Source of the DNA: an uncultured Gemmatimonadales bacterium
GTDB lineage: Bacteria > Gemmatimonadota > Gemmatimonadetes > Gemmatimonadales > GWC2-71-9
DNA length: 64,000 nt
Assembly: GCA_963821525.1 (NCBI GenBank)
Contig: CAWGED010000005.1
Coordinates: 896,001 to 960,000, forward strand
Direction: 5' to 3'
Within the stretch, counting starts at the first letter, position 1. Each line of letters starts with the position of its first letter. This document shows, in pieces, positions 1 to 64,000 of the stretch. The notes beneath the pieces were generated by a model. The model was not told where the DNA came from and ran no database searches. It saw only the letters and a program-made list of their open reading frames with translations. The position numbers were made by a program, and so were the translations under genes.

Positions 1-614
1 GGGGCAGGAGCCCGCCGCGGACGGTCCGCTCGATCTCTTGCCCACCGAATGGGAAGTCCTCTCAATCGTGGACGGGAACCGCACCATTCGAGACGTCGCG
101 GCGACACTGGGCCGCTCCGAGTTCGACGTGGCCAAAACGGTCTTCGGCCTGGCCTCCGCCGGGACTCCTCATGCTGGAGGATCCGTCCCGCCGCGCTATT
201 GAAGAAACCTCGGACGGCGACCTCGCGATGCTCATCGGCGAAGCGGACTCCCACATGGATCAGCAAGACGCCGACGCGGCAGTAGCCGTCGCGGAAGTGG
301 CGGTGAGTCGCCATCCCGATCAGCCTCTGGCGTACCTCGCGTACGGGCGCGCGCTGCTCACGGCCCAGCGCTACGCCGAGGCCACCGATGCGCTGTGGTA
401 TGCCGTCGAACTGGATCCGCTATCCACTCCAGGCACCGCCTGCTCGGGCTTGAGTCTGATTGCGATGGGCCGCTTCCAGGAGGCCTCGGAGGTGTGGGAC
501 CGTTGGCGCCGGCTGGGGCCGATGGCGCCGCGAGGAGTCCGCTCAGCTGCCCGCGGTAGACCGCCTGCGGCAGGCCGCGCTCACGATCGACAACGCACTG
601 CGAGGTTCCCGTGA
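1..614 (+). CDS. 5'-partial DUF4388-associated winged-helix + TPR protein (frameshifted)
   Basis: Frame from nt 2 reads LDLLPTEWEVLSIVDGNRTIRDVAATLGRSEFDVAKTVFGLASAG, resembling the LIDGQRDVQDLIEESGLVEFEVGKALYGLVTAG segment of the 4888 protein. It continues into the TPR-like ORF 171-614 (PLAYLAYGRALLTAQRYAEA). Confidence 0.7.
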   Translation, partial: GRSPPRTVRSISCPPNGKSSQSWTGTAPFETSRRHWAAPSSTWPKRSSAWPPPGLLMLEDPSRRAIEETSDGDLAMLIGEADSHMDQQDADAAVAVAEVAVSRHPDQPLAYLAYGRALLTAQRYAEATDALWYAVELDPLSTPGTACSGLSLIAMGRFQEASEVWDRWRRLGPMAPRGVRSAARGRPPAAGRAHDRQRTARFP

Positions 615-1439
615 TTGAAGACATCCGGGCCCTCACCGCCCAATTGGCGGCGGACCCGACCAGTCTGGTCTTTCTTCGCCTGGGCGAAGCGCTCCGGGGG
701 CGAGGGCCAGCTCGAGGCGGCGCAGAAGGTGGCGCTGACCGGGCTCAGCCGTTACCCGCACCTGCCCGACGCTCACGATCTCTACGCCCGCATCCTCGCC
801 GACCGGCAGGACTACGCCAATGCGTTCGACGAGTGGGACATGGTCCTCCGCATCGCGCCCAACCACGTCGGCGCGAACAAGGGCATCGGCTTCCTCTACT
901 ACCGGGCCGGCGATCGGGAGAATGCCATCCGGCATCTCCAGCTGGCTCTGTCGGCCGACCCCGGCGATGACGGGCTGCGTACCGCGATCGACCGGCTGGG
1001 TGGAGGCGGTGAGGTATGGGATGCCCCTGAAGCGGCGCCACCGGAGATTACCGAGCCCCTGCCACAGCGCAGTCCGCCTGCTCCCGATCCCTTCTTCGGC
1101 TTCGAAGGCAGTGTGAACCGGCTGCTCCTCGCGAGCGCGGATGGCCTGAGGCTGGGCGGCGGACTCGCCAGCACTGCCGGCGAGGATGTGAGCGAGGTCG
1201 CCGCGGCACTCGTATCCGGCGCCGCGCGCGAAGCGACCCGGGCGGCGAAGCTGCTCGACCTCGGCGAATGGCGCCACGTCACCGTCGAATGCGGAGAGCT
1301 GAGCTTCTGCCTGGTCCAGCCGACGTCGGATACCGGGCTGATCGCGGCGATGGACACGGCGCTTCCCGTCGGCCAGCTCCACTTCCTCGCCGAGCGGGCC
1401 AGCAAGGCCGCGACCTCCTGGCTGGAGCGGGTGCGATGA
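611..1439 (+). CDS. TPR + C-terminal Roadblock/LC7 domain protein (frameshift near 700)
   Basis: N-terminus IEDIRALTAQLAADPTSLVFLRLGEALR, then TPR helices, then Roadblock-like LLLASADGLRLGG...AAALVSGAAREATRAAKLLDLGEWRHVTVEC. Confidence 0.75.
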
Positions 1440-1788
1440 TGCGCGACTACAAGGCCCTGCTCGAGCCGCTCACCCGGCTGCGTGGTGTGCGTGGCGCCAT
1501 GGTCGTCGCGGCCGATGACGGTGTCGTCGTGGTGGACGCGTTGATGGATGGCATGAAAGGCAAGGCTCTCGCGGCCCTCGCTGCGGCCCTCGCCAGCCGG
1601 ATCGTGGATCTCGAGCTACCAGGGCCTCGTTCGGCCCCGCCAGGTTCATCCAGCTGCAGGCGGCGGAAGGCAGCCTGCTGCTGGTCCCCGCGTCGGAGGA
1701 GCTGCTCCTGGTGACGGTGACCGGCCGTGATGTCCCGCTGGGACTCACCCGGCTCGAGATGCTCAAGGCCGCGGAGCGAATGCGCTGA
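1436..1788 (+). CDS. Roadblock/LC7 domain protein (frameshifted)
   Basis: GVRGAMVVAADDGVVV...ALAALAAAL and C-terminal PLGLTRLEMLKAAERMR, typical Roadblock pattern. ATGA overlap with the upstream gene. Confidence 0.75.
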
Positions 1789-2250
1789 TGCGGGCCTTGG
1801 AACCCTGGGTAGTCCGGCCACTTGCAGGACTTCGTGTCGGAATCATCCGCGCGATTGACCCTGCTCATGACGACGTCCGGCCAGGTGGTGGCGCAACACG
1901 GATTCACCGGAGCGCTCGACCTGATGTCGGCGGCGGCGCTGGGGGCTGCCATCATCTCGTCGTCGAGCGAAATCGCCCGGGTCATGGATTGGCCGCCCTT
2001 CCGGAATCTGGTGCATCAGGGCCAGCGGCAGGCGCATTATCTGGCCTGGTTCGACACTCCCAGAGGGCGCTGGATTGCGTTCGTGGTCTTCGGCACGGAA
2101 ACCAATCTGGGCCTGGTGCAAGTCTTCTTCGAGCAAATGGTGGAAGAGCTTGCGGCCGCTGCTCCGGTAGAGTCGGCCCCCAAGGAAGTGCTTGCTGTGG
2201 ATTTCGAGCGGGAACTCAACGCGAGCCTGCGGGCTCTTTTCGGACGCTAG
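1788..2250 (+). CDS. MglB-like Roadblock protein (putative GAP for MglA)
   Basis: LLMTTSGQVVAQHG...SAAALGAA...LVHQG...VVFGTETNLGLV resembles MglB. Lies immediately upstream of mglA. Confidence 0.75.
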
Positions 2251-2256
2251 GATTTC

Positions 2257-2859
2257 ATGTCGCTGGTCAACTTCACGACGCGTGAGATCACCTGCAAGAT
2301 CGTCTACTACGGACCGGGGCGGTCCGGGAAGACGACCAACTTGCAGTACATCTACGGCCGGGTTCCCGACTCGCGCCGGGGCCGCATGGTTTCTCTCGCG
2401 ACCCAGACCGACCGTACTCTCTTCTTCGATTTCCTGCCCCTCGACCTCGGCGTCATCTCCGGGTTCACAACCCGGTTCCAGCTCTATACCGTCCCGGGAC
2501 AGGTCTACTACAATGCCACGCGGAAGCTGGTGCTCCAGGGGACCGACGGTGTGGTCTTCGTGGCGGACAGCCAGGCCCGGCGATTGGACGACAATCTGGA
2601 GAGCCTGCAGAATCTGCAGGCCAACCTGCTGGCGCAGGGAGTGGAGGTGCGCCAGTTCCCCATGGTGCTCCAGTACAACAAGCAGGACCTGCCGCAGGAC
2701 CTGGTCCTCACGTCGAGCGATATGGACGAATCGCTCAATTTCTTCGGGTTGAAGAGCTTCCCCGCCGATGCGGTGCGCGGGACAGGAGTGTTCGAGACCC
2801 TGAAGGGGATTTCAGAGCTGGTGCTCAAGCGCCTGGCCGCAGGGAGTTCGGTGACGTGA
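2257..2859 (+). CDS. mglA: MglA small Ras-like GTPase
   Basis: [21 protein letters not shown] (G1), [16 protein letters not shown] (G3), NKQD (G4). Confidence 0.95.
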
Positions 2860-4888
2860 GTACTCCGCTGAACCCGCGGTACCGCTTCGACAACTACGTT
2901 GTGGGCGCAGCGAACAAGCTTGCCGCGACCGCCGCCCGCGCCGTGGCCGAGTCCCGGGCGCGGTCTACAACCCGCTCTTCGTCTACGCCGGATCCGGGTT
3001 GGGCAAGACCCACCTGCTGATGGCGATCGGGCACGCCGCCGCAGGAAATCAATCCGCAGGTGACGGTCGAGTATCTCACCCTCGACGACTTCGTCGAAGC
3101 CTTCCATACGGCCATCGCCGCAGGACAGGGAGACGCCTACCGCCGCCGCTACACCGAAGTCGGCGTGCTGCTGGTGGACGATGTGCAGTTCCTCACTCAC
3201 CGGCGCGAAATGCAGGCGGAGCTGCTCCGCCTCACCAACACGATGCTGTCCTCCGGCCGGCAAATCGTGCTCTCGAGCGATCGCCCGCCCAACGAGATCG
3301 AGGCGCTGGATGAGCGCCTGATCCAGCGTTTCGCCGGCGGGCTCGTGATCGACATCTCCGCACCCGATTTCGAAACCCGGGTCGCCATTCTTCGGAGACA
3401 GGCGGAGGAGCGCAAGGCGCAGGTTGACGCCAGCGTGATCGAGACCGTCGCACAACTGCCGCTCGGCAGCGTGCGGGAGCTGATCGGCGCTCTGAACCGG
3501 TTGATCGCGTTCCAGGCGGTGAGCGACAAGCCGCTGGACCCGCAGCAGGCCAGGGCAGTGCTGGGTCGAGTTGGTGTCGTGAAGCAGCCGAGTCCTGCTG
3601 CCGCGGAGGGACCTCCGAGTCCCGCTCAATCATGCCAGCCTGGAGAGTCACCTTCCCCTCGAACCGGAAGCCGTTCCGCCGCCCGAGGAGGAACCGGTGC
3701 TCTCGGGCGATGAGTTCGGCTCGTTCCTCTCCGAGATTCAGTCCGCGGTGGCGCGACAGGTCGAGCCGTGGCGGGTGAGGGTCAACGAGGCGATCCTCTT
3801 CTGGGACGGCGAAGGCTACCGGGTAGACCGGCTGCGCCAGATTCTTGGCCGAGGCATCGCCGGAGAACCCGGAAGCGGCGCTTGGCGCCTACATCGAAGA
3901 CATCGAGCGGCTCAAGCTGCTGCAGGCCGAGATGCAGGAGCTCGATCCCAGCGCCGCGGGCACCGCGCTGTTTCGCGATCCGGACCGGCTCTCCGAAGCA
4001 CTCACCGAAACCGATCGAGCACGCCAGGGCGCGAGCCCTCCGCCGGGACCCTCGCCGCTCTGGACGATGGAATCGTTCATCGAGTCGGCGGGCAACCGGA
4101 TGTCGGTCCGCTCGGCTCAGGCTGTCGTCGCCGAACCCGGAGCGACTTACAACCCGCTGGTAATCACCGGTAGCAGCGGAGTGGGGAAGACCCACCTGCT
4201 GCATGCGATCGGCAATGCCCTCGCCGCCAAGCCCAGGGAAGTCGTCGCCTGCCTCGGCACCCAGGACTTCGTCGATGATCTCATCAAGGCCATCGACAAA
4301 GACCGGGTGAACTGGTGGCGGATCCGCTATCGCCGCATCACCGCGCTGCTCCTCGACGACATCCACCTGTTGTCGGGGAAGGAGCGCTCGCAGGAAGAGT
4401 TGTTCTGGCTCTTCAATCTCCTGCACGAGGGCGGCAAGCAGATGGTCTTCACCTCGGCCCTGCCGCTGCAGGAGATCGAGGGCCTCGAACCACGTCTGCA
4501 GACCAGGCTGAACGGTGGGCTGGTGCTGGAACTCCCCGCGCCCGATCGGGAAGTCCGGGCCGCGATCATCGCCCGTCTGCTCGTCGAGCGAAAGCTGCCC
4601 GCCGACCAGGAGCTGGCGGACTATCTGGCGGGCAGGCCCGCCGACTCGGTGCGTAGTCTGCCCGAGATGCTCCAGCGGGTGCTGCACGAGGCGGATGAGC
4701 GTCACGGCAAGGTGAGTGCCGCCCTCGCGCGTGAAGTGCTGGAGGGCAGTCCTGCTGCCCCGTTGCGGCGCAGCACCGGCTATCGCACCAGCGGCGTGCT
4801 GTCGCCCACGGCGGGGCTCCGCAGCCGGGAGAAGATGGTGTGGGACTGGCCATCGCTGACCGATCGTGTGATTGAGGATCTGCGCTGA
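2856..4888 (+). CDS. DnaA/Hda-family protein with two tandem AAA+ domains (several frameshifts)
   Basis: Domain 1: [19 protein letters not shown]...[18 protein letters not shown]...LLVDDVQFL...SDRPP...RLIQRF...SVRELIGAL. Domain 2: [22 protein letters not shown]...LLLDDIHLL...RLQTRL...SVRSL. No DnaA domain IV is visible. Joining the pieces into one gene is an inference. Confidence 0.8.
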
Positions 4889-6505
4889 TGGCCATCAAGG
4901 GCAGCCTCAAAGAGGCGAGTCTCCCGGACGTTCTTCAGCTCCTCGCGCTGGGGAAGAAGAGTGGCTGCCTGGCCGTGGCTGACCGGCAGAACTTCGGCTA
5001 CGTGTATTTCGACGAGGGACGGATCTGCTACGCGTCCATCGTGAACCGGCGCGACCGGATCGGCGACCTCCTGGTGAAGAACGGGCGGGTCAGTCCGGAG
5101 CAGCTGGAGCAGGCGATCGCGCTGCAGGAGCAACGCGCGGGACAGCAAGCTGGGCGAGTTGCTGGTTGAAATCAGCGCGGTGACGCGAAAAGACCTCGAA
5201 GACTACATGCGGATCCAGATCGAGGAGGCGGTCTACTATCTCTTCACCTGGACCCAGGGGACTTTCAACTTCGAGGCCGGCATGCGGCCGGATCAGGACT
5301 TCCTGGTCCGGATCAACCCCGAGTCGCTGCTCCTCGAGGGCGCGCGCCGGGTCGACGAGTGGAGTCTCATCGAAAAGAAGATCCCCAGCTTCGACCTCAT
5401 CTTCGCCGTCGATCGGGAGCACGTCTCCGACACTGACGTGGAGCTCGAACAGGCACAGGAACGCCTCCTCGGTCTCATCGACGGGCAGCGCGACGTGCAG
5501 GATCTGATCGAGGAGTCGGGCCTGGTCGAGTTCGAGGTGGGCAAGGCACTGTACGGCCTGGTGACGGCGGGATTCGTGCGTCGGGTGGGAACTTCGGCGA
5601 CTCCGGCGCAGCCCCAGGTGAACGAGACCCGGGTCGAGGAGCACCGGAACCTCGGCGTCGCCTTTTACAAGACCGGCATGCTCGAAGAGGCCTCGCGGGA
5701 ATTCCGCAGAGTCGCCGATCTGCGCGCCGCCGACCCCAGCGCTCCGTTCTACCTCGGCCTCATCGCGCTGCGTCAGGCTCGGTGGGAAGACGCGGTCGAA
5801 GCGCTGACGGCGACGCTTGAGAAGGCCGGCTCTCGGCCCGCCGTGCTCTACAACCTGGCCTTTGCTCTCGAGCAGCTCGGCCGGTTGCCCGAGGCGGAGA
5901 CCGCGTACGCCGACGCGGTGAGCAAGTCGCGCGACGATGCCCGGCTGATGCTGGGATGGGGAGTCGTGGCGCTCAAGCGTAACGATTCGGAAGTCGCCAC
6001 CAACCGTCTGGCCCGGGCTCGAGAGCTCTGGGGTGAACGCCCCGTTCCGCCTACCTGGTATTGGGCGATGGCGCTCGCCCTCGCGGGCCAGGCCGATCTC
6101 AACGAAGCGCTCAAGATCGCGAAAGAAGGCGTCGCCGCGTTCCCCTCGGACGCCGTGCTCCGCAACAACCTCGCGGTCCTCCTGGAAATGAGCGGGGATT
6201 TGCCCGGCGCCGAAATGCTTCTGCGCGGGGCCTTGTCCGAGGACCCGACGCTTCCGCAGATCTCGAAGAACCTGGGCGACTTGTTCTACCGTGCGGGCCG
6301 CTACGACGACGCGTTCGAAGCCTACGAGCGCGCCGCCAAGCTGAGCCCCGAGTTGGGCGACGACCTGTACTTCAAGCTGGGCAACATCGCCTTCAAGCGA
6401 CGCGACCGGGAGCGTGCCCGGGTCTGCTGGCAGCGGGTGACCGAGCTCAATCCGGCCCATCAGCTCGCGCGGGCCAACCTCGACACTCTGGAAACCAGCG
6501 CGTGA
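4888..6505 (+). CDS. DUF4388 (PATAN) + MshEN-like + TPR protein (frameshift ~5140)
   Basis: [28 protein letters not shown]...YFDEGRI (DUF4388), RIGDLLVKNGRVSPEQLEQAIALQ, ESLLLEGARRVDEW, multiple TPRs. Confidence 0.85.
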
Positions 6506-7326
6506 CCGCAGAGCAGGATGCCGCTTTCACCGCTCTTGCGCAGCGCATCGCGGGGCGGGCCGGACTCGACGTCGGAGCTTACAAGGATCGCTGCCTCCGG
6601 CGCCGGATCGCCGTTCGCATGCGCGCCTGCGGCGTCCACACCTACTCGGACTATCTCGGCGAGCTCGACCGGCGTCCCGATGAGATCGACCGGCTCCTCG
6701 ATACCATCACCATCAACGTCACCAAGTTCTACCGCAACCCGGAGACCTGGTCCTGGCTCGAGCGAAACCTGCTGCAGGCGCTGGTCTCCGCCCGGCGGGG
6801 ACGGGTACGGGTCTGGAGCGCAGGCTGCGCTTCGGGTGAGGAACCCTATACCATCGCGATGGTGCTCGCTCAGGCCTGCGCCGCAGCCGGTCGCGAGGAC
6901 TGGATCGACGATGTCCGGATCGATGCTACCGATATCGACCGGGAGTCTCTCGACCGGGCGCGCGCCGCCCGGTACCACGAGCGGGTCTTCAGCGAGACGC
7001 CGCCTGCCTTGGTGAAGCGATACTGCCGTCAGATCGCGCCCGAAGAGTTCGAAGTGGATTCCCGTCTTCGTGCCGTCGTCGAGATCCGCCGGCTGGACCT
7101 GCTGCGGGAGTCCCCCGCCTCGCCCCAGTACGATCTCATCTTTTGCCGCAACGTGGTCATCTATTTCGATCGCCGGACCCAGGAACGTCTGATGGGCACC
7201 TTCTTCGACGCCCTGGTTCCCGGTGGCCACCTGATTCTGGGGAAAGTGGAGACCATCTTCGGACCGATCCGCGACCAGATCACTCTGCTCGAGCCTCGTG
7301 AACGCGTCTACCGGAAGCCGGTCTAG
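6502..7326 (+). CDS. cheR: Chemotaxis protein-glutamate O-methyltransferase
   Basis: TINVTKFYRN, RVWSAGCASGEEPYTIA, ATDID, DLIFCRNVVIYFD. Confidence 0.93.
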   Translation: MTAEQDAAFTALAQRIAGRAGLDVGAYKDRCLRRRIAVRMRACGVHTYSDYLGELDRRPDEIDRLLDTITINVTKFYRNPETWSWLERNLLQALVSARRGRVRVWSAGCASGEEPYTIAMVLAQACAAAGREDWIDDVRIDATDIDRESLDRARAARYHERVFSETPPALVKRYCRQIAPEEFEVDSRLRAVVEIRRLDLLRESPASPQYDLIFCRNVVIYFDRRTQERLMGTFFDALVPGGHLILGKVETIFGPIRDQITLLEPRERVYRKPV

Positions 7327-7806
7327 ATGGCGGGCGAGCAGATGGTGCGGGTTGCCGAGATCAAGGCCGCTACGGGAGACCAGATCCTGTGTACCCTCGG
7401 GCTGGGCAGTTGCGTCGGCATCGCCCTCTACGATTCGACCGCCCGGGTCGGCGGGCTCGCGCACATTCTTCTTCCTTCGCTCTCGCTGAGCCGTAACAGT
7501 CAGGCTCCAGGCCGGTTCCCGCAGTCTGCAGTGCCCGCACTCATCGCGGAGATGTCGGCGCTTGGTGCCGATCGGCGCCGACTCTTTGCGCGCCTGGTGG
7601 GAGGGGCGAGCATGTTCGCCAACCTCAACGCGCCCGGCTCCATCCAGATGGGCGACCGCAACGTCGTGGCGTGTCGCGAGGTGCTGAGCGCCCACGGCAT
7701 TCCGGTTGTGGCCGAGGCGGTGGGCGGAGGGCCAGGGGCGTTCGATGTGGTTTCACACCGCCGATGGGAAAATCGAGGTGCGTTCGGTCGGGAGCCCGGT
7801 CTATGA
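7327..7806 (+). CDS. cheD: Chemoreceptor glutamine deamidase
   Basis: TLGLGSCVGIALYD...GGLAHILLP...LVGGASMF...GDRNV. C-terminus probably frameshifted. Confidence 0.9.
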   Translation: MAGEQMVRVAEIKAATGDQILCTLGLGSCVGIALYDSTARVGGLAHILLPSLSLSRNSQAPGRFPQSAVPALIAEMSALGADRRRLFARLVGGASMFANLNAPGSIQMGDRNVVACREVLSAHGIPVVAEAVGGGPGAFDVVSHRRWENRGAFGREPGL

Positions 7807-8872
7807 GCTTTGACCTGCCCTCGGTCCTGGTGGTGGATGACAGCGCGTTCTTCCGGCGCATGATCTCCGAGATCGTCGCCGGTTCCGGCGCAGTTCCGCG
7901 TGGTGGGCACCGCGGCCAATGGAATGGAAGCGGTGCAGAAAGTCCACGAGCTTCACCCCGATCTGGTCACGATGGATCTGGAGATGCCTCAGCTCGACGG
8001 ACTCGGCGCGATCGGGTACATCATGTCGGAAGCCCCACGGCCCATCGTGGTCGTGAGCTCGCACGCGGGCGCCGGCACGTACCGGCTCGATCCGGGCTCT
8101 CGAGCTCGGTGCCGTCGAATTGGTGGCGAAGGAGGACGAGCAGGGCAGGGCGTCGGCGTTGCGAATCGCCCCCCGGCTGCTCGACGCGCTGCGTGCCGCT
8201 CGCGCGGCCGATATCGGGCGCCTGCCGGTTCTCGCCCGGCCGGCTACGGGTCGAGGGGCGGGCTCACGTCAGGGCGCCCAACGAGGCGCGCCGCACGCTC
8301 GCCATTGCCGCCTCAACCGGCGGCCCTCGGGCTCTGGCCGAATTGTTGCCCCAGATTGACCACCGGACAGGAAGCGGCGGTGCTGATTGTGCAACACATG
8401 CCGCGGGGATTCACCCGAAGCCTTGCCGAGCGGCTGGACTCGCAAAGCCGGCTCGCGGTGGTCGAGGCGGAGCAGGACGCTCCCGTTCGCGCCGATACCG
8501 CATACGTGGCTCCCGGCGATTATCATATGCGAATAACCTCCACCGCGACCGGCCTCAGAATCGTTCTCGATCAGGGGCCGACAATCTGGGGAGTTCGCCC
8601 GGCGGCTGATCCGCTGTTCTATTCGGTCGCCGAGTGTTTCGGTGCGGCCGCGGTCGGCGTGGTGCTGACCGGGCTGGGACGGGATGGAGCAGCCGGACTT
8701 CGTGCAATGCACGATGCCGGCGGCATCGGCATCGCGCAGGATCGGGAAACCGCCACGATTTACGGGATGCCCGGCGCCGCCCTGGCCGGCGGAGGAGCCG
8801 ACTACGTTCTTGGGCTCGGTCAGATCGCGGAGCACGCGAACCAGGATTCTCCGAGAAAGGCCGCGGCGGTGA
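7803..8872 (+). CDS. cheB: Chemotaxis response regulator/methylesterase (frameshifted)
   Basis: Receiver VLVVDDSAFFRR...VTMDLEMP. Esterase motifs ASTGG, VQHMP and LTGLGRDG. Stop inferred at TGA 8870-8872. Confidence 0.9.
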
Positions 8873-9298
8873 AGCAAGCATTGCTCCTGGTCTCTGCCGG
8901 AGGGCGGCAACTCGCCTTCCGGATGGCCGACGTGATCGAGGTGCAGGAGGGTGGAGAGGTGCACCGGGTTCCTGCCGGCGCTCCTGCGCTCGCGCGGAGT
9001 CACCACGGTTCGGGGCCGGTTGGTGCCGCAGGTGCACCTCGGCGCGTTGCTCGACCAGGGTACCTATCCCCCGGAACCCTGTGCGACCGTCGTCGTGGCG
9101 ACCACCGACACCGGTTTGGTCGCGTTCGAAGTGGATGACGCGGACGCGCACCCCGAGATCGAGATTCTTCCGGCTCCGGAAGACGAGAGACTCTCGTGGG
9201 TAAGTGGGGTGCTGCGTCAGCAAGAAAGGTGGGTGCCCGTCTTGAATCTGACAGTCCTGGAGGAACGGCTGCGGACCAGCGAGGTAAGCCACGCATGA
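8869..9298 (+). CDS. cheW: CheW-like adaptor (frameshifted)
   Basis: GGRQLAFRMADVIEV...RGVTTVRGRLVPQVHLGALL...VAFEVD. Confidence 0.75.
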
Positions 9299-9755
9299 CC
9301 GACGACGAACTGCAATTCGTGATCTTTCAGGTCGGTTCCCAGGCTCTGGCGCTCAGCATCTTTCAGGTCGAGCGCATTCTTCGCTGGGAGCAGCCCGCGG
9401 CGTTGCCCAACGCCCCGGCGTTCCTCGAGGGCGTGCTGCCCTACGGCGACGGCGTGGTCGCCGTGGTGGATCTCCGCAAGCGCCTCGACGCTACCGGCGA
9501 CGCAGCAGGAGGAAACCCGGGTCATGGTGCTGGAGCTGGAAGATCAGCGGGTCGGCATCGTCGTCGATGCGGTGCAGCGAGGTGGTCAGGGTCGATGCGC
9601 GTACCATCACCCCGCCGCCGCCCATGGTGCGGGGCCTGGCCGCCAAGTACATCACCGGCATCCTCAGCCAGCCGGACCGGACGGTCGTTGTGCTCAACGC
9701 GGGCAAGCTCCTCAACTCGAAGGAACGGCTCGCCCTGACCGGAGCGTTGGCCTGA
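9295..9755 (+). CDS. cheW: CheW adaptor (frameshifted)
   Basis: LQFVIFQVGSQALALSIFQVERILR...LPNAPAFLEGV...VVDLRKRL...VGIVVDAV. Confidence 0.85.
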
Positions 9756-9759
9756 GCTC

Positions 9760-10632
9760 ATGACCGATTCGCTGATTGCGACGCTGCGCAGCCAGTTCCA
9801 GGCGATCTCGCTCCGGCTCGACCAGGCCGGCTCCAATGCGGAGCGAGAGGCGGCCAAGCGGGAAATCATCGCCTACTTCAAGAAGGTGGATTCCACACTG
9901 GGCGAGCTCACCCAGTTGAAGGAAGACATCCGCGGACTGGTTGACCGCTACAAGCAGCTCCAGGCGTCGACCGATACCGCCCAGGCGCCGCAGTTCACCG
10001 GCGCCCGGCCGATGGTGCATGCCGACCACATCGGCGCCTCGACCTTCATCGAAAAGGGATGGAGCCTCATCTCCCTCGGTGATTACGCCGGGGCGATTCA
10101 GTCGCTCGACAAGGCGCTCCAGCTTTCACCGGCGGATGTCCAGGCCCAGTCGCTGCTCGGCTGGGCCCAGATGCTCCACGAGGATTACGACGACGCGCTG
10201 GCCACCTTCTCGAAAGTCTTGATGAAGGAGCCGGCGAATTCCCTGGCCCGCATCAACGTGGGCTACATCTGCCTCAAGAAGCGGATCTTCGGAGAGGCGA
10301 TCGAGCACCTGTCCAAGGCCATCCGGCTCGACAATGACCGGAAAGCCACGCTGTACGCCCACTACTATCTCGGGCTGGTCTACCTCGAGCGGGAGATGTT
10401 CGAGGACGCCCAGACCTTCTTTCAGAAGACCCTCAACCTCGGTCCCAATCTGATCGAGGCCTACTACGAGCTGGGCCGCGCTTCCTGGTTCATGGGAGAC
10501 AAGACCGCCGCTAGCGGCGCCTGGGAAGAGGGCTTCAAGGCCAACAAGTTCAATCCGTGGGGCAAACGCTGTAAGGAAATGCTCGATCTCGTCGCCTCCG
10601 GAGGAGAGCCGCCGCGCACGTCCTCCGCCTGA
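9760..10632 (+). CDS. N-terminal coiled-coil + TPR protein
   Basis: Intact 290-aa ORF with repeated TPR motifs (LGWAQML, VGYICL, LGLVYL). Confidence 0.85.
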   Translation: MTDSLIATLRSQFQAISLRLDQAGSNAEREAAKREIIAYFKKVDSTLGELTQLKEDIRGLVDRYKQLQASTDTAQAPQFTGARPMVHADHIGASTFIEKGWSLISLGDYAGAIQSLDKALQLSPADVQAQSLLGWAQMLHEDYDDALATFSKVLMKEPANSLARINVGYICLKKRIFGEAIEHLSKAIRLDNDRKATLYAHYYLGLVYLEREMFEDAQTFFQKTLNLGPNLIEAYYELGRASWFMGDKTAASGAWEEGFKANKFNPWGKRCKEMLDLVASGGEPPRTSSA

Positions 10633-10643
10633 TCTATCTGCTG

Positions 10644-11490
10644 GTGCAGGCCGCAGACTCGCTGACTCACGCCATGGTCGGTCGGGTCAGAGTCGTGGCT
10701 CGGGAGAAAGATCTCGCTCTCGGCATTCGCCTCGCCGAATCGGTGGACCGCCCGTTCGCCTGGCCGGGCCTCGGCCGCCGCGCACCGCCTCCCTTTACTC
10801 TGATTCTGGCTGCCGACTCGGCGACCATGTCCCGCATCGCCAGCGGTCGTGCGCCGGGCTGGGGAGCCGGGATCACTCTGCCTTCGGCTCGCACCATCGT
10901 TCTGCGCAGCGACCTCGGCGGTCTCGACCAGACGCTGCGCCATGAAGTGGCCCATCTGGCCCTGCACGATGCAGTCCCGGGGAGAGTCCCACTCTGGTTC
11001 GATGAGGGATATGCCTCGCTGGCTTCGGGAGAGTTCGAGCGGCTGATCACGCTCCAGCTCAACCTTTCGGTGGTTGCGAGGGCGGCTGCCGTCGCTTCGG
11101 GAGCTCGATAGTGACCTGAGGGGTTCGGCCCGCACCGCCGATGCCGCCTATGGTCTCGCCGCTTCAGCGGTGGCCGAGATCGCGCGGCATCCCGCGCCGG
11201 GTGGGCTGGAGCGATTGTTCAGCCGTATGGCCGCAGGCGATGATTTCGAGCAGAGTCTCATCGCGGCAACCGGGCTGACCCTCCGACAGATTCGAGAAGT
11301 CGTGGCAGGCAGGCGTTCGCCGGCGTTACGGTTTCATCGCCTGGTTGCTCGCGGGCGGCATTTGGGCTGTGGTGGCGGCTGTCCTTGGTGTCCTCGTATG
11401 GCTGCGCCGCCGCAGCGACCGACCCCGAAGGCTGGCCCTGGACCAGGGCTGGGAGATCGCTCCCCCCGATCCGCCGCCTCCGCCCGTTGA
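10644..11490 (+). CDS. Hypothetical zincin/peptidase MA-like protein (frameshifted)
   Basis: LRHEVAHLALH (HExxH) followed by VPLWFDEGYA. Probable C-terminal TM helix in another frame. Both ends uncertain. Confidence 0.6.
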
Positions 11491-11517
11491 CCCGGTCGAT
11501 CCGAAGCAGTAAGCTCA

Positions 11518-11715
11518 ATGCTTATGCCAAGTTCCGCCACTCCAACGGGTGAACGACACCTCCGGTTCGGCCCCCGAAATGTCATCCTGCTGGGGGCTGC
11601 CGTCGTCTCTCTGGTTGTGGGGTATCTTTGGTTGCATGCCGGTGGCACGACGGGTGCGGCCGCACTCCTCGTGCTCGGGTACTGCGTCCTTTTCCCTCTG
11701 GGCATTGCGCTCTGA
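11518..11715 (+). CDS. Small two-TM membrane protein
   Basis: FGPRNVILLGAAVVSLVVGY...LLVLGYCVLFPLGI, two hydrophobic helices. Confidence 0.6.
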   Translation: MLMPSSATPTGERHLRFGPRNVILLGAAVVSLVVGYLWLHAGGTTGAAALLVLGYCVLFPLGIAL

Positions 11716-11763
11716 TGCTCGTTGGGTAGTGGAAGGACGCGGTTCCCGTCGGCCTGACTATTC

Positions 11764-11838
11764 GGGCGAATAGCTCAGCTGGTCCAGAGCGCCTGCCTTA
11801 CACGCAGGATGTCGGGGGTTCGAATCCCTCTTCGCCCA
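11764..11838 (+). tRNA. tRNA-Val (anticodon TAC)
   Basis: GGGCGAA/TTCGCCC acceptor stem, TAGCTCAG D arm, anticodon arm CCTGC-CTTACAC-GCAGG, GTTCGAATC T loop. CCA not encoded. Confidence 0.95.
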
Positions 11839-11963
11839 TAGCGGGACGCCTGGTTGGCGGCCCGCGTGTTGTTCGGGCGGGCCTTGTGCCCCCCCTGGTT
11901 GGGCGTCCACGAGGGTCGCCCATGCGTATTTCGCTCTTCTGCTCCCTTTGCGGAGGCCATGTA

Positions 11964-13683
11964 ATGCGCCTGGTCCGTCTGCTGTCCCTGCCGCTGTTGG
12001 CCGCGATGCCCCTCGCGGCTCTTTCTGCCCAGATTCCCACTCGCCGTCCGGCACCGGGGGCTCCGACCGCCAACGCGCCCCGTTTGCTGGTAGCGAACCC
12101 CCATACGTTTTCGACTCAGGATTCCGCCTCCAGCGTCCTGATCGGTCAGGGAATTCGGGGCCGGATGGAGAAGGTGGTCGGCGTCCAGTTTCGCTGTTCT
12201 CGACCCGGGAACAGATGAACGACGCGCTGAAGCAGTTCGGCTATCCACCCGATGCGATCCTCGCCTCCACGGTCCAGAAGCAGTTCGGTAACGCCCTTCA
12301 GGCCCGCGCGCTGGTCTCTTCGACTCTTTCCAAAGATCAGAGTGGCCGCTTCTCGGTGACCTCGCGGCTCGCGGGCCTCAACGACGACGCGGGCAATGTG
12401 GTGGTCGTAACTCAGGCGCGCGAGCCAGAAGCTGGATGAAATGGGCGGCTCGGTCGCCGATGCGTTGCAGCCCGCGGTCAAGAGCTTCAACGATGCGCGG
12501 GCCTGCATCGATCAGAGCAAGGCGGCGCCGGACAAGGCCATCGCCTCGGCCAAGAAGGCTATCACCGCACTTCCGAAGAATGGTCTGGCCCATCTCTGCC
12601 TCGGACTGATCGCGCTGGACAAGAAGACGAACAAGGACAGCGCCGAGGCGATGGAGCATCTGCAACAGGGGGTGGAAGGAGACCCGCTGAGTCTCAAGGG
12701 CTGGACTACTCTCGCGCAGATCTACGAGGCTAAGGGCGACACGAACAAGACGGTGGACGCGCTGAAGCAGATGCTGCTGGTCGCACCCACCAACCAGACC
12801 CTGCGCGAGCAGGCCTTCAAGCTGTTCATCAAGTACGAGCGTCCCGACGCCGCCGAGCAAACCGCCTTGGACGGGCTCAAGATCGACCCGACCAACGCCG
12901 ATCTCTATGACCTGCTGAGCAACGCCCGGGTCTTCAAGGGCGATTTCGCGGGAGCGGTCGCCGCGCTGGAGCAGATGGTGGCCAATGATTCCACCAAGGC
13001 GGACAGCTCGTTTTATCTGAAGATTACCGTGATGGCGAGTCAGAAGCCTGATACTGCCAAACTTCTCAAGTGGGCTGCCGAGGGCAGCAAGAAGTATCCA
13101 GACTAACCTCGCCCTGCTGAACCAGCTGGTCGCGGCGTATCAGTTGACCGGACCGGTCGACAGCCAGGTTACCACCACCAAGCGGTTGATGGAGAAGGAC
13201 ACCACGGCCATAGGGCCCGCCCTCGCCACGGCGCAGGCGCTGGTCACCGCGAATCGCGCGAACGAGGCCCAACCATTCCTCGATTTCGTGACCAAATACG
13301 GCGACGCCCAGGCCAAGGAAGGGGTGTCGGTCATCCTGTTCAACATCGCGCGTCCCTTGCTGCAGCCGCCGCAGAACTGGCCCGAAGCCGCCACCAAGCT
13401 TCGTCAGGTCGTGGCGACCGCGAATCCCAGCGGCAAGATTTACCCGCTGGCCAACTACTACCTCGGGCTGTCGATCCTGCAGCAGATCCCGCCGCTCGAT
13501 GCGCAGGCGGAGAAGGAAAAATCCTGCGACAAGGCCAAACAGGAGGAGTCCATGGCGGCGGAGGCGGAAGCTGCCTTCAAGCTGGCACCTCCGGACCAGG
13601 CTCAGAATCTGGGGCAGTTCCAGAAGTATCTCGATGGCCTGAAACCGCGCATCGCGTCGATGCTTAAGGTCTACTGCAAGTAG
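11964..13683 (+). CDS. Secreted TPR-repeat protein (several frameshifts)
   Basis: Signal peptide MRLVRLLSLPLLAAMPLAALSAQ with a GGAGG RBS. Consecutive helical/TPR ORF pieces 12441-13106 and 13144-13683. Confidence 0.65.
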
Positions 13684-13750
13684 GGACGAGCGGGTGGTCG
13701 TCCCCTACCAATACGGGGGTCTGGTTCCTATATTCCCGCCCGCTCAATCA

Positions 13751-13825
13751 GGGGCTGTAGCTCAGCTTGGTTAGAGTGCCGCACTGTCACTGCGGAGGTC
13801 GCGGGTTCGAGCCCCGTCAGCCCCG
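13751..13825 (+). tRNA. tRNA-Asp (anticodon GTC)
   Basis: GGGGCTG/CAGCCCC acceptor stem, anticodon arm CCGCA-CTGTCAC-TGCGG, GTTCGAG T loop. CCA not encoded. Confidence 0.95.
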
Positions 13826-13843
13826 CTCCTTTGGGTTCGAGTC

Positions 13844-13883
13844 GACACCCCGTCCGCTGCTGCGGGCGGGGTGTCTCGCTTTC
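13844..13883 (+). terminator. Putative terminator hairpin after tRNA-Asp
   Basis: GACACCCCGTCCGC-tgct-GCGGGCGGGGTGTC stem followed by a weak U tract (tcgctttc). Confidence 0.5.
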
Positions 13884-13898
13884 GCGCGCTGAGTTCCG

Positions 13899-14814
13899 GT
13901 GACCCAACCTCCGTCCTACCACGAACCGGTTCTTCTCCGAGAAATACTCGAAGCCGCTCAAGGAGCGCGCCGGGTGGTGGACGCTACCCTGGGCGGGGGC
14001 GGCCACGCCGCCGCCTTCGTGGAGGCCGGAGCACAGGTGCTGGGGATCGACCGTGATCCCGAGGCGCTTGCCGCCGCCCGCGAGGTCCTCGACAGCCGGA
14101 TCGAATACCTGTTCGCCTCGTTCAGTGACCCGGCTGCTCTCCAAGCCATCACCGCGTTCCATCCCGACTTCATCCTGCTCGACCTGGGGGTGTCCTCCCA
14201 CCAGCTCGACGAAGAGGCTCGCGGGTTCAGCTTCCGGCCCGGCGCGCCGCTGGACATGCGGATGGGAGGCTCCGGAGCCACCGCCGCCGACCTGCTCAAT
14301 GAACTTGGCAGCGAGGAACTGCGCGAGGATTTTCGCCGAGTATGGGGACGAGTCCCGCGCCGGCCGGTTGGCGCAGGCCGTGGTGAGGCGCAGGTCGCGC
14401 CAGCAATTCGCAACCAGCGATGATCTGGTCAACGCGATTCGTAGCGTGCTCGGACCCCGCTCCGGGCCGGGGGACTTCGCCCGGCTCTTCCAGGCGGTCC
14501 GGATCGCGGTGAACGACGAACTCTCCGGGCTGGCGCGTGCTTTGCCTTCGATGCTGGAAGCATTGGTTCCCGATGGGGGACTAGCGGCGATCAGTTATCA
14601 TTCAGGCGAGGATCGCATCGTAAAGCACGCCTTTCAGGAATGGGCGCGGGCGTGCGTCTGTCCCCCCGGCACGCCGGTGTGTACCTGCCGTGGCCGGGCT
14701 CTGGGGAAGGTCAGGCCCCGGAAGCCGGTGAGACCATCACTCGAGGAAGCCGCCCGAAATCCCCGCGCCCGCAGCGCCAAACTGCGGGTCTTCCAGAAAG
14801 CCGATGACGTTTAG
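13899..14814 (+). CDS. rsmH: 16S rRNA m4C1402 methyltransferase (frameshift ~14330)
   Basis: HEPVLL, DATLGGGGHA, DLGVSSHQLD, PLDMRM, FQAVRIAVNDEL, ISYHSGEDR, NPRARSAKLR. Confidence 0.95.
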
Positions 14815-15094
14815 AGGTCGCCACTGGATCATGCTCTGGCTGCTGCTCTTCCTGGGCGTGGCCGCGATCGTGCTCGCGCGCCGGACCGCGGCGTTGGAGA
14901 CCGCGCGGCGACTCAACGTCCTTCGAGAAGAGCGTACCGGGCTGGAGGCAGAGCGTGCCGCGCTTCAGCGCGACCTTCGCCTCACCCTCGGACGCCAGGA
15001 ACTCGGCCGCAGGGCGGAGAATCGCCTCGGTCTGCACCAGCCGGCCGACTCCGAGTTCACCGTCTTCCGCCTTCCCGCGCCTGACCACCGGTAA
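14804..15094 (+). CDS. ftsL: Cell division protein FtsL-like
   Basis: Small bitopic protein (TM helix + coiled coil) in the position between rsmH and ftsI. Confidence 0.7.
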   Translation: MTFRGRHWIMLWLLLFLGVAAIVLARRTAALETARRLNVLREERTGLEAERAALQRDLRLTLGRQELGRRAENRLGLHQPADSEFTVFRLPAPDHR

Positions 15095-17062
15095 TGGCCA
15101 AGGTCACCACCCGCATCGCGTCGCTCGAAGTCGTCTTCGTCCTGGCCGTGGTGGCCGTGCTGGGGCGGGCAGCGCAACTGCAGATTGTCCAGCGCTCCCA
15201 GTGGGAATCCGAGGCCGAAGAGCAACGCAAGCTTCGGGTGGTGCTGCCGGCCCGCCGGGGCGGGATCTATGACAGGGGCGGCGTTGCCCTGGCGATTACC
15301 CAGGAATACTTCCACGTCGGCATCGCCCCCAATGAGGTCGAGGGCCGTTCGGCGACCATCACTGCCGTAGCCCGCAGCCTCGAACTGCCTGCCTCGCGGT
15401 TGCGGCGTGATTTCGCCAAGAACCCGAAGTGGATCTACTACCACGGCCCCTTCACCGGTATGCAGGTCCAGGCTCTGCGCAAGATGCCCGGCATTCACCT
15501 CACTCCGGAATTCGCCCGGCACTACCCGGCCGGATCCCTGGCGCGTTCGGTGATCGGCGGTCTGAACGCCGACAGCGGAAACGGAGCGTCGGGCATCGAG
15601 CTCGTCACTGGATTCGATCCTGACGGGCGTCCCCGGAGAAGAGGTGGTACTGCGGGACCGGGCCGGCCGGCGCTACGAGTCGCCCTCACGGCTGGTGAGC
15701 GACCCGGTTCCCGGCGAGGACGTGTATCTCACGCTGGATGCGGAGCTGCAGGAGATCGCGGAACACGGCCTGGACGAGGCGATCGAAAGGCTCCAGGCGG
15801 CCGGGGGCGACGTGGTCTTCATGGACCCTTCGACCGGCGAACTCCTGGCCCTCGCCTCAAGCCGCAGGGTCGATCACGATCTGATCGGCAATCGGCCCTC
15901 GTTCTTCACGGACCCCTTCGAGCCGGGCTCGACTGCCAAGCTCTTCACCGCGGCGGCGCTGTTGTCGCTCCACCGGGTTGATAGCACCGACGAGGTGTAC
16001 GGCGAGGAGGGGAAGTGGGTGATGCCGGTGACCAGCCGGCAAACCCGGACCATTAACGACACGCACGTGTCGCACGGCAATCTGACCCTGGCCAAGGCGA
16101 TCGAGGTATCGAGCAACATCGCCATGGCAAAGTTCTCCCAGCGGCTTTCGGCGACGGAACAGTACGACGCCCTGCGAGACTTCGGCTTCGGCAGTCCCAC
16201 CGGTGTCGAGTTCCCCTCCGAGGCACGCGGCCGTCTCCCGACGCCGGACCAGTGGAAGCCGGGATACAACGGCCCCAGCGTCGCCATGGGTTATTCGTTT
16301 GGCGTGACACCGGTTCAGCTGGCGGCGGCCTACGCCGCGCTCGCCAACGATGGCGTGCTGTTGACGCCGACGCTCATCCGCGAAGTCCGGAGCCCGGAGG
16401 GCGAGGTGCGCTATCGCCACAAGCCTGAGCCGGTCCGTCGGGCAGCGCGGCGCGAGGTGGTGCGTACCCTCCGGGAGTACCTGGCGGGCGCGGTCGGTGA
16501 GGGAGGTACCGGAGAGAGGGCGCAGATGGTGAATTACACGCTGATGGGGAAGACTGGCACGTCTAAGCGGTTCGAGGGGGGCCACTACGTCACCGGAAGC
16601 TTCACGGCGTCCTTCGCTGCGCTCTTCCCGGCGGACGATCCCCAGCTCGTCGTGATCGTGAAGATCGACGATCCCAAGGGTGACTATTACGGCGGCCAGA
16701 CGGCGGCTCCCGTCACCCGCAGCATGCTGCAGGAAGCCCTCGCGGCCCGGCGCAGCGCCATCGACCGCAAGCGGCTGGCGACCAGCGAGGCTCCCGCGTC
16801 CAGCGACACAGCCTCCCGGGCGGAGCCCGAGGCCGAGACCAGCGTGGTCGTGCCGTGGCCGCTGCGTGGCGACAGCACCAAGCCCCGCGACCTTCGCCCG
16901 GTGCCGAATGTGATCGGCGCCAACCTGCGCAAGGCGGCTGTCGCGATTCACAGGCGTGGCTTCCAGGTGGCGTTGCGGGGCAGTGGCCAGGTCGTACGCA
17001 CCGCTCCCGCTGCTGGTGATTCGCTCACCGCAGGGGGTACCGTGACGGTATGGGCCCAGTGA
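15094..17062 (+). CDS. ftsI: Class B penicillin-binding protein with C-terminal PASTA domain (frameshift ~15610)
   Basis: RRGGIYDRGG, FEPGSTAK (SxxK), SSN, GKTGT, PASTA-like VPNVIGANLRKA. Confidence 0.92.
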
Positions 17063-18522
17063 ACGGCCGCCCGCTGAGCGAACTGGTGCTGGCCCTGCGA
17101 CGCGAGGGCCTCGTGGCCCAGGGGCCGACGTCCTCGGTCAGCCTGAGCGGGCTCACTGCGGACAGTCGCAGCGTCGCCTCCGGCAACGCCTTCATCGCGG
17201 TGCGCGGCTCCCAGTCCGATGGACACCAGTTCGTGGCCGACGCCGTGAAACGTGGCGCCGCGGCTCTGGTCGTGGAGCAGCCGATGGGCAGTGGGGTCCC
17301 CGAGATCGTGGTGGTCGATGCCCGGCGCGCGGCGATCGCCGCCGGCAGGTTCTGGTACGGCGATCCCGCCCGGAAGCTCTGCCTCATCGGCATCACCGGT
17401 ACCAACGGGAAAACCACGACGACGGCCCTGGTTCGCCACCTCTTCAATGGCGAGGGCAAGGCGGGGAGCATCGGGACCCTGGGCGCTTTCGATGGCCTGG
17501 GCAAGCCGGTCGACTCCACCGCTGGCTCACTCACTACACCGGGGCCGATCGATCTGCAGGCGACGCTGGCCGCCATGGTCGCACGCGGGGTGACTCATGT
17601 CGCCATGGAGACTTCATCCCATAGCCTGGATCAGGGCCGGCTCGACGGCCTGTGCTTCGACGCGGGAATTTTTACCAACCTGACCCGCGATCACCTCGAT
17701 TATCACCGTACGATGGAGTCGTACCTCGCGGCCAAGCTCCGGCTGAGTGGATACCTTGGGCTCGAAGGCTGGGAGATCGTCAATCAGGATGATCCTGCCT
17801 GGGCCGCGCTGCCCTTGCGCAGCCGCCGGCTCAGCTATGGCTTCACTACCGGCTCGCAGGTCTCGGCCACCGACATTCAGCAGGATCATTCGGGGAGCCG
17901 GTTCAAGCTCTCCGCTCCGCAAGGCGAGGAGCACGTCACCCTGCCGCTCCTCGGCGAATTCAACATTCACAACGCCCTCGCCGCGGCGGCGACGGCTCTT
18001 GCGCTGGGACAATCGGTGGCCCGCGTTGCGGCTGGATTGACCGCCGCTCCTCAGGTGCCGGGGCGCATGGAGCGCATCGTCGAGCGTCCCTGTGTCGTGC
18101 TGCGCGACTACGCCCATACTCCCGACGCCCTGGAGCGCGCGCTGCAGAGTCTACGCCCACTGACCCCCGGCCGTCTCATTGTCGTCTTCGGGTGCGGCGG
18201 CGATCGCGACCGCGGCAAGCGGCCGGTGATGGGTCGCATCGCGGCGACGCTCTCCGATCTCGCGATCGTCACCTCGGACAATCCGCGCACCGAAGATCCC
18301 GACGGGATCATCGCCGATGTGGAGCAGGGAATGGGCAGCGCCTCTCATCTCCGGATGGTGGATCGCCGCGACGCGATTCGTGCGGCGCTCGATGCCGGCC
18401 GCTCTGGAGATACCATTCTGCTCGCCGGGAAGGGGCACGAGACCTACCAGGTGGTGGGCACGACGAAGCTGCCGTTCGACGAACGGGAAATCGTGAGCGA
18501 GATCGTGAGCGGCGAGCGGTGA
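17050..18522 (+). CDS. murE: UDP-MurNAc-tripeptide synthetase
   Basis: GITGTNGKTT, LTTP, FTNLTRDHLDYH, DYAHTPD, SDNPR (meso-DAP type), AGKGHE. Confidence 0.96.
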   Translation: MGPVNGRPLSELVLALRREGLVAQGPTSSVSLSGLTADSRSVASGNAFIAVRGSQSDGHQFVADAVKRGAAALVVEQPMGSGVPEIVVVDARRAAIAAGRFWYGDPARKLCLIGITGTNGKTTTTALVRHLFNGEGKAGSIGTLGAFDGLGKPVDSTAGSLTTPGPIDLQATLAAMVARGVTHVAMETSSHSLDQGRLDGLCFDAGIFTNLTRDHLDYHRTMESYLAAKLRLSGYLGLEGWEIVNQDDPAWAALPLRSRRLSYGFTTGSQVSATDIQQDHSGSRFKLSAPQGEEHVTLPLLGEFNIHNALAAAATALALGQSVARVAAGLTAAPQVPGRMERIVERPCVVLRDYAHTPDALERALQSLRPLTPGRLIVVFGCGGDRDRGKRPVMGRIAATLSDLAIVTSDNPRTEDPDGIIADVEQGMGSASHLRMVDRRDAIRAALDAGRSGDTILLAGKGHETYQVVGTTKLPFDEREIVSEIVSGER

Positions 18523-19891
18523 GCGGTGAGCGGGGGTGGCAGGGCTGGAGCGACGCCGAGGTGCGTGCCGCGCTGGATCTTCCAGCGGGCGGCGACGGCG
18601 CTGAATACAGCGAGGTGTCAACCGACACCCGGACGCTGCAACCAGGTGCTTTGTTCGTCGCGATCAAGGGGGACCGGTTCGACGGGCACGACCACCTCGA
18701 AGCCGCCCGTGCCGCGGGAGCCAGCGGCCGCGGTGGTGCGCGAGGACATCGAGCCAGTCGCCGGACTCACGTCTCTATCCGGTTGAGGACACGCTCAAGG
18801 CGTATGGCATGCTGGCGCGCCACCGGCGGCGGGCGATCGGGGGGCCGGTGGTCGCGGTCGGTGGAGCAAACGGGAAGACCAGCACCAAGGAGATGTGCGC
18901 CGCCGTACTGCGGACTCGCTACCGTCTCCAATCCACCCCGGCCAACGACAACAACCTGGTAGGGATTCCCAAAACGATTCTCGCGGCACCGGCAGACACG
19001 GAAGCCCTCGTGATCGAAGCCGGCGCCAACATGCGAGGCGAGCTGGCGCAGGCGCGGGAGATCATCGAACCGACGGTTACCGTGACCACCAACGTGGTCC
19101 TGTCACATCTCGACGGTTTCGGCAGCCTGGAGGGGATTCTGGAAGAGGAGCTCGAGCTGCTGGAGGGCGTTCCCCTCGCGCTGGTCGGCACCGAGCCCCC
19201 GAATCTCGCGGACGCCGCTCGGCGGAAGGCACAACGGGTACTGGCCGTGGGCTTGGCAAGAGCCGATCGAGTCCCCCAATCCGTCTCGATGGACTCGACC
19301 GGGCGGGCCACTCTCACGGTGGAGGGGCTTCGAATCACCCTGCCGCTTCTGGGTCAGCATCAGGCCTCGAACGCCATGCTCGCGTGGACGCTTGGCCAGG
19401 AGCTCTCGATCGATCCATCTGCCGCCGCCGAGGCCCTCCGGGGGCTGCGAATTCCCGGAGGACGCGGGGAAATCATTGAGGCTGGCGGGCTGACGATCAT
19501 CAATGACGCCTACAACGCAAACCCCTCATCGTTCATGGCGGCGATCGCCACCGCTCGCGCCATGCGGGCGGGGCGCTCCTTGGTATTCATCGCGGGGACG
19601 ATGCGCGAGCTGGGTCCCGAGTCGGCCCGGCACCACGCAGCCGTCGCCGCCGCGCTGGTGGGGTTAGAGCCCGACCTTCTGGCCGCCGTGGGGGACTTCG
19701 TACCGGTCCTCACCCCTTATTCGGGACGGCTCAAAGACCGCCTGCTGACCGCGCCAGACGCTCCGACTCTCGGGCCGCTGCTCAAGGGACGGCTTCGTGG
19801 CGATGAGCTGGTCGTGCTCAAGGCATCCCGAGGCGTCGCGCTCGAACGTATACTTCCGTTTCTCACCGGACAGGATCACCCCATCCACTGA
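18519..19891 (+). CDS. murF: UDP-MurNAc-tripeptide-D-Ala-D-Ala ligase (frameshifted)
   Basis: STDTRT, GDRFDGH, GANGKTSTKE, NDAYNANP, MRELG, KASRG. Confidence 0.93.
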
Positions 19892-19897
19892 GGCGCC

Positions 19898-21025
19898 GTG
19901 CTCTATCACTTGCTCGCGCCGCTGGGCAAGCAGTTCCTGATCTTCAATCTTCTCAATTACATCAGCTTCCGGGCTGCGGCCGCACTGGTCACCGCCATTC
20001 TGATGGCGTTCGTGGTCGGCCCGCCGATCATCGCCCGGCTTCGGGCACGCCGCATCGGACAGGTGATCCGCGCTGAGGGACCCGCGACTCACCAGGGGAA
20101 GCGGGGCACCCCGACCATGGGCGGCCTCATCATTCTGCTTGCGACGATCATCCCGACGTTGTTGTGGGCGCGGCTCAACTCCCGTTTCGTTTGGTTCGCG
20201 GTGCTGGCCACGCTGTGGATGGGCGGCATCGGTTTCATCGATGATTACCTGAAGATCGTCCAGGGGAAGTCCCGCGGACTGGTTGCCAAGTGGAAGTTGG
20301 TGGGACAGGTCTCGTTCGGTGTGGTGCTGGGAACGCTGTTGGTCTTCTTCCCCGTCATACCCACTGAAACCATGCCCGCCGCGGCGACCACGGTTCCGTT
20401 CTTCAAGTTCGTGATCGTGACCTTCGCCTGGTGGCTGTACATCGCCTTCGTCACCGTCGTGATCACCGGCAGCAGCAACGCGGTGAACCTGACCGACGGC
20501 CTCGATGGACTGGCGACCGGGCTCTCCGCCATCTCCGCCGCGGCTTTCGCGTTCTTCGCCTATGTCCTCGGCCGCACCGATACGACCACCTATCTGAACC
20601 TGTTCTACATGCCGGGTGCCGGTGAGTTGACGATCTTCTGCACCGCACTGACCGGTGCCTGTCTGGGATTCCTCTGGTTCAATTCCCACCCGGCCCAGGT
20701 TTTCATGGGAGACACGGGCAGTCTCGCGCTGGGCGGGGCCTTCGGCACGGTAGCGATTCTGCTCAAGGCGGAGTTCCTGCTGTTTCTGATCGGCGGGGTC
20801 TTCGTGGCGGAAGCGATTTCGGTGATCCTTCAGACCAGCGTCTACAAGTGGTTCAAGCGGACGAGGGGGAAGGAATACGCCGACGCACACAAGGTGTTTC
20901 GAATGGCGCCGCTCCATCATCACTTCGAAAAACTCGGCTGGCATGAGAGCACCGTGGTGACGCGGTTCTACATCCTGGGGATCTTCTGCGCCATGGTGGC
21001 TCTCGCCACCCTCAAGTTGCGGTGA
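19898..21025 (+). CDS. mraY: Phospho-MurNAc-pentapeptide transferase
   Basis: KRGTPTMGG, GFIDDYLK, NAVNLTDGLDGLA, FMGDTGS, MAPLHHHFE. Confidence 0.97.
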   Translation: MLYHLLAPLGKQFLIFNLLNYISFRAAAALVTAILMAFVVGPPIIARLRARRIGQVIRAEGPATHQGKRGTPTMGGLIILLATIIPTLLWARLNSRFVWFAVLATLWMGGIGFIDDYLKIVQGKSRGLVAKWKLVGQVSFGVVLGTLLVFFPVIPTETMPAAATTVPFFKFVIVTFAWWLYIAFVTVVITGSSNAVNLTDGLDGLATGLSAISAAAFAFFAYVLGRTDTTTYLNLFYMPGAGELTIFCTALTGACLGFLWFNSHPAQVFMGDTGSLALGGAFGTVAILLKAEFLLFLIGGVFVAEAISVILQTSVYKWFKRTRGKEYADAHKVFRMAPLHHHFEKLGWHESTVVTRFYILGIFCAMVALATLKLR

Positions 21026-22388
21026 GCTTCGATCGCTGGCGGGCGACAGGGCGGGAGGTCGCCGTCCTCGGACTGGCGCGGAGTGGGATGGCCGCGGCAT
21101 TGCTGCTTCGGCGCGAAGGCATTCCGGTCTATGCCTCTGACCGGGCGGGAGAGGCGGACAAGGCGGTCGGGGCGGACGGACTGCGTACGGTTGGAGGAAG
21201 CCGGCGTCGCGGTCCAGTTGGGCGGACACGACCTGAAGCGAATCGCTCAGGCGGGACTCGTAGTGATCTCCCCCGGCATTCCACCCGACGCTCCGCCCGT
21301 GCTTGCGGCGAGAGACGCTGGGGTGCCGATCGTCTCCGAGGTGGACGTGGGCTACCACGCAATGCCCGGCGGTCAAGTACGCGGCCATCACCGGCACCAA
21401 CGGCAAGACTACGACGACGGCGCTCACCGGCCATCTGCTCCAGAGTGCCGGGCTCAACGCTGTAGCAGCGGGGAATATTGGCCGCCCGCTTTCACAGGTT
21501 GCGCTCGACAACGACCGTCCCGAATGGATCGCGCTCGAATTGTCGTCCTTCCAGCTGCACGACACGCATGACCTGGTGCCCGCGGTCGGTGCCATGACGA
21601 ACCTCGCACCGGATCATCTCGACCGCTACGCCACGCTGGAGGAGTACTATGCGGACAAGGACCGGCTCTTCGTAAACGCGACAGCCGCATCCTGTTGGGT
21701 TACCAACGGCGATGATGCCGAGGTGGAGCGGCGTTCGGCGGCGGTTCCCGGAACGCACCTGCGATTCCGGTTGCAAGAGCGGGCCGACGCGTGGTACGAT
21801 CGCAGCAAGGGAGCGCTGATTCTGCGGGATACCACACTGCTTCCGCGCGCCGATTTCCCTCTGCTGGGTGAACACAACGTCGCCAACGCCTTGGCCGCCT
21901 CCCTCATTACTTGGCGGGCCGGCGGGAGTCCTGAACGCATCGCGGAAGGGCTGCGCACCTTCCGTGCGTTGCCTCATCGGATGGAGCCGATTCGCACGGT
22001 GGACGGTGTCTTGTGGATCAATGATTCGAAGGCGACCAACGTGGCCTCCACCACCGTCGCGGTTCAGGCGCTGGAGCAGCACTTCGTCCTGCTTCTCGGC
22101 GGAAGACACAAGGGCGAACCCTATACTATGCTGGCCAAGGCCGCGGGCGATCGCTGCCGGGCGGTCATCGCCTTCGGTGAGTCGCGTGATCTGGTGACGC
22201 AGGACCTCAAGGACCTGATGCCGGTGACTCGGGCAGGCACCGACTTCGGCGAGGTCCTGGCGCTGGCCCGGCGGCTCGCTCAACCGGGGGACGCGGTACT
22301 TCTTTCACCGGCCTGCTCCAGCTACGACATGTTCAAGAACTATGAGGATCGAGGCGCGCAGTTCCGCGCCGCCGTGGAGGCCATGTGA
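21022..22388 (+). CDS. murD: UDP-MurNAc-L-Ala-D-Glu ligase (frameshifted)
   Basis: LGLARSG, SPGIP, ITGTNGKTT, ELSSFQL, DHLDRY, NDSKATN, LLSPACSSYD. Confidence 0.95.
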
Positions 22389-23527
22389 ACGAGCTGCGCT
22401 GGGAGACTCGACTGCTGGCCGTAGTGGCCGCGACCCTCGTGGTCTTCGGAATCGCGATGACCTACGGCGCCTCCAGTCTGGTGCGGACGAAGGATGGGGG
22501 TGTCGCGGGCGGTGCCTTCGCCCTTACCCAGCTCACCGGCGCACTCCTGGGCGGCGTGCTCATGGTGACGATCGCACGGATCGACTACCGCCGGCTGCGC
22601 CCTCTGGCCTGGCCGCTCCTGCTGGTGACGATCTTCTTCCTCTTCATCCCGATTCTCCCCTTCACTCGGAGCATTTCCCCGGTCATCAACGGCGCTCGCC
22701 GCTGGGTCCAGCTTGGCCCGATCAACTTCCAGCCCTCGGAGCTGGCCCGACTGGCGGTGATCCTCTGGTGCGCCATGCTGGCCGCGAAGAAGGGAGAGCA
22801 GGTGCGGCAGTTCAAGAAGGGTGTCTTGCCCTTCGTCGTGGTGCTGGGTTTCGTCTCGCTCCTGATCGTGCTGCAGCCCAACCTCTCGATGGCGACCCTC
22901 GTAGCCCTGCTGGGCGGTATCGTGCTGTTCACCGCCGGCGCCAAGATCGGGCACTTCCTGGTGCTGGGGTTCGTCGCGGTGCTCCTCGTCTTTCAGAAGA
23001 TCCATGACGCGCAGTATCGCCTGGCGCGGTTTACCGCGTTCATGAGCTCGGGCGATTCCCCGGACGCCGCGACCAGTCAGATCCACCAGTCCTTCGTCGG
23101 CATCGGGTCGGGCGGGCTCTTCGGGGTCGGATTCGGCCAGGGCCAGCAGGGATTCGGGTATCTCCCCTACGCCTATTCCGATTTCATCTTCAGCTCGATT
23201 GGGGAGGAGTGGGGGTTCATCGGCGTTGTGCTGATCGTGCTGCTGTTTGCCTTGTTCTGCTGGCTCGGATTCCGGATCGCTCGCACCGCCGAGGACCCCT
23301 TCGGTCAGTATCTCGCGACCGGGCTCACCGCCGCGGTTGGACTCACCGCGTTCATGCACATGGCGGTGACACTGGGCTTGATGCCGACGACGGGCCTCAC
23401 GCTCCCCTTCATCTCCTATGGGCGCTCGAGTCTCGTCGTGACTCTGATGGGCACCGGGATCCTGCTCAGCGTCGGGAGAATGCGGGGGAAGCCGGCTCGA
23501 CGTGAGAACGTGAGCAGTAAGCGGTGA
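22385..23527 (+). CDS. ftsW: SEDS peptidoglycan glycosyltransferase
   Basis: NGARRW, FQPSE, GSGGLFGVGFG, SDFIFSSIGEEWG, PTTGLTLPFISYG. Confidence 0.95.
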   Translation: MNELRWETRLLAVVAATLVVFGIAMTYGASSLVRTKDGGVAGGAFALTQLTGALLGGVLMVTIARIDYRRLRPLAWPLLLVTIFFLFIPILPFTRSISPVINGARRWVQLGPINFQPSELARLAVILWCAMLAAKKGEQVRQFKKGVLPFVVVLGFVSLLIVLQPNLSMATLVALLGGIVLFTAGAKIGHFLVLGFVAVLLVFQKIHDAQYRLARFTAFMSSGDSPDAATSQIHQSFVGIGSGGLFGVGFGQGQQGFGYLPYAYSDFIFSSIGEEWGFIGVVLIVLLFALFCWLGFRIARTAEDPFGQYLATGLTAAVGLTAFMHMAVTLGLMPTTGLTLPFISYGRSSLVVTLMGTGILLSVGRMRGKPARRENVSSKR

Positions 23528-24637
23528 GCGGTGAGCGGGCCGAGACCAAGAAGCCCACTATCCTCATCGCGGGCGGCGGTACCGGCGGACACCTCATGCC
23601 GGCTCTCGCGATCGCCGAAGAGCTGCGACGGAGACGGCCGGATCTGGAGCCGGTCCTCCTGGGCGCCCAACGCGGGCTCGAGGCGACGCTCCTCCCCCAA
23701 CGAACCTTCCGTTACCACCTCCTCCCAGTCGAACCGATCTACCGGCGCCAGTGGTGGAAGAATTTCCGCTGGCCTCTGATCGCGCTGAATCTGAGGCGGG
23801 AACTCATCACGCTGTTCGAAACCGAGCAGCCGGTCGCCGTCATCGGGACCGGCGGCTATGCCTCGGGTCCCTGCGTCTGGTTCGCGGCACGGCAGAGGAA
23901 TCCCCACCGCCATTCAAGAACAGAACGCATTCCCGGGGATTGCCACTCGGCAGTTGAGCCGGATGGTCCGTCACGTCTACCTGGGTCTACCGGAAGCGCG
24001 GGCAAAGCTGAAGCTCGGACGGGAGACCCAGGTCTTCGACACCGGCAATCCCATCATTCCACCCGATCCTTCCCGCCGGGAGGCCGCCGCGGCTCGACTC
24101 GGCGTGGTCGGGGAAAAGCCGGTCCTGCTCATTACGGGAGGTAGTCAGGGGTCGCTCGCCATCAACGAAACGGTCGCGGCGTGGATCGAAAGCGGGGCCG
24201 CGAAAGACATGGTGGTGCTGTGGGCGACGGGGAAGGGCAGCTATCAACAGTTCGCTTCGCTCCAACAACCTCCCGCAGTGAAAGTTTTCGATTTCCTCGA
24301 TCCGATGGCCGATGCCTACTCGGTTGCCGATCTCGTCGTGGCGCGGGCGGGTATGATGACCGGTGCGGAACTCTGCGCCTGGGGACTGCCGTCGATTCTG
24401 ATTCCGCTCCCCAGTGCGGCGGCGGACCACCAGACCAAGAACGCGGAGGCTCTCGCGGCCGCTGGGGCCGCGAAGATGCTGCTTCAGCGGGACCTCACCG
24501 TGGCGTCCTTTGCCCAATCTGTGGGTAGCTTGCTGCACGACCCAACCCGCCGACTCGAGATGGGGCGAGCCGCTCTGGCTCGCGGGAAACCCCAGGCTCT
24601 GGAGTCGATTCTGTCACATCTTTTGACGCTTTTTTGA
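23524..24637 (+). CDS. murG: Lipid II GlcNAc transferase (frameshift ~23890)
   Basis: AGGGTGGH, GTGGYAS, QEQN, GGSQG, ARAG, HQTKNA. Confidence 0.95.
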
Positions 24638-24689
24638 GTCGGCCGGGCTTTCGCAAATGCTGAACTGATTTTACATTAGCTATCCAACC

Positions 24690-26064
24690 ATGGATTTGTT
24701 CGACCCCAGCAATCCTCGTCCCGTCCATTTTATGGGTATCGGTGGTGCCGGCATGAGCGCTTTGGCGCTTGTGGCGCGCCGCCGAGGGGTTTTGGTCACC
24801 GGCTGTGACCCCGATCCGAGCGGTGCCGCCGATGTGGCGGCACTCGGCGCCGACGTCTTCTCCGGCCACGATCCGAAACACGTCGAGGGTGCGCGAGCCG
24901 TCGTGGTGACGGCGGCGGTCGCAACTGACCACCCCGAACTGGCCCGGGCACACGCACTGGGAGTGCCGGTAGTCCCCCGGAAGAAGGCTTTGGCCGACTT
25001 GGTAAGCGGCGGCACGGTGGTCGGGATCTCGGGAACCCACGGGAAGTCCACAACGACCGTCATGACCACCGAGGCGTTAACCGCTGCGGGCCTGGCCCCG
25101 ACCGGAATCGCCGGGGGCCGAGTGAATGAGTGGGGAGGTAACGCGAGGCCGGGAGGAGACCGGCTTTTCGTTGTGGAATCCGACGAGTACGACCAGGCTT
25201 TCCTCGCCCTTACCCCTTCGGTGGCCGTGGTCAACAACGTCGAGGCCGATCACCTCGAATGCTACGGATCGCTCGAGGCCCTGGAGCAGGCGTTCGTGAC
25301 CTTCGCGGGGCGCGGCGGGCCGGATCCTGATCGGTGCCGACGATCCCGGTGCGGGTCGTGTCGCGGCGCAGCTTCCTCCAGAACGGGTCTGGCGCTTTGG
25401 GCTGGGGACGGCGGACCTGAGGCTCTCAGCGATCGAACAGAGTCCGACGGGGAGCCGCGCTTCGCTGAGTCTTCCGGACCGAGAGGCGGTCACCCTGAGG
25501 CTGCAGGTTCCCGGAGTCCACAACCTGCGCAACGCTGCCGCGGCAGTCGGTGTGGTCGTGGCGCTCGGCGGAAAGGTGGAACCGGCGCTGGAGGCGTTGG
25601 CTCGGTATCGCGGATTGGGTCGCCGGTTCGAGCGATTGGGAGAGGTGCGGGGAATCGCGGTGGTAGACGACTACGCCCACCATCCTTCCGAACTGGAGGC
25701 TACTCTCGCCGCCGCACGGCAGGCCTTTCCGGGCCGCCGGCTCCTGGCGGTGTTCCAGCCTCATCTCTACTCCCGGACGGCGCAGCACGGAGTGGCCATG
25801 GGCCGAGCCCTGGCCGCGGCCGACCTGGTGATTGTGACCTCGATCTACCCGGCTCGCGAGCAACCGATTCCCGGCGTAACCGCCGCTGCGGTTGCCGACG
25901 CGGCGCGGGACGCAGGGGCCCAGGTGATCTACGAGCCAGATCGGGAGCGGATCGGTGAACGGATCCACGAGATTGTTCGCGAGGGTGATGTCGTCATCAC
26001 CCTTGGCGCCGGCGATATCACCCGGGTCGGGCGGGAACTCGCCCAGTGGCTGAACGCCGCCTGA
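24690..26064 (+). CDS. murC: UDP-MurNAc-L-alanine ligase (frameshift ~25310)
   Basis: HFMGIGGAGMS, GTHGKSTTT, ESDEYD, DDYAHHP, FQPHLYSRT, LGAGD. Confidence 0.95.
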
Positions 26065-26737
26065 AACCCGGCTGGAAAATCCTCGGCGCGCTGGTTCTGG
26101 GCGTGGTGCTGTGGCTCGCGCTGCCACCGCTTCTCGGCGGGCTGGAGTTCTTCCGCATCCGGCAGGTCGAGGTTCGCGGTCTCAAGAACCTCGAGGCCTC
26201 GACGGTGATCAAGGCGCTCAAGCTGCCTTCCCGGGCTAGCGTGTTCGACCGGGTAGGTCCGATCGAGCAGAGGGTGCAGGCGATGCCCGGGAGTCAGTCC
26301 ATGCCGAGGTGAGCCGCCGCCCGCCAGGCACGCTGCGGGTCACGGTGGAGGAGGCCGTCCCGGTCGCGCTGGTCCCGAGCAGCAACCGGCTCAAGGCAGT
26401 GGACGCCACCGGAAAGGTGTTGCCCTTCGACGCGACCGTCGGTGCCGAGGATTTGCCGCTGATCCGGCAGCCCGATTCGCTGGTGACCCGGTTTCTCGCC
26501 AAGCTGCAGGAGGTGGATGCGACGCTGTACGGCCGCGTGGTCGCCGGCTGGCGGGTGCAAAGGGACGTGGTGATCCAGGTAGACAACCAACGATACTGGT
26601 TCCGGCCAGATGCTACGGCGGAGGCGATTCGGGCGGTGACGGCTGTGGCGCAGGATCTGACGCGTAAAGGGCGGGCGTTCGCGGAGCTGGATGGGCGCTT
26701 CGCGGGATACGTCGTCGTCCGCTGGAAGGCTGCGTGA
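26046..26737 (+). CDS. ftsQ: Cell division protein FtsQ (frameshift ~26290)
   Basis: TM helix, then POTRA-like FRIRQVEVRG...RRPPGTLRVTVEE, C-terminal ELDGRFAGYVVVR. Position before ftsA. Confidence 0.8.
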
Positions 26738-27987
26738 GCGGACCCCAGCAGCGGTTGGTTGCGGCGGTGGATCTGGGAACCACGAAAGTGGCCGCCGTCA
26801 TCGCCGAGGTCTCGGGCGACGCCCCGCATCCCAATGCCCGGATCCTTGGCGTCGGGGTGGAACGGAGCGCAGGCGTGCGCCGCGGGGTGGTGCGAGATAT
26901 CGAAGCGAGCACCCGCGCCATCTCGAAGGCCATGCACGACGCGGAGCGGATGGCCGGCGTCGAGGTCGGCACGGTGTACTGCGGGCTGGCGGGAGAGCAC
27001 GTGGCGGGGCAGAACTCGAGCGGTGTCGTGTCCGTCACCGGCGGAGAAATTCGCACTGGTGATGTCGCCCGGGTGAACGATGTAGCGAGCAGCGTCCCGC
27101 TCGGGCGGGAGCACGAGCTGCTGCACGCGATCCCGCAGGACTACCTGGTGGATCTCCAGCCCGGCATCAGCGAGCCGATCGGGATGACTGGCTCCCGGCT
27201 CGACGCCCAGGTCTACCTGGTCACCGTCCTCTCGAGCGTCCCGCAGAATCTCCGGAAGTGCGTCGAGGGAGCAGGGTACCACGTCGCCGAATTCGTGCTG
27301 GAGCCGCTGGCTGCCTCGCTCGCGGTGCTGACGCCGGATGAGCGGGAACTGGGAACCGCACTGGTCGAGCTGGGAGGCGGGTCCACCAACGTTGCTATCT
27401 TTCACGGCGGAAAGATCCGGCACACCGGGTCGCTGCCGTTCGCCGGGGGGCATGTCACCAACGACATCGTTCACGGGCTGCAGGTCACCCAGCAGGATGC
27501 GGAGAAGCTCAAGCAGCGGCACGGTGCGGCCTACGAACCGCTGGTTCCCGAAAGCGATGTCATCGAGCTGCCGAGTACGCCGGGGCAGGGAAGCCGCAGC
27601 GCCCACCGGCGAGTCCTCGCGCACATCATGCACGCGCGCATTCAGGAAATGCTGGAGTTCGCCAACGACGAGATCGCCCGGGCCGGCTACCAGCAGCGGT
27701 TGCCTGCGGGCGTGGTGCTGACGGGTGGCGGTGCGCTGGTTCCGGGCGTGGTGGAGCTGGGTCGCGAGGTCTTCGCGATGCCGGTGCGTATAGGGGTGCC
27801 GGGTCAGGGGCTGACCGGCCTTACCGACAGCGTCGAGTCTCCCCGGTTCGCGGTGCCCGCCGGGCTCGCGCTCTACGGGGCCAAGCAGTTGTTGCAGGGA
27901 AGCGCCTTCGGAGCGGGCGGCCGGAGGTCGCAGTCGATCGAGAAGTGGGTCACACCGGTGAAACGCTGGCTCCAGGACTTTTTCTGA
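26734..27987 (+). CDS. ftsA: Cell division protein FtsA
   Basis: AVDLGTTKV, LVELGGGST, GVVLTGGG, C-terminal amphipathic KRWLQDFF. Confidence 0.96.
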   Translation: MSGPQQRLVAAVDLGTTKVAAVIAEVSGDAPHPNARILGVGVERSAGVRRGVVRDIEASTRAISKAMHDAERMAGVEVGTVYCGLAGEHVAGQNSSGVVSVTGGEIRTGDVARVNDVASSVPLGREHELLHAIPQDYLVDLQPGISEPIGMTGSRLDAQVYLVTVLSSVPQNLRKCVEGAGYHVAEFVLEPLAASLAVLTPDERELGTALVELGGGSTNVAIFHGGKIRHTGSLPFAGGHVTNDIVHGLQVTQQDAEKLKQRHGAAYEPLVPESDVIELPSTPGQGSRSAHRRVLAHIMHARIQEMLEFANDEIARAGYQQRLPAGVVLTGGGALVPGVVELGREVFAMPVRIGVPGQGLTGLTDSVESPRFAVPAGLALYGAKQLLQGSAFGAGGRRSQSIEKWVTPVKRWLQDFF

Positions 27988-28009
27988 GGTGGGCCGTATG
28001 GGACATCCC

Positions 28010-29172
28010 ATGATCTTCGAGCTGGAAGATTCCGGAGCGCAGAGCGCGCGGATGAAGGTGATCGGCGTTGGCGGCGGTGGAGGCAATGCCGTCAATCGCA
28101 TGATCGAGGAGCAGCTCCGCGGAGTGGACTTCGTCTCGGTCAACACCGACTCGCAGGCGCTGTCCGCCTCGAAGTCGGATGTGAAGATCCAGATCGGGAG
28201 GAAGCTCACCAAGGGACTGGGCGCCGGCGCCCGGCCCGAAATCGGGCGACAAGCCATCGAGGAGAACCGCGAGGAAGTGCTCGGGGTGCTCGACGGCTGC
28301 GACCTGGTCTTCATCACCTGCGGAATGGGAGGCGGCACCGGTACGGGCGCCGCACCCATCATCGCCCAAATGGCACGAGACCTCGGCGCCCTCGCCGTCG
28401 GCATCGTGACCAAGCCCTTCCTGTTCGAGGGCAAGAAGCGAATGAAGCAGGCCGAGATGGGCATCGCCGACATGCGCAAGAGTGTCGACACGATGATCGT
28501 GGTGCCCAACGAACGGCTCCTGGCCGTGGTCGGGAAGGGGATTCCCTTCCAGGACTCGCTCAAGAAAGCCGATGAGGTCCTGCTTCAGGCGACTCAGGGC
28601 ATCGCCGACCTCATCACCCGCACCGGCATCATCAACGTCGACTTCGCCGACGTCCGGACCATCATGCAGAACGGTGGCGCGGCGCTCATGGGCACCGGTA
28701 TCGGCCGGGGAGAGAACCGGGCGATGGAAGCGGCCCAGCAGGCCATTTCCAGCCCGCTGCTGGACAACGTCTCGATCGCCGGGGCCTACGGGGTCCTGAT
28801 CAACGTCACCGGCGGGAACGACCTGACCCTTGCGGAAGTGACGCATATAGGCGAAATCGTCCAGGATGCGGCGGGGGAGGAAGCCGAGACCATCTTCGGC
28901 GCCACCAACGATCCGGCGATGGCAGGCGAGATTCGGGTAACGGTGATCGCCACCGGGTTCGACCGCGCGGAACAGGCCGCCCCGGTAGCGACCGGACCTG
29001 GCAACAAGCCGGCCTCGGGGGTCATCAACTTCCCGACTGGCAAGCGTCTCACGACGCCACCTCCGCCGCCGCAGGCAGCACCGCCCAAGCCCGAGGCGCG
29101 GCGTCCGCCGGAGCGTCTCCCGAGGTGCCCGAGATGGAGATTCCGACGTTTATTCGGAGGCAGATGGATTAG
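28010..29172 (+). CDS. ftsZ: Cell division protein FtsZ (frameshift near C-terminus)
   Basis: GVGGGGGN, GMGGGTGTG tubulin signature, INVDFAD. Conserved tail EMEIPTFIRRQMD* lies in another frame and ends at 29172. Confidence 0.97.
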
Positions 29173-29255
29173 GTGATAGGTAGTAGGAGTAGGAGTAGGG
29201 TGTAGGGGGGCGGCCACTTTGCGGGCACCACCTACACCTACCCACTATCCCCGAC
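29170..29255. repeat. Inverted pair of 6-mer arrays (GTAGGA-like / CCTACA-like)
   Basis: taggtagtaggagtaggagtagggtgtaggg ... ccacctacacctacccactatccc between ftsZ and the M23 gene. Confidence 0.6.
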
Positions 29256-29278
29256 TCCCTCGTCCACCCGACCCTCGC

Positions 29279-30532
29279 ATGACCACCATGCCCCGCCTCC
29301 GCTTCCTCCTCGCCCTGGCCGTGCTCGTCGCCGCCGCCGTCTTCACGGCGCGGGACCAGTGGCCGTGGCCGCGGCCGGTCATGCAGGCGCCGGCGGTGGT
29401 GGCGGACATCTTCACCGAAACACTTGATACCCTCCGTCTCGGCGAGACCGTATCCGAGCTGTTCTCACGACAGGGTGTGAAGAGATTCATGCTTGCGAGC
29501 GAGGTCGATCGCTCCGTATTCGACCTCCGGCGGCTGCGGGCCGGATTGGTCTTCAACTTCCGGCGGAAGCTCACCGATAGCCTGCCGTCGCAGGTGGTCG
29601 TGCGCACCGGACCGGAGCAGAAGGTGAATTTGCAGCTCGTCGCCGACGGCTGGAGGGCGGTGGCCGAGCCGATTGTATGGCAGTCCGAAATGTTCGCTCT
29701 CGAAGGCCCGATCGATAACTCGCTGTACGAAGCGCTCGATTCGGATATCGCCGACACGCTGCTCGACGGAGGAGACCGGGTAGCGCTCGCGTGGGACCTC
29801 GCCGACATCTATGCCTGGCAGGTCGATTTTTCTCGCGATATCCGCCCCGGCGATCACTTCCGGATCCTGGTCGAGCGGCTGGTGTCTCCCGAGGGAGAGA
29901 CCCGGTTCGGAAAAGTGGTGGCCGGAGATCTCACCGTCGGTGGCCAGGCCTACTCGGCCTACTGGTTTGCCGCCGCCGATGGCAGAGTCGGTTACTACGA
30001 CGCATCGGGCCGCAGCCTGCGACGCGCTTTTCTCCGGGCGCCTCTCCAGTTCCGCCGGATTTCTTCCCGGCTGAGCAGCGCTCGACGGCATCCGATTCTC
30101 GGCACCGTACGGCGTCATGAGGGCACCGACTACGCCGCGGATCCGGGCACTCCGGTGATGGCAGCGGGCGACGGGATGATCACTCAGATGGGATGGTCCG
30201 GCGGCTACGGCAACCTGGTCGAGGTCCGCCATCCGAACAGCGTCACCACCCGGTACGGACATCTGCAGGGTTTCAAGCGAGGCCTGCAAGTCGGGCAGCG
30301 GGTGAACCAGGGGGACGTGCTCGGCTATGTAGGCTCCACCGGTCTCGCGACAGGGCCCCATCTCCACTATGAGTTCCGGGTTTCCGGTGTCTCCCGCGAT
30401 CCCGCGCGGGTGGACTTCGGTTCCGGAGAGCCGGTTCCTCCTGCTTCGCGCGCTGCGTTCGAACAGGAGCGGGCCCGCTTGAACGCCCTTCTCCACCCAG
30501 TGCCCAATCCCGCCATCGCGGTAGCGCGCTGA
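29279..30532 (+). CDS. M23 family peptidoglycan DD-metalloendopeptidase (MepM-like)
   Basis: N-terminal TM/signal, RHPILG...HEGTDYAA, YGHL, STGLATGPHLHYEF. Confidence 0.92.
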   Translation: MTTMPRLRFLLALAVLVAAAVFTARDQWPWPRPVMQAPAVVADIFTETLDTLRLGETVSELFSRQGVKRFMLASEVDRSVFDLRRLRAGLVFNFRRKLTDSLPSQVVVRTGPEQKVNLQLVADGWRAVAEPIVWQSEMFALEGPIDNSLYEALDSDIADTLLDGGDRVALAWDLADIYAWQVDFSRDIRPGDHFRILVERLVSPEGETRFGKVVAGDLTVGGQAYSAYWFAAADGRVGYYDASGRSLRRAFLRAPLQFRRISSRLSSARRHPILGTVRRHEGTDYAADPGTPVMAAGDGMITQMGWSGGYGNLVEVRHPNSVTTRYGHLQGFKRGLQVGQRVNQGDVLGYVGSTGLATGPHLHYEFRVSGVSRDPARVDFGSGEPVPPASRAAFEQERARLNALLHPVPNPAIAVAR

Positions 30533-30571
30533 ATCGCGGGCAACTCCCGCGCTACTCCCTCGGCAGTTTCA

Positions 30572-31286
30572 GTGGATCTCCTCCCAGCAATCGATATTCG
30601 CGCCGGCCGCGTCGTCCGTCTGAGCCAGGGCGAGGCATCCAGCAGTGTCACCTACGGCGACGATCCGGTTGCCCAGGCCGAGGCTTTCATAGCGGCCGGG
30701 GTCGAGCTGGATCCATGTGGTGGACCTCGATCGCGCCTTCGGGAAGGGAGACAACACCGCAGTGGTGCACGGGCTCACCGCGAAGCTCGGGCACCGCGTG
30801 AAGCTTGAGGTGAGCGGCGGCCTGCGATCCCGGGAAGCGGTGCGAGCCGTGTTGGACGCGGGGGCTACCAGGGTCGTGGTCAGTACGGCGGCAATAACAT
30901 CCCCGTCGTTCCTTCCCGATTTGATCGGGGAGGTGGGCGCCGAGGCGATCGCGATCGGCCTCGATGGCCGGCGCGGCATCGTCGCGATTCGGGGATGGAC
31001 GGAATCGACGGGGGAGAAAGTTGAAGACGTGGCCCGCCGCGTCATTGCCGACGGCGCGCGGACGATCATCTACACCGATGTGGAGCGGGATGGAATGCTG
31101 AATGGCCCCGACATCGCGGGAGCGGTCGAGCTTCAGCGGCTGGGTGCGCAGGTCGTAGCGAGCGGTGGCGTCTCGAAACTCGACGACCTTCGTGCCGTCA
31201 GGGCGGCAGGGCTCGCCGGCGCCATCGTCGGGCGCGCCATCTACGAGAACCGCTTCACCGTCGCGGAGGCGTTGGCATGCTGTTGA
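30572..31286 (+). CDS. hisA: ProFAR isomerase (frameshift ~30700)
   Basis: LLPAIDIRAGRVVRLSQG, HVVDLD, GGLRS, YTDVERDGMLNGP, SGGV, GAIVGRAIY. Confidence 0.9.
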
Positions 31287-31296
31287 GCGGGGAGCA

Positions 31297-33097
31297 ATGA
31301 CCTTCGCGCTAGTCATCCTGGTGGCAATAGCGCTCGCGGGGCTCACCTACCTGTGGCTCGAGCGCGTGGGGACCAAGGCCTGGCCTGCCATCGCCTGCCG
31401 TGCGGTCGCATGGGCAGCGCTGGGCGTCCTCCTGGTGAACCTGACCTGTGCGCTACCCGCTTCGTCGCTCAAGCCGATGGTGCTCTTCGATGGAAGCCTC
31501 AGCATGGGCGGGGCGGGAGGGCGCTGGCGCGAGGCGCTCGACACCGCAAAGACGCTGGGCGACGTCCGCTGGTTCGGCGATGAAGCTGGCGCGCCCGACA
31601 CGATGCCCTCGGCCGGGCGATCGTTGCTGGGCCCGGCCCTGGTGGCCGCCGCCGCGTCGGGACGCCCGATCATCGTCGTGAGCGACGGCGAAGTGGAGGA
31701 CGTGAGCGACGTCCCGCCTGAGCTGCTTTCGCGAGTAGGAGTTCGGACCTTTCCTCGCCAGCCGGCGAACGATATCGCGCTCACTCGAGTGACCGGCCCG
31801 GCGCTCGCCGACGGTTGGAGATACCGTCACGGTCGGCGTAGAGGTCCAGGTATTCGGAACGGCACCGCGTGACAGCCTCACCCTTGAACTCCGCACCGGA
31901 CGCCAGGTCCTGCTCCGTCGCCGCATCGGCGCCTCGACGGGTGGCGTGATTGATCGTTCGTTCAGTCTCCCCACGACCGGACTGTCGGGCGGAGACCACG
32001 TGATCGAGGCCCGCCTGGTCAACCTCAACGACGCCGAGCCGCGGGATGACTCTCGGCTCTGGTTGCTGCGCATCGCCCCGACCCCGGGCGTGGTCCTTAT
32101 TGCGAGCCCGGGAGACTGGGATGCCCGGTTTCTCTATCGCTCCATTCGAGATGTCGCGCAGCTCCCGGTTCGCGGCTACGTCCGGCTCGAGGCGGGAAGC
32201 TGGCGGGCCATGGAAACCCTGGCCCCGGCCTCGAGCGAAGATGTGGCGCAGAGCGCCAGGCGCGCCGACCTGCTGGTCATCAAGGGAAGCGCCCCGGAGT
32301 TGATGCGAAACAGCCGGGCGCGCGGAATGTGGCTCTGGCCCAGCGGAGAAACCGGTGAGGCCATGATAGCCGCCGACTGGTACGTGTCGGCGGGCGTCGC
32401 ATCGCCTATCGCAGGAGCGCTGGTCGGACTGCCGGTGGATTCGTTCCCTCCGTTGAGCGCAATCACTCCGATCGAGCCGGGCCCCGCCGACTGGGTTGCA
32501 CTCACGGTTCAGGAGAGCCGCCGTGGAGCCGAGCGGCCGGTGTTCACCGGCAGTCAAACCGGATCAACCCGGCGAGTGCTGACGGCGGCAGACGGGCTTT
32601 GGCGCTGGGCGTTCCGCGGCGGGTCGAGCGAGCAGGGCTACCGCTCACTCGTCGCAGCGACGGTGAGCTGGCTCCTCGGCGCCGCCGATTCGACCGGCGC
32701 TAAGGCGAAGCCGGTGCGCACCGTTGTAGCCAACGCGCGGCCGCTCGTGTTCGAGTGGAGCGGCGCCGGAGGCCCTCAGCCACTCGCGGTGCAGTTCAGC
32801 GACTCGGCAGGGCAACGCAGCGACACCCTGCGGTTCGATGGCTCCGGACACGCGGAAGTCAGACTCCCCGTCGGTACCTACCACTACAGGCTCGAGGGCT
32901 CGGGCGAAGGCACCGTCGCCGTGGAGCAGTACTCCGACGAATGGTTGCCCCGGACCGTCGCCCTCCAGGAGCACCCGGTCTCGGGGAAATCGGCCAACGC
33001 TTCCACCAGTGCTCGCCAATGGCTGTGGTTGTTCGGCCTCTGCATCACGGGGCTGGCGGGAGAGTGGTGGACGAGGCGGAGGTTGGGGTTGAGGTAA
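31297..33097 (+). CDS. Hypothetical membrane-anchored protein (VWA-like N-terminus; frameshift ~31810)
   Basis: Two N-terminal TMs, LFDGSLSM and VVSDGE (MIDAS-like), GLWRW, C-terminal TM ending EWWTRRRLGLR. Confidence 0.65.
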
Positions 33098-33100
33098 TCA

Positions 33101-33296
33101 GGGAGACGGGAGACGGAAGACGGGAGAGGTGAGACGGGGCGAAGCGTGACACCTCATCCCGAGGAGGAGACGAGGGACCTAACCTCCCGACTTTGGCGCC
33201 AAGGTCAGGATAGTAGGCTCCTCTCGCTCCGCTCTGGCTGCGGTAGTCCTTCTCAGCTTCTCACTTCTGTACTCCCGTCTCCCGTCTCCCATCTCC
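33101..33296. repeat. Inverted GGGAGAC heptamer arrays enclosing a nested palindrome
   Basis: gggagac-gggagac-ggaagac-gggagag (33101-33128) and ctcccgtctcccgtctcccatctcc (33272-33296). Central tcccgactttggc/gccaaggtcagga. Confidence 0.85.
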
Positions 33297-33318
33297 AACC
33301 CGCTTAGATTTGCGCACC

Positions 33319-34240
33319 ATGCCCACTGGAAGAATCGGGGACGCCCCCAAGCTCGGCCTCTGGAGCCGGATCAAACGCATCGCGACCACGGATGTGGGCG
33401 CGCTCATGCGCGGGATGAATGCGGCCGATCTCGAGGCGATGGAGCGGGTGCTGCTGGAGGCGGATTTCGGAGTCAAGGCGACGGTCGAGCTTACCCAGGC
33501 GCTGGAAGACCAGGTGCGCCGTGGTTCGCTCAAGACCGAGAATGACCTGCGCCGCGAGTTGACCGAACGGATCGCCGGGTTGCTGGCCGGCCCGCCCAAT
33601 CCGGAGCGAATCGCCGTCGGAGATGGCGCCGGGTCCCACGGTGGTTCTCTTCATCGGCGTCAACGGGGTGGGGAAGACGACCAGTGTCGCCAAGCTGGCG
33701 CGTCGTCTCACCAAGGAAGGACGCAAGGTGCTGCTGGCCGCGGCCGACACCTACCGGGCCGGCGCAATTCCTCAGCTCCAGGCCTGGGGCGATCGGCTCA
33801 AGATCCCAACCGTTTCAGGCGCGCCGGGTGGCGATCCCGCCGCCGTGGCCTTCGACGCGATCGAGGCAGCCGACAAGCGGGGCAGCGACACTCTCCTCAT
33901 CGATACGGCGGGACGACTCCACACCCAGGAAGGGCTGATGGACGAGCTCCGCAAGGTGGTCCGGGTGATCGCCCGCCGTCGCCCCGGCGCCCCGCACGAG
34001 ACCCTCCTCGTCCTCGATGCCACGGTGGGACAGAACGCGGTGCAGCAGGGCAAACTCTTTCAGAAAGCCGTCGAGCCTACCGGCATCATCGTGACCAAGC
34101 TGGATGGAACCGCCCGCGGCGGCGCGCTCGTGGCCCTGCGGCGCGAGCTCGACCTCCCCATCCGCTTCCTCGGCGTCGGGGAACAGGCCGAGGATCTTGA
34201 GCCGTTTGATCCCGGCGTACGCGGAACGGTTGTTGAGTGA
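33319..34240 (+). CDS. ftsY: Signal recognition particle receptor (frameshift ~33630)
   Basis: LLEADFGV, GVNGVGKTT, AADTYRAGA, DTAGRL, TKLDGTARGG, GVGE. Confidence 0.95.
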
Positions 34241-34353
34241 GAGTACTGAGTACTGAGTACCTAGTACCAGCCAGGTTTGATGAGCCGATATCAGTGCCCG
34301 CCATCAGATTCTACTCGACGCAGTTGTCCTCGGTACTCGGTACTCGGTACTCT
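34241..34353. repeat. Inverted GAGTAC(T/C) heptamer arrays
   Basis: gagtact-gagtact-gagtacc-tagtacc (34241-34268) and ctcggtactcggtactcggtactct (34329-34353). Confidence 0.85.
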
Positions 34354-34357
34354 ACTG

Positions 34358-36421
34358 ATGTCCCTCCGCCTCGACACCCCCGTCAAATTCCTGAAGGGCA
34401 TCGGGGAACGGCGGGCCGAGGCGTTCGCGAGGCTCGGGGTGCACACGGCGGGAGACCTGCTGTGGCACATCCCCTTCCGCTATCTCGATGCATCCACCAT
34501 CACACCGCTGGCCAAGGCCCGAGTAGGAGACGAAGTCGCCTGCATCGGGCGGGTCGTGGCCAAACGGTTGCTGCCGACCCGGCGCGGGCTCCGGATCTTC
34601 CACGCGGTCCTGAAAGACGAGAGCGGTCTGCTCGAGTGTGCCTGGCCCGGTCAGGCCTTTCTCGATCGCACTATCGAAGTCGGACAGACCCTTCTGGTCT
34701 CCGGCACGGTCCGCTTCTATCACGGACGCCAGCTCGCCCCGCGAGAGTTCGTCATCCTGGCCGATCAGGACTCGGACGGCGATGAATCGCTCGGCGGCCG
34801 GGTGCTTCCGGTCTATCCCGCCACCGAAGGGCTGAGCCACAAGACGATCCGGGGGTTGGTCAACCGGCATCTCGATGAGTTGGTCAGCCTCGCACCGGAC
34901 GTTCTTCCGGAGACGCTGCGAGGGGACGGGGTTCCGTCGCTGCCCGAGGCGCTCGAGGCGGTTCACCGCCCCGACTCTCTCGAGCACGCCGAACTCGGGC
35001 GGCGCCGTCTCGCCTTCGATGAACTGCTGGATCTGCAACTGATGCTCGCCCGGGCCCGGCTCATCGCAAAGCGAGGACGGAGCGGCGTAGCCTTTCAGAT
35101 CCGGCACGACCTCACCCGTGGTCTGGCGCAGTCGCTTCCCTGGAAGCTGACCGCCGATCAGAAGCGTGCCATCCGTGAGATCACTGCCGACATGACCTCG
35201 CCGGAACGAATGCACCGGATCCTCATGGGCGACGTGGGGACCGGGAAGACGGTCGTGGCCTTGTTTGCCATGCTGCTCGCTCTGGAGAACGGCTACCAGG
35301 CGGCTCTCATGGCCCCGACCGAGTTGCTGGCCGAACAGCATGCCGTAACCCTCACCGAGCTGCTCGCGCCTTTGCGGATTCGACCCGAGCTTCTCCTGGG
35401 TCGTCTTACCAACGCCGAGAAGGCCGATCGGCGGAGCCGGCTGTCCAACGGCAGTCTCCGGCTGGTGGTGGGCACCCATGCGCTGGTTCAGGAGAGCGTG
35501 TCCTTCCAGCGCCTGGGTCTGGTGGTGATCGACGAGCAGCACCGCTTCGGCGTCGAGCAGCGGGCGGCGCTGGTCGCAAAAGGCGCGGCACCCGATGTAC
35601 TGCTACTCACTGCGACTCCGATCCCTCGTTCGCTCGCCCTCACCCGGTTCGGAGATCTCGATCTCTCCGCCATCAAGACCCGTCCGCCAGGCCGTGGCAA
35701 GGTCAAGACCGGCGTACGCACCGCGAAACAGCGGGATCAGGCGTTCGCATTTGTGCGGGAGCAATGTCTCGCGGGACGTCAGGCCTACGTCGTGTTGCCG
35801 GTCATCGAGGAAACGGAGCGGGCCGACTTGAGGGCCGCGACCACCATGGCCGAGCTGTTGAAGCAGAAGTGGTCTGACGTGACGGTGGGACTGGTACACG
35901 GCCGGCTCAAGCCGGAAGAGCGGGACCTCGAGATGCGGCGCTTCCGCGCCGGCGAGATCCAGGTACTGGTGGCCACGACGGTCATCGAGGTCGGTATCGA
36001 CGTGCCGAACGCCACCGTGATGCTCATTGAGCACCCGGAGCGGTTCGGCCTCGCCCAACTTCACCAGCTGAGAGGGAGAGTTGGTCGCGGATCGTCCGAG
36101 AGCTTCTGCATCCTCCTCACCGACGGCTCGCCAGCACCTCGGCTCAAGGCCTTCGCCGCGACCGAAGATGGATTCAAGATCGCCGAGCTGGACCTCCAGG
36201 AGCGGAAGATGGGGGACCTGATCGGCGCTCGTCAGGCAGGGAGCTTCGACCTGAAGCTTGCGCGGTTACCGGACGACGGGGACTTGCTGGAACAGACGAT
36301 GGAAATTGCGAGGACTATTCTGGAAGGAGACCCGTTGCTGGTCCAGAAACGTCACGCCGCGTTGAAGCAGCGGGCGTTGGGGCGGTATCCGAGGGCGGTG
36401 GAGTTGTTTCGGACGGGATGA
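34358..36421 (+). CDS. recG: ATP-dependent DNA helicase RecG
   Basis: LKGIG, GDVGTGKT, APTELLAEQH, IDEQHRFGV, TATPIPR, GLAQLHQLRGRVGRG. Confidence 0.97.
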   Translation: MSLRLDTPVKFLKGIGERRAEAFARLGVHTAGDLLWHIPFRYLDASTITPLAKARVGDEVACIGRVVAKRLLPTRRGLRIFHAVLKDESGLLECAWPGQAFLDRTIEVGQTLLVSGTVRFYHGRQLAPREFVILADQDSDGDESLGGRVLPVYPATEGLSHKTIRGLVNRHLDELVSLAPDVLPETLRGDGVPSLPEALEAVHRPDSLEHAELGRRRLAFDELLDLQLMLARARLIAKRGRSGVAFQIRHDLTRGLAQSLPWKLTADQKRAIREITADMTSPERMHRILMGDVGTGKTVVALFAMLLALENGYQAALMAPTELLAEQHAVTLTELLAPLRIRPELLLGRLTNAEKADRRSRLSNGSLRLVVGTHALVQESVSFQRLGLVVIDEQHRFGVEQRAALVAKGAAPDVLLLTATPIPRSLALTRFGDLDLSAIKTRPPGRGKVKTGVRTAKQRDQAFAFVREQCLAGRQAYVVLPVIEETERADLRAATTMAELLKQKWSDVTVGLVHGRLKPEERDLEMRRFRAGEIQVLVATTVIEVGIDVPNATVMLIEHPERFGLAQLHQLRGRVGRGSSESFCILLTDGSPAPRLKAFAATEDGFKIAELDLQERKMGDLIGARQAGSFDLKLARLPDDGDLLEQTMEIARTILEGDPLLVQKRHAALKQRALGRYPRAVELFRTG

Positions 36422-36578
36422 GGCGGACAGGCGGACAGGGCGGACAGGCGGACGGCGGCACGGAGGCAATGGCAGTCATTGCGGAGCCCGCGCCGTGGAT
36501 CTCGCTGCGGGACGCGGCAATCTCGCGAACTCGGGGGCCTCGCAATGACTCGGTACTCGGTACTCGGTACTCGGTACT
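36422..36578. repeat. Composite intergenic repeat: GGCGGACA array, AGTCATTGCG/CGCAATGACT-bounded element, (CTCGGTA)4
   Basis: Read directly from the sequence between convergent genes. Confidence 0.8.
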
Positions 36579-36582
36579 AACA

Positions 36583-37083
36583 CTAAAACTCCACCCTAAA
36601 CCCCAGCCTCGTCTGACTCCCCACCACACTCACCTCGGGCTCGAACGGAATGTTCTTCGGAGGATTCTTGGGTCGGGTCAGCTCCCAGACAAACAGCGCG
36701 GCCGAACCGAGTAGAGTCACTTCGCCGCCGTAGAGCCAGAGCGCGGGCCTGGTCGTCGTAGTGGAGTGTGGTCTGGTAGAGATCCTCCGCCACCGGATCC
36801 TCATAGGCGCCATCGGAGCCGCGGGTGCAGCGAGGCGGATCACTGAAGCAGAGCGTCTGGAGATCGTCGTAGCTCTCGTCGGCCTTGTCGTGGGTCGTCG
36901 CCGCCTTGATGCTCATCCCGGCCGCAAGTCCCAACAAAAGGAACTTGCCGTACTTCACGTAGAACGGTGACGAGTGGTGGTACAGGGTGTCCGCGGCGCT
37001 TGCGCCGCCAGCGGAGCGGTAAAGCCGAGCGTCACCGCGGCAAGCAGAGCGACAAGCAGACAGCGACTCCCCGGGCATCTCAT
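36583..37083 (-). CDS. Hypothetical secreted/membrane protein (frameshifted)
   Basis: Pieces SSPFYVKYGKFLLLGLAAG...LCFSDPPRC and LWLYGGEVTLLGSAALFVWEL...GFRVEF* in two frames. Confidence 0.55.
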
Positions 37084-38179
37084 ATGCTGAATCGGGAGAG
37101 TTGCCCTTCGGCGCCGACACCGAAGACAGTCGAGTCATTCATCAGAAAGGGCGCCACCTCGACCGGGCGACCGACATGAACTTTCCATGCCTCGGCCCCG
37201 GTGGAATCGATCGCATGGATATCACCATCCGCCGCTCCCACAAGAATCCAGTTCTTCAGGAAGACCGGCTCGGTCGTGACCGGCATGTCGAGCGCTGCGA
37301 TGCGGTCCAGGGTCGGTTCGCCGCTGAGCAGGACGCGATAGATCGAGCCGATCCGGGTCACGACGATCAACGTATCTCCCCGCAAGGCCGGAGACTGCAG
37401 CACGGGCGCATCCACCCGGAGCCGCCATTCGGTGCGGAGAGTCGCACGGTCTACTGCGATAATCGCCGAGTCGGCGGTGACGCCGATGACCTGGCTGTCC
37501 CGTTCGACCCATTCGGTGACCAGAATCCCCGGCGAGCGGACGTGGGCAGTCACGTGCCCGTTTCGCCGCTCGACCAGGAACAGAGAATCCAGTGAGGCCA
37601 CCAGGAGGTTTTGCTGGTCCGCCGCTACCGGCGGCACCCGAGTCCTGCCAAGGTGGGTGCGCCACTGGATCTTGCCCTTGTCCGGGTCGAGTGCCAGCAA
37701 CGTCCCCTCGCGATTCATCACGAACAACTGACCATCGATCAGGCGAAGTGGAACGTCGACGTATCCCGTCCCCGTGGTCCACTCCTTCCCTCCGCTGGTC
37801 GGATGGATTGCGTGGACCTGCCCTCCTGGCTGATCGGTCGCGGCATAGACTAATGTCGGAGAGCGCAGGACTCCCGCATTCCCGGGCCCGGAGAGCCGGA
37901 CCACCCAGCGATTCTTACCCGACGCGAGGTCCACCGCGGTGAGCCGCCGGTCGGTACCGGTGACGTAAATGCAAAGACTGTCCACGGCCAGCGGTCCGCT
38001 GGGCCCCCGCACCGAATGGCGGCTCCAGACCTGAGTGAGCGGTGTGTTGACCACGGGGACCGGCATCGAGAGCGTGGGAGGCGTAAAATCCGGTTCGGGG
38101 CGATATCCAGCCGCAGCCCGCGTTGACGCTCCCTACCAGCAGCGCTAGACTCCACGCCCCCAACCGAACTCGTTTCCAT
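37080..38179 (-). CDS. PQQ-like beta-propeller lipoprotein (BamB-like)
   Basis: Repeated AVDLASGKNRW / AIHPTSGGKEW / ALDPDKGKIQW motifs. Lipoprotein-like leader (LALLVGSVNAGC) in a shifted frame. Confidence 0.75.
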
Positions 38180-38196
38180 CCTTCAGCCGAACGCTC

Positions 38197-39492
38197 ATGA
38201 CGATTGCCCGGATCGAGGATCTGAAACTGCACGTCGGCCAGCCGGTGACGGTAAATGGCTGGGTGACCACGACCCGTTCCAGCGGCAAGATCGCCTTCGT
38301 CGTCCTGCGCGACGGGAGCGGTTTGGTTCAATGCGTTCTGGCCAAGAAGGAAGTCCCGGAAGAGTCCTGGAATCGCTTCCAGGCCCTTACGCAGGAGACC
38401 AGTGTTGCCGCGACCGGCATCGTGCGGGAGGACGCGCGCAGTCCTGGTGGCTTCGAGTTGCAGCTGTCGCAGATTGAGATCCTGGGAACGAGCGTGGATT
38501 ATCCCATCACTCCTAAAGAGCATGGGACGAGTTACCTCTTCGAGCATAGACACCTCTGGCTCCGGAGCTCACGCCAGACCGCCATCGCGCGGGTGCGGCA
38601 CGAAGTCATCCAGGCCATCCGGGACTTCTTCTACAATAACGGCTTTACGCTGGTCGATACCCCGATCCTGACCGGGTCAATCGGGGAGCAGGCCGGTGAA
38701 CTGTTCAGTACCGACTACTTCGATTTGGGCAAGGCTTATCTCGCACAGACCGGGCAGCTCTATGTAGAAGCCGCCGCCGCGGCGCTCGGCAAGGTCTACT
38801 GCTTCGGCCCCACCTTCCGTGCGGAAAAGTCCAAGACTCGCCGGCACCTCACCGAGTTCTGGATGGTCGAGCCCGAAGTCGCGTTCAACGATTCCGATGC
38901 CAACATGAGGCTCCAGGAGCAGTTCATCAGCTACATCGTCGAACGGGCCCTGGAACGGCGCCAGGAGGAGCTCAAGCTGCTGGAGCGCGATACGGCGCCT
39001 CTGGAAAAGATCAGTCCGCCATTCCCCAGGATTTCCTACACCGATGGGGTTGCCCGGCTCAACTCGCTGGGTTCGGACATGCAATGGGGCGCAGACCTGG
39101 GTGGCGACGACGAGACCACCCTGGCGAAGGAACATGAGAAGCCCCTGCTGGTCTTCAACTACCCGAAGCAGGTCAAAGCCTTCTACATGAAGGAAAATCC
39201 CGACGATCCCCGGACCGTGCTCAACAACGACTGTCTGGCGCCGGAAGGCTACGGCGAGATCATCGGCGGCTCACAGCGCGAGGACAATTACGACCGCCTG
39301 CTCGCCCGGATCAAGGAACAGGGACTCGACCCGGATGCCTACCGTTGGTACCTCGATTTGAGGAAATACGGAACCTTCGTCCACTCCGGCTTCGGACTCG
39401 GCGTCGAGCGGACCGTTGCATGGATCTGCGGCGTGCCGCACGTGAGAGAGTGTATCGCGTTTCCGCGGCAGGTGCATCGTATTTACCCGTAG
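38197..39492 (+). CDS. asnS: Asparagine--tRNA ligase
   Basis: YLAQTGQLY, FGPTFRAEKSKTRRHLTEFWMVEPE, EIIGGSQRE, WYLDLRKYG, GFGLGVER. Confidence 0.97.
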   Translation: MTIARIEDLKLHVGQPVTVNGWVTTTRSSGKIAFVVLRDGSGLVQCVLAKKEVPEESWNRFQALTQETSVAATGIVREDARSPGGFELQLSQIEILGTSVDYPITPKEHGTSYLFEHRHLWLRSSRQTAIARVRHEVIQAIRDFFYNNGFTLVDTPILTGSIGEQAGELFSTDYFDLGKAYLAQTGQLYVEAAAAALGKVYCFGPTFRAEKSKTRRHLTEFWMVEPEVAFNDSDANMRLQEQFISYIVERALERRQEELKLLERDTAPLEKISPPFPRISYTDGVARLNSLGSDMQWGADLGGDDETTLAKEHEKPLLVFNYPKQVKAFYMKENPDDPRTVLNNDCLAPEGYGEIIGGSQREDNYDRLLARIKEQGLDPDAYRWYLDLRKYGTFVHSGFGLGVERTVAWICGVPHVRECIAFPRQVHRIYP

Positions 39493-39513
39493 GCCATGGC
39501 CGACGGTGAGCTC

Positions 39514-39649
39514 GCCGTCAGCCGTCAGCCGTCAGCCGTTAGCCGTTAGCTATTAGCTGTTAGCTGTTAGTCCCCACTACCCACCACCCACTACCCACAA
39601 CCCCTCTCACTGCTCACCCTTCTCCCCGTCTCCCGTCTCCCGTCTCCCG
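39514..39649. repeat. Three stacked heptamer arrays (GCYRTYA x8, CCCACHA x4, CCCGTCT x3)
   Basis: Arrays at 39514-39569, 39573-39600 and 39625-39649. The last overlaps the mazG 3' end. Confidence 0.85.
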
Positions 39650-40459
39650 CTGTTTCACCTCCTCCCATAACCCGTCCAACACCTCCAGCCCCGCTGTAGA
39701 CATATCGATGCCGCGTTGGGCCGCGAGACGCTCCAGGGCTTCGAACCGGGCGCGGAATTTTCGGTTGGCGCGGTCCAGCGCTGTGTGAGGCTGCACTCGA
39801 AGCTTCCGCGCCAGATTCACGACCGCGAATAGCAAATCACCGATTTCGTCGGTTATCTCATCTGATGCTGGTGGATTCACAGGTTCGGGTGGCGTCGGGT
39901 CGGACGGGGCGGACGAAGCTGTTACGTCCGTCCTGTCCGTCCTGCCCGCCCCGACCGCCGCCTCCACTTCTTCTAACTCTTCCCGCACCTTCACCATCGG
40001 CCCCGCCGCATCCGGCCAGTCGAACCCAACGGTCGCCGCGCGCTCCTGGAGGCGATAGGCCAGCAGAAGGCCGGGCAGAGCAGAGGGTAAGCCGGCGAGG
40101 ACGCCGTTCGGATTCTCCCGCCGCTTCAGGGCTCCCCAATTGGTCGGTGGTCCCAGATCGAAGAGATGAGGGTGACGCCGCTTCATCTTCTTCTCGAGGT
40201 CGTCGGCGATTTGATCGGCGGTGAATTCGTCGTGCTCGTCTGCGAGGACAAGCTGCCAGGCCAGATGGAGCAGCAAGTCAGCGACCTCGTCCCTGATCGC
40301 AGCGCGATCGTTGTCGCTCAAGGCCTGGTCCAGCTCGAAGACCTCTTCGACCAGGTAAGGCCGGAGAGTCTCCCGGGTCTGGACCCGGTCCCATGGGCAC
40401 CGCCGGCGAAGGTCTTGAACCATCGCGACAGCACGTCCAAGCGCTGAATTCTCTTGCAT
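39614..40459 (-). CDS. mazG: Nucleoside triphosphate pyrophosphohydrolase
   Basis: CPWDRVQT, EEVFE, DEVADLL, RRHPH, GFDW, EIGDLLFAVVNLAR, ANRKFRARF. Confidence 0.93.
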   Translation of the reverse strand: MQENSALGRAVAMVQDLRRRCPWDRVQTRETLRPYLVEEVFELDQALSDNDRAAIRDEVADLLLHLAWQLVLADEHDEFTADQIADDLEKKMKRRHPHLFDLGPPTNWGALKRRENPNGVLAGLPSALPGLLLAYRLQERAATVGFDWPDAAGPMVKVREELEEVEAAVGAGRTDRTDVTASSAPSDPTPPEPVNPPASDEITDEIGDLLFAVVNLARKLRVQPHTALDRANRKFRARFEALERLAAQRGIDMSTAGLEVLDGLWEEVKQRETGDGRRGEG

Positions 40460-40500
40460 TTATCCTCCTTGCCCGATAGAATACCCGCCGGCCAAGAACG

Positions 40501-41556
40501 ATGTCAATTCCGGACGAGACGGCGCGGGCGTGGGCCGAGATCAGCCTCGACGCCCTGGTCGCCAACGCCCGCACGGTGGCCGGAGTTTCCGGCGCCCGCC
40601 TGCTCCCCATGGTCAAAGCGAACGGCTACGGCCTCGGTGCGCCGATGGTGGCCCGGGCGCTCGAGGCGGTCGACCCGTGGGGTTTCGGTGTCGCCACGGT
40701 AGAGGAAGGAACCTCACTTCGCGCCGCCGGCATCATACGACCGATTCTGGTCTTCGCACCGCTCACTCCCCGTCTCATCCCGCGATACCTGGCTCAGGAC
40801 CTTCGACCTGCGATAAGTGATCTTCAGTCGCTGGACGCATGGATCGGCACGGGCAACAGCCCATTTCATGTGGAAATCGATACTGGGATGTCCCGAACCG
40901 GCTTCCGCTGGAATGACGATGCGACCTGGCAGAACCGGCTCCGCAGCGCAGCTGGTTTCGAGGGCATCTTCACCCATTTTCACTCGGCCGAGACCGATCC
41001 GGCATCGGTGGAGGTGCAATGGGGCCGGCTGAGGCAGGTCGTCGGTTCGCTGTCGGGGAAGGGCACTCTGGTCCATGCCGCCAATAGCGCAGCTGCGCTT
41101 CGAGGTCGTGCTTATGCCGGAGATCTCGTACGCCCCGGCATCTTTCTCTACGGAGGAGGAGCGGGAGGCCCGGTTCCTGAACCCGTCGTCAAGCTGCGCA
41201 CTCGGGTCGTAGCGACTCGCCGGATCAACCCTGGCGATACCGTGAGCTACGGCGCCACCTGGACCGCGCCTGGCGAGACCCTGATCGCAACACTCGGAAT
41301 CGGCTACGCCGACGGAGTACCTCGCAGCCTGGGTAATTCCGGCATCGTAGAGTTGAGAGGGAAACTTGCGCCGGTGGTCGGGCGGGTGACCATGGATTAC
41401 ACCATGGTCGCGTGTGAGGGTCCCTGTGCGGTGGGAGATATCGCGACCGTTTACGGTGGACTCGTCTCGCTGGACCAGCAGGCTGAACGCGCGGGGACCA
41501 TTTCCTACGAACTACTCACGTCGATCGGCGCGCGACTGCCGCGCTACTATGTCTGA
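40501..41556 (+). CDS. alr: Alanine racemase
   Basis: MVKANGYGLG, IDTGMSRTG, VRPGIFLYG, IGYADG, VGRVTMD, TISYELL. Confidence 0.96.
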   Translation: MSIPDETARAWAEISLDALVANARTVAGVSGARLLPMVKANGYGLGAPMVARALEAVDPWGFGVATVEEGTSLRAAGIIRPILVFAPLTPRLIPRYLAQDLRPAISDLQSLDAWIGTGNSPFHVEIDTGMSRTGFRWNDDATWQNRLRSAAGFEGIFTHFHSAETDPASVEVQWGRLRQVVGSLSGKGTLVHAANSAAALRGRAYAGDLVRPGIFLYGGGAGGPVPEPVVKLRTRVVATRRINPGDTVSYGATWTAPGETLIATLGIGYADGVPRSLGNSGIVELRGKLAPVVGRVTMDYTMVACEGPCAVGDIATVYGGLVSLDQQAERAGTISYELLTSIGARLPRYYV

Positions 41557-41571
41557 GTCACGATCGGAACA

Positions 41572-41823
41572 ATGAACCCTCACTTTGCTTCGCTGGTTAC
41601 CGGCCTGGCCTACCAGGCAGATCAGGCCCTCAACGGAAATGTCCCTCCGCATCCGGGAGGCGAGACGGTCAACCCCCGCGACGTGGCACGCACCCTGATC
41701 GACACGCTGGGGATGCTGGAGGAGAAAACCGCGGGGCAGCTCGACGAGGACGAGTCGAGTTTGCTCGCAAGTGCCCTCACCGCCTTGCGGTTCCGGTTCG
41801 TATCCACGGAGAAGAAGAATTGA
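41572..41823 (+). CDS. DUF1844-like small protein
   Basis: F..LV..L...ARTLIDTLGMLEEKTAGQLDEDESSLL...LRFRFV pattern. Confidence 0.75.
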   Translation: MNPHFASLVTGLAYQADQALNGNVPPHPGGETVNPRDVARTLIDTLGMLEEKTAGQLDEDESSLLASALTALRFRFVSTEKKN

Positions 41824-41944
41824 GATTGCCGATTGCCGATTGTCGATTAAAAACTGCGGATAAGATTGCTGATTGCCGATTGTCGATTGACAGCGACGGT
41901 CGGTGGATCGCCACCCCAATCGGCAATCGGCAATCGTCAATTGA
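41824..41944. repeat. Inverted GATTGYC heptamer arrays
   Basis: Two forward runs (41824-41848, 41864-41891) and a reverse run caatcgg-caatcgg-caatcgt-caattga (41917-41944). Confidence 0.85.
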
Positions 41945-41949
41945 CACGC

Positions 41950-43117
41950 ATGCGTCGGGCCGCCCTCATTGTCCTGGACGGCGTCGGTATCGGGCCCGCC
42001 CCCGACACCGACCAGTACGGCGATACCGGCAGCGATACGCTCGGTAACGTCTCCCGCGCCGTCGGGTGGCCTTGCGCTTCCTCATCTCGAGGCGTTGGGG
42101 CTCGGCTGCTGTGCTCCGCTCGCCGGAGTGCGCGCGGTAGAGCAGCCCGCGGCGGCCTGGGGCATCGCCCAGCCGATCAGCGCCGGGAAGGACAGCACGA
42201 CCGGCCACTGGGAGCTCTGCGGTGTGGTGGTCGATAAGCCATTCCCCACCTACCCGAACGGTTTCCCTCAGACCTTCCTCGACGAGTTCTCGGTGCGGAC
42301 CGGCCGCTCCGTGCTGGGCAATCGAGCCGCCTCCGGGACCGCCATCATCGACGAGCTCGGCGCCGAACACATGCGCACCGGCGCCTGGATCCTCTACACC
42401 TCGGCCGACAGTGTTTGCCAGATCGCAGCTCATGAGGCCGTGGTTCCGCTTCATGAGCTCTATCAGGCTTGCCGGGTCGCGCGCGAGCTGCTCACCGGCA
42501 CCGATGGGGTCGCCCGGGTCATTGCGCGCCCCTTCATCGGCTCGCCGGGTGCCTGGCAGCGCACGGCGCACCGGAAAGACCTGAGCCTCCCGCCGCCGGG
42601 TCCCACGCTGCTCGATCATCTGGCCGATGTCTACGTACCACGTATCGGCATCGGAAAGGTGGACGATCTCTTCGCCGGACGCGCAATCACCAGCATTCAC
42701 ATGGCGAAGAACGGCGAAGCGTATCAGGGAATCATTTCGGCGCTGCGCACCATGTCGCGCGGGTTGTTGTTCGCCAACGTGGTCGAATTCGATCAGACCT
42801 GGGGCCACCGCAACGACCTCGCGGGATACGTGGCCGGGCTGCGGGAACTCGACGCCGCGATCCCCCATTTGCTGGCGCCTGTACGGGAGGACGACCTCGT
42901 TATCTTTACCGCCGATCATGGGAATGACCCGACGACCCCCTCGACGGATCATTCTCGCGAGGTGGTGCCGGTGCTGGTGTACGGCCCGCGAATACGCCGG
43001 CGTCCCCTTGGAGTACGCTCGACGTTCGCGGACATCGGGCAGACGGTCGCAGAATTTCTCGGCGCGGCGCCCCTGCCGGCCGGCCGATCGTTCCTGACGG
43101 AGATCTGGGATGGATGA
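41950..43117 (+). CDS. deoB: Phosphopentomutase (frameshift ~42065)
   Basis: [51 protein letters not shown]. Confidence 0.95.
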
Positions 43118-43502
43118 CGTCCTCCTGCGAGCTGCTCGCGAGGCGCAGGCACGTGCGTATTGCCCTTACTCTCGGTTCGCGGTGGGCGCGGCGCTCGAGG
43201 CCGAGGACGGACGAATCTTCGTCGGATGCAACGTGGAGAATGCGTCGTACGGCTTGACCCAGTGCGCCGAGCGCGCTGCGGTCACTGCGGCAGTTTCCGC
43301 AGGAGCGAGACGCTTTCGTCGTTTGGTGCTGGTAACCGAAGCGGAACCTCCGGCGCCGCCTTGCGGGGCGTGCCGGCAGGTGCTGGTCGAGTTCGGTAGA
43401 GACTTGAAGATCGAGAGCGTGGGGACCGCCAGCCGGCAGGAATGGCTGCTGGCAGCGTTGCTGCCGGAGCCATTCGACGGCGGCTCCCTGGGTACCGGCT
43501 GA
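43110..43502 (+). CDS. cdd: Cytidine deaminase
   Basis: [31 protein letters not shown]. Confidence 0.95.
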
Positions 43503-43522
43503 ACCTTGTTCAAAAAGACTGA

Positions 43523-44722
43523 ATGGGACTGAAGAAACTCCTTCTGGGCTGGGTCATTGTGGCGCTGGTCGTGGCTGCCTGTCAGGAACAGCTGACGGCA
43601 CCAGCCGACTGTCCCGCTCTGTGTCCCGGTGGCTACATCATTCGGGATACGGTGCTCGACCCGATCCCCGATGCCGACAGCAGTTTCGAGGGATACGTGC
43701 TTCCGGGGCAGGGCACCACCATTCGCGTCTCGAATGGGCTGCCCGCGAGCGAAGACCGTGGTGTGATCCGGTTCAACACCCGCCCGGACTCCTTGTTCCT
43801 CCGCGACACGCTGCGAACCTACACCATCGACTCGGCGACGATCGAGTTCACCATCACCCGCCGCGACACGGCCGTCGGCGGACTGAAGATGTATCTCTAC
43901 CGCCTGCCGGCGACGACCGATACCTCGGCCACCTTTGCCCAGGTGGCGGCGGACCTGACTCCGGCCAACCTGCTGGACAGCGTCCTGGTGGACGATACCT
44001 CGGACACGCCGCTGGTGAAGGTGGTGTTCAAGGACACCACGACTTACAAGGTGGATATTCCCGCGGCGGACAGCGGAGTTCTCGCCATAGGACTGGCGAT
44101 GGCGGCTGCCTCGCCGACGGGAGTGCGGGTCGGCACCATCCTCACCGGTTCCGCCGCGCCGGTTTTCACCAGCTTTGTCAACGTGGACATCGCGGATACC
44201 ACACTGCAGAAGCGAACGATTCTGCTCAACCCGAAGTTCAGTGACTTCGTCTCCCAGAACCCGCCGACTCTCGATCCCGACCTGCTCACCACCGGGGGCG
44301 CGCCGAGCGCCCGGTCGCTGCTCCGGTTCGATTGGCCGGATTTCATTCGTGATTCGGGTCAGCTGGTCCGGGTCACTCTGGAGCTGATACCCACGGCGCC
44401 GATGAATGGCCTGCCCAACGATCCCGCGTTCCTCGAGGCGCGGATCGTCCTGTCCGACTTGGGATCGAAGAGCTCGCTCTCCCAGAGCACTTTTGCGGAA
44501 TTCGAGTTGCCGGAGGCGTCGTCCGACACGGTGAACTTCGAAATCGTCTCGCTGCTGAGCGCGTGGCAGACGATCCCCACCATCCCTCATGCCCTGTCGC
44601 TTTCCCTCACACCCGAAGGGAGCAGCTTTACCCGGGCGACCTTCGGTTCGACTCGATCGCCGGGTATGAAACCGCGCCTCAAGGTGACCTACGCCGTGCC
44701 CTTCCGCTTCGCGAGGCCCTGA
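43523..44722 (+). CDS. Hypothetical beta-rich lipoprotein
   Basis: Lipobox VAAC after a hydrophobic stretch. Intact 399-aa ORF ending PRLKVTY. Confidence 0.75.
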   Translation: MGLKKLLLGWVIVALVVAACQEQLTAPADCPALCPGGYIIRDTVLDPIPDADSSFEGYVLPGQGTTIRVSNGLPASEDRGVIRFNTRPDSLFLRDTLRTYTIDSATIEFTITRRDTAVGGLKMYLYRLPATTDTSATFAQVAADLTPANLLDSVLVDDTSDTPLVKVVFKDTTTYKVDIPAADSGVLAIGLAMAAASPTGVRVGTILTGSAAPVFTSFVNVDIADTTLQKRTILLNPKFSDFVSQNPPTLDPDLLTTGGAPSARSLLRFDWPDFIRDSGQLVRVTLELIPTAPMNGLPNDPAFLEARIVLSDLGSKSSLSQSTFAEFELPEASSDTVNFEIVSLLSAWQTIPTIPHALSLSLTPEGSSFTRATFGSTRSPGMKPRLKVTYAVPFRFARP

Positions 44723-45904
44723 GTGCGCATCCACCTGTGGCGGGCCGCATCTCTCCTGACGCTCGTGGTGCTGGGCGGAGCCATCGAGCTCCAGGCCCAG
44801 TCCTCGATGTTTGGAACGCGCGCGGTGGGCTTCCCCAGTCGCTGGCTCAGTGCGCGAGCGCGCGGCACGGCGGGCGCCTTCGGCGTCTTTGATCCTTTGT
44901 CGGGAATCAATCCCGGGGCGCTGAGCCAGGCTACTCGGGTTGCGGTCAATTTCGTGGCGACGCCCGCGAGCCGACATTGGGAGACCCCGGCCGGCGAAGC
45001 CACGCTGAAGGAAACCCGCTTCCCGATGGTGGGTCTGGTCGCGCCGATTCCCAAGCTCCCGCTCTGGCTGGGGATCAATTTCGGAAGCTACGCCGACCGG
45101 GATTTCCGTCTCTTCACCAGCGACACCATCCAGGTCCAGGGGCCGCCCGTAGGCCCGATCGATAGCGCGGTGGTGTTCGACACCCTCCAGTCGCTGGGCG
45201 GCATGAATGAAATCCGTCTCGCGCTGGCCTATGACAAGCTGCGAGGAACCTCCCTCGGTGGTGCCTTCTATCTCCTGACCGGTTCCAGCCGAATCGACGC
45301 ACGACGGAGTTTCGACGACTCGGCCTTCGCACATATCCGGCAAACCGCGGAACTGTCGTTCTCCGGCGTTGGCTTTGCCCTGGGAATCGTCCAGGACGTG
45401 ACCAAGAACTTCCGGATCGCGGCGTCGGTCCGCTCCGACGGAAGCGCCGCCGTCAAGCAGGACTCGAACGAGACCGCATCGGGCCACATCGATCTGCCCT
45501 ATACCTTCGCCGGCGGCATGGAGTTCACCGTCAACAAGAAGCTGACGGCGGCGGCTCAGGGGGTCTACCGGACCTGGTCGGGCGCAAACAGCGATCTCAT
45601 CAAGCAGGGCGGCATAGGCTCGGTCAACAGCCTGGATCTTTCGTTGGGTGCCGAATACCTCACCAATCTGAAGCGCCCGGCCCAGTTTCCCATTCGGGTC
45701 GGGGCCCGCTATGCGAAGTTGCCATTCCCGCTCAATACAGACGGCCGCCCTGAAGAGTTCAGCCTGACCGGTGGAACCGGATTGCGCTTCGCGAATGACC
45801 GAGCGGGCGTGGACTTCAGCCTGGAGCGGGCATGGCGGAAGCAGAGCGGGGGATACAAGGAACAGGCGCTGCTGCTGTCGGTCGGCGTCACCGTCCAGCC
45901 GTGA
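44723..45904 (+). CDS. Putative outer-membrane beta-barrel (FadL-like)
   Basis: Signal peptide, SARARGTAG and NPGAL N-terminal motifs, alternating beta-strand pattern. Confidence 0.65.
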   Translation: MRIHLWRAASLLTLVVLGGAIELQAQSSMFGTRAVGFPSRWLSARARGTAGAFGVFDPLSGINPGALSQATRVAVNFVATPASRHWETPAGEATLKETRFPMVGLVAPIPKLPLWLGINFGSYADRDFRLFTSDTIQVQGPPVGPIDSAVVFDTLQSLGGMNEIRLALAYDKLRGTSLGGAFYLLTGSSRIDARRSFDDSAFAHIRQTAELSFSGVGFALGIVQDVTKNFRIAASVRSDGSAAVKQDSNETASGHIDLPYTFAGGMEFTVNKKLTAAAQGVYRTWSGANSDLIKQGGIGSVNSLDLSLGAEYLTNLKRPAQFPIRVGARYAKLPFPLNTDGRPEEFSLTGGTGLRFANDRAGVDFSLERAWRKQSGGYKEQALLLSVGVTVQP

Positions 45905-45948
45905 CGGGCTCTTCCGCCTTTCCCTCCCATGCCGCCATCTTTCCCCCG

Positions 45949-47259
45949 ATGAAGAGCGTCTACATCGAAACCTACGGCTGCCAGATGAACGTGGCGGACA
46001 CCGAGATCATGCTCAGTGTCCTTCAGCGTGAGGGTTTCGCTCAGACCGAGACTCCGGACGGTGCCGACCTGCTCCTGGTGAACACGTGCGCGGTGCGCGA
46101 CAACGCCGAGCAGCGGGTCATCGGGCGGCTGGGAGAATTGCAGCGCTACAAGCCGGCTGGGGGCGTGCTTGGAGTGGTAGGCTGCATGGCGCAGCGCTTG
46201 GGGCCCCTGCTGCTGGAACGGGTCCCCAAGGTGGACATCGTCGCCGGGCCCGACGCCTATCGGAATCTTCCGGCGCTGGTAGCGGCCGCCTCCCTGGGCC
46301 AGCGCACCAGCGACACCCAGTTCCGCACCTGGGAGCACTACGAAGACGTTCCGCCGGCCCGGGAGACGGCCGCGAGCGCCTTCGTCACCGTTCAGCGCGG
46401 CTGCGATTACAAGTGCACCTTCTGCATCGTTCCGTACACCAGGGGACCGGAGCGGAGCCGTAAACTGGAGGATGTGGTCCGGGAAGTCGCCGGCCTGGCC
46501 GAACAGGGCACCAGCGAGGTGACACTCCTTGGGCAGACGGTCAACAGTTATTCCGACGGCACCCATGACTTCGCGGATCTGCTCCGCGCGGTCGGGGCGG
46601 TGGACGGTATCCGGCGGCTACGGTTCACCAGTCCGTATCCCACGGACTTCACCGATCGGGTCATCGAAGCGATGGCCACGGTGCCGGCGGTCTGCGAGCA
46701 CGTCCACCTGCCGGTGCAAAGCGGCTCCAACGCGGTGCTCCGTCGCATGCTGCGCCGCTACACCCGGGAGCGCTACCTCGAGGTGGTTGCCCAGCTTCGG
46801 ACGGCAATTCCCGGAATCACCTTCTCGACCGACATCATCGTCGGCTTCCCGGGGGAAACCGAGGAGCAATTCGAGGAGACGCTCTCGCTGGTCGCTGAGG
46901 CTGAGTTCGACGACGCCTACACCTTCAAATACTCGGTGCGGGAAGGAACCCCCGCGGTCCGGATACCGGGCCACATCGCGGACGAGGTGGCTGGCGACCG
47001 GCTCGAACGGCTCATTGCCGCGGTGCGCAATCAGGCGCGGCGCAAGAACATGGGACGGGTCGGGACGGTCCACGAAGTCCTGGTCGAGCGCCCGGCGCGA
47101 CGCGGCAGCCTGCTCCTCGCCAGGACCCGCACCAATCTCCTCGTCCTGGTGGACTTGCCCGCCGAGGCGATCGGGACATACCATCAGATTCAGCTCACCG
47201 GCACCACGGGTTCCACCTTCACCGGAGCGGTCGCGAGGCCGTCCCTGGCGGTGCTATGA
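45949..47259 (+). CDS. miaB: tRNA-2-methylthio-N6-dimethylallyladenosine synthase
   Basis: ETYGCQMN, NTCAVR, GCMAQ, radical SAM CDYKCTFC, DIIVGFPGET, TRAM domain. Confidence 0.96.
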   Translation: MKSVYIETYGCQMNVADTEIMLSVLQREGFAQTETPDGADLLLVNTCAVRDNAEQRVIGRLGELQRYKPAGGVLGVVGCMAQRLGPLLLERVPKVDIVAGPDAYRNLPALVAAASLGQRTSDTQFRTWEHYEDVPPARETAASAFVTVQRGCDYKCTFCIVPYTRGPERSRKLEDVVREVAGLAEQGTSEVTLLGQTVNSYSDGTHDFADLLRAVGAVDGIRRLRFTSPYPTDFTDRVIEAMATVPAVCEHVHLPVQSGSNAVLRRMLRRYTRERYLEVVAQLRTAIPGITFSTDIIVGFPGETEEQFEETLSLVAEAEFDDAYTFKYSVREGTPAVRIPGHIADEVAGDRLERLIAAVRNQARRKNMGRVGTVHEVLVERPARRGSLLLARTRTNLLVLVDLPAEAIGTYHQIQLTGTTGSTFTGAVARPSLAVL

Positions 47260-47540
47260 TCAAGAACCTGGTCGAAGACCACGCCCGCGAGCTTTTTGCG
47301 GAGATCCGGGACCGGTTTCCCGATTTCTGCGGCTGCGAGACCTGCACGCAAGACGTGCTGATCTACGCGCTGAACCGGTTGCCCCCGCGGTATGTCGGCG
47401 GGAGGGAAGGGACAGTGGTCACCGACGTGAACCTGGACAAGGATCAGAACCGCGCGTCGATCGAGGTCGCCCTCATGGAAGGGATCCGGAAGGTGACTCT
47501 GGCTCCCCGCTGCGAGAGGAGACGCACCAAGAAAGTGTGA
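47256..47540 (+). CDS. Late competence development ComFB family protein
   Basis: KNLVE...CGCETCTQDVLIYALNRLPPRYV. Confidence 0.85.
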   Translation: MIKNLVEDHARELFAEIRDRFPDFCGCETCTQDVLIYALNRLPPRYVGGREGTVVTDVNLDKDQNRASIEVALMEGIRKVTLAPRCERRRTKKV

Positions 47541-47553
47541 GGGAGCGGCCGCG

Positions 47554-49809
47554 GTGAGGCCGCGGCCAGTCATACTGCTGACGTTTGCCTACGGGGCCGG
47601 TCTCGCGACCGGCCTCGCGCGTTTTGTGGATCCTGGACGCTGATTCCGCTCCTCATCGTCGGGGTCATGGGGCGGAAGACACTGAGCGGGTTCGTGCTGT
47701 CTCGCCGCAATGCTCGGAGGTGCCGCGGGCGCGCTCGCCAAGTGGGAGGATGGGTTCGGCTGCGCGGCACGACTGCCGAGTGTCGGTGTGAGCCTGACGG
47801 TAGTTCTGGAAGAGCCGGTGTCCGAGAGCGGTGGCGTGGGCTTGGCCTCGCCGGTTGGGGCTGGTTGCCAGGGCGTTATCGCGGTGCGTTGGCCGGTCGG
47901 CTCCGCCGCCACCGCCGGATCCCGGGTTCGAGTCACCGGACGGTGGATCAAGGATCCCGAATCGGGGATACGGCCAGGAGGTTTGTTCCTGGTCCAGAGG
48001 AGCAGCACCATCCCCGGTCGCCCCTCATTACCCCAGCGGCTCAAGTCGTGGATCAGGCAGACCTCGTCCACGCTCTACGGCACTCGGGCTGGAATCGTGG
48101 ATGCACTGGTGCTCAATGCCCGGGGCGGCATGAGCCAGGAACTGCGCGACCAGTACACTCAGTCGGGACTGGTCCACATCCTGTCGATTTCCGGTTTTCA
48201 TGTCGGATTGATCGCCGCATGGGTGTTGCTGCTGCTGCGCGGGGTCGGAGTCGCCCGAATCCCGGCGATGCTGGGCGCCGCGGGCGTCAGTGTTCTCTAC
48301 GTCCTGTTCCTCGGCTGGCCACCTCCCGCTGCCCGGGCGGCGGCACTCGCTACCTTGCTTGCGCTTTGCCGCGCGAGACAACGGCAGCCACAGACCCAGG
48401 CTCTCCTCGCGGCGACTTGCCTCGGTGTGATGGTGATTGATCCCTGGTCCGTGCTGGATCTCAGCACCTGGCTCTCGGCCGGAGCCTTGTGGGGTGCGGT
48501 GACCTTCGGACGCTGGAGCGATCGTGCGCTGGGGAGCGGCTGGTGGTGGCGAATGCTGAGTTCCTCGCTTGGAGCGACTCTGGCCACGGCGCCGATTACC
48601 GCGGGCGCCTTCGGGACGGTTTCCCTGGCAGGGATCATCCTCAACTTCCTTGCGATTCCGCTCGCCGCACTCGCGGTACCGGGAATACTCGCCAGCCTCA
48701 TCATGGCTCCGCTGTCGGGTCACGTCGCGGCGGCGCTCGCGACCGGTTCGGGTCTCGCCCTGGAGGGACTGGATTTCCTGGCGAGGTGGGGGTCCCACTG
48801 GCCCGGTGCCTGTGTCTGGCTCCCGGCGGAATGGAAATCCAGCTTACCATGGCTGGCGGTTCTGGCGGTCGCACTCTGGGGAATGGCGGGCGGAACAACT
48901 GCGACTGAAGCGTTGCGGCGCTGGGCGCTGACCCTGGCGTGCGCCATCTGGGCTGGAAACCTCGCGGCACTCTACGACGCGCGCAGTGACAACGCCTCGG
49001 ATTTGACGTTACATTTTCTCGACGTAGGGCAGGGCGATGCGGCCGTCTTGCGCACGCCCGGCGGCCACTGGGTGGTGGTGGATGCGGGTCCCCGATCCGA
49101 TAAGTGGGATGCGGGCCGACGGGTCGTGGCCCCTTATCTTGCCCGACATCGTGCCGCGCGAATCGACGTGCTAGTGATTTCCCACGCCCACGCAGATCAT
49201 CTCGGTGGCGTGTCTGCACTGCTCGATCGCTACGACCCGGGTCTCATTCTCGAGCCGGGCGAGCCGGTGCGGGACCCGTTGTATCTCGAGTTCCTCGACC
49301 GGGTCGCGGCGCACGGCCTCGTCTGGCGTCCCGGGCGTCCGGGCGATCACTTCGAGGTGGACGGTGTGCGCTTCTCGGTGCTCCACCCCGATACCGGCTG
49401 GACGCACTGGCGGGAGGACCTGAACGAAGATTCCCTCGTCCTCCTGGTGGAGTATGGAGCGTTCCAGGCTCTTTTCGCGGGAGACGCAGGGGTCGTGGCG
49501 GAATCGCTCCTGATCCGTCGCGCAGGAGCGGTCGATCTCCTAAAGGTCGGGCATCACGGGTCGCGCACCGCGAGCAGCAATGCCTGGCTCGACCGGCTTC
49601 AGGCCAAGGCCGCGGTCCTGAGCGTCGGGAAAATCAACCGGTACGGCCACCCGAATCCGGAAACGCTCGAGCGGCTGAGCCGGCACGGCATGGCCATCTG
49701 GCGCACCGATCGTGACGGGACCGTGGACGTGGAAACCGATGGCCGCAGCATGATCGTGCGCGGCAGGGGTCGCACTGAGCGGTATGATGTGACTGACACA
49801 ACGCACTGA
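47554..49809 (+). CDS. comEC: DNA internalization competence protein ComEC/Rec2 (frameshift near N-terminus)
   Basis: [50 protein letters not shown]. Confidence 0.92.
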
Positions 49810-49837
49810 ACGGGCTCACCTCTATCCCTACGGTCTC

Positions 49838-50850
49838 GTGATCAGCAATAGCCGAGTTACCACGATCGAGCGGTTCATCATCGACCAGGAAAGCAAGTAC
49901 CCCGAGGCGACGGGCGAGCTGTCGAACCTGCTCTACGACATCGCGCTGGCGGCCAAGATCATCGCCGGGGCAATCCGGCGGGCCGGGCTGGTGAACATCC
50001 TGGGCAGTGCTGGGACCACCAACATCCAGGACGAGGAACAGCAGAAGCTCGACGTCTTTGCCAATGAGACGATGACCAACTCGCTCAATCACACCGGGCG
50101 AGTCTGCGTGATGGCGTCGGAAGAGGACGAACATATCATCCCGGTCCCGGACCAGTATCCGGCTGGGAAATACGCGGTCTTGTACGATCCCCTCGATGGC
50201 TCGTCGAATATCGATGTCAACGGTGCCGTCGGCACCATCTTCAGCATCTATCGCCGGGTGACCACCGAAGGGCGGGGATCCGAAGCGGATGTGCTCCAAC
50301 CGGGCTGCAAGCAGATCTCGGCGGGCTATGTGATCTACGGATCGAGCACCATGCTGGTGTACACCACCGGTCAGGGCGTTGCGGGGTTTACTCTCGATCC
50401 TTCCATCGGCGAGTTCCTGCTCTCCCACCCTCGCATCGTCATTCCGCGCGTGGGGAAGTACTACAGCGTCAACGAGAGCAACTTCGCCCGGTGGAACAAA
50501 GGGATTCAGACTGCAGTCCGCGGCTTTCACGGCGATCGCCCCAGGACATCAAGGGCAAGAACAGCCGGTACATCGGGTCACTGGTGGCGGACTTTCACCG
50601 GAACCTGATCGCCGGCGGAGTGTTCCTGTATCCGGCGGACACCAAGAACACTCGAGGGAAGCTGCGGCTGCTCTACGAGTGCTCGCCCATGGCGTTCATC
50701 GCCGAGCAGGCCGAAGGCTCGGCCACCGATGGGGTCAACCGGATCCTCGATATCGTCCCTACCGCTCTGCATCAACGCACGCCGCTGGTGATCGGGTCAC
50801 GGGAGGATGTGGGATACGTGGCGGATACGTTGAGGAAGGTGGGGGAGTGA
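49838..50850 (+). CDS. fbp: Class 1 fructose-1,6-bisphosphatase (frameshift ~50540)
   Basis: [45 protein letters not shown]. Confidence 0.96.
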
Positions 50851-50856
50851 GGGGCG

Positions 50857-50947
50857 GGTCGATGGTCGATGGTCGAACGGCTGATGACGAGTTATGGGCC
50901 GCAAGTGGACTTTTGACCATCGACTATTGACTATCGACGATTGACTC
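50857..50947. repeat. Inverted GGTCGAT heptamer arrays
   Basis: ggtcgat-ggtcgat-ggtcgaa and ttgacca-tcgacta-ttgacta-tcgacga-ttgactc. Confidence 0.8.
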
Positions 50948-50952
50948 TCTCA

Positions 50953-52487
50953 ATGCCCTCACCTCGCAAGACCATCTACAATGCCGCCGACGCCCGCCGG
51001 CGACTCCACCGCGCCCGGCACCTTCCCGTTCACCCGCGGGATCTATCCCGGCATGTACACCGAGCGGCTCTGGACCATGCGCCAGTACGCCGGGTTCGGA
51101 ACCGCCGAGGAGACCAACGCTCGGTTTCGTCATCTGCTGGCGGCGGGGCAGAGCGGATTATCTACCGCGTTCGATCTGCCGACCCAGATGGGGTACGACT
51201 CCGATCATCCGATGGCGGAGGGAGAGGTGGGGCGGGTTGGTGTCGCCATCGACACGGTGGAGGACCTGGCGACGCTGTTCCGGGAGATTCCGCTGGACAA
51301 GGTCTCCACATCGATGACCATCAATGCCACCGCGGCGATCCTGCTCGCGATGTACGTAGTGGTGGGGGAAGAGCAGGGAGTAAGCCGAGAGAAGTTGCAG
51401 GGCACGGTGCAGAACGATGTGCTCAAGGAGTACATCGCGCGCGGTACCTACATCTTCCCTGCGGAACCGTCGCTCCGGCTCGCGGTGGATCTCTTCCGCT
51501 TCGTGGCGGACGAGAAGCTCAACTTCAATCCGATCTCGATCAGCGGCTATCACATGCGGGAGGCCGGGGCGACACCGGTGCAGGAGGTGGCGTTCACGCT
51601 GGCCAATGCCATCGAGTATGTGAAGCGCGCGGTCGCGGCGGGGATTCCAGTCAATCGCTTCGGGCCTCGGCTCTCGTTTTTCTTCGCGGCCCACAATGAC
51701 TTGTTCGAAGAGGCGGCCAAGTTCCGGGCCGCCCGGCGTCTCTGGGCCAGGCTGGCGCGGGAGCGTTTCGGGGCCGACGATCAGACCTGCAGGCTCCGGT
51801 TTCACACCCAGACCGGCGGAGTGACGCTCCAGGCCCAGCAGCCGTTGAACAACGTCGTGCGGGTCACGGTGCAGGCCTTGGCCGCGGCGATGGGGGGAAC
51901 TCAGTCGCTCCACACCAATGGCTATGACGAGGCGCTGGCGCTGCCGACCGCGGAGTCGGCGACGCTGGCGCTTCGGACCCAGCAGATCATCGGCTTCGAG
52001 AGTGGGATGAACCAGGTGGTAGATCCGCTCGGTGGGAGCTACTACGTCGAGGCGCTGACCAGCCGGATCGAGCAGGAAGCCGAGACGTTAATCAAGGAAG
52101 TAGACGCGCTGGGCGGTGCCGCCGCGGCGATTCAACGCGGCTTCTTCCAGGAGGCGATCGCGAAGAGCGCCTGGGAGCTGCAGCAGAAACAGGAATCGGG
52201 GGAGGTGACGGTGGTAGGGGTTAATCGCTTCACCGACGATTCGCCCATCCCTTCGATCGAACGGCCTGACTACTCGGCCCTGGCCGAACGCCAGAAGGCG
52301 CAACTCCGTGAGGTAAAGGCGAAGCGTGCCGCTCCCGCGGTCACCAAGGCTCTCGACGCCGTCGCCCAAGCCGCAGCGCGGCTCGGCGCCCCTGATGCCT
52401 CCCATCATCGAAGCCGTCCGCGCCCGCGCCACCCTGGGCGAGATCAGCGACACTTTGCGCGGCGTTTGGGGAGTCTACAAGGGGTAA
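50953..52487 (+). CDS. Methylmalonyl-CoA mutase family, substrate-binding subunit (frameshifted at both ends)
   Basis: [56 protein letters not shown]. No B12-binding DxHxxG domain. Confidence 0.92.
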
Positions 52488-52528
52488 TGGATTGCTTGGC
52501 CATTTGTCGCTCTCTTGATCCCTAACAT

Positions 52529-53426
52529 CCAATTTGAACAGATGAAACGCAGAGGCGCAGAGGGCGCCGAGGCCTGCAGTAGTCGGCATGGGCTGAGTTC
52601 GAGCGAAAACCAATTCTAGTGTTCTCAGCGCCTCCGCGTTTGCAGTTCCATAGCGTCCCCAATTACCAAACATGAACAGCATGAAACGCAGAGGCGCAGA
52701 GAACGCGGAGGATGTGCACAATGCGATTTCAGAACAGGTAATTGGTGCCGCAATTCAGGTTCATCGTTTCCTAGGGCCAGGCTTGTTGGAATCGGCATAC
52801 GCCGCCTGCCTGGCGAGGGAATTTCACCTGCAAGGGATTCAGTTTGACCAAGAACGACCAATCCTGGTGGGTTATAAGGGAATCAAAATCGATAATGGAT
52901 ACCGGGTTGACTTCGTTGTCGAGCAACTCGTTATCCTCGAAATCAAGGCGGCCGACCGACTGCACCCGATTCACACAGCACAACTTCTTAGATATCTCCG
53001 CCTCACCGACAAGAAGCTGGGTTTGCTGATCAATTTCAACGTGCCTGTCCTTCGTGACGGCGTTCGCCGGGTGGTAAACAATTTGTAGTCTTGGGGCCTG
53101 AGTTGAGCGAAAACTACTTTAGTGTTCTCTGCGTCCTCCGCGTCTCTGCGTTTGCAGTTCTACAGCTCCCCGCATAACCAAACTTGAACAGCACGAAACG
53201 CAGCGTTTGCAGTTCTACAGCTCCCGAATGACCAAACGTGAACAGCATGAAACGCGGAGGCGCAGAGAGCGCCGAGGACGGCGGCAATCGGCATGGGCTG
53301 AGTTTGAGCGAAAACCATTTTAGTGTTCTCTGCGTCCTCCGCGCCTCTGCGTTTGCAGTTCTACAGCTCCCCGTATTACCAAACGTGAACAGCATGAAAC
53401 GCGGATGCGCAGAGAGCGCCGAGGAC
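52529..53426. mobile_element. Tandem array of ~150-bp palindromic units, one carrying a GxxExxY nuclease gene (putative selfish element)
   Basis: Units start at CCAA(A)..TGAACAG at 52529, 52666, 53178, 53232 and 53379. Arms AAACGCRGAGGCGCAGAG... and ...CTCTGCGTTT. Mobility is inferred. Confidence 0.7.
52681..53088 (+). CDS. GxxExxY protein (PD-(D/E)XK nuclease superfamily)
   Basis: VHRFLGPGLLESAY, RVDFVVEQLVILEIKA (D..ExK), AQLLRYL, GLLINFN. Alternative start at 52672. Confidence 0.93.
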   Translation: MKRRGAENAEDVHNAISEQVIGAAIQVHRFLGPGLLESAYAACLAREFHLQGIQFDQERPILVGYKGIKIDNGYRVDFVVEQLVILEIKAADRLHPIHTAQLLRYLRLTDKKLGLLINFNVPVLRDGVRRVVNNL

Positions 53427-53501
53427 TTCCTGACCTCACTTGAATCCCCTAATCAAGTCGGCTAAGTTCTTGTCCTGTTTCTCCTTAGGATAAGCCACCG
53501 A

Positions 53502-53905
53502 ATGCCGACGTACGAGTACCAATGCCCTGAAGGGCATGAGTTCGAGCTGTTCCAGAAGATGTCCGAGAAGCCGCGTGCCAAGTGCCCCGTATGCGGGAAA
53601 ATGGCCACCCGGAAGATCTCGGGCGGGGCCGGTCTCGTCTTCAAGGGCTCGGGCTTCTACATCACCGACTACGGGAAGGACGGAAAGGGACCGCGGAAGG
53701 CGGACAAGGCGGACGCGGCGGACAAGCCTGCCCCGAGCGGAAGCGAGGGGGGGCGGCGGACAAGTCGGACAGGGCGGACAAGCATGCCCCGAGCGGAAGC
53801 GAGGGGGCGGGTAAAGCGGACCAGCCTGCTCCCAAGGCCGACTCGAAGACCGACTCGACCCCGGCCAAATCCCATAAGCCCCAAAAGAAGAAAGCCGGCG
53901 AGTGA
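53502..53905 (+). CDS. FmdB family zinc-ribbon regulatory protein with repetitive tail (frameshift ~53750)
   Basis: MPTYEYQC..GHEFE...CPVCG...FKGSGFYITDY. Confidence 0.88.
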
Positions 53906-55540
53906 GCGATCTCATTCGGGAGGAGCTGCAGCGCGTCGCCGAGGTGCTGGGAGGCAACGGGGCGAGCTTCGTGCTGGAGCGGCCGCGGGACCAGGGTCAC
54001 GGCGACCTGGCGACCAATCTCGCCATGGTGCTCGCCAAGGAGCTCAAGCAGAAACCCCGCGATCTCGCCCGCCGGGTGATCGAGGAGATCAAGCTCCCCT
54101 CCTCGGTCATCTCGAAGATGGAGATCGCCGGGCCCGGCTTCATCAACTTCTGGCTGGCGGCCGACGAGCTGTCTGCGCTCCTCGCGACCATTCTCGCCCA
54201 GGGCGCGGCCTATGGTCGCAGCGAAATGGGCCGCGGCCTCCGGGTCAACGTCGAGTTCGTCTCCGCCAATCCCACCGGACCGCTCCACGTGGGGCACGGT
54301 CGCGGTGCTGCGCTGGGTGATGCGATCGCCGCCCTGCTCCAGGCGACCGGCCACGAGGTCGTGCGCGAGTTCTACATCAACGACGCCGGTACCCAGATCG
54401 ACAAGCTGGCCCAGAGCCTCTGGGCCCGGGTGCAGCAGGCGGTGGGGCGAAGCGCCGAGGTTCCCGAGGGCGGCTATCACGGCTTGTACCTGAAGGAGAC
54501 CGCGGAACAGATCCTGGCACAGGAAGGCAGAGGCTTCGCCGATCTGCCGGAGGCGGAAGGGTCTCGAGCGTTGCCGCGCGATCGCGCTCATCACTCAGCG
54601 CCAGGAACAAGACGCGCTGCTCGCCGATTTCGGGGTCCGCTTCGAGGTGATGACCTCCGAGCAGTCGATCTACGATTCCGGCAAGGCGCAGCACGCGCTC
54701 GATGTCGTCGCCAAGCGGGGACTCACCTACGAGCAGGAAGGCGCCCTCTGGATCCGAACCTCCGACTTCGGAGACGACAAGGACCGGGTGCTTCGCAAGA
54801 GCGATGGCTCCTACACCTACCTCGCCCCCGACATCGCCTATCACCTCGACAAGCTGGAGCGGGGATTCCAGCGCGCGATTGACGTCTGGGGCGCCGATCA
54901 CCACGGCTACGTGCCGCGGCTCCGCTCGCTCCTCAAGGCGATGGGGGCACCCGATGACTTCTTCGAAGTGGCGCTGGTCCAGCTGGTGAAGGTGGTCCGG
55001 GGCGGGGAAGAGGTGAAGATGTCGAAGCGCTCCGGCGAGTTCGTCACCCTGCGGGACCTGCTCGACGAAGTCGGCGTGGACGCCGCCCGTTACTTTTTCC
55101 TGATGCGACAGGGCAGCTCACCCTTCACCTTCGATGTGGAGCTGGCCACCCGGCACACCGACGAGAACCCGGTCTACTACGTCCAGATGGCGCATGCCCG
55201 GATGAGCGGCATCTTCCGGGTGGCGGAGCGGGACCCTGAGTCGGTCTCGGGAGACGTGAGCCTGGAGGCGCTCCCGGCGCCCGAGGACCTGGAGCTGCTC
55301 AAGAAACTCGCGGTCTACCCCGAAGTCGTGGCCAAGGCCGCGCGAATGCGGGAGCCGCACCGGGTCACCGATTACCTGGAAGACCTCGCTCGCCTCGCCC
55401 ACGGCTGGTACCACAAGTGCCGAGTGCTCGGCGAACCACCTGCGACCGAGGCGGCGCGTCTCGCCCTCGCCCGTGCCGCCCGCATCGTGCTGGGCAACGG
55501 CCTCTCGCTGCTCGGCATCACCGCACCGGATCGGATGTGA
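53902..55540 (+). CDS. argS: Arginine--tRNA ligase (frameshift ~54560)
   Basis: GDLATN, AGPGFIN, EFVSANPTGPLHVGHGR, WGADHHGY, KMSKRSG, YYVQMAHAR. Confidence 0.97.
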
Positions 55541-55541
55541 T

Positions 55542-56463
55542 ATGAGCCTGCTTGTCGTCGGCAGTGTCGCGCTGGACTCGATCTCCACTCCCTTCGGTGA
55601 GGTGACCGACGCCCTGGGCGGCTCCGCGGTGTATTTCAGCGCCGCGGCATCGCTGCTCGGTCCGGTTCGCGTGGTCGGTGTGGTCGGCAACGACTATCCC
55701 GGTCGCCCAATTGCAACGGATCCGTCCCGGGGTAATCGACTGGTCGGGGGTCGAATCCCAGAAAGGGGAGAGCTTCCGCTGGAAGGGGAAGTATTCCTTC
55801 GACTTGAGCAGCAGAGAGACCCTCGACACCCGGCTCGGCGTCTTCGCCAACTTCCGCCCGTCGCTGCCGCCTTCGTTCGCCGCGACGCCGTTCGTCTTCC
55901 TCGGCAACATCGATCCCGAGCTGCAGCTCTCGGTCTTGAACCAGATGGAGCGGCCCAAGCTCGTCGCCTGCGACTCGATGAATTACTGGATCGAGAGCAA
56001 GAAGCCCCAGCTGCTGGAGGTGCTGAAGCGGGTGGACACGCTGCTGCTCAACGACAGCGAGCTGCGCGAACTCTCGGGAGACTGGAACGTGCACCGGGCC
56101 GGTCGCTGGGTCCTCGGTCGAGGCCCCCGTCGTGTGGTGGTGAAGCGGGGGGAATACGGCGCGCTGCTGATCGAGCCGGGGAAGACGTTCTTCGTCCCAG
56201 CGTTTCCGCTCGAGGAGGTGTTCGATCCGACCGGTGCAGGAGACTCCTTCGCCGGCGGATTCCTGGGTTACCTCGCCCGAACCGGCGATCTCTCGAGCGA
56301 GGGACTGCGTCGAGCGATGGTCTGCGGCGCCGTCATGGGCTCATACGCCGTCGCCAAGTTCTCCATCAGCGGATTCGACGGGGTGACGCCCGTATCGCTG
56401 CAAAAGCGGATCGCCGAGTTCCATGAACTGACCCAGGTCGATCTCGCGGGAACCATCGGATGA
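55542..56463 (+). CDS. PfkB family carbohydrate kinase (frameshift ~55700)
   Basis: VVGSVALD, LGGSA, GVVGNDY, VKRGEYG, DPTGAGDSFAGG. Confidence 0.92.
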
Positions 56464-57485
56464 CCGAACGGCAATACGCGGCCGCGGGCGTTGATCTGGA
56501 AAGCGCCGAGGCTGCGAAGGAACGAATTGGCCGGCTGGTGGCGGGGACCCGGACTGCGCTGTCTCTCGGACATGTCGGCGCCTTCGGTGGCATGGTCCGC
56601 GTTCCACCCGGGATGCGGAAGCCGGCGTTGGTGCTGAGCACCGACGGTGTCGGCACCAAGGTCCTGGTGGCGCTTGAGGCCGGGCGCTTCGATACCGTGG
56701 GAGAAGACCTGGTCAACCACAGCGTCAACGACATCCTGGTTCACGCGGCGCGTCCAATCGCCTTCATGGATTACATCGCCGGGTCGGCGCTCACGGTAGA
56801 GCAGATCGCGGGAATCGTGGAAGGGATTGCCCGGGCCTGCCGAGCTCATGAAATGGCGCTGGCGGGCGGAGAAACGGCGCAGATGCCGGGACTCTACCAG
56901 CCCGGACACTACGATCTGGCGGGCACCATCATCGGAGTGGTCGAGGAAGACGAGGCGCTGCACGGAGACAAGATCCGCCCCGGCGATCTCCTGCTGGCGT
57001 ACGCGTCCACCGGGCTACACACCAATGGGTACACGCTCGCCCGCCGAATCATCTTCGACACTCTCAAGCTTTCAACTCGAGATCCCCTACCGGAAACCGG
57101 CCAGAGCGTCGCCGATGCGCTCCTGGCTGTTCACAAAAGCTACTTCAAGGCGGTGTTTCCGGTCTTACCGCACATCCATGGGTTGGCTCACATCACAGGC
57201 GGCGGAATTCCCGGAAATTTGGTGCGGATCTTGCCCCCGGGTTGTGAAGCTGTTGTGCAGCAACGCAGTTGGGCGCTGCCCCCCTTATTCCGGCTCTTGC
57301 AGGGCGCCGGAAAGGTGTCGTCCGCCGAGATGCTGGATGTATTCAACCTCGGTGTAGGAATGATCGCCGTGCTGCCCCCGGCCGACATTAGCGCGGCGCA
57401 GCGTGCGGCGGCGGACGACGGAATCAAGACGTGGCTGCTGGGCGAGATCCGCTCGGGGTCCCGGGGGGTGACAATCATCGACTGA
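56460..57485 (+). CDS. purM: Phosphoribosylformylglycinamidine cyclo-ligase
   Basis: YAAAGVD, STDGVGTK, NDIL, GGETAQMP, GLHTNG, AHITGGG, FNLGVGM. Confidence 0.96.
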   Translation: MTERQYAAAGVDLESAEAAKERIGRLVAGTRTALSLGHVGAFGGMVRVPPGMRKPALVLSTDGVGTKVLVALEAGRFDTVGEDLVNHSVNDILVHAARPIAFMDYIAGSALTVEQIAGIVEGIARACRAHEMALAGGETAQMPGLYQPGHYDLAGTIIGVVEEDEALHGDKIRPGDLLLAYASTGLHTNGYTLARRIIFDTLKLSTRDPLPETGQSVADALLAVHKSYFKAVFPVLPHIHGLAHITGGGIPGNLVRILPPGCEAVVQQRSWALPPLFRLLQGAGKVSSAEMLDVFNLGVGMIAVLPPADISAAQRAAADDGIKTWLLGEIRSGSRGVTIID

Positions 57486-57501
57486 TTCAGGAGGTCCCCT
57501 C

Positions 57502-58455
57502 ATGCGTAGCCGTATCGGCGTCTTGTTCGCCGGCCTTTTGCTGCTCCCCACGACATCACTCCTGGCGCAGAACCCGCAATGCGGCGCCTACTTGGGTAAC
57601 GACGCCAACATCTGTAATGCAGCCATTGATGGCGCTGTATTGTTTCATCCAGTTGCCGGCATACTGGTGAGCGGCGGCAATCCGACGCTCGGCAGCGTGG
57701 GGACGTTGGGAGGCTTCCCCCACTTCACGATTTCGGCGCGAGTAAACGCCACCAAATTTCATCTCCCCGATCTGAATTACAACGGCACCGGCACCACGGT
57801 GGCCTCCGCGGACGAGGTCGTGGCACCGGCCCCCCTGGTCGAAGCCTCGCTCGGCATCTTCCGGGGCATGGGCAATGGCTTGCTGGCGATCGACCTGCTG
57901 GGCTCCGCTCAGCTGCTTCCCACGAACGCGATCGACAATTTCAGTGTGGACAAGGACGCTACCTCGATCGGAGACGTCGCCTTGGGGTTTGGTTTCGGCG
58001 CCCGGGTTGGGGTGACCAATCAGATGGGGGCGATTCCGGCGATTTCGGTTTCCGCGATGCGCCGCAGCATTCCCGAGGTGAGATACGGTGACGTCACCCA
58101 GGGCGACGAATACCGTTTCGGCGTGGACCTGGACGCGACCAACCTCCGCGCGATGGCGGGCTATGGCTTCGGTGTCGCGAGCATCGGCGGCGGACTGGGC
58201 TGGGACAAGTACACCGGCAACGCCGACATCGAATTCATCCCGACGATCGGTCCGGCTCAAGTCGTTGTCAAGGATCTCGACCAGGAACGGACGCTTGCCT
58301 TCCTGGATGCGGGACTCAACTTCGGCGTGCTCAACCTGGTGGGTGAGGTCGGCTGGCAGTTCGGGAAAGACCTGAATCTCAGCACCACCTTCGAGGACAA
58401 CGACCCCAAGGACAGCCGCCTGTTCGGTTCGGCGGCGCTCAGCTTCACCTTCTAG
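57502..58455 (+). CDS. Hypothetical outer-membrane beta-barrel protein
   Basis: Signal peptide, Gly-rich amphipathic strands, C-terminal ALSFTF. GGAGG RBS. Confidence 0.75.
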   Translation: MRSRIGVLFAGLLLLPTTSLLAQNPQCGAYLGNDANICNAAIDGAVLFHPVAGILVSGGNPTLGSVGTLGGFPHFTISARVNATKFHLPDLNYNGTGTTVASADEVVAPAPLVEASLGIFRGMGNGLLAIDLLGSAQLLPTNAIDNFSVDKDATSIGDVALGFGFGARVGVTNQMGAIPAISVSAMRRSIPEVRYGDVTQGDEYRFGVDLDATNLRAMAGYGFGVASIGGGLGWDKYTGNADIEFIPTIGPAQVVVKDLDQERTLAFLDAGLNFGVLNLVGEVGWQFGKDLNLSTTFEDNDPKDSRLFGSAALSFTF

Positions 58456-58477
58456 TAGAACTTGAACCTGGTTTCAA

Positions 58478-58510
58478 CGAGGCCCGGCAGGCGCCGGGCC
58501 TCGCTGTTAT
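58478..58510 (+). terminator. Putative intrinsic terminator
   Basis: Perfect 11-bp stem CGAGGCCCGGC-aggc-GCCGGGCCTCG followed by ctgttatt. Confidence 0.6.
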
Positions 58511-58553
58511 TCCGCCCTTGTCAGCCCGCAGATCGTAGCAGATCTTCCGCTCT

Positions 58554-59646
58554 GTGAATCAATTCGATGCAATGGGCCGGGCCCTCGAACTCGCCTGGAA
58601 TGGGTGGGGTCGGGTGGCGCCGAACCCGCTGGTCGGCGCTGTGGTGCTCCAAGGAGATGAGCTAGTCGGGGAAGGGTTTCACGCCGAGTTCGGCGAGCGG
58701 CACGCCGAGGTTGCGGCACTGGAGGCGGCGGGCTCTCGGGCGGCGGGAAGCACCGTCCTCGTCACCCTGGAACCCTGCAATCACCAGGGAAAGCAGCCGC
58801 CCTGTACTGGGGCACTCATCAAGGCCGGCGTGCGCGAAGTCATCGCCGCCGTCGCCGATCCCAATCCCGAAGCGGGCGGTGGCGCGGCAGCTCTGATCTC
58901 CCAGGGCATCAAGGTCGAAATCGGGCTCCGCGCCGAGGAGGCCTCGCGCCAGAACGCGGCATTCCTGCACCAGTTCACCGGGACCGAGCGCCCCTTCGTC
59001 GCCCTCAAGCTGGCCACCACTCTCGACGGCAAGATCGCGGACCACGCCGGCCGCTCCCGCTGGATCTCGGGGGCCAAGGCCCGGGAGTTCGTGCACTGGC
59101 TCCGGGCCGGTTACGATGCGATCGGTGTCGGTGGTTATACCGCCCGGACCGATGACGCGTCGCTCACCGCCCGGGGAAGTGTGGAACCCAGGATCCCTGC
59201 CCAAACGCGTGGTATTCGACCGGCTGGGAGATCTTCCCGCCAGCCTCACCCTGGTGAAGACCGCGCGGGAGATTCCCACGCTTCTCCTCACCACTCCGCA
59301 GGCGTCTCCCGCCAAGGTGGACGCACTCGAATCAGCCGGGGTCGAGGTGCACCAGAGCGCGTCGCTCACCGCCGCACTGGGCCTGCTGGGACGGCAAGGG
59401 GTGCAATCAATGCTGGTCGAGGGAGGGGGCCGCATGGCCGGAGCGCTGCTCGCCGAAGGTCTGGTGGATCGCTATTACTGGATTCAATCCCCAGTCTGGC
59501 TCGGCGACGGTGGCATTCCCGCGGTCGAAGGGTTTCCGGGTTCCCGCCTGATGGAGGCGGAGCGCTGGCAGGTGGTCGAGCGCCGTGCGCTGGGAGAGGA
59601 CACACTCCTCGTGGTGGATCGGGCGGGATGTTTACCGGAATCGTGA
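58554..59646 (+). CDS. ribD: Riboflavin biosynthesis deaminase/reductase (frameshift ~59200)
   Basis: PNPLVGA, HAE, TLEPC...PPC, LDGKIA, SRWISG, LVEGG. Confidence 0.95.
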
Positions 59647-60218
59647 CCGCGGTCGGCAGCGTTCGACGCGCGACTCAGGGCTCCGACGGACTGAGCCTCG
59701 AGATCGCGGCACCGTATACCGATCTCGCGGCGGGCGAGAGCATCGCCGTGGATGGCGCCTGCCTCACCGTGGAGCGGATGGGAGAGGGGTGGTTCTCGGT
59801 CCACGTGATCAAGACCTCGCTCGACCGCACCAACTTCGGATCGCTGGAGGCGGGCCGCAGCGTGAACCTGGAGCGTGCCCTCCAGGTCGGGGATCGACTG
59901 GGCGGGCACCTGGTGCAGGGTCACGTTGACGGTGTGGGGACCGTGGAGCGGGTAAGCCAGCAACAGGACGCCCGGCTCCTCGACATCCGCGCCCCCGCCG
60001 AAGTGGCGCAAGTCTCTATTCCACTAGGGTCTGTGACGGTGGACGGGGTCAGCCTGACGGTTAACGCCTTACCGGCGCCGAATTTGATCCAGGTCTCCCT
60101 CATCCCGTTTACTTTACAGCATACGACCCTTGGCCAACGGCAGGCCGGAGATAGGGTGCATCTGGAGGCGGACACGGTCGGCAAGTACGTCAGGCATTTG
60201 CTAAAGGAGAGGGAGTAA
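59628..60218 (+). CDS. ribE: Riboflavin synthase
   Basis: MFTGIV, SIAVDGACLTV, VNLERAL, GGHLVQGHVD, SVTVDGVSLTV. Confidence 0.95.
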   Translation: MFTGIVTAVGSVRRATQGSDGLSLEIAAPYTDLAAGESIAVDGACLTVERMGEGWFSVHVIKTSLDRTNFGSLEAGRSVNLERALQVGDRLGGHLVQGHVDGVGTVERVSQQQDARLLDIRAPAEVAQVSIPLGSVTVDGVSLTVNALPAPNLIQVSLIPFTLQHTTLGQRQAGDRVHLEADTVGKYVRHLLKERE

Positions 60219-60220
60219 TC

Positions 60221-60320
60221 AGTACCTAGTACCGAGTACCTAGCGAGTACCTAGTACCGAGTACCTAGACCGGTTCTGGCTATTGGCTAACGGCTAATAG
60301 CTAACAGCTAACAGCTAACA
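60221..60320. repeat. Stacked heptamer arrays AGTACC(T/G) and GCTAA(C/T)(A/G)
   Basis: Arrays at 60221-60268 and 60278-60320, inside the rib operon. Confidence 0.85.
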
Positions 60321-60322
60321 CC

Positions 60323-61529
60323 ATGACCTTCGGCACCATCGAGCAAGCCATCGAAGACCTCCGGAACGGCAAACTCATCATCGTCGCCGATGACGAGGAC
60401 CGGGAGAACGAGGGCGACCTGATCTGCGCGGCAGAGCTGGTCACCCCCGAGATGGTCAATTTCATGATCACCCACGCTCGCGGCTGGGTGTGTCTCGCCC
60501 TGACGCACGAGCGGTGCGACGAGTTGGGTCTCCAGCAGATGGAGAGCCAGAACTCCGAGTCGATGCGGACGGCGTTCACCGTCACCATCGATGCGGATCA
60601 TCGCTTCGGCGTCACCACTGGCATCTCAGCCTCCGACCGGGCCAAGACGATTCACGTCGCCATCAATCCCGCGACGATCCCTTCCGATCTCCACCGTCCG
60701 GGACACGTGAACCCGGTGCGGGCCCGTCCCGGTGGCGTGCTGCAGCGCGTTGGACATACCGAGGCCGCGGTGGATCTGGCTCGGCTCGCCGGTCTTTATC
60801 CGGCCGGAGTGATCTGCGAGGTGCTCAATCAGGATGGGTCCAGCGCTCGGCGGCCTCAGCTCGAGGCTTTCGCGGAGCAGTACGGTCTCACATTTGTCAC
60901 GGTCGCCCAGCTGGTGGCCTACCGGCTCCGGATGGAGCAGCTGGTTCATCGTCTCGCCGAGGCGAAACTGCCGACCAAGTACGGCGAGTTCACCATCATC
61001 GGCTACAGCAACGATGTGGACCAGGCTCAGCACGTCGCACTGGTGATGGGTGATGTCGCGGGCAAACCCAACATCCTGGTGCGGATGCACTCCAAGTGTC
61101 TGACCGGAGATGTCTTCGGCTCCGAGCGTTGCGACTGTGGTCTCCAGTTGAGTCTCGCGATGGAAAAGATCGGCGGCCGAGGGTGCCGGAGTCATCGTCT
61201 ATCTGGATCAGGAGGGGCGGGGCATCGGGCTGCTCAACAAGCTCAAGGCCTACGCCCTGCAGGATGCCGGCGCGGATACGGTGCAGGCCAATCAGAAGCT
61301 GGGTTTCGCGCCGGATCTTCGGAACTACGGAATCGGCGCCCAGATCCTCCGGGACCTGGGTCTTTCTTCCATCCGCGTCATGACCAACAATCCCCGCAAG
61401 CTGGTCGGCCTCGAGGGGTACGGCCTGGAAATCGTGGAACGCATTCCTCTCGTCACCGATCCCAACCTCCAGAACCGGGCTTACCTCGACGCCAAGCGGG
61501 ACAAGCTCGGGCATCTCCTCACTCACTGA
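60323..61529 (+). CDS. ribBA: Bifunctional DHBP synthase / GTP cyclohydrolase II (frameshift ~61170)
   Basis: [56 protein letters not shown]. Confidence 0.95.
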
Positions 61530-61532
61530 TCC

Positions 61533-62006
61533 GTGGCTGAATTTCGTGGCCGGCTGCGCGCCATCGGGCGCGTCGCGGTCCTGGTGAGTCTCTACAACGA
61601 GCTCGTGACGGCGAAGCTGCTCGAAGGGGCGCTCGCGTGCTGCCGTGAAGCCGGTATTCCGGAAACGGACGTCGACGTGGTCTGGCTTCCGGGCGCATTC
61701 GAGCTGGGCGCCGCCGCCTCGGTGGCGGCGGAGAGCGGACGTTACGCCGCCATCGTGGCACTGGGGGCGGTGATCCGTGGCGAGACGGCGCATTTCCATT
61801 ACGTCGCAGGCGAGGCCGCGCGCGGGCTCAATGAGGTCGCAGTCCGGACCGGCATTCCGGTGGGGTTCGGCGTGCTCACCACGGATGACCTGGAACAGGC
61901 GCTGGCTCGCGCCGGCGGTGCTGCGGGGAACAAGGGACACGAAGCGGCCGAGGCGGCGCTCACGGCAGCCGACGTGCTGGCGCAGATTCGAGCCAGCCGT
62001 GCTTAG
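61533..62006 (+). CDS. ribH: 6,7-dimethyl-8-ribityllumazine synthase
   Basis: PGAFEL, LGAVIRGETAHFHY, GVLTTD, NKG. Confidence 0.95.
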   Translation: MAEFRGRLRAIGRVAVLVSLYNELVTAKLLEGALACCREAGIPETDVDVVWLPGAFELGAAASVAAESGRYAAIVALGAVIRGETAHFHYVAGEAARGLNEVAVRTGIPVGFGVLTTDDLEQALARAGGAAGNKGHEAAEAALTAADVLAQIRASRA

Positions 62007-62412
62007 AGCGGAGACCAAGGCGCGGGCCCGTGCGCTGCAGATGCTCTATGCGTGGGAGCTGACCGGCAATCTGCCTATTGCGGAGACCGCCACTCGGCTC
62101 GCACGGTTGACGGGCCCCGACCCCCTCGTGTTCGATCGTGCCGAGGCGCTCGCGACCGGAGTGGTCGCCGCGGCGGAGAGCCTGGACCGGGAAACCGAGG
62201 CCGCGGCCGATAACTGGCGGCTCAGCCGCATCGGCACCGTGGAGCGGAACATTCTGCGTCTCGCGACCTACGAGCTGCGACTGGGAGAAGAACCGCCCAA
62301 GGTCGTCATCAACGAAGCGGTGCAACTGGCGCACTGGTTCGCCGGTGCGAAGGCTCCGGCCTTCATCAACGGTGTGCTGGACCGGATCGCTCATTCGCTG
62401 GGTCGCTTGTGA
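61999..62412 (+). CDS. nusB: Transcription antitermination factor
   Basis: ARARALQMLY, NWRLSRI, ERNILRLA, VVINEAV, FINGVLD. Confidence 0.93.
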   Translation: MLRAETKARARALQMLYAWELTGNLPIAETATRLARLTGPDPLVFDRAEALATGVVAAAESLDRETEAAADNWRLSRIGTVERNILRLATYELRLGEEPPKVVINEAVQLAHWFAGAKAPAFINGVLDRIAHSLGRL

Positions 62413-63599
62413 ACATCCTGCTGGTGAACTGGCAGGATCGGGAAAATCCCCATGCGGGAGGCGCCGAGATCCATCTGTTCGAGATCTTCGGTCGTCTTGC
62501 GGCACGAGGGCACCGGATCCGGCTGGTCGCCTCGGGCTGGCGGGGTTGTGCTCCGCGTGCCATGCTGGATGGTATCGATATTCAGCGCGTGGGAGAGCGG
62601 AACAGTTTCGCACTTCATGGACGGGGAGCAGTCCGGCGTGCGCTCCGGGCGGAACGACCCGACGTAGTGATCGAGGACATCAACAAGATCCCGCTGTTCC
62701 TCGCGGGACTTACCGACTTGCCGCTGGGCGTCATCATTCCTCATCTGTTCGGTACCACGGTATTTCAGGAGGCCCCATGGCCCATGGCGGCGCTGGTCTG
62801 GCTGCTGGAGCGGCCGATTCCCGCGGCATACCGTCGAGCGGGATTCCACGCCATCAGCGACAGCACCCGAGATGACCTCGTGGCTCGAGGAGTTCCCCGG
62901 GACCAGATCACCGTGATCCGTCCCGGCATCGACGCGAACGCCTTCCGGCCCGACCCGTCCGTGCCTCGCAGCGCACCGCCATCTTTCCTTTATGTAGGGC
63001 GACTGCGACGCTACAAGGGCGTGGATATTGCGATTCGGGCCCTGGCCGTGGCGCGAGAGCAACGACCCGACATCGAATTGGATATCGCGGGGACCGGGGC
63101 CGACCGCCCACGACTCGAAGCGCTCGCAGAACAGCTCCGCGTGAAGGGCGCGGTACGCTTCCGGGGCTTCGTGAGCGAGGCGGAAAAATTGCGTCTGTTA
63201 CGGAGCACCTGGGCCAACGTTTTCCCCTCGCCCAAAGAAGGGTGGGGCATCACCAACATCGAGGCCGCCGCGTCAGGCACGCCCTCTCTAGCCTCGGATA
63301 GTCCGGGGCTGCGAGATTCGGTTCGGGACGGCGAAACCGGATTCCTGGTGCCTCACGGCGACGTAAACGCGATGGCCGCCCGCATGGTGGAACTGGCGGG
63401 CGATCAGGCCCTGGTGAATCGCCTCGGCGTTGGAGCCCGCCGTTTCGCCGAATCCCTGAGCTGGGACGCCGCAGCGGACCAGACCGAGCGCTGGATCGAA
63501 GGATTGCTGGGCCATTCGGGGCAGTGGGCGGGGGCGGAGAACCGCAGGAACCAAGTCGAACCGTTGAATCTGAGCAGACCGATCGCCGAAAGCCGATAG
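62409..63599 (+). CDS. Glycosyltransferase family 4
   Basis: NPHAGGAE, YVGRLRRYKG, PSPKEGWGITNIEAAASG (ExxxxxxxE), DGETG. Confidence 0.92.
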   Translation: MNILLVNWQDRENPHAGGAEIHLFEIFGRLAARGHRIRLVASGWRGCAPRAMLDGIDIQRVGERNSFALHGRGAVRRALRAERPDVVIEDINKIPLFLAGLTDLPLGVIIPHLFGTTVFQEAPWPMAALVWLLERPIPAAYRRAGFHAISDSTRDDLVARGVPRDQITVIRPGIDANAFRPDPSVPRSAPPSFLYVGRLRRYKGVDIAIRALAVAREQRPDIELDIAGTGADRPRLEALAEQLRVKGAVRFRGFVSEAEKLRLLRSTWANVFPSPKEGWGITNIEAAASGTPSLASDSPGLRDSVRDGETGFLVPHGDVNAMAARMVELAGDQALVNRLGVGARRFAESLSWDAAADQTERWIEGLLGHSGQWAGAENRRNQVEPLNLSRPIAESR

Positions 63600-63623
63600 C
63601 CTCTGACCATCTGTGGAGGTCTT

Positions 63624-63935
63624 ATGAACACTACCATCACCGCTCGCCATTGCGAGATTTCCGACGAATTGCGGACCCGGGCCGAGGAAGTTCTGGGTCG
63701 TTTGGGCAGCCTGACGGACCGTCCGGTGGACGGCGCCGTTGTCTTCGATGTCGCGCCCAACCTCTGGCAGGTTGAAATCAGACTGCACATCTCCCGCGGC
63801 GACATCTTCGTCGGAACCGGTGAGGAGAAGGACCACCGCACGGCGCTGGACCGGGCGGAAGAAAAAGTCCGCCGCCAGCTCGACAAGTTCGAGCCCGGCA
63901 AGAAGGGGCGGCGCCCATTGAAGGACGCCGTGTGA
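63624..63935 (+). CDS. hpf: HPF/RaiA family ribosome-associated protein
   Basis: TITARHCEISDELR...ALDRAEEKVRRQL. Short form. Confidence 0.8.
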   Translation: MNTTITARHCEISDELRTRAEEVLGRLGSLTDRPVDGAVVFDVAPNLWQVEIRLHISRGDIFVGTGEEKDHRTALDRAEEKVRRQLDKFEPGKKGRRPLKDAV

Positions 63936-64000
63936 CGATATCGCTGCGCGACCTGCTGTCGCGGCGGACCGATCCGCTACAACTCTCTCCGCTGACCGGG
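63932..64000 (+). CDS. 3'-truncated gene start, possibly HPr kinase/phosphorylase
   Basis: GTGA overlap with the hpf stop, reading VTISLRDLLSRRTDPLQLSPLTG. Identity is suggested only by the common hpf-hprK order. Confidence 0.35.
   Translation, partial: MTISLRDLLSRRTDPLQLSPLTG

Follow-up and report, generated by a model that had tools for sequence, protein, structure and literature searches.

A DnaA-type AAA+ protein without a DNA-binding domain, a putative docking adaptor in the Che-MglAB-PATAN gene cluster of Gemmatimonadota

Why should a protein built like the ATPase core of DnaA be encoded inside a chemosensory and polarity operon? The question is raised by a locus of an uncultured Gemmatimonadales soil bacterium, analysed here within a window of 64,000 nucleotides. 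ATPases of the DnaA clade are known for their parts in replication, helicase loading, and transposition. A preliminary description of the locus proposed a tandem DnaA-type protein joined to mglA, and offered either a link between polarity or chemosensory signalling and replication initiation or an initiator ATPase reused as a scaffold.

The gene lies at positions 2856..4888 of the forward strand, as do its parts and the adjacent cluster genes described below, and in the window as assembled it is spread over three frames. In its closest intact relative, a Gemmatimonadales MAG (L038) that is 93% identical over the C-terminal half, it is one intact ORF of 676 amino acids, against which the window gene has six single-base indels. 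In three of four short-read runs, which stem from separate studies, the contigs carry a frame-restoring difference at about 2952, 3039, 3617, and 3845; the fourth run scarcely covers the gene, and the compensating pair at 3593/3604 is missing from the short-read comparison table. One full-length ORF is present in 93 of 109 relative loci (89 distinct sequences), the other 16 being contig or locus ends, incomplete matches, or frameshift splits (5 loci in 3 genomes), and these splits fall at positions other than the breaks of the window. The single ORF anticipated after correction of the indels was therefore borne out by L038, by the relative loci and by the short-read contigs. That the gene is a decaying duplicate or a set of pseudogene fragments of dnaA might be argued from the frameshifted window copy, from the three split genomes and from the decayed single-module forms described below; against this stand the intact ORFs, the restored frame, and the near-invariant catalytic residues, which rule it out for practical purposes. 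Single-base indels are frequent throughout positions 1-14000 of the window, as in an unpolished long-read assembly, and most genes near the DnaA-type gene are frameshifted. Both overlaps of the preliminary description are present in the window and in L038: GTGA with the mglA stop at 2856-2859 and TGATG with the DUF4388 gene at 4886-4890. In all 93 full ORFs the next start codon is found a few bases from the stop. The gene is also covered by contigs of an RNA run, although contigs alone are no proof of transcription.

Every motif that had been named for the two DnaA domain III-like modules was found in the window, among them LLLDD, RLIQR, RLQTR, and SVR, the last one twice. The second module indeed has TSALP in place of the SDR-containing SSDRPP of module 1. 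Pfam placed Bac_DnaA on three fragments of the window gene, and neither Bac_DnaA_C nor DnaA_N on any of them. The ORF begins at 2856, four residues before LNP, in both the window and L038, and starts alike in the 93 full ORFs. The described absence of domains I, II, and IV agrees with these results. Module 1 (2856..3575) is a DnaA domain III AAA+ module with Walker A and B, sensor I Asp, arginine finger, and sensor II, in which the ssDNA-contact positions are substituted. It is followed by a variable linker rich in Pro and Glu (3576..3705), predicted to be disordered (pLDDT under 50 at residues 243-284; conservation 0.19), and by a first putative docking motif (3706..3765), an amphipathic DEFxxFL helix that is modelled with low confidence in isolation. 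A folded helical middle domain (3766..4033) precedes module 2 (4040..4753), a second DnaA domain III AAA+ module that has lost the sensor I Asp and keeps the arginine-finger face and a KERT-type ssDNA motif; in other lineages the lid, the P-loop or the whole of module 2 is missing. The protein ends in the second putative docking motif (4823..4888), a SREKxVWxWP..DRxIEE tail, and no other part of the family is kept so widely.

The AlphaFold model (mean pLDDT 87.9, pTM 0.54) shows two AAA+ modules, the disordered linker, the middle domain, and a loosely placed tail, with the relative placement of the modules left undefined at this pTM. The two modules share 37% identity, and their conservation over 89 sequences is 0.79 (module 1) and 0.71 (module 2). 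The middle domain is modelled with a pLDDT above 90, and is absent from the mini-proteins described below and from two other classes. Sequence and structure searches gave it no assigned family: there was no Pfam family in the first member, the best PDB sequence match reached only E 0.26, Foldseek gave no match at E 0.001 and the Atlas no usable match, and the best VIA Z was 6.1, to generic helical bundles. Such a failure to match does not establish a new fold.

Upstream of the gene are a TPR-Roadblock gene and a second Roadblock gene (611..1787), an MglB-like Roadblock gene (1788..2250), whose start is frameshifted in the window assembly, and the cluster paralog of mglA (2257..2859). Downstream are a gene for a DUF4388 (PATAN) protein with an MshEN-type c-di-GMP motif and TPRs (4888..6505, with an assembly indel near 5136), and cheR, cheD, and cheB (6502..8870, the end being approximate). 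In L038, cheY, cheA, and cheC lie upstream of the point matching the window start, and the operon of the window lineage reads cheY-cheA-cheC, TPR, DUF4388-TPR, TPR-Roadblock, Roadblock, mglB, mglA, the DnaA-type gene, DUF4388-TPR, and cheR-cheD-cheB-cheW-cheW. The MshEN-type motif of the downstream partner scores above its cut-off (49.4 vs 38). A second DUF4388-MshEN-TPR gene is located upstream in L038 (L038:5632-6780; window 1-614 is the end of this gene), with the motif at 38.1 for a cut-off of 38. Most Gemmatimonadales have two mglA paralogs (window 2257-2859 and, elsewhere on contig C5 of this genome, G000:C5:647964-648413), only one of them in the chemosensory cluster.

Neighbours were counted in 20 loci read gene by gene, which were hand-picked for diversity and oddity and are not a random sample. 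A TPR gene is directly downstream in all 20, with DUF4388 in 18, while mglA is directly upstream in 12. In the remaining eight, the upstream position is taken by rluA (G266, G136, G221), mglB (G077), cheC (G094, G202) or, in G042 and G045, unrelated genes; G266 and G136 yielded no mglA other than an unlinked one. Linkage to mglA, whose lack of conservation the preliminary description had named as grounds for refutation, is therefore common among these loci without being general, which goes in part against that description. In the family f7, the same 12 of 48 genomes hold the extra DnaA-type locus and the PATAN-TPR gene, and the cluster-type CheA was found in none of the 48 at E 1e-80. Neither the DnaA-type gene nor a PATAN-TPR match was found in G071, G280, and G306. 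Coupling to the downstream (PATAN/MshEN)-TPR gene persists where mglA, mglB or cheA is missing. Two genomes considered as cases of mglA without the gene were set aside, as G302 carries a different mglA paralog and the whole downstream cluster is gone from G306.

Across the 301 Gemmatimonadota genomes surveyed (four of which, G081, G119, G175, and G200, are unpublished and serve for the counts alone), a second DnaA-type locus was detected in 123 of 125 genomes of the window's family, 56 of 70 in f2, 3 of 3 in f3, 5 of 6 in f4, 1 of 1 in f5, the 12 of f7 given above, 4 of 4 in f8, and 3 of 3 in each of f11 and f12. It was found in none of the 23 genomes of f6 or the three of f9, and f10 gave a candidate second match in 1 of 11. 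The similarity search for the range of the family beyond Gemmatimonadota returned close matches first and then ordinary DnaAs. The number of AAA+ modules across the phylum is two, one or none. Both are full in the window's family; module 2 is without its lid in G090 and G062, without Walker A in G266 and G136, where ERAQDEFF and RLRSRFEGGL are still present, and absent from G076 and G128. G300 and G221 have a decayed single module, and in G042 and G045, from two other classes, a single module and the tail are followed by a TPR-only gene.

At the end of this series are genomes with no ATPase at the locus. Fourteen f2 genomes have only dnaA, and the tail is present in 10 of them. Nine of these 10 were read (G031, G035, G235, G245, G077, G134, G186, G094, and G202; eight were aligned), and each encodes, at the same locus, an ATPase-free mini-protein of about 60-85 residues composed of the EFxxF helix and the C-terminal WxWP..DRxIEE tail. 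Four genera are represented, though not necessarily as many independent losses. In eight of the nine mini-protein loci (L191:6148-7440, L193, L196-L200, L202) the downstream DUF4388-TPR gene is without the MshEN-type insertion, which G134 keeps; the ATPases and the c-di-GMP motif may have been lost together. In G134, short tandem repeats with a unit of about 15 bases (L192:5990-6092) separate the mini-gene from the DUF4388 gene. A profile of the mini-protein matched 1096 proteins of 33-128 amino acids, some of which may be pieces of longer proteins; the 120 listed have 60-78 amino acids and no Pfam family, and the named ones among those listed are hypothetical proteins of Gemmatimonadaceae or Gemmatimonadota. 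The mini-protein corresponds to a single low-score cluster (0.78) in the Atlas.

A profile of the 30-residue tail has exactly one match in 211 of the 301 genomes. Against 1.84 billion representatives it found 205 proteins, with the match C-terminal in 148 of the 150 listed, and gave no meaningful PDB or NCBIfam match. When 48 longer tail-bearing proteins were scanned, 38 had Bac_DnaA, nine had no family, and one had AMP-binding. Three singletons in which the tail is joined to DnaA_N, an AsnC-type HTH or AMP-binding (P0212, P0228, P0126) were set aside as probable metagenome assembly chimeras. The DEFxxFL helix and the WxWP..DRxIEE tail survive deletion of both ATPases, and neither the tandem nor the link to mglA is a constant part of the family.

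Residue conservation was examined in the 89 sequences, with B. subtilis numbering taken from an ungapped alignment and module 2 placed by pairwise alignment to module 1. The sensor I and sensor II positions are named by their correspondence to E. coli. The AAA+ features of domain III are complete in module 1 (87-89 of 89), while module 2 is missing solely the sensor I Asp, which is kept in 88 sequences in module 1 vs 7 in module 2. The Walker A Lys is present in all 89 in both modules, the Walker B Asp pair in 89 and 89 (module 1) and 89 and 88 (module 2), the arginine finger R264 in 87 and 89, and sensor II in 89 and 88, respectively. Also among 15 divergent forms, wherever module 1 is present, the G-K-x-H P-loop and the first Walker B Asp are invariant. 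Module 1 keeps the full nucleotide site; module 2 erodes on the nucleotide side and keeps the arginine-finger side.

The surface that contacts ssDNA in DnaA (residue roles from the available parts of PMC6669920 and PMC10721633) differs between the modules. Module 1 has His at I190 (74 of 89), Glu at Q224 (88), Met at T225 (73), Arg at K222, and Glu at N187. In module 2, Ile is kept at I190 (77), Lys at K222 (78), and Thr at T225 (72), Arg replaces Q224 (85), Glu228 is kept, and Asp is at position 187. Module 2 might by this surface bind ssDNA or RNA and so position the signalling complex on the nucleoid, a tether that we consider very unlikely: module 2 is missing in G076, G128, G300, G221, and the other classes, and the ER.Q.E.F helix stays where the P-loop is gone, so that its role may be structural or lie in the AAA+ interface.

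The relation to replication was considered next to the canonical proteins of the host. Its dnaA (C4:234198-235166) and dnaN (C4:233169-233885) adjoin each other on contig C4, elsewhere in the genome as the preliminary description had expected, and this dnaA is the only Bac_DnaA_C match of the genome. The window protein is not the replication initiator, as the host keeps a separate full dnaA beside dnaN. The assembly breaks the frame of this dnaA too (L001:943-1911, G000:C4), close to the start, and where B. subtilis has Q224 the host protein has Ala. What the window protein shares with DnaA domain III (PF00308; TIGR00362; 8btg/8bv3, T. maritima 2z4r, and A. aeolicus 2hcb/3r8f) is the AAA+ fold of the initiator clade, with Walker A and B, arginine finger, sensor II, and most of the filament-interface residues. 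It differs in the absence of domains I, II, and IV, in a module number that ranges from zero to two, in a location away from dnaN and, in the window, in an extra helical domain and the two short putative docking motifs. Like Hda or HdaA (TIGR03420), it is a DnaA paralog of the AAA+-only kind, having an arginine finger but lacking a DNA-binding domain; in contrast to Hda, it is fixed in a signalling operon, has a more DnaA-like fold, and falls short of the Hda cut-off of 194.8, the L038 protein reaching 178.9 bits over two stretches. The N-terminal extension that holds the clamp-binding site of Hda, according to the available part of PMC5742627, is by eye absent from L038 and from the full ORFs. 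The L038 protein passes the NCBIfam DnaA cut-off (489 against 343.9) only when the scores of its two stretches are combined. Its expected mode of action is that of domain III of DnaA, yet it fails membership of both DnaA and Hda.

It could nevertheless act on replication, if modules without domain IV co-assembled with or capped canonical DnaA filaments, whether by hydrolysis in the manner of Hda or by dominant-negative capping, and if origin firing were thereby gated by signals from c-di-GMP, Che or MglA. The fold is nearer to B. subtilis DnaA (8btg; for module 1, Z 31.8, rmsd 1.3 A, 237 aligned) than to Hda (Z 21.5), and no other Hda-like gene was found in the host genome (81% completeness). 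Moreover, of the eight filament residues given as essential for B. subtilis DnaA in the available part of PMC6669920, R202 (87 of 89 in module 1 and 86 in module 2), R264, L269 (89 in both), and R321 (87 and 89) are kept in both modules, and R206 is matched by Arg in module 2 (87). (Residue roles are also taken from the parts available of PMC10721633 and PMC5742627.) On the other hand, both ATPases are absent from the locus in the nine genomes of four genera, the modules are just 37% and 39% identical to the host DnaA, the clamp-binding extension is lacking, and no replication genes were present in the neighbourhoods read. We regard this regulator as unlikely, and the proposed link of polarity or chemosensory signalling to replication initiation found no positive support beyond the fold. 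Similarly doubtful is a combined proposal, in which a DnaA-fold polymer would be the hub of a phylum-wide c-di-GMP/Che/MglA system and would also co-assemble with canonical DnaA, gating replication initiation by polarity or surface signals; the mini-protein lineages would then have dropped only the cell-cycle arm.

The evidence agrees best with the other preliminary explanation, in which a scaffold has been made of an initiator ATPase: the helix and tail outlast the ATPases and the TPR gene is constant in the loci read; the tandem itself turned out to be optional. Judged from sequence, the DnaA cores are most likely optional add-ons on a docking adaptor in a signalling cluster. More specifically, and with no more than moderate confidence, we propose that the protein serves the Che-MglAB-PATAN cluster of Gemmatimonadota as an adaptor or scaffold subunit and has no part in replication; it would dock on the PATAN-TPR protein and use DnaA-type head-to-tail ATP assembly for valency or switching. 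The tail, probably together with the helix, would dock on the TPR superhelix of the partner, as suggested by their retention together with the coupled TPR gene. TPR domains commonly bind C-terminal peptides, and that the partner is TPR-only in two other classes points to the TPR as the docking surface. The DnaA-type modules would add ATP-dependent head-to-tail self-assembly, in which module 2 may lend its arginine finger to a module 1 site, a role suggested by its one-sided erosion. The assembly could cluster the predicted c-di-GMP-sensing partner into a multivalent, switchable hub, whose output, governed by the Che and MglA switch, is probably control of type IV pili or of polarity; the pilus output is drawn only from the gene content of an incomplete genome (4 PilT and 5 MCP matches, and no match for the flagellar rod, at 81% completeness). 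Two observations go against the adaptor: most lineages keep both ATPases strongly conserved, so that these are no mere decoration there, and module 2 of close relatives keeps DnaA ssDNA-contact residues that a pure scaffold does not obviously need. Both short motifs could also bind each other, a Roadblock protein or MglA, instead of the TPR protein.

Such binding would bring the protein close to RomR of the M. xanthus Frz-MglA/MglB/MglC/RomR system, which likewise has MglA, Roadblock proteins, and a Che pathway together. As a polarity hub, the tail would bind a Roadblock dimer of the MglC or MglB type, or MglA, and position the GTPase module directly. RomR-C also has E-K-x-x-W near the C-terminus after a disordered linker, and its E390, K391, and W394 contact MglC (PMC12719032, available in part); by the numbering of that paper, the spacing is the same in the tail, where E658, K659, and W662 are found in 89, 89, and 87 of the 89 sequences. 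The 12 loci with mglA directly upstream and the three Roadblock genes of the operon would fit as well. However, across the wider family it is the second Trp (W664) that never varies, the first being replaced in several mini-proteins, and the position of RomR E402, as given in the same source, is Arg in the tail. The tail also persists without mglA and mglB at the locus (G094, G202, G221, G266, G136). Unlike RomR, with its N-terminal receiver domain, the intact protein and the 48 tail-bearing proteins have no receiver domain, and the constant neighbour is the PATAN-TPR gene. No DnaA-type component is named in the available parts of the Myxococcus polarity papers. Taken with its evidence, this reading appears distinctly unlikely, and docking on the PATAN-TPR protein is preferred.

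No description of the gene was found in literature searches that covered result lists and the openings of abstracts, largely of open-access papers; a survey of prokaryotic small GTPases (PMC4316618, available in part) reports PATAN genes near some mglA and has no occurrence of "DnaA" in its main text, and its supplementary table S2 (mglA neighbourhoods) may bear on novelty. Within that coverage the gene is a real, undescribed variant with a testable minimal core. A homologue, WP_012682900.1, is recorded as "DnaA/Hda family protein" or "DnaA", and such records, with the passage of the DnaA cut-off, may explain why the family was overlooked. Most of a major soil phylum has this DnaA fold within a signalling cluster, where annotations record it as dnaA. 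By their natural deletions, from two modules through one and a decayed one to no ATPase, the relatives reveal the roughly 40 residues that count, and the ATPase-free forms are a ready minimal bait for finding partners. As the cultured Gemmatimonas aurantiaca has a homologue on record, the question is open to bench testing. Finally, Rfam detected only two tRNAs, tRNA-Val (window 11764-11838) and tRNA-Asp (13751-13826), which follow the cluster and are themselves followed by an rsmH-ftsL-ftsI-like start of a division cluster, named from the translations.

What the first reader, a model, noticed from the sequence alone, without database searches (positions are those of the whole stretch)
52529..53426. 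GxxExxY nuclease gene sitting in the loop of one unit of a palindromic tandem-repeat array, beside empty units
Seen in sequence: five related units share the layout CCAAAC.TGAACAGCATG + left arm AAACGCRGAGGCGCAGAG..CGC.GAGG + core GGGCTGAGTT.GAGCGAAAAC...TAGTGTT + right arm CTCTGCGTCCTCCGCG.CTCTGCGTTT + GCAGTTCTACAGCTCCCC. Units 1 (52529-52665) and 4 (53232-53378) are empty. Unit 2 (52666-53177) has the whole GxxExxY ORF between the left arm and the core, replacing under 20 nt. Unit 3 is collapsed and unit 5 (53379-53426) is a left half. The region is visibly more AT-rich than the flanking housekeeping genes. Established: GxxExxY proteins belong to the PD-(D/E)XK superfamily and, to my knowledge, have no assigned function; the D..ExK motif is intact here. 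Inference: this is an autonomous element plus non-autonomous copies, analogous to RAYT/REPIN but using a PD-(D/E)XK nuclease instead of an HUH transposase. Alternatively the units are hairpin substrates or RNAs for the nuclease.
Basis: partly seen in the sequence, partly recalled or inferred. Interest (0 to 1): 0.88.

Follow-up and report, generated by a model that had tools for sequence, protein, structure and literature searches.

The report
Nuclease gene inside palindromic word-repeat array
A small nuclease gene of unknown function (GxxExxY) sits between inverted arms built from repeated 8-9-base words, next to gene-less copies of the same unit, and comparison with relatives shows a variable insert that is likely a selfish nuclease-plus-palindrome cassette of a kind I found described in no paper.

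Summary
Between the methylmalonyl-CoA mutase gene and fmdB lies a 950-base, AT-richer insert of five related units. Their 27-base arms are three CGCRGAG words. One unit holds an intact GxxExxY gene (PF13366/TIGR04256).

It is not an assembly artefact: contigs from other studies span it, with one word more and one unit fewer.

It is not fixed. The junction is 38-64 bases and empty in 8 relatives. Two sister species and another genus carry different GxxExxY cassettes there, with 42-58% protein identity, other words, and one in the opposite orientation.

- Word-array arms flank 53 of 80 GxxExxY genes from more than 14 phyla, against 1 of 142 shifted controls.
- Each of the genome's three GxxExxY genes has arms of a subfamily that also has 3-8 gene-less copies.
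- Among 121 genomes of the phylum, 20 or more such arrays occur only where the gene occurs (16 of 42 against 0 of 79).

The local "empty" units look like internal-deletion and duplication products, not separate insertions. Two other cassettes are stable across the genus. Cleavage and movement are untested. I read it as a likely selfish nuclease cassette that resembles REPIN/RAYT but is not a member of that family.

This scan has noted the same association on other DNA (292 notes).

The parts
50981..52487 (+). Methylmalonyl-CoA mutase gene, the left anchor. A 1-base frame break lies near 52377; the true C-terminus is read in ORF 52326-52487.
   Evidence: PF01642 E 5e-199. Contigs of other runs lack one base at 52377 (table 4). 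Orthologous anchor in relatives.
52488..52528 (.). Left edge of the insert. It has no counterpart in empty junctions or in the G003 and G004 inserts.
   Evidence: Junction comparison.
52529..52665 (+). Unit 1, gene-less: left arm 52545-52571, core 52590-52622, right arm 52623-52641, junction segment 52642-52665.
   Evidence: Other strains carry one extra 9-nt word (GCGTTCTCC) after 52627.
52666..53177 (+). Unit 2, gene-bearing: junction and start codons 52666-52683, left arm 52684-52710, core 53095-53126, right arm 53127-53153, junction segment 53154-53177.
52672..53088 (+). GxxExxY ORF, 138 aa. A PD-(D/E)XK nuclease fold with E40, D80, E90, K92, Q104 and Y108. Its first about 13 codons are encoded by the junction and the left arm.
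   Evidence: Intact in related strains, with 5 synonymous and 3 non-synonymous changes in X3.
53178..53231 (+). Unit 3, collapsed: the junction segments with the arms reduced to AAACGC-A-GCGTTT. Present or absent between strains.
   Evidence: A 54-nt skip 53173>53228 in X1 and X3 contigs, while another X1 contig keeps it.
53232..53378 (+). Unit 4, gene-less: left arm 53250-53276, 20-nt filler with an ORF remnant 53277-53295, core 53296-53327, right arm 53328-53354.
53379..53426 (+). Unit 5: junction segment plus left arm only (53397-53425).
53439..53501 (+). Ancestral spacer with the TTGAAT...GCTAAGTT promoter-like motif of fmdB. It corresponds to the whole 63-nt junction of relatives with an empty site.
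   Evidence: The promoter role is inferred; the consensus scan found none.
53502..53700 (+). Start of fmdB (zinc-ribbon protein), the right anchor.
   Evidence: PF09723 E 1e-14. Anchor in relatives.

Best explanation
The insert is a GxxExxY nuclease gene bounded by its own inverted arms of repeated CGCRGAG words. It is likely a selfish cassette whose nuclease would cut at or near such palindromes, so that repair copies the arms, and sometimes the gene, from another copy.

Shown:
- the architecture of the insert;
- its absence from the same junction in 8 relatives;
- its replacement by other alleles in 3 relatives;
- the family-wide link between the gene and word-array arms;
- the match between each gene's arms and a gene-less subfamily;
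- the restriction of array-rich genomes to gene carriers;
- strain-level gain and loss of words and units.

Inferred:
- The nuclease acts on the arms. It is possibly a hairpin or cruciform cutter of the Cas4/RecB-like kind.
- Spread and homogenisation go through break repair or gene conversion.
- Gene-less units arise by internal deletion, and tandem arrays by slippage or unequal exchange between arms.
For: (1) The site varies.
- The mutase-fmdB junction is 38-64 nt and empty in 8 relatives (L013-L017, L022, L023, L026).
- It is 122-188 nt and non-coding in 4 relatives.
- It holds ordinary genes in 4.
- It holds GxxExxY cassettes in G003, G004 and G011.
- Flank DNA is 87-91% identical to G003 and G004. 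The cassette proteins are only 55% (G003) and 42-50% (G004) identical. Their words are CACGAAG, not CGCAGAG. The G011 copy is inverted.
- The other two GxxExxY genes of the genome are 94-100% and 86-97% identical across the genus. So this locus was replaced; it did not merely diverge.

(2) The link holds across the family.
- Inverted repeats scoring 14 or more bracket 53 of 80 genes. The controls gave 1 of 142 shifted and 0 of 80 shuffled.
- 50 of those 53 arms hold 2 or more CRYNRAG words spaced 8-9 nt, against 4 of 592 random segments. The pattern was chosen after seeing the data.
- 45 of 50 show one polarity.

(3) Arms and gene travel together.
- Word letter 2 changes 9 times on the protein tree, against 14.9 in shuffles (0 of 300 shuffles reach 9). 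Phylum labels do not cluster (31 against 32.2).
- A CATGAAG clade spans three phyla.

(4) One gene goes with one arm family.
- In G000: subfamily a has 9 two-arm loci including the window gene, b has 6 including the C4 gene, and c has 4 including the C8 gene.
- In G095, G075 and G120 the arms beside the only gene detected use the genome's commonest array word.

(5) Dependence on the gene.
- Among 121 genomes of the phylum, 20 or more three-word arrays occur in 16 of 42 gene carriers and 0 of 79 others. For 10 or more the figures are 19 of 42 and 3 of 79. Mann-Whitney p = 8e-7. Related genomes are not independent.

(6) Arms are homogenised.
- In 16 G019 copies the arms are invariant in 25 and 24 columns, while the whole alignment averages 50% column identity.
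- At one orthologous hairpin, all words differ G>A in both arms between G000 and G002.

(7) Decay and turnover.
- Gene-less units in G003 keep the 5' end and the last about 110 nt of the ORF.
- Strains differ by a 9-nt word, a 54-nt unit and a 34-nt core.

(8) Other signs.
- Patchy distribution (42 of 121 genomes) with many broken copies.
- Low GC.
- The catalytic D-ExK and QxxxY residues are invariant or nearly so. A confident PD-(D/E)XK model and weak Cas4 matches.
Against: - No cleavage, excision product, target duplication or fresh insertion was seen. The element's exact ends are undefined: 18-45 nt beyond the arms also differ from empty sites.
- Two of the three cassettes are syntenic and conserved across all five genomes of the genus. 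Conserved residence could mean a cellular role.
- Replacement at the window's junction could come from homologous exchange of flanking genes between strains, not from element-driven insertion.
- Arrays occur without a detectable gene: G108 has 18, G136 has 14 and G014 has 11.
- 3 of 8 genes checked have no arms within 400 nt, and 27 of 80 loci scored under 14.
- In G019 the only detected gene has CACGGAG arms, while most listed arrays are CACAGAG.
- The same genome has about 260 tandem-word palindromes, mostly 7-mers of other words, with no GxxExxY link. At one orthologous site sister species carry unrelated heptamer palindromes. So hairpin turnover can go on without this nuclease.
- Structural matches are at fold level only (Z 7.3 or less).
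Confidence: 0.5

Rival explanations
1. The palindromes are an independent, host-generated or self-evolving class of intergenic repeat: palindromic microsatellites that serve as transcript ends, stabilisers or structural sites. The GxxExxY gene is only a tenant that lands in them or is kept in them, and its nuclease has nothing to do with them.
For: - About 260 tandem-word palindromes in this genome against 22-37 in controls, mostly other words with no nuclease gene.
- At the C5:302512 site four sister species carry four different word types.
- Word number varies between strains, as in a microsatellite.
- Nested hairpins suggest that loops are general landing sites.
- Arrays occur without the gene in G108, G136 and G014.
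- Heptamer repeats enriched in non-coding regions are already described in Xanthomonas and Nostoc (PMC4692102, abstract read).
Against: - GxxExxY genes are tied to one word class (CRYNRAG, 8-9 nt spacing) in 50 of 53 arm-bearing loci across many phyla, not to whatever palindromes a genome has.
- The same word and protein clade occur in three phyla.
- Each gene matches its own gene-less subfamily.
- Genomes with 20 or more arrays all carry the gene.
- Arms are invariant while interiors drift, which simple microsatellite dynamics do not explain.
Confidence: 0.2
2. The arms work in RNA. The two arms pair in the transcript, as in the stems of 23S rRNA intervening sequences. They control processing, stability or translation of a nuclease that has a cellular job such as repair or defence. 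The gene-less copies are decayed or co-opted regulatory hairpins.
For: - The start codons and first about 13 codons lie in the left arm, and the alternative hairpin (upstream right arm + junction + left arm) buries them.
- The words are purine-rich and end in AG(G), resembling ribosome-binding sites (my reading).
- One polarity holds in 45 of 50 loci.
- One contig from an RNA library (X18, 173 nt, depth 3.4) covers 52610-52773. That library may also hold DNA.
- Two cassettes are conserved at 86-100% across the genus.
- Weak Cas4 likeness.
Against: - The distribution is patchy and broken copies are frequent.
- The insert was replaced by distant alleles at one junction.
- Dozens of gene-less arm pairs lie far from any such gene.
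- There is no match to defence families other than weak Cas4 hits.
- No partner gene travels with it; the neighbours differ at each locus.
Confidence: 0.15
3. The tandem units are an assembly artefact of a repeat-rich metagenome bin.
For: The window has several 1-base frame breaks in housekeeping genes, so the assembly has indel errors.
Against: - A 1661-nt contig from X3 and a 972-nt contig from X2 come from other studies. They cover mutase, unit 1 and most of the gene (X2), or reach fmdB (X3).
- An X1 contig confirms units 2-3-4 with one difference.
- G003 and G004 show the same architecture at the same junction.
Confidence: 0.02

Closest known systems
REPIN / RAYT systems (REP doublets with their REP-associated tyrosine transposase; Bertels and Rainey 2011, PMC3116915, abstract read)
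   Same: - Short inverted repeats form hairpins in extragenic space.
- Many gene-less copies sit beside one or a few protein genes that are themselves flanked by the repeat.
- Separate repeat groups are tied to separate genes.
- Repeats form clusters and tandem arrays.
   Different: - The protein is a PD-(D/E)XK nuclease (PF13366), not an HUH/Y1 transposase.
- The arms are tandem arrays of 7-nt words at 8-9 nt spacing, not a unique REP sequence.
- The gene's first codons are encoded by the arm.
- Arms are invariant while interiors drift.
- No transposition intermediate was seen.
Free-standing homing endonuclease genes
   Same: - A small selfish nuclease gene sits in intergenic DNA.
- The distribution is patchy and not by phylum.
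- The same site is empty or occupied in relatives.
- Decayed copies are frequent.
- Spread by break repair is the mechanism I propose.
   Different: - No known homing family is matched.
- The presumed target is a dispersed palindromic repeat, not a unique conserved gene site.
- Gene-less copies of the ends multiply.
- Cleavage is untested.
MITEs and other palindromic mini-elements (Correia/NEMIS, RPE, BIME); recalled, not read here
   Same: - Terminal inverted repeats.
- Gene-less derivatives formed by internal deletion.
- Dispersed intergenic copies, for example 16 copies with arms about 160 nt apart in G019.
   Different: - No transposase and no target duplication were found.
- Interiors are far less conserved than the ends, the opposite of a recent burst of transposition.
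Heptameric intergenic repeats of Xanthomonas and Nostoc (Rehm et al. 2015, PMC4692102, abstract read)
   Same: - Short tandem units of 6-9 nt.
- Variable unit number.
- Enriched in non-coding regions and preferably located between aligned ORFs.
- Also abundant in this genome.
   Different: - That abstract describes G-quadruplex-forming direct arrays, with no protein gene and no inverted partner.
- The words here are CRYNRAG, always paired as inverted arms, and linked to a nuclease gene.
23S rRNA intervening sequences that carry small ORFs; recalled, not read here
   Same: A small ORF of unknown function lies in the loop of a long stem.
   Different: This element lies between protein-coding genes, not in an rRNA helix. 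RNA processing was not tested.

Membership tests
GxxExxY protein (TIGR04256 / Pfam PDDEXK_3, PF13366) | Score above the curated cut-off over the full length of the model | tested here: met
   TIGR04256: 142.2 bits against a cut-off of 35, model positions 2-116 of 116. PF13366: 139.9 bits against 22, positions 2-117 of 117.
GxxExxY protein (TIGR04256 / Pfam PDDEXK_3, PF13366) | The GxxExxY motif and the family's conserved residues | tested here: met
   G37-L-L-E40-S-A-Y43 is present. H31, G35, P36, G37, E40, Y43, D80, E90, Q104 and Y108 are invariant in 50 sequences; K92 is in 90% or more.
PD-(D/E)XK nuclease superfamily | Catalytic D ... (D/E)xK on the core beta strands of the alpha-beta-beta-beta-alpha-beta fold | tested here: met
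   D80 and E90-x-K92 lie on strands E71-83 and E87-92 of a model with pLDDT 92.6. The best structural neighbours are all PD-(D/E)XK nucleases: Cas4 SSO0001, the BpuSI nuclease domain, BglII and Hjc, with Z 7.3 or less and Foldseek E 2.5e-3.
Cas4 / RecB-like nuclease clade | The QxxxY motif after the ExK strand (motif recalled from memory); a four-cysteine Fe-S cluster in Cas4 proper | tested here: inconclusive
   Q104 and Y108 are invariant. Cas4 matches are weak: Pfam E 0.005, below the cut-off, and PADLOC E 1e-4. No cysteine cluster: only C46 is conserved.
REPIN / RAYT system | The associated gene is a REP-associated tyrosine (HUH/Y1) transposase | tested here: not met
   The only gene in the element matches PF13366 and, weakly, Cas4. 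There is no transposase family match.
REPIN / RAYT system | Inverted repeat doublets that form hairpins, over-represented in extragenic space, with each repeat group tied to its own gene | tested here: met
   Three genes match three arm subfamilies in G000. This is an analogy of layout only.
IS element / MITE | A transposase (autonomous form), terminal inverted repeats and a target-site duplication | tested here: not met
   No transposase. Inverted arms are present. No direct repeat was seen at the insert edges by eye against the empty junctions; no formal search for one was run.
Homing endonuclease gene | The nuclease cuts the gene-less allele of its own site, and repair copies the gene in | not testable with these tools
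   Empty and occupied alleles of the junction exist. Cleavage and conversion need experiments.
CRISPR array | Identical direct repeats separated by unique spacers, usually with cas genes | tested here: not met
   The units are whole palindromes with shared cores and junctions, not repeats with unique spacers. Among the ORFs I checked near the insert (mutase, the GxxExxY ORF, fmdB) none is a cas gene; the other ORFs were not scanned.

The most novel reading that the evidence does not exclude
GxxExxY proteins are the engine of a previously unrecognised, pan-prokaryotic class of selfish DNA. A Cas4/RecB-like nuclease recognises palindromes built from tandem CRYNRAG words. By cutting them it keeps rewriting and multiplying its own arms through break-induced gene conversion. 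That would make it the first nuclease-driven counterpart of REPIN/RAYT, and the source of a large share of unexplained intergenic hairpin repeats in many phyla of bacteria and in archaea.
Probability: 0.33. Interest if true: 0.9.

Novelty: new variant of a known kind. Interest (0 to 1): 0.78.

Why it matters
GxxExxY (PF13366) is a very large family. One search hit its ceiling of 8000 scored candidates, 7996 of them matching. Its function was listed as unknown in the 2012 survey of the superfamily (PMC3424549, passage read).

Tying the family to a defined DNA partner turns an orphan family into a testable system. It also offers an origin for a common, unexplained class of intergenic palindromes.

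If the nuclease recognises word arrays, it would be a programmable-looking, repeat-reading nuclease. Its specificity might be read from the arms next to each gene.

For genome annotation, these cassettes explain variable inserts between conserved genes, N-terminal low-complexity tails on predicted proteins, and contig breaks in metagenome assemblies.

Tried and rejected
- **Rfam at E up to 1.** Only microRNA-precursor families, far below their gathering scores (27 bits against 96). These are generic long-hairpin matches, not RNA family membership.
- **Promoter and terminator scan of 52400-53560.** None found.
- **PDB by sequence.** No relative; one chance ribosomal-protein hit at E 0.24.
- **PHROGs.** No family.
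- **Viral contigs.** 46 pattern matches, none confirmed.
- **Plasmids.** 8 of 72,556 records, all predicted non-mobilizable. I found no obvious vehicle for transfer.
- **Homodimer prediction.** The tool's queue was full throughout, so oligomeric state is untested.
- **RNA runs.** X19 and X20 showed only arm-sized pieces and fmdB. Uncovered parts say nothing.
- **Joints such as 52711>53126 in four runs.** They have 20-28-nt sides and unknown letters between them. I read them as other arm pairs in the metagenomes, not as excision products.
- **Target-site duplication.** I saw none by eye at the insert edges or around the G019 copies. I ran no formal search, and boundaries beyond the arms are unclear.
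- **Four occupied junctions.** G013, G014, G016 and G019 hold ordinary genes or ORFs with no Pfam match, not cassettes.
- **Junctions not resolved.** G009 and G010 have gaps of 4-8.5 kb. In G001 and G002 the anchors are not on one contig.
- **CRISPR array, IS/MITE and rRNA intervening sequence.** Considered and rejected; see the membership tests.
- **Literature.** Searches for GxxExxY, PDDEXK_3, PF13366 and TIGR04256, for intervening-sequence and four-helix-bundle protein names, and for six 15-nt arm strings found no description of this association. Subscription journals are not covered.
Full report
**What is there**

Between the stop codon of a methylmalonyl-CoA mutase gene (PF01642) and the start of fmdB (zinc ribbon, PF09723) lie 1014 bases.

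- About 950 of them are an insert of five related units.
- A full unit reads: junction segment CCAAACNTGAACAGCATG, left arm AAACGCAGAGG-CGCAGAGAA-CGCGGAGG, a core, the complementary right arm, then junction segment GCAGTTCTACAGCTCCCC.
- The arms are 27 nt long and 85-89% complementary.
- Such inverted repeats are far above chance: 6 diagonals score 15 or more, against a mean of 0.04 in 100 dinucleotide shuffles.
- Both registers fold as hairpins: left arm-core-right arm, and right arm-junction-next left arm.
- Units 1 and 4 have no gene. Unit 3 is collapsed to AAACGC-A-GCGTTT. Unit 5 is a left half.
- Unit 2 holds a 138-aa ORF that is a full-length GxxExxY protein (PF13366 E 6e-41; TIGR04256 142 bits against a cut-off of 35).
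- The ORF's first about 13 codons are the junction and the left arm.
- GC is 0.51-0.55 in the insert and 0.63-0.69 in the flanks.

**The protein**

- Fifty relatives share H31, G35-P-G-L-L-E40, Y43, D80, E90, Q104 and Y108. K92 is present in 90% or more.
- The AlphaFold model is confident (pLDDT 92.6).
- Its neighbours are PD-(D/E)XK nucleases only: Cas4 SSO0001, the BpuSI nuclease domain, CinB, BglII, lambda exonuclease and Hjc.
- The matches are at fold level: Foldseek best E 2.5e-3, VIA Z 7.3 or less.
- Weak Cas4 profile matches cover the catalytic core.
- No solved relative was found by sequence and no PHROG.
- The D-ExK plus QxxxY pattern recalls the RecB/Cas4 clade. That pattern is from memory, not from a call.

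**Not an artefact**

Contigs of public soil and rhizosphere runs from other studies cover the array.

- One X3 contig of 1661 nt runs from the mutase through unit 1, the gene and units 4-5 into fmdB.
- One X2 contig of 972 nt covers mutase, unit 1 and most of the gene.
- Compared with the window, this strain has one more 9-nt word in the right arm of unit 1. It lacks the 54-nt unit 3 and 34 nt of core.
- X1 holds both forms.
- The ORF stays open in these strains: 5 synonymous and 3 non-synonymous changes in X3.
- One contig from an RNA library (X18, 173 nt) covers 52610-52773. This is only a hint of transcription.

**The site in relatives**

Thirty relatives were searched with the DNA of the region. 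Junctions were cut out where both anchors lay on one contig.

| State of the junction | Number | Genomes |
|---|---|---|
| 38-64 nt, little more than the fmdB promoter-like motif | 8 | G012, G024, G022, G030, G017, G026, G028, G020 |
| 122-188 nt, non-coding | 4 | G023, G025, G029, G021 |
| Ordinary genes or unassigned ORFs | 4 | G013, G014, G016, G019 |
| GxxExxY cassettes | 3 | G003, G004, G011 |

- In the sister species G003 the flanks are 88-91% identical in DNA. Its insert is three units with CACGAAG words, and its gene is 49% identical over the full length (55% in the core).
- G004 has two CACGAAG units with decayed genes.
- G011, from another genus, has a 58% identical gene with an in-frame TAG, CGCAAAG words and the opposite orientation.
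- By contrast, the two other GxxExxY genes of this genome sit at the same loci in all four other genomes of the genus. Their protein identity is 94-100% and 86-97%.
- So the window's junction has seen replacement, while other cassettes are long-term residents.

**Gene-less units as decay products**

- The two G003 gene-less units align with the gene unit over the 5' end and over the last about 110 nt of the ORF, stop codon included.
- A second case lies after the G003 copy of the C8-type gene.
- In the window the empty units keep the 3' core and a 9-nt match to the ORF.
- Together with the strain differences above, local arrays are best explained by internal deletion plus slippage or unequal exchange between arms.

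**The link across the family**

Eighty loci from genome contigs were examined. They cover more than 14 phyla, archaea included.

- 53 have an inverted repeat scoring 14 or more with one arm just before the conserved domain and one just after the gene. The controls gave 1 of 142 shifted and 0 of 80 shuffled.
- In 50 of these 53 the arm holds at least two CRYNRAG words, mostly 8 or 9 nt apart. Random segments gave 4 of 592. The pattern was written after seeing the data.
- 45 of 50 have the purine-rich word strand in the 5' arm.
- 21 of 80 loci also carry a gene-less hairpin of this class within 1.5 kb. Random 3-kb windows of the own genome gave 0 of 300.
- On a protein tree, word letter 2 changes 9 times against 14.9 in shuffles (0 of 300 reach 9). 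Phylum labels do not cluster (31 against 32.2).
- One CATGAAG clade joins Pseudomonadota, Verrucomicrobiota and Chloroflexota.
- The tree has few columns and weak support. Gene and arms are also physically linked, so this shows co-transfer, not recognition.

**Within this genome**

- There are only three GxxExxY genes, and all have word-array arms.
- Each arm type also has gene-less members:

| Arm subfamily | Two-arm loci | Gene included |
|---|---|---|
| CGCAGAG | 9 | window gene |
| CGCRGAT | 6 | C4 gene |
| CGCGGAA | 4 | C8 gene |
| CACRAAG | 4 | none in this 81%-complete assembly |
| CACAGAG | 1 | none in this 81%-complete assembly |

- Dispersed copies share the arms almost letter for letter but not the loops.
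- Several are nested inside one another.

**Across the phylum**

- The gene was found in 42 of 121 genomes, often as fragments or with stops.
- Three-word arrays number 20 or more in 16 of 42 carriers and 0 of 79 non-carriers. For 10 or more the figures are 19 of 42 and 3 of 79. Mann-Whitney p = 8e-7. Counts were transcribed by hand, and related genomes are not independent.
- The 16 array-rich genomes fall in 15 genera.
- Exceptions: G108 has 18 arrays and no gene. G086 has 4 gene matches and no array.
- In G095, G075 and G120 the arms beside the only gene detected use the genome's commonest array word.
- In G019 the gene has CACGGAG arms, a minority type, while most listed arrays are CACAGAG.
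- Both G124 genes and one G117 gene have no arms within 400 nt.

**Homogenised arms**

- In 16 G019 copies with arms about 160 nt apart, the left and right arms are invariant in 25 and 24 columns. Column identity averages 50% over the whole alignment, flanks included.
- At an orthologous hairpin, G000 and G002 share flank and part of the loop. Every word differs, G>A in the left arm and C>T in the right.
- At that same site G003 and G004 carry unrelated heptamer palindromes.
- At another orthologous site the hairpin is minimal in G002 and G004, a single unit with a fuller interior in G003, and two tandem units in G000.
- So arms are kept or rewritten as units.

**How it most likely works**

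I commit to a selfish cassette. The nuclease would recognise or cut word-array palindromes, perhaps extruded as hairpins or cruciforms. Repair from another copy would then rewrite the arms and at times carry the gene along. Deletion and slippage would produce gene-less and tandem units.

- **Shown:** the architecture, the variable site, the family-wide link, the subfamily matching, the restriction of array-rich genomes to carriers, arm homogenisation and strain-level turnover.
- **Inferred:** every enzymatic step.
- **Confidence:** 0.5.
- **Rivals:**
  - The palindromes are independent repeats and the gene is a tenant (0.2). This is favoured by the 260 other tandem-word palindromes.
  - An RNA-stem control device for a cellular nuclease (0.15).
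  - An assembly artefact (0.02).

**Comparison and novelty**

- The layout works like REPIN/RAYT (PMC3116915, abstract read). It is not a member, because the gene is not a tyrosine transposase.
- It shares features with free-standing homing endonuclease genes and with MITEs, but lacks their defining tests.
- The heptamer repeats of Xanthomonas and Nostoc (PMC4692102, abstract read) are a neighbouring phenomenon without a gene.
- The 2012 superfamily survey lists PF13366 as function unknown with multiple transfers (passage read).
- The only other mentions I found are incidental (passage of PMC8934634 read; search listings).
- Four searches found no description of the association.
- This scan has noted the same association before on other DNA: 292 notes in at least 268 genomes.
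- What this window adds:
  - the orthologous empty and replaced sites;
  - the deletion origin of gene-less units;
  - the three-for-three subfamily match;
  - the phylum-wide dependence;
  - the independent-contig check.

Noticed in passing
window 52377 (mutase); 53748-53756 (G run in fmdB); 53902-55540 (argS read as two overlapping ORFs); 49838-50850 (fructose-bisphosphatase-like gene read as two ORFs): Several housekeeping genes in the window are broken by single-base frame shifts. At 52377 the contigs of three other runs lack one base. These are probably indel errors of the assembly, not real pseudogenes.
   Followed up: partly
window 33102-33296, 34241-34359, 41824-41943 (= C5:929102-929296, 930241-930359, 937824-937943): Three further tandem-word palindromes with other words (AGACGG, GAGTAC, CGATTG). 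They belong to about 260 such loci genome-wide, against 22-37 in complement-only or mirror controls. Most are 7-mers without any GxxExxY link.
   Followed up: partly
window 53690-53800: The part after the fmdB zinc ribbon is a run of direct GGCGGACAAG-like repeats that encode a low-complexity tail. The stretch 53616-53700 has very high summed depth in all metagenome runs laid, so it is shared by many organisms.
   Followed up: no
G000 C5:993348-993866 (outside the window; L112): A nested element: CACGAAG-type arms and a loop sit inside CGCAGAG arms, present as two tandem units. G003 has one unit. G002 and G004 have only the outer arms with a left inner array.
   Followed up: yes
G000 C10:66350-67120 (outside the window): Four tandem gene-less units of the CGCAGAT(R)AA arm subfamily, the type that flanks the C4 GxxExxY gene.
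   Followed up: partly
L155-L170 (G019); window 53154-53160; G000 C5:993320-993350: An outer inverted pair, AACTGC before the left arm and GCAGTT after the right arm, recurs by eye in many G019 copies. It also recurs next to arms of other word types in G000 and G003. It may mark the true ends or a target site.
   Followed up: no
L006 (G011 C181:27003-27353): The GxxExxY gene at the same junction in another genus has an in-frame TAG at the codon after the GPGLLE motif, and lies in the opposite orientation.
   Followed up: partly
G000 C4:251116-251460: In the minus-strand copy of the C4 GxxExxY gene, the frame stays open through the right arm into the following D-alanine-D-alanine ligase-like gene (493-aa open frame). 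The arrangement is conserved in all five genomes of the genus.
   Followed up: partly
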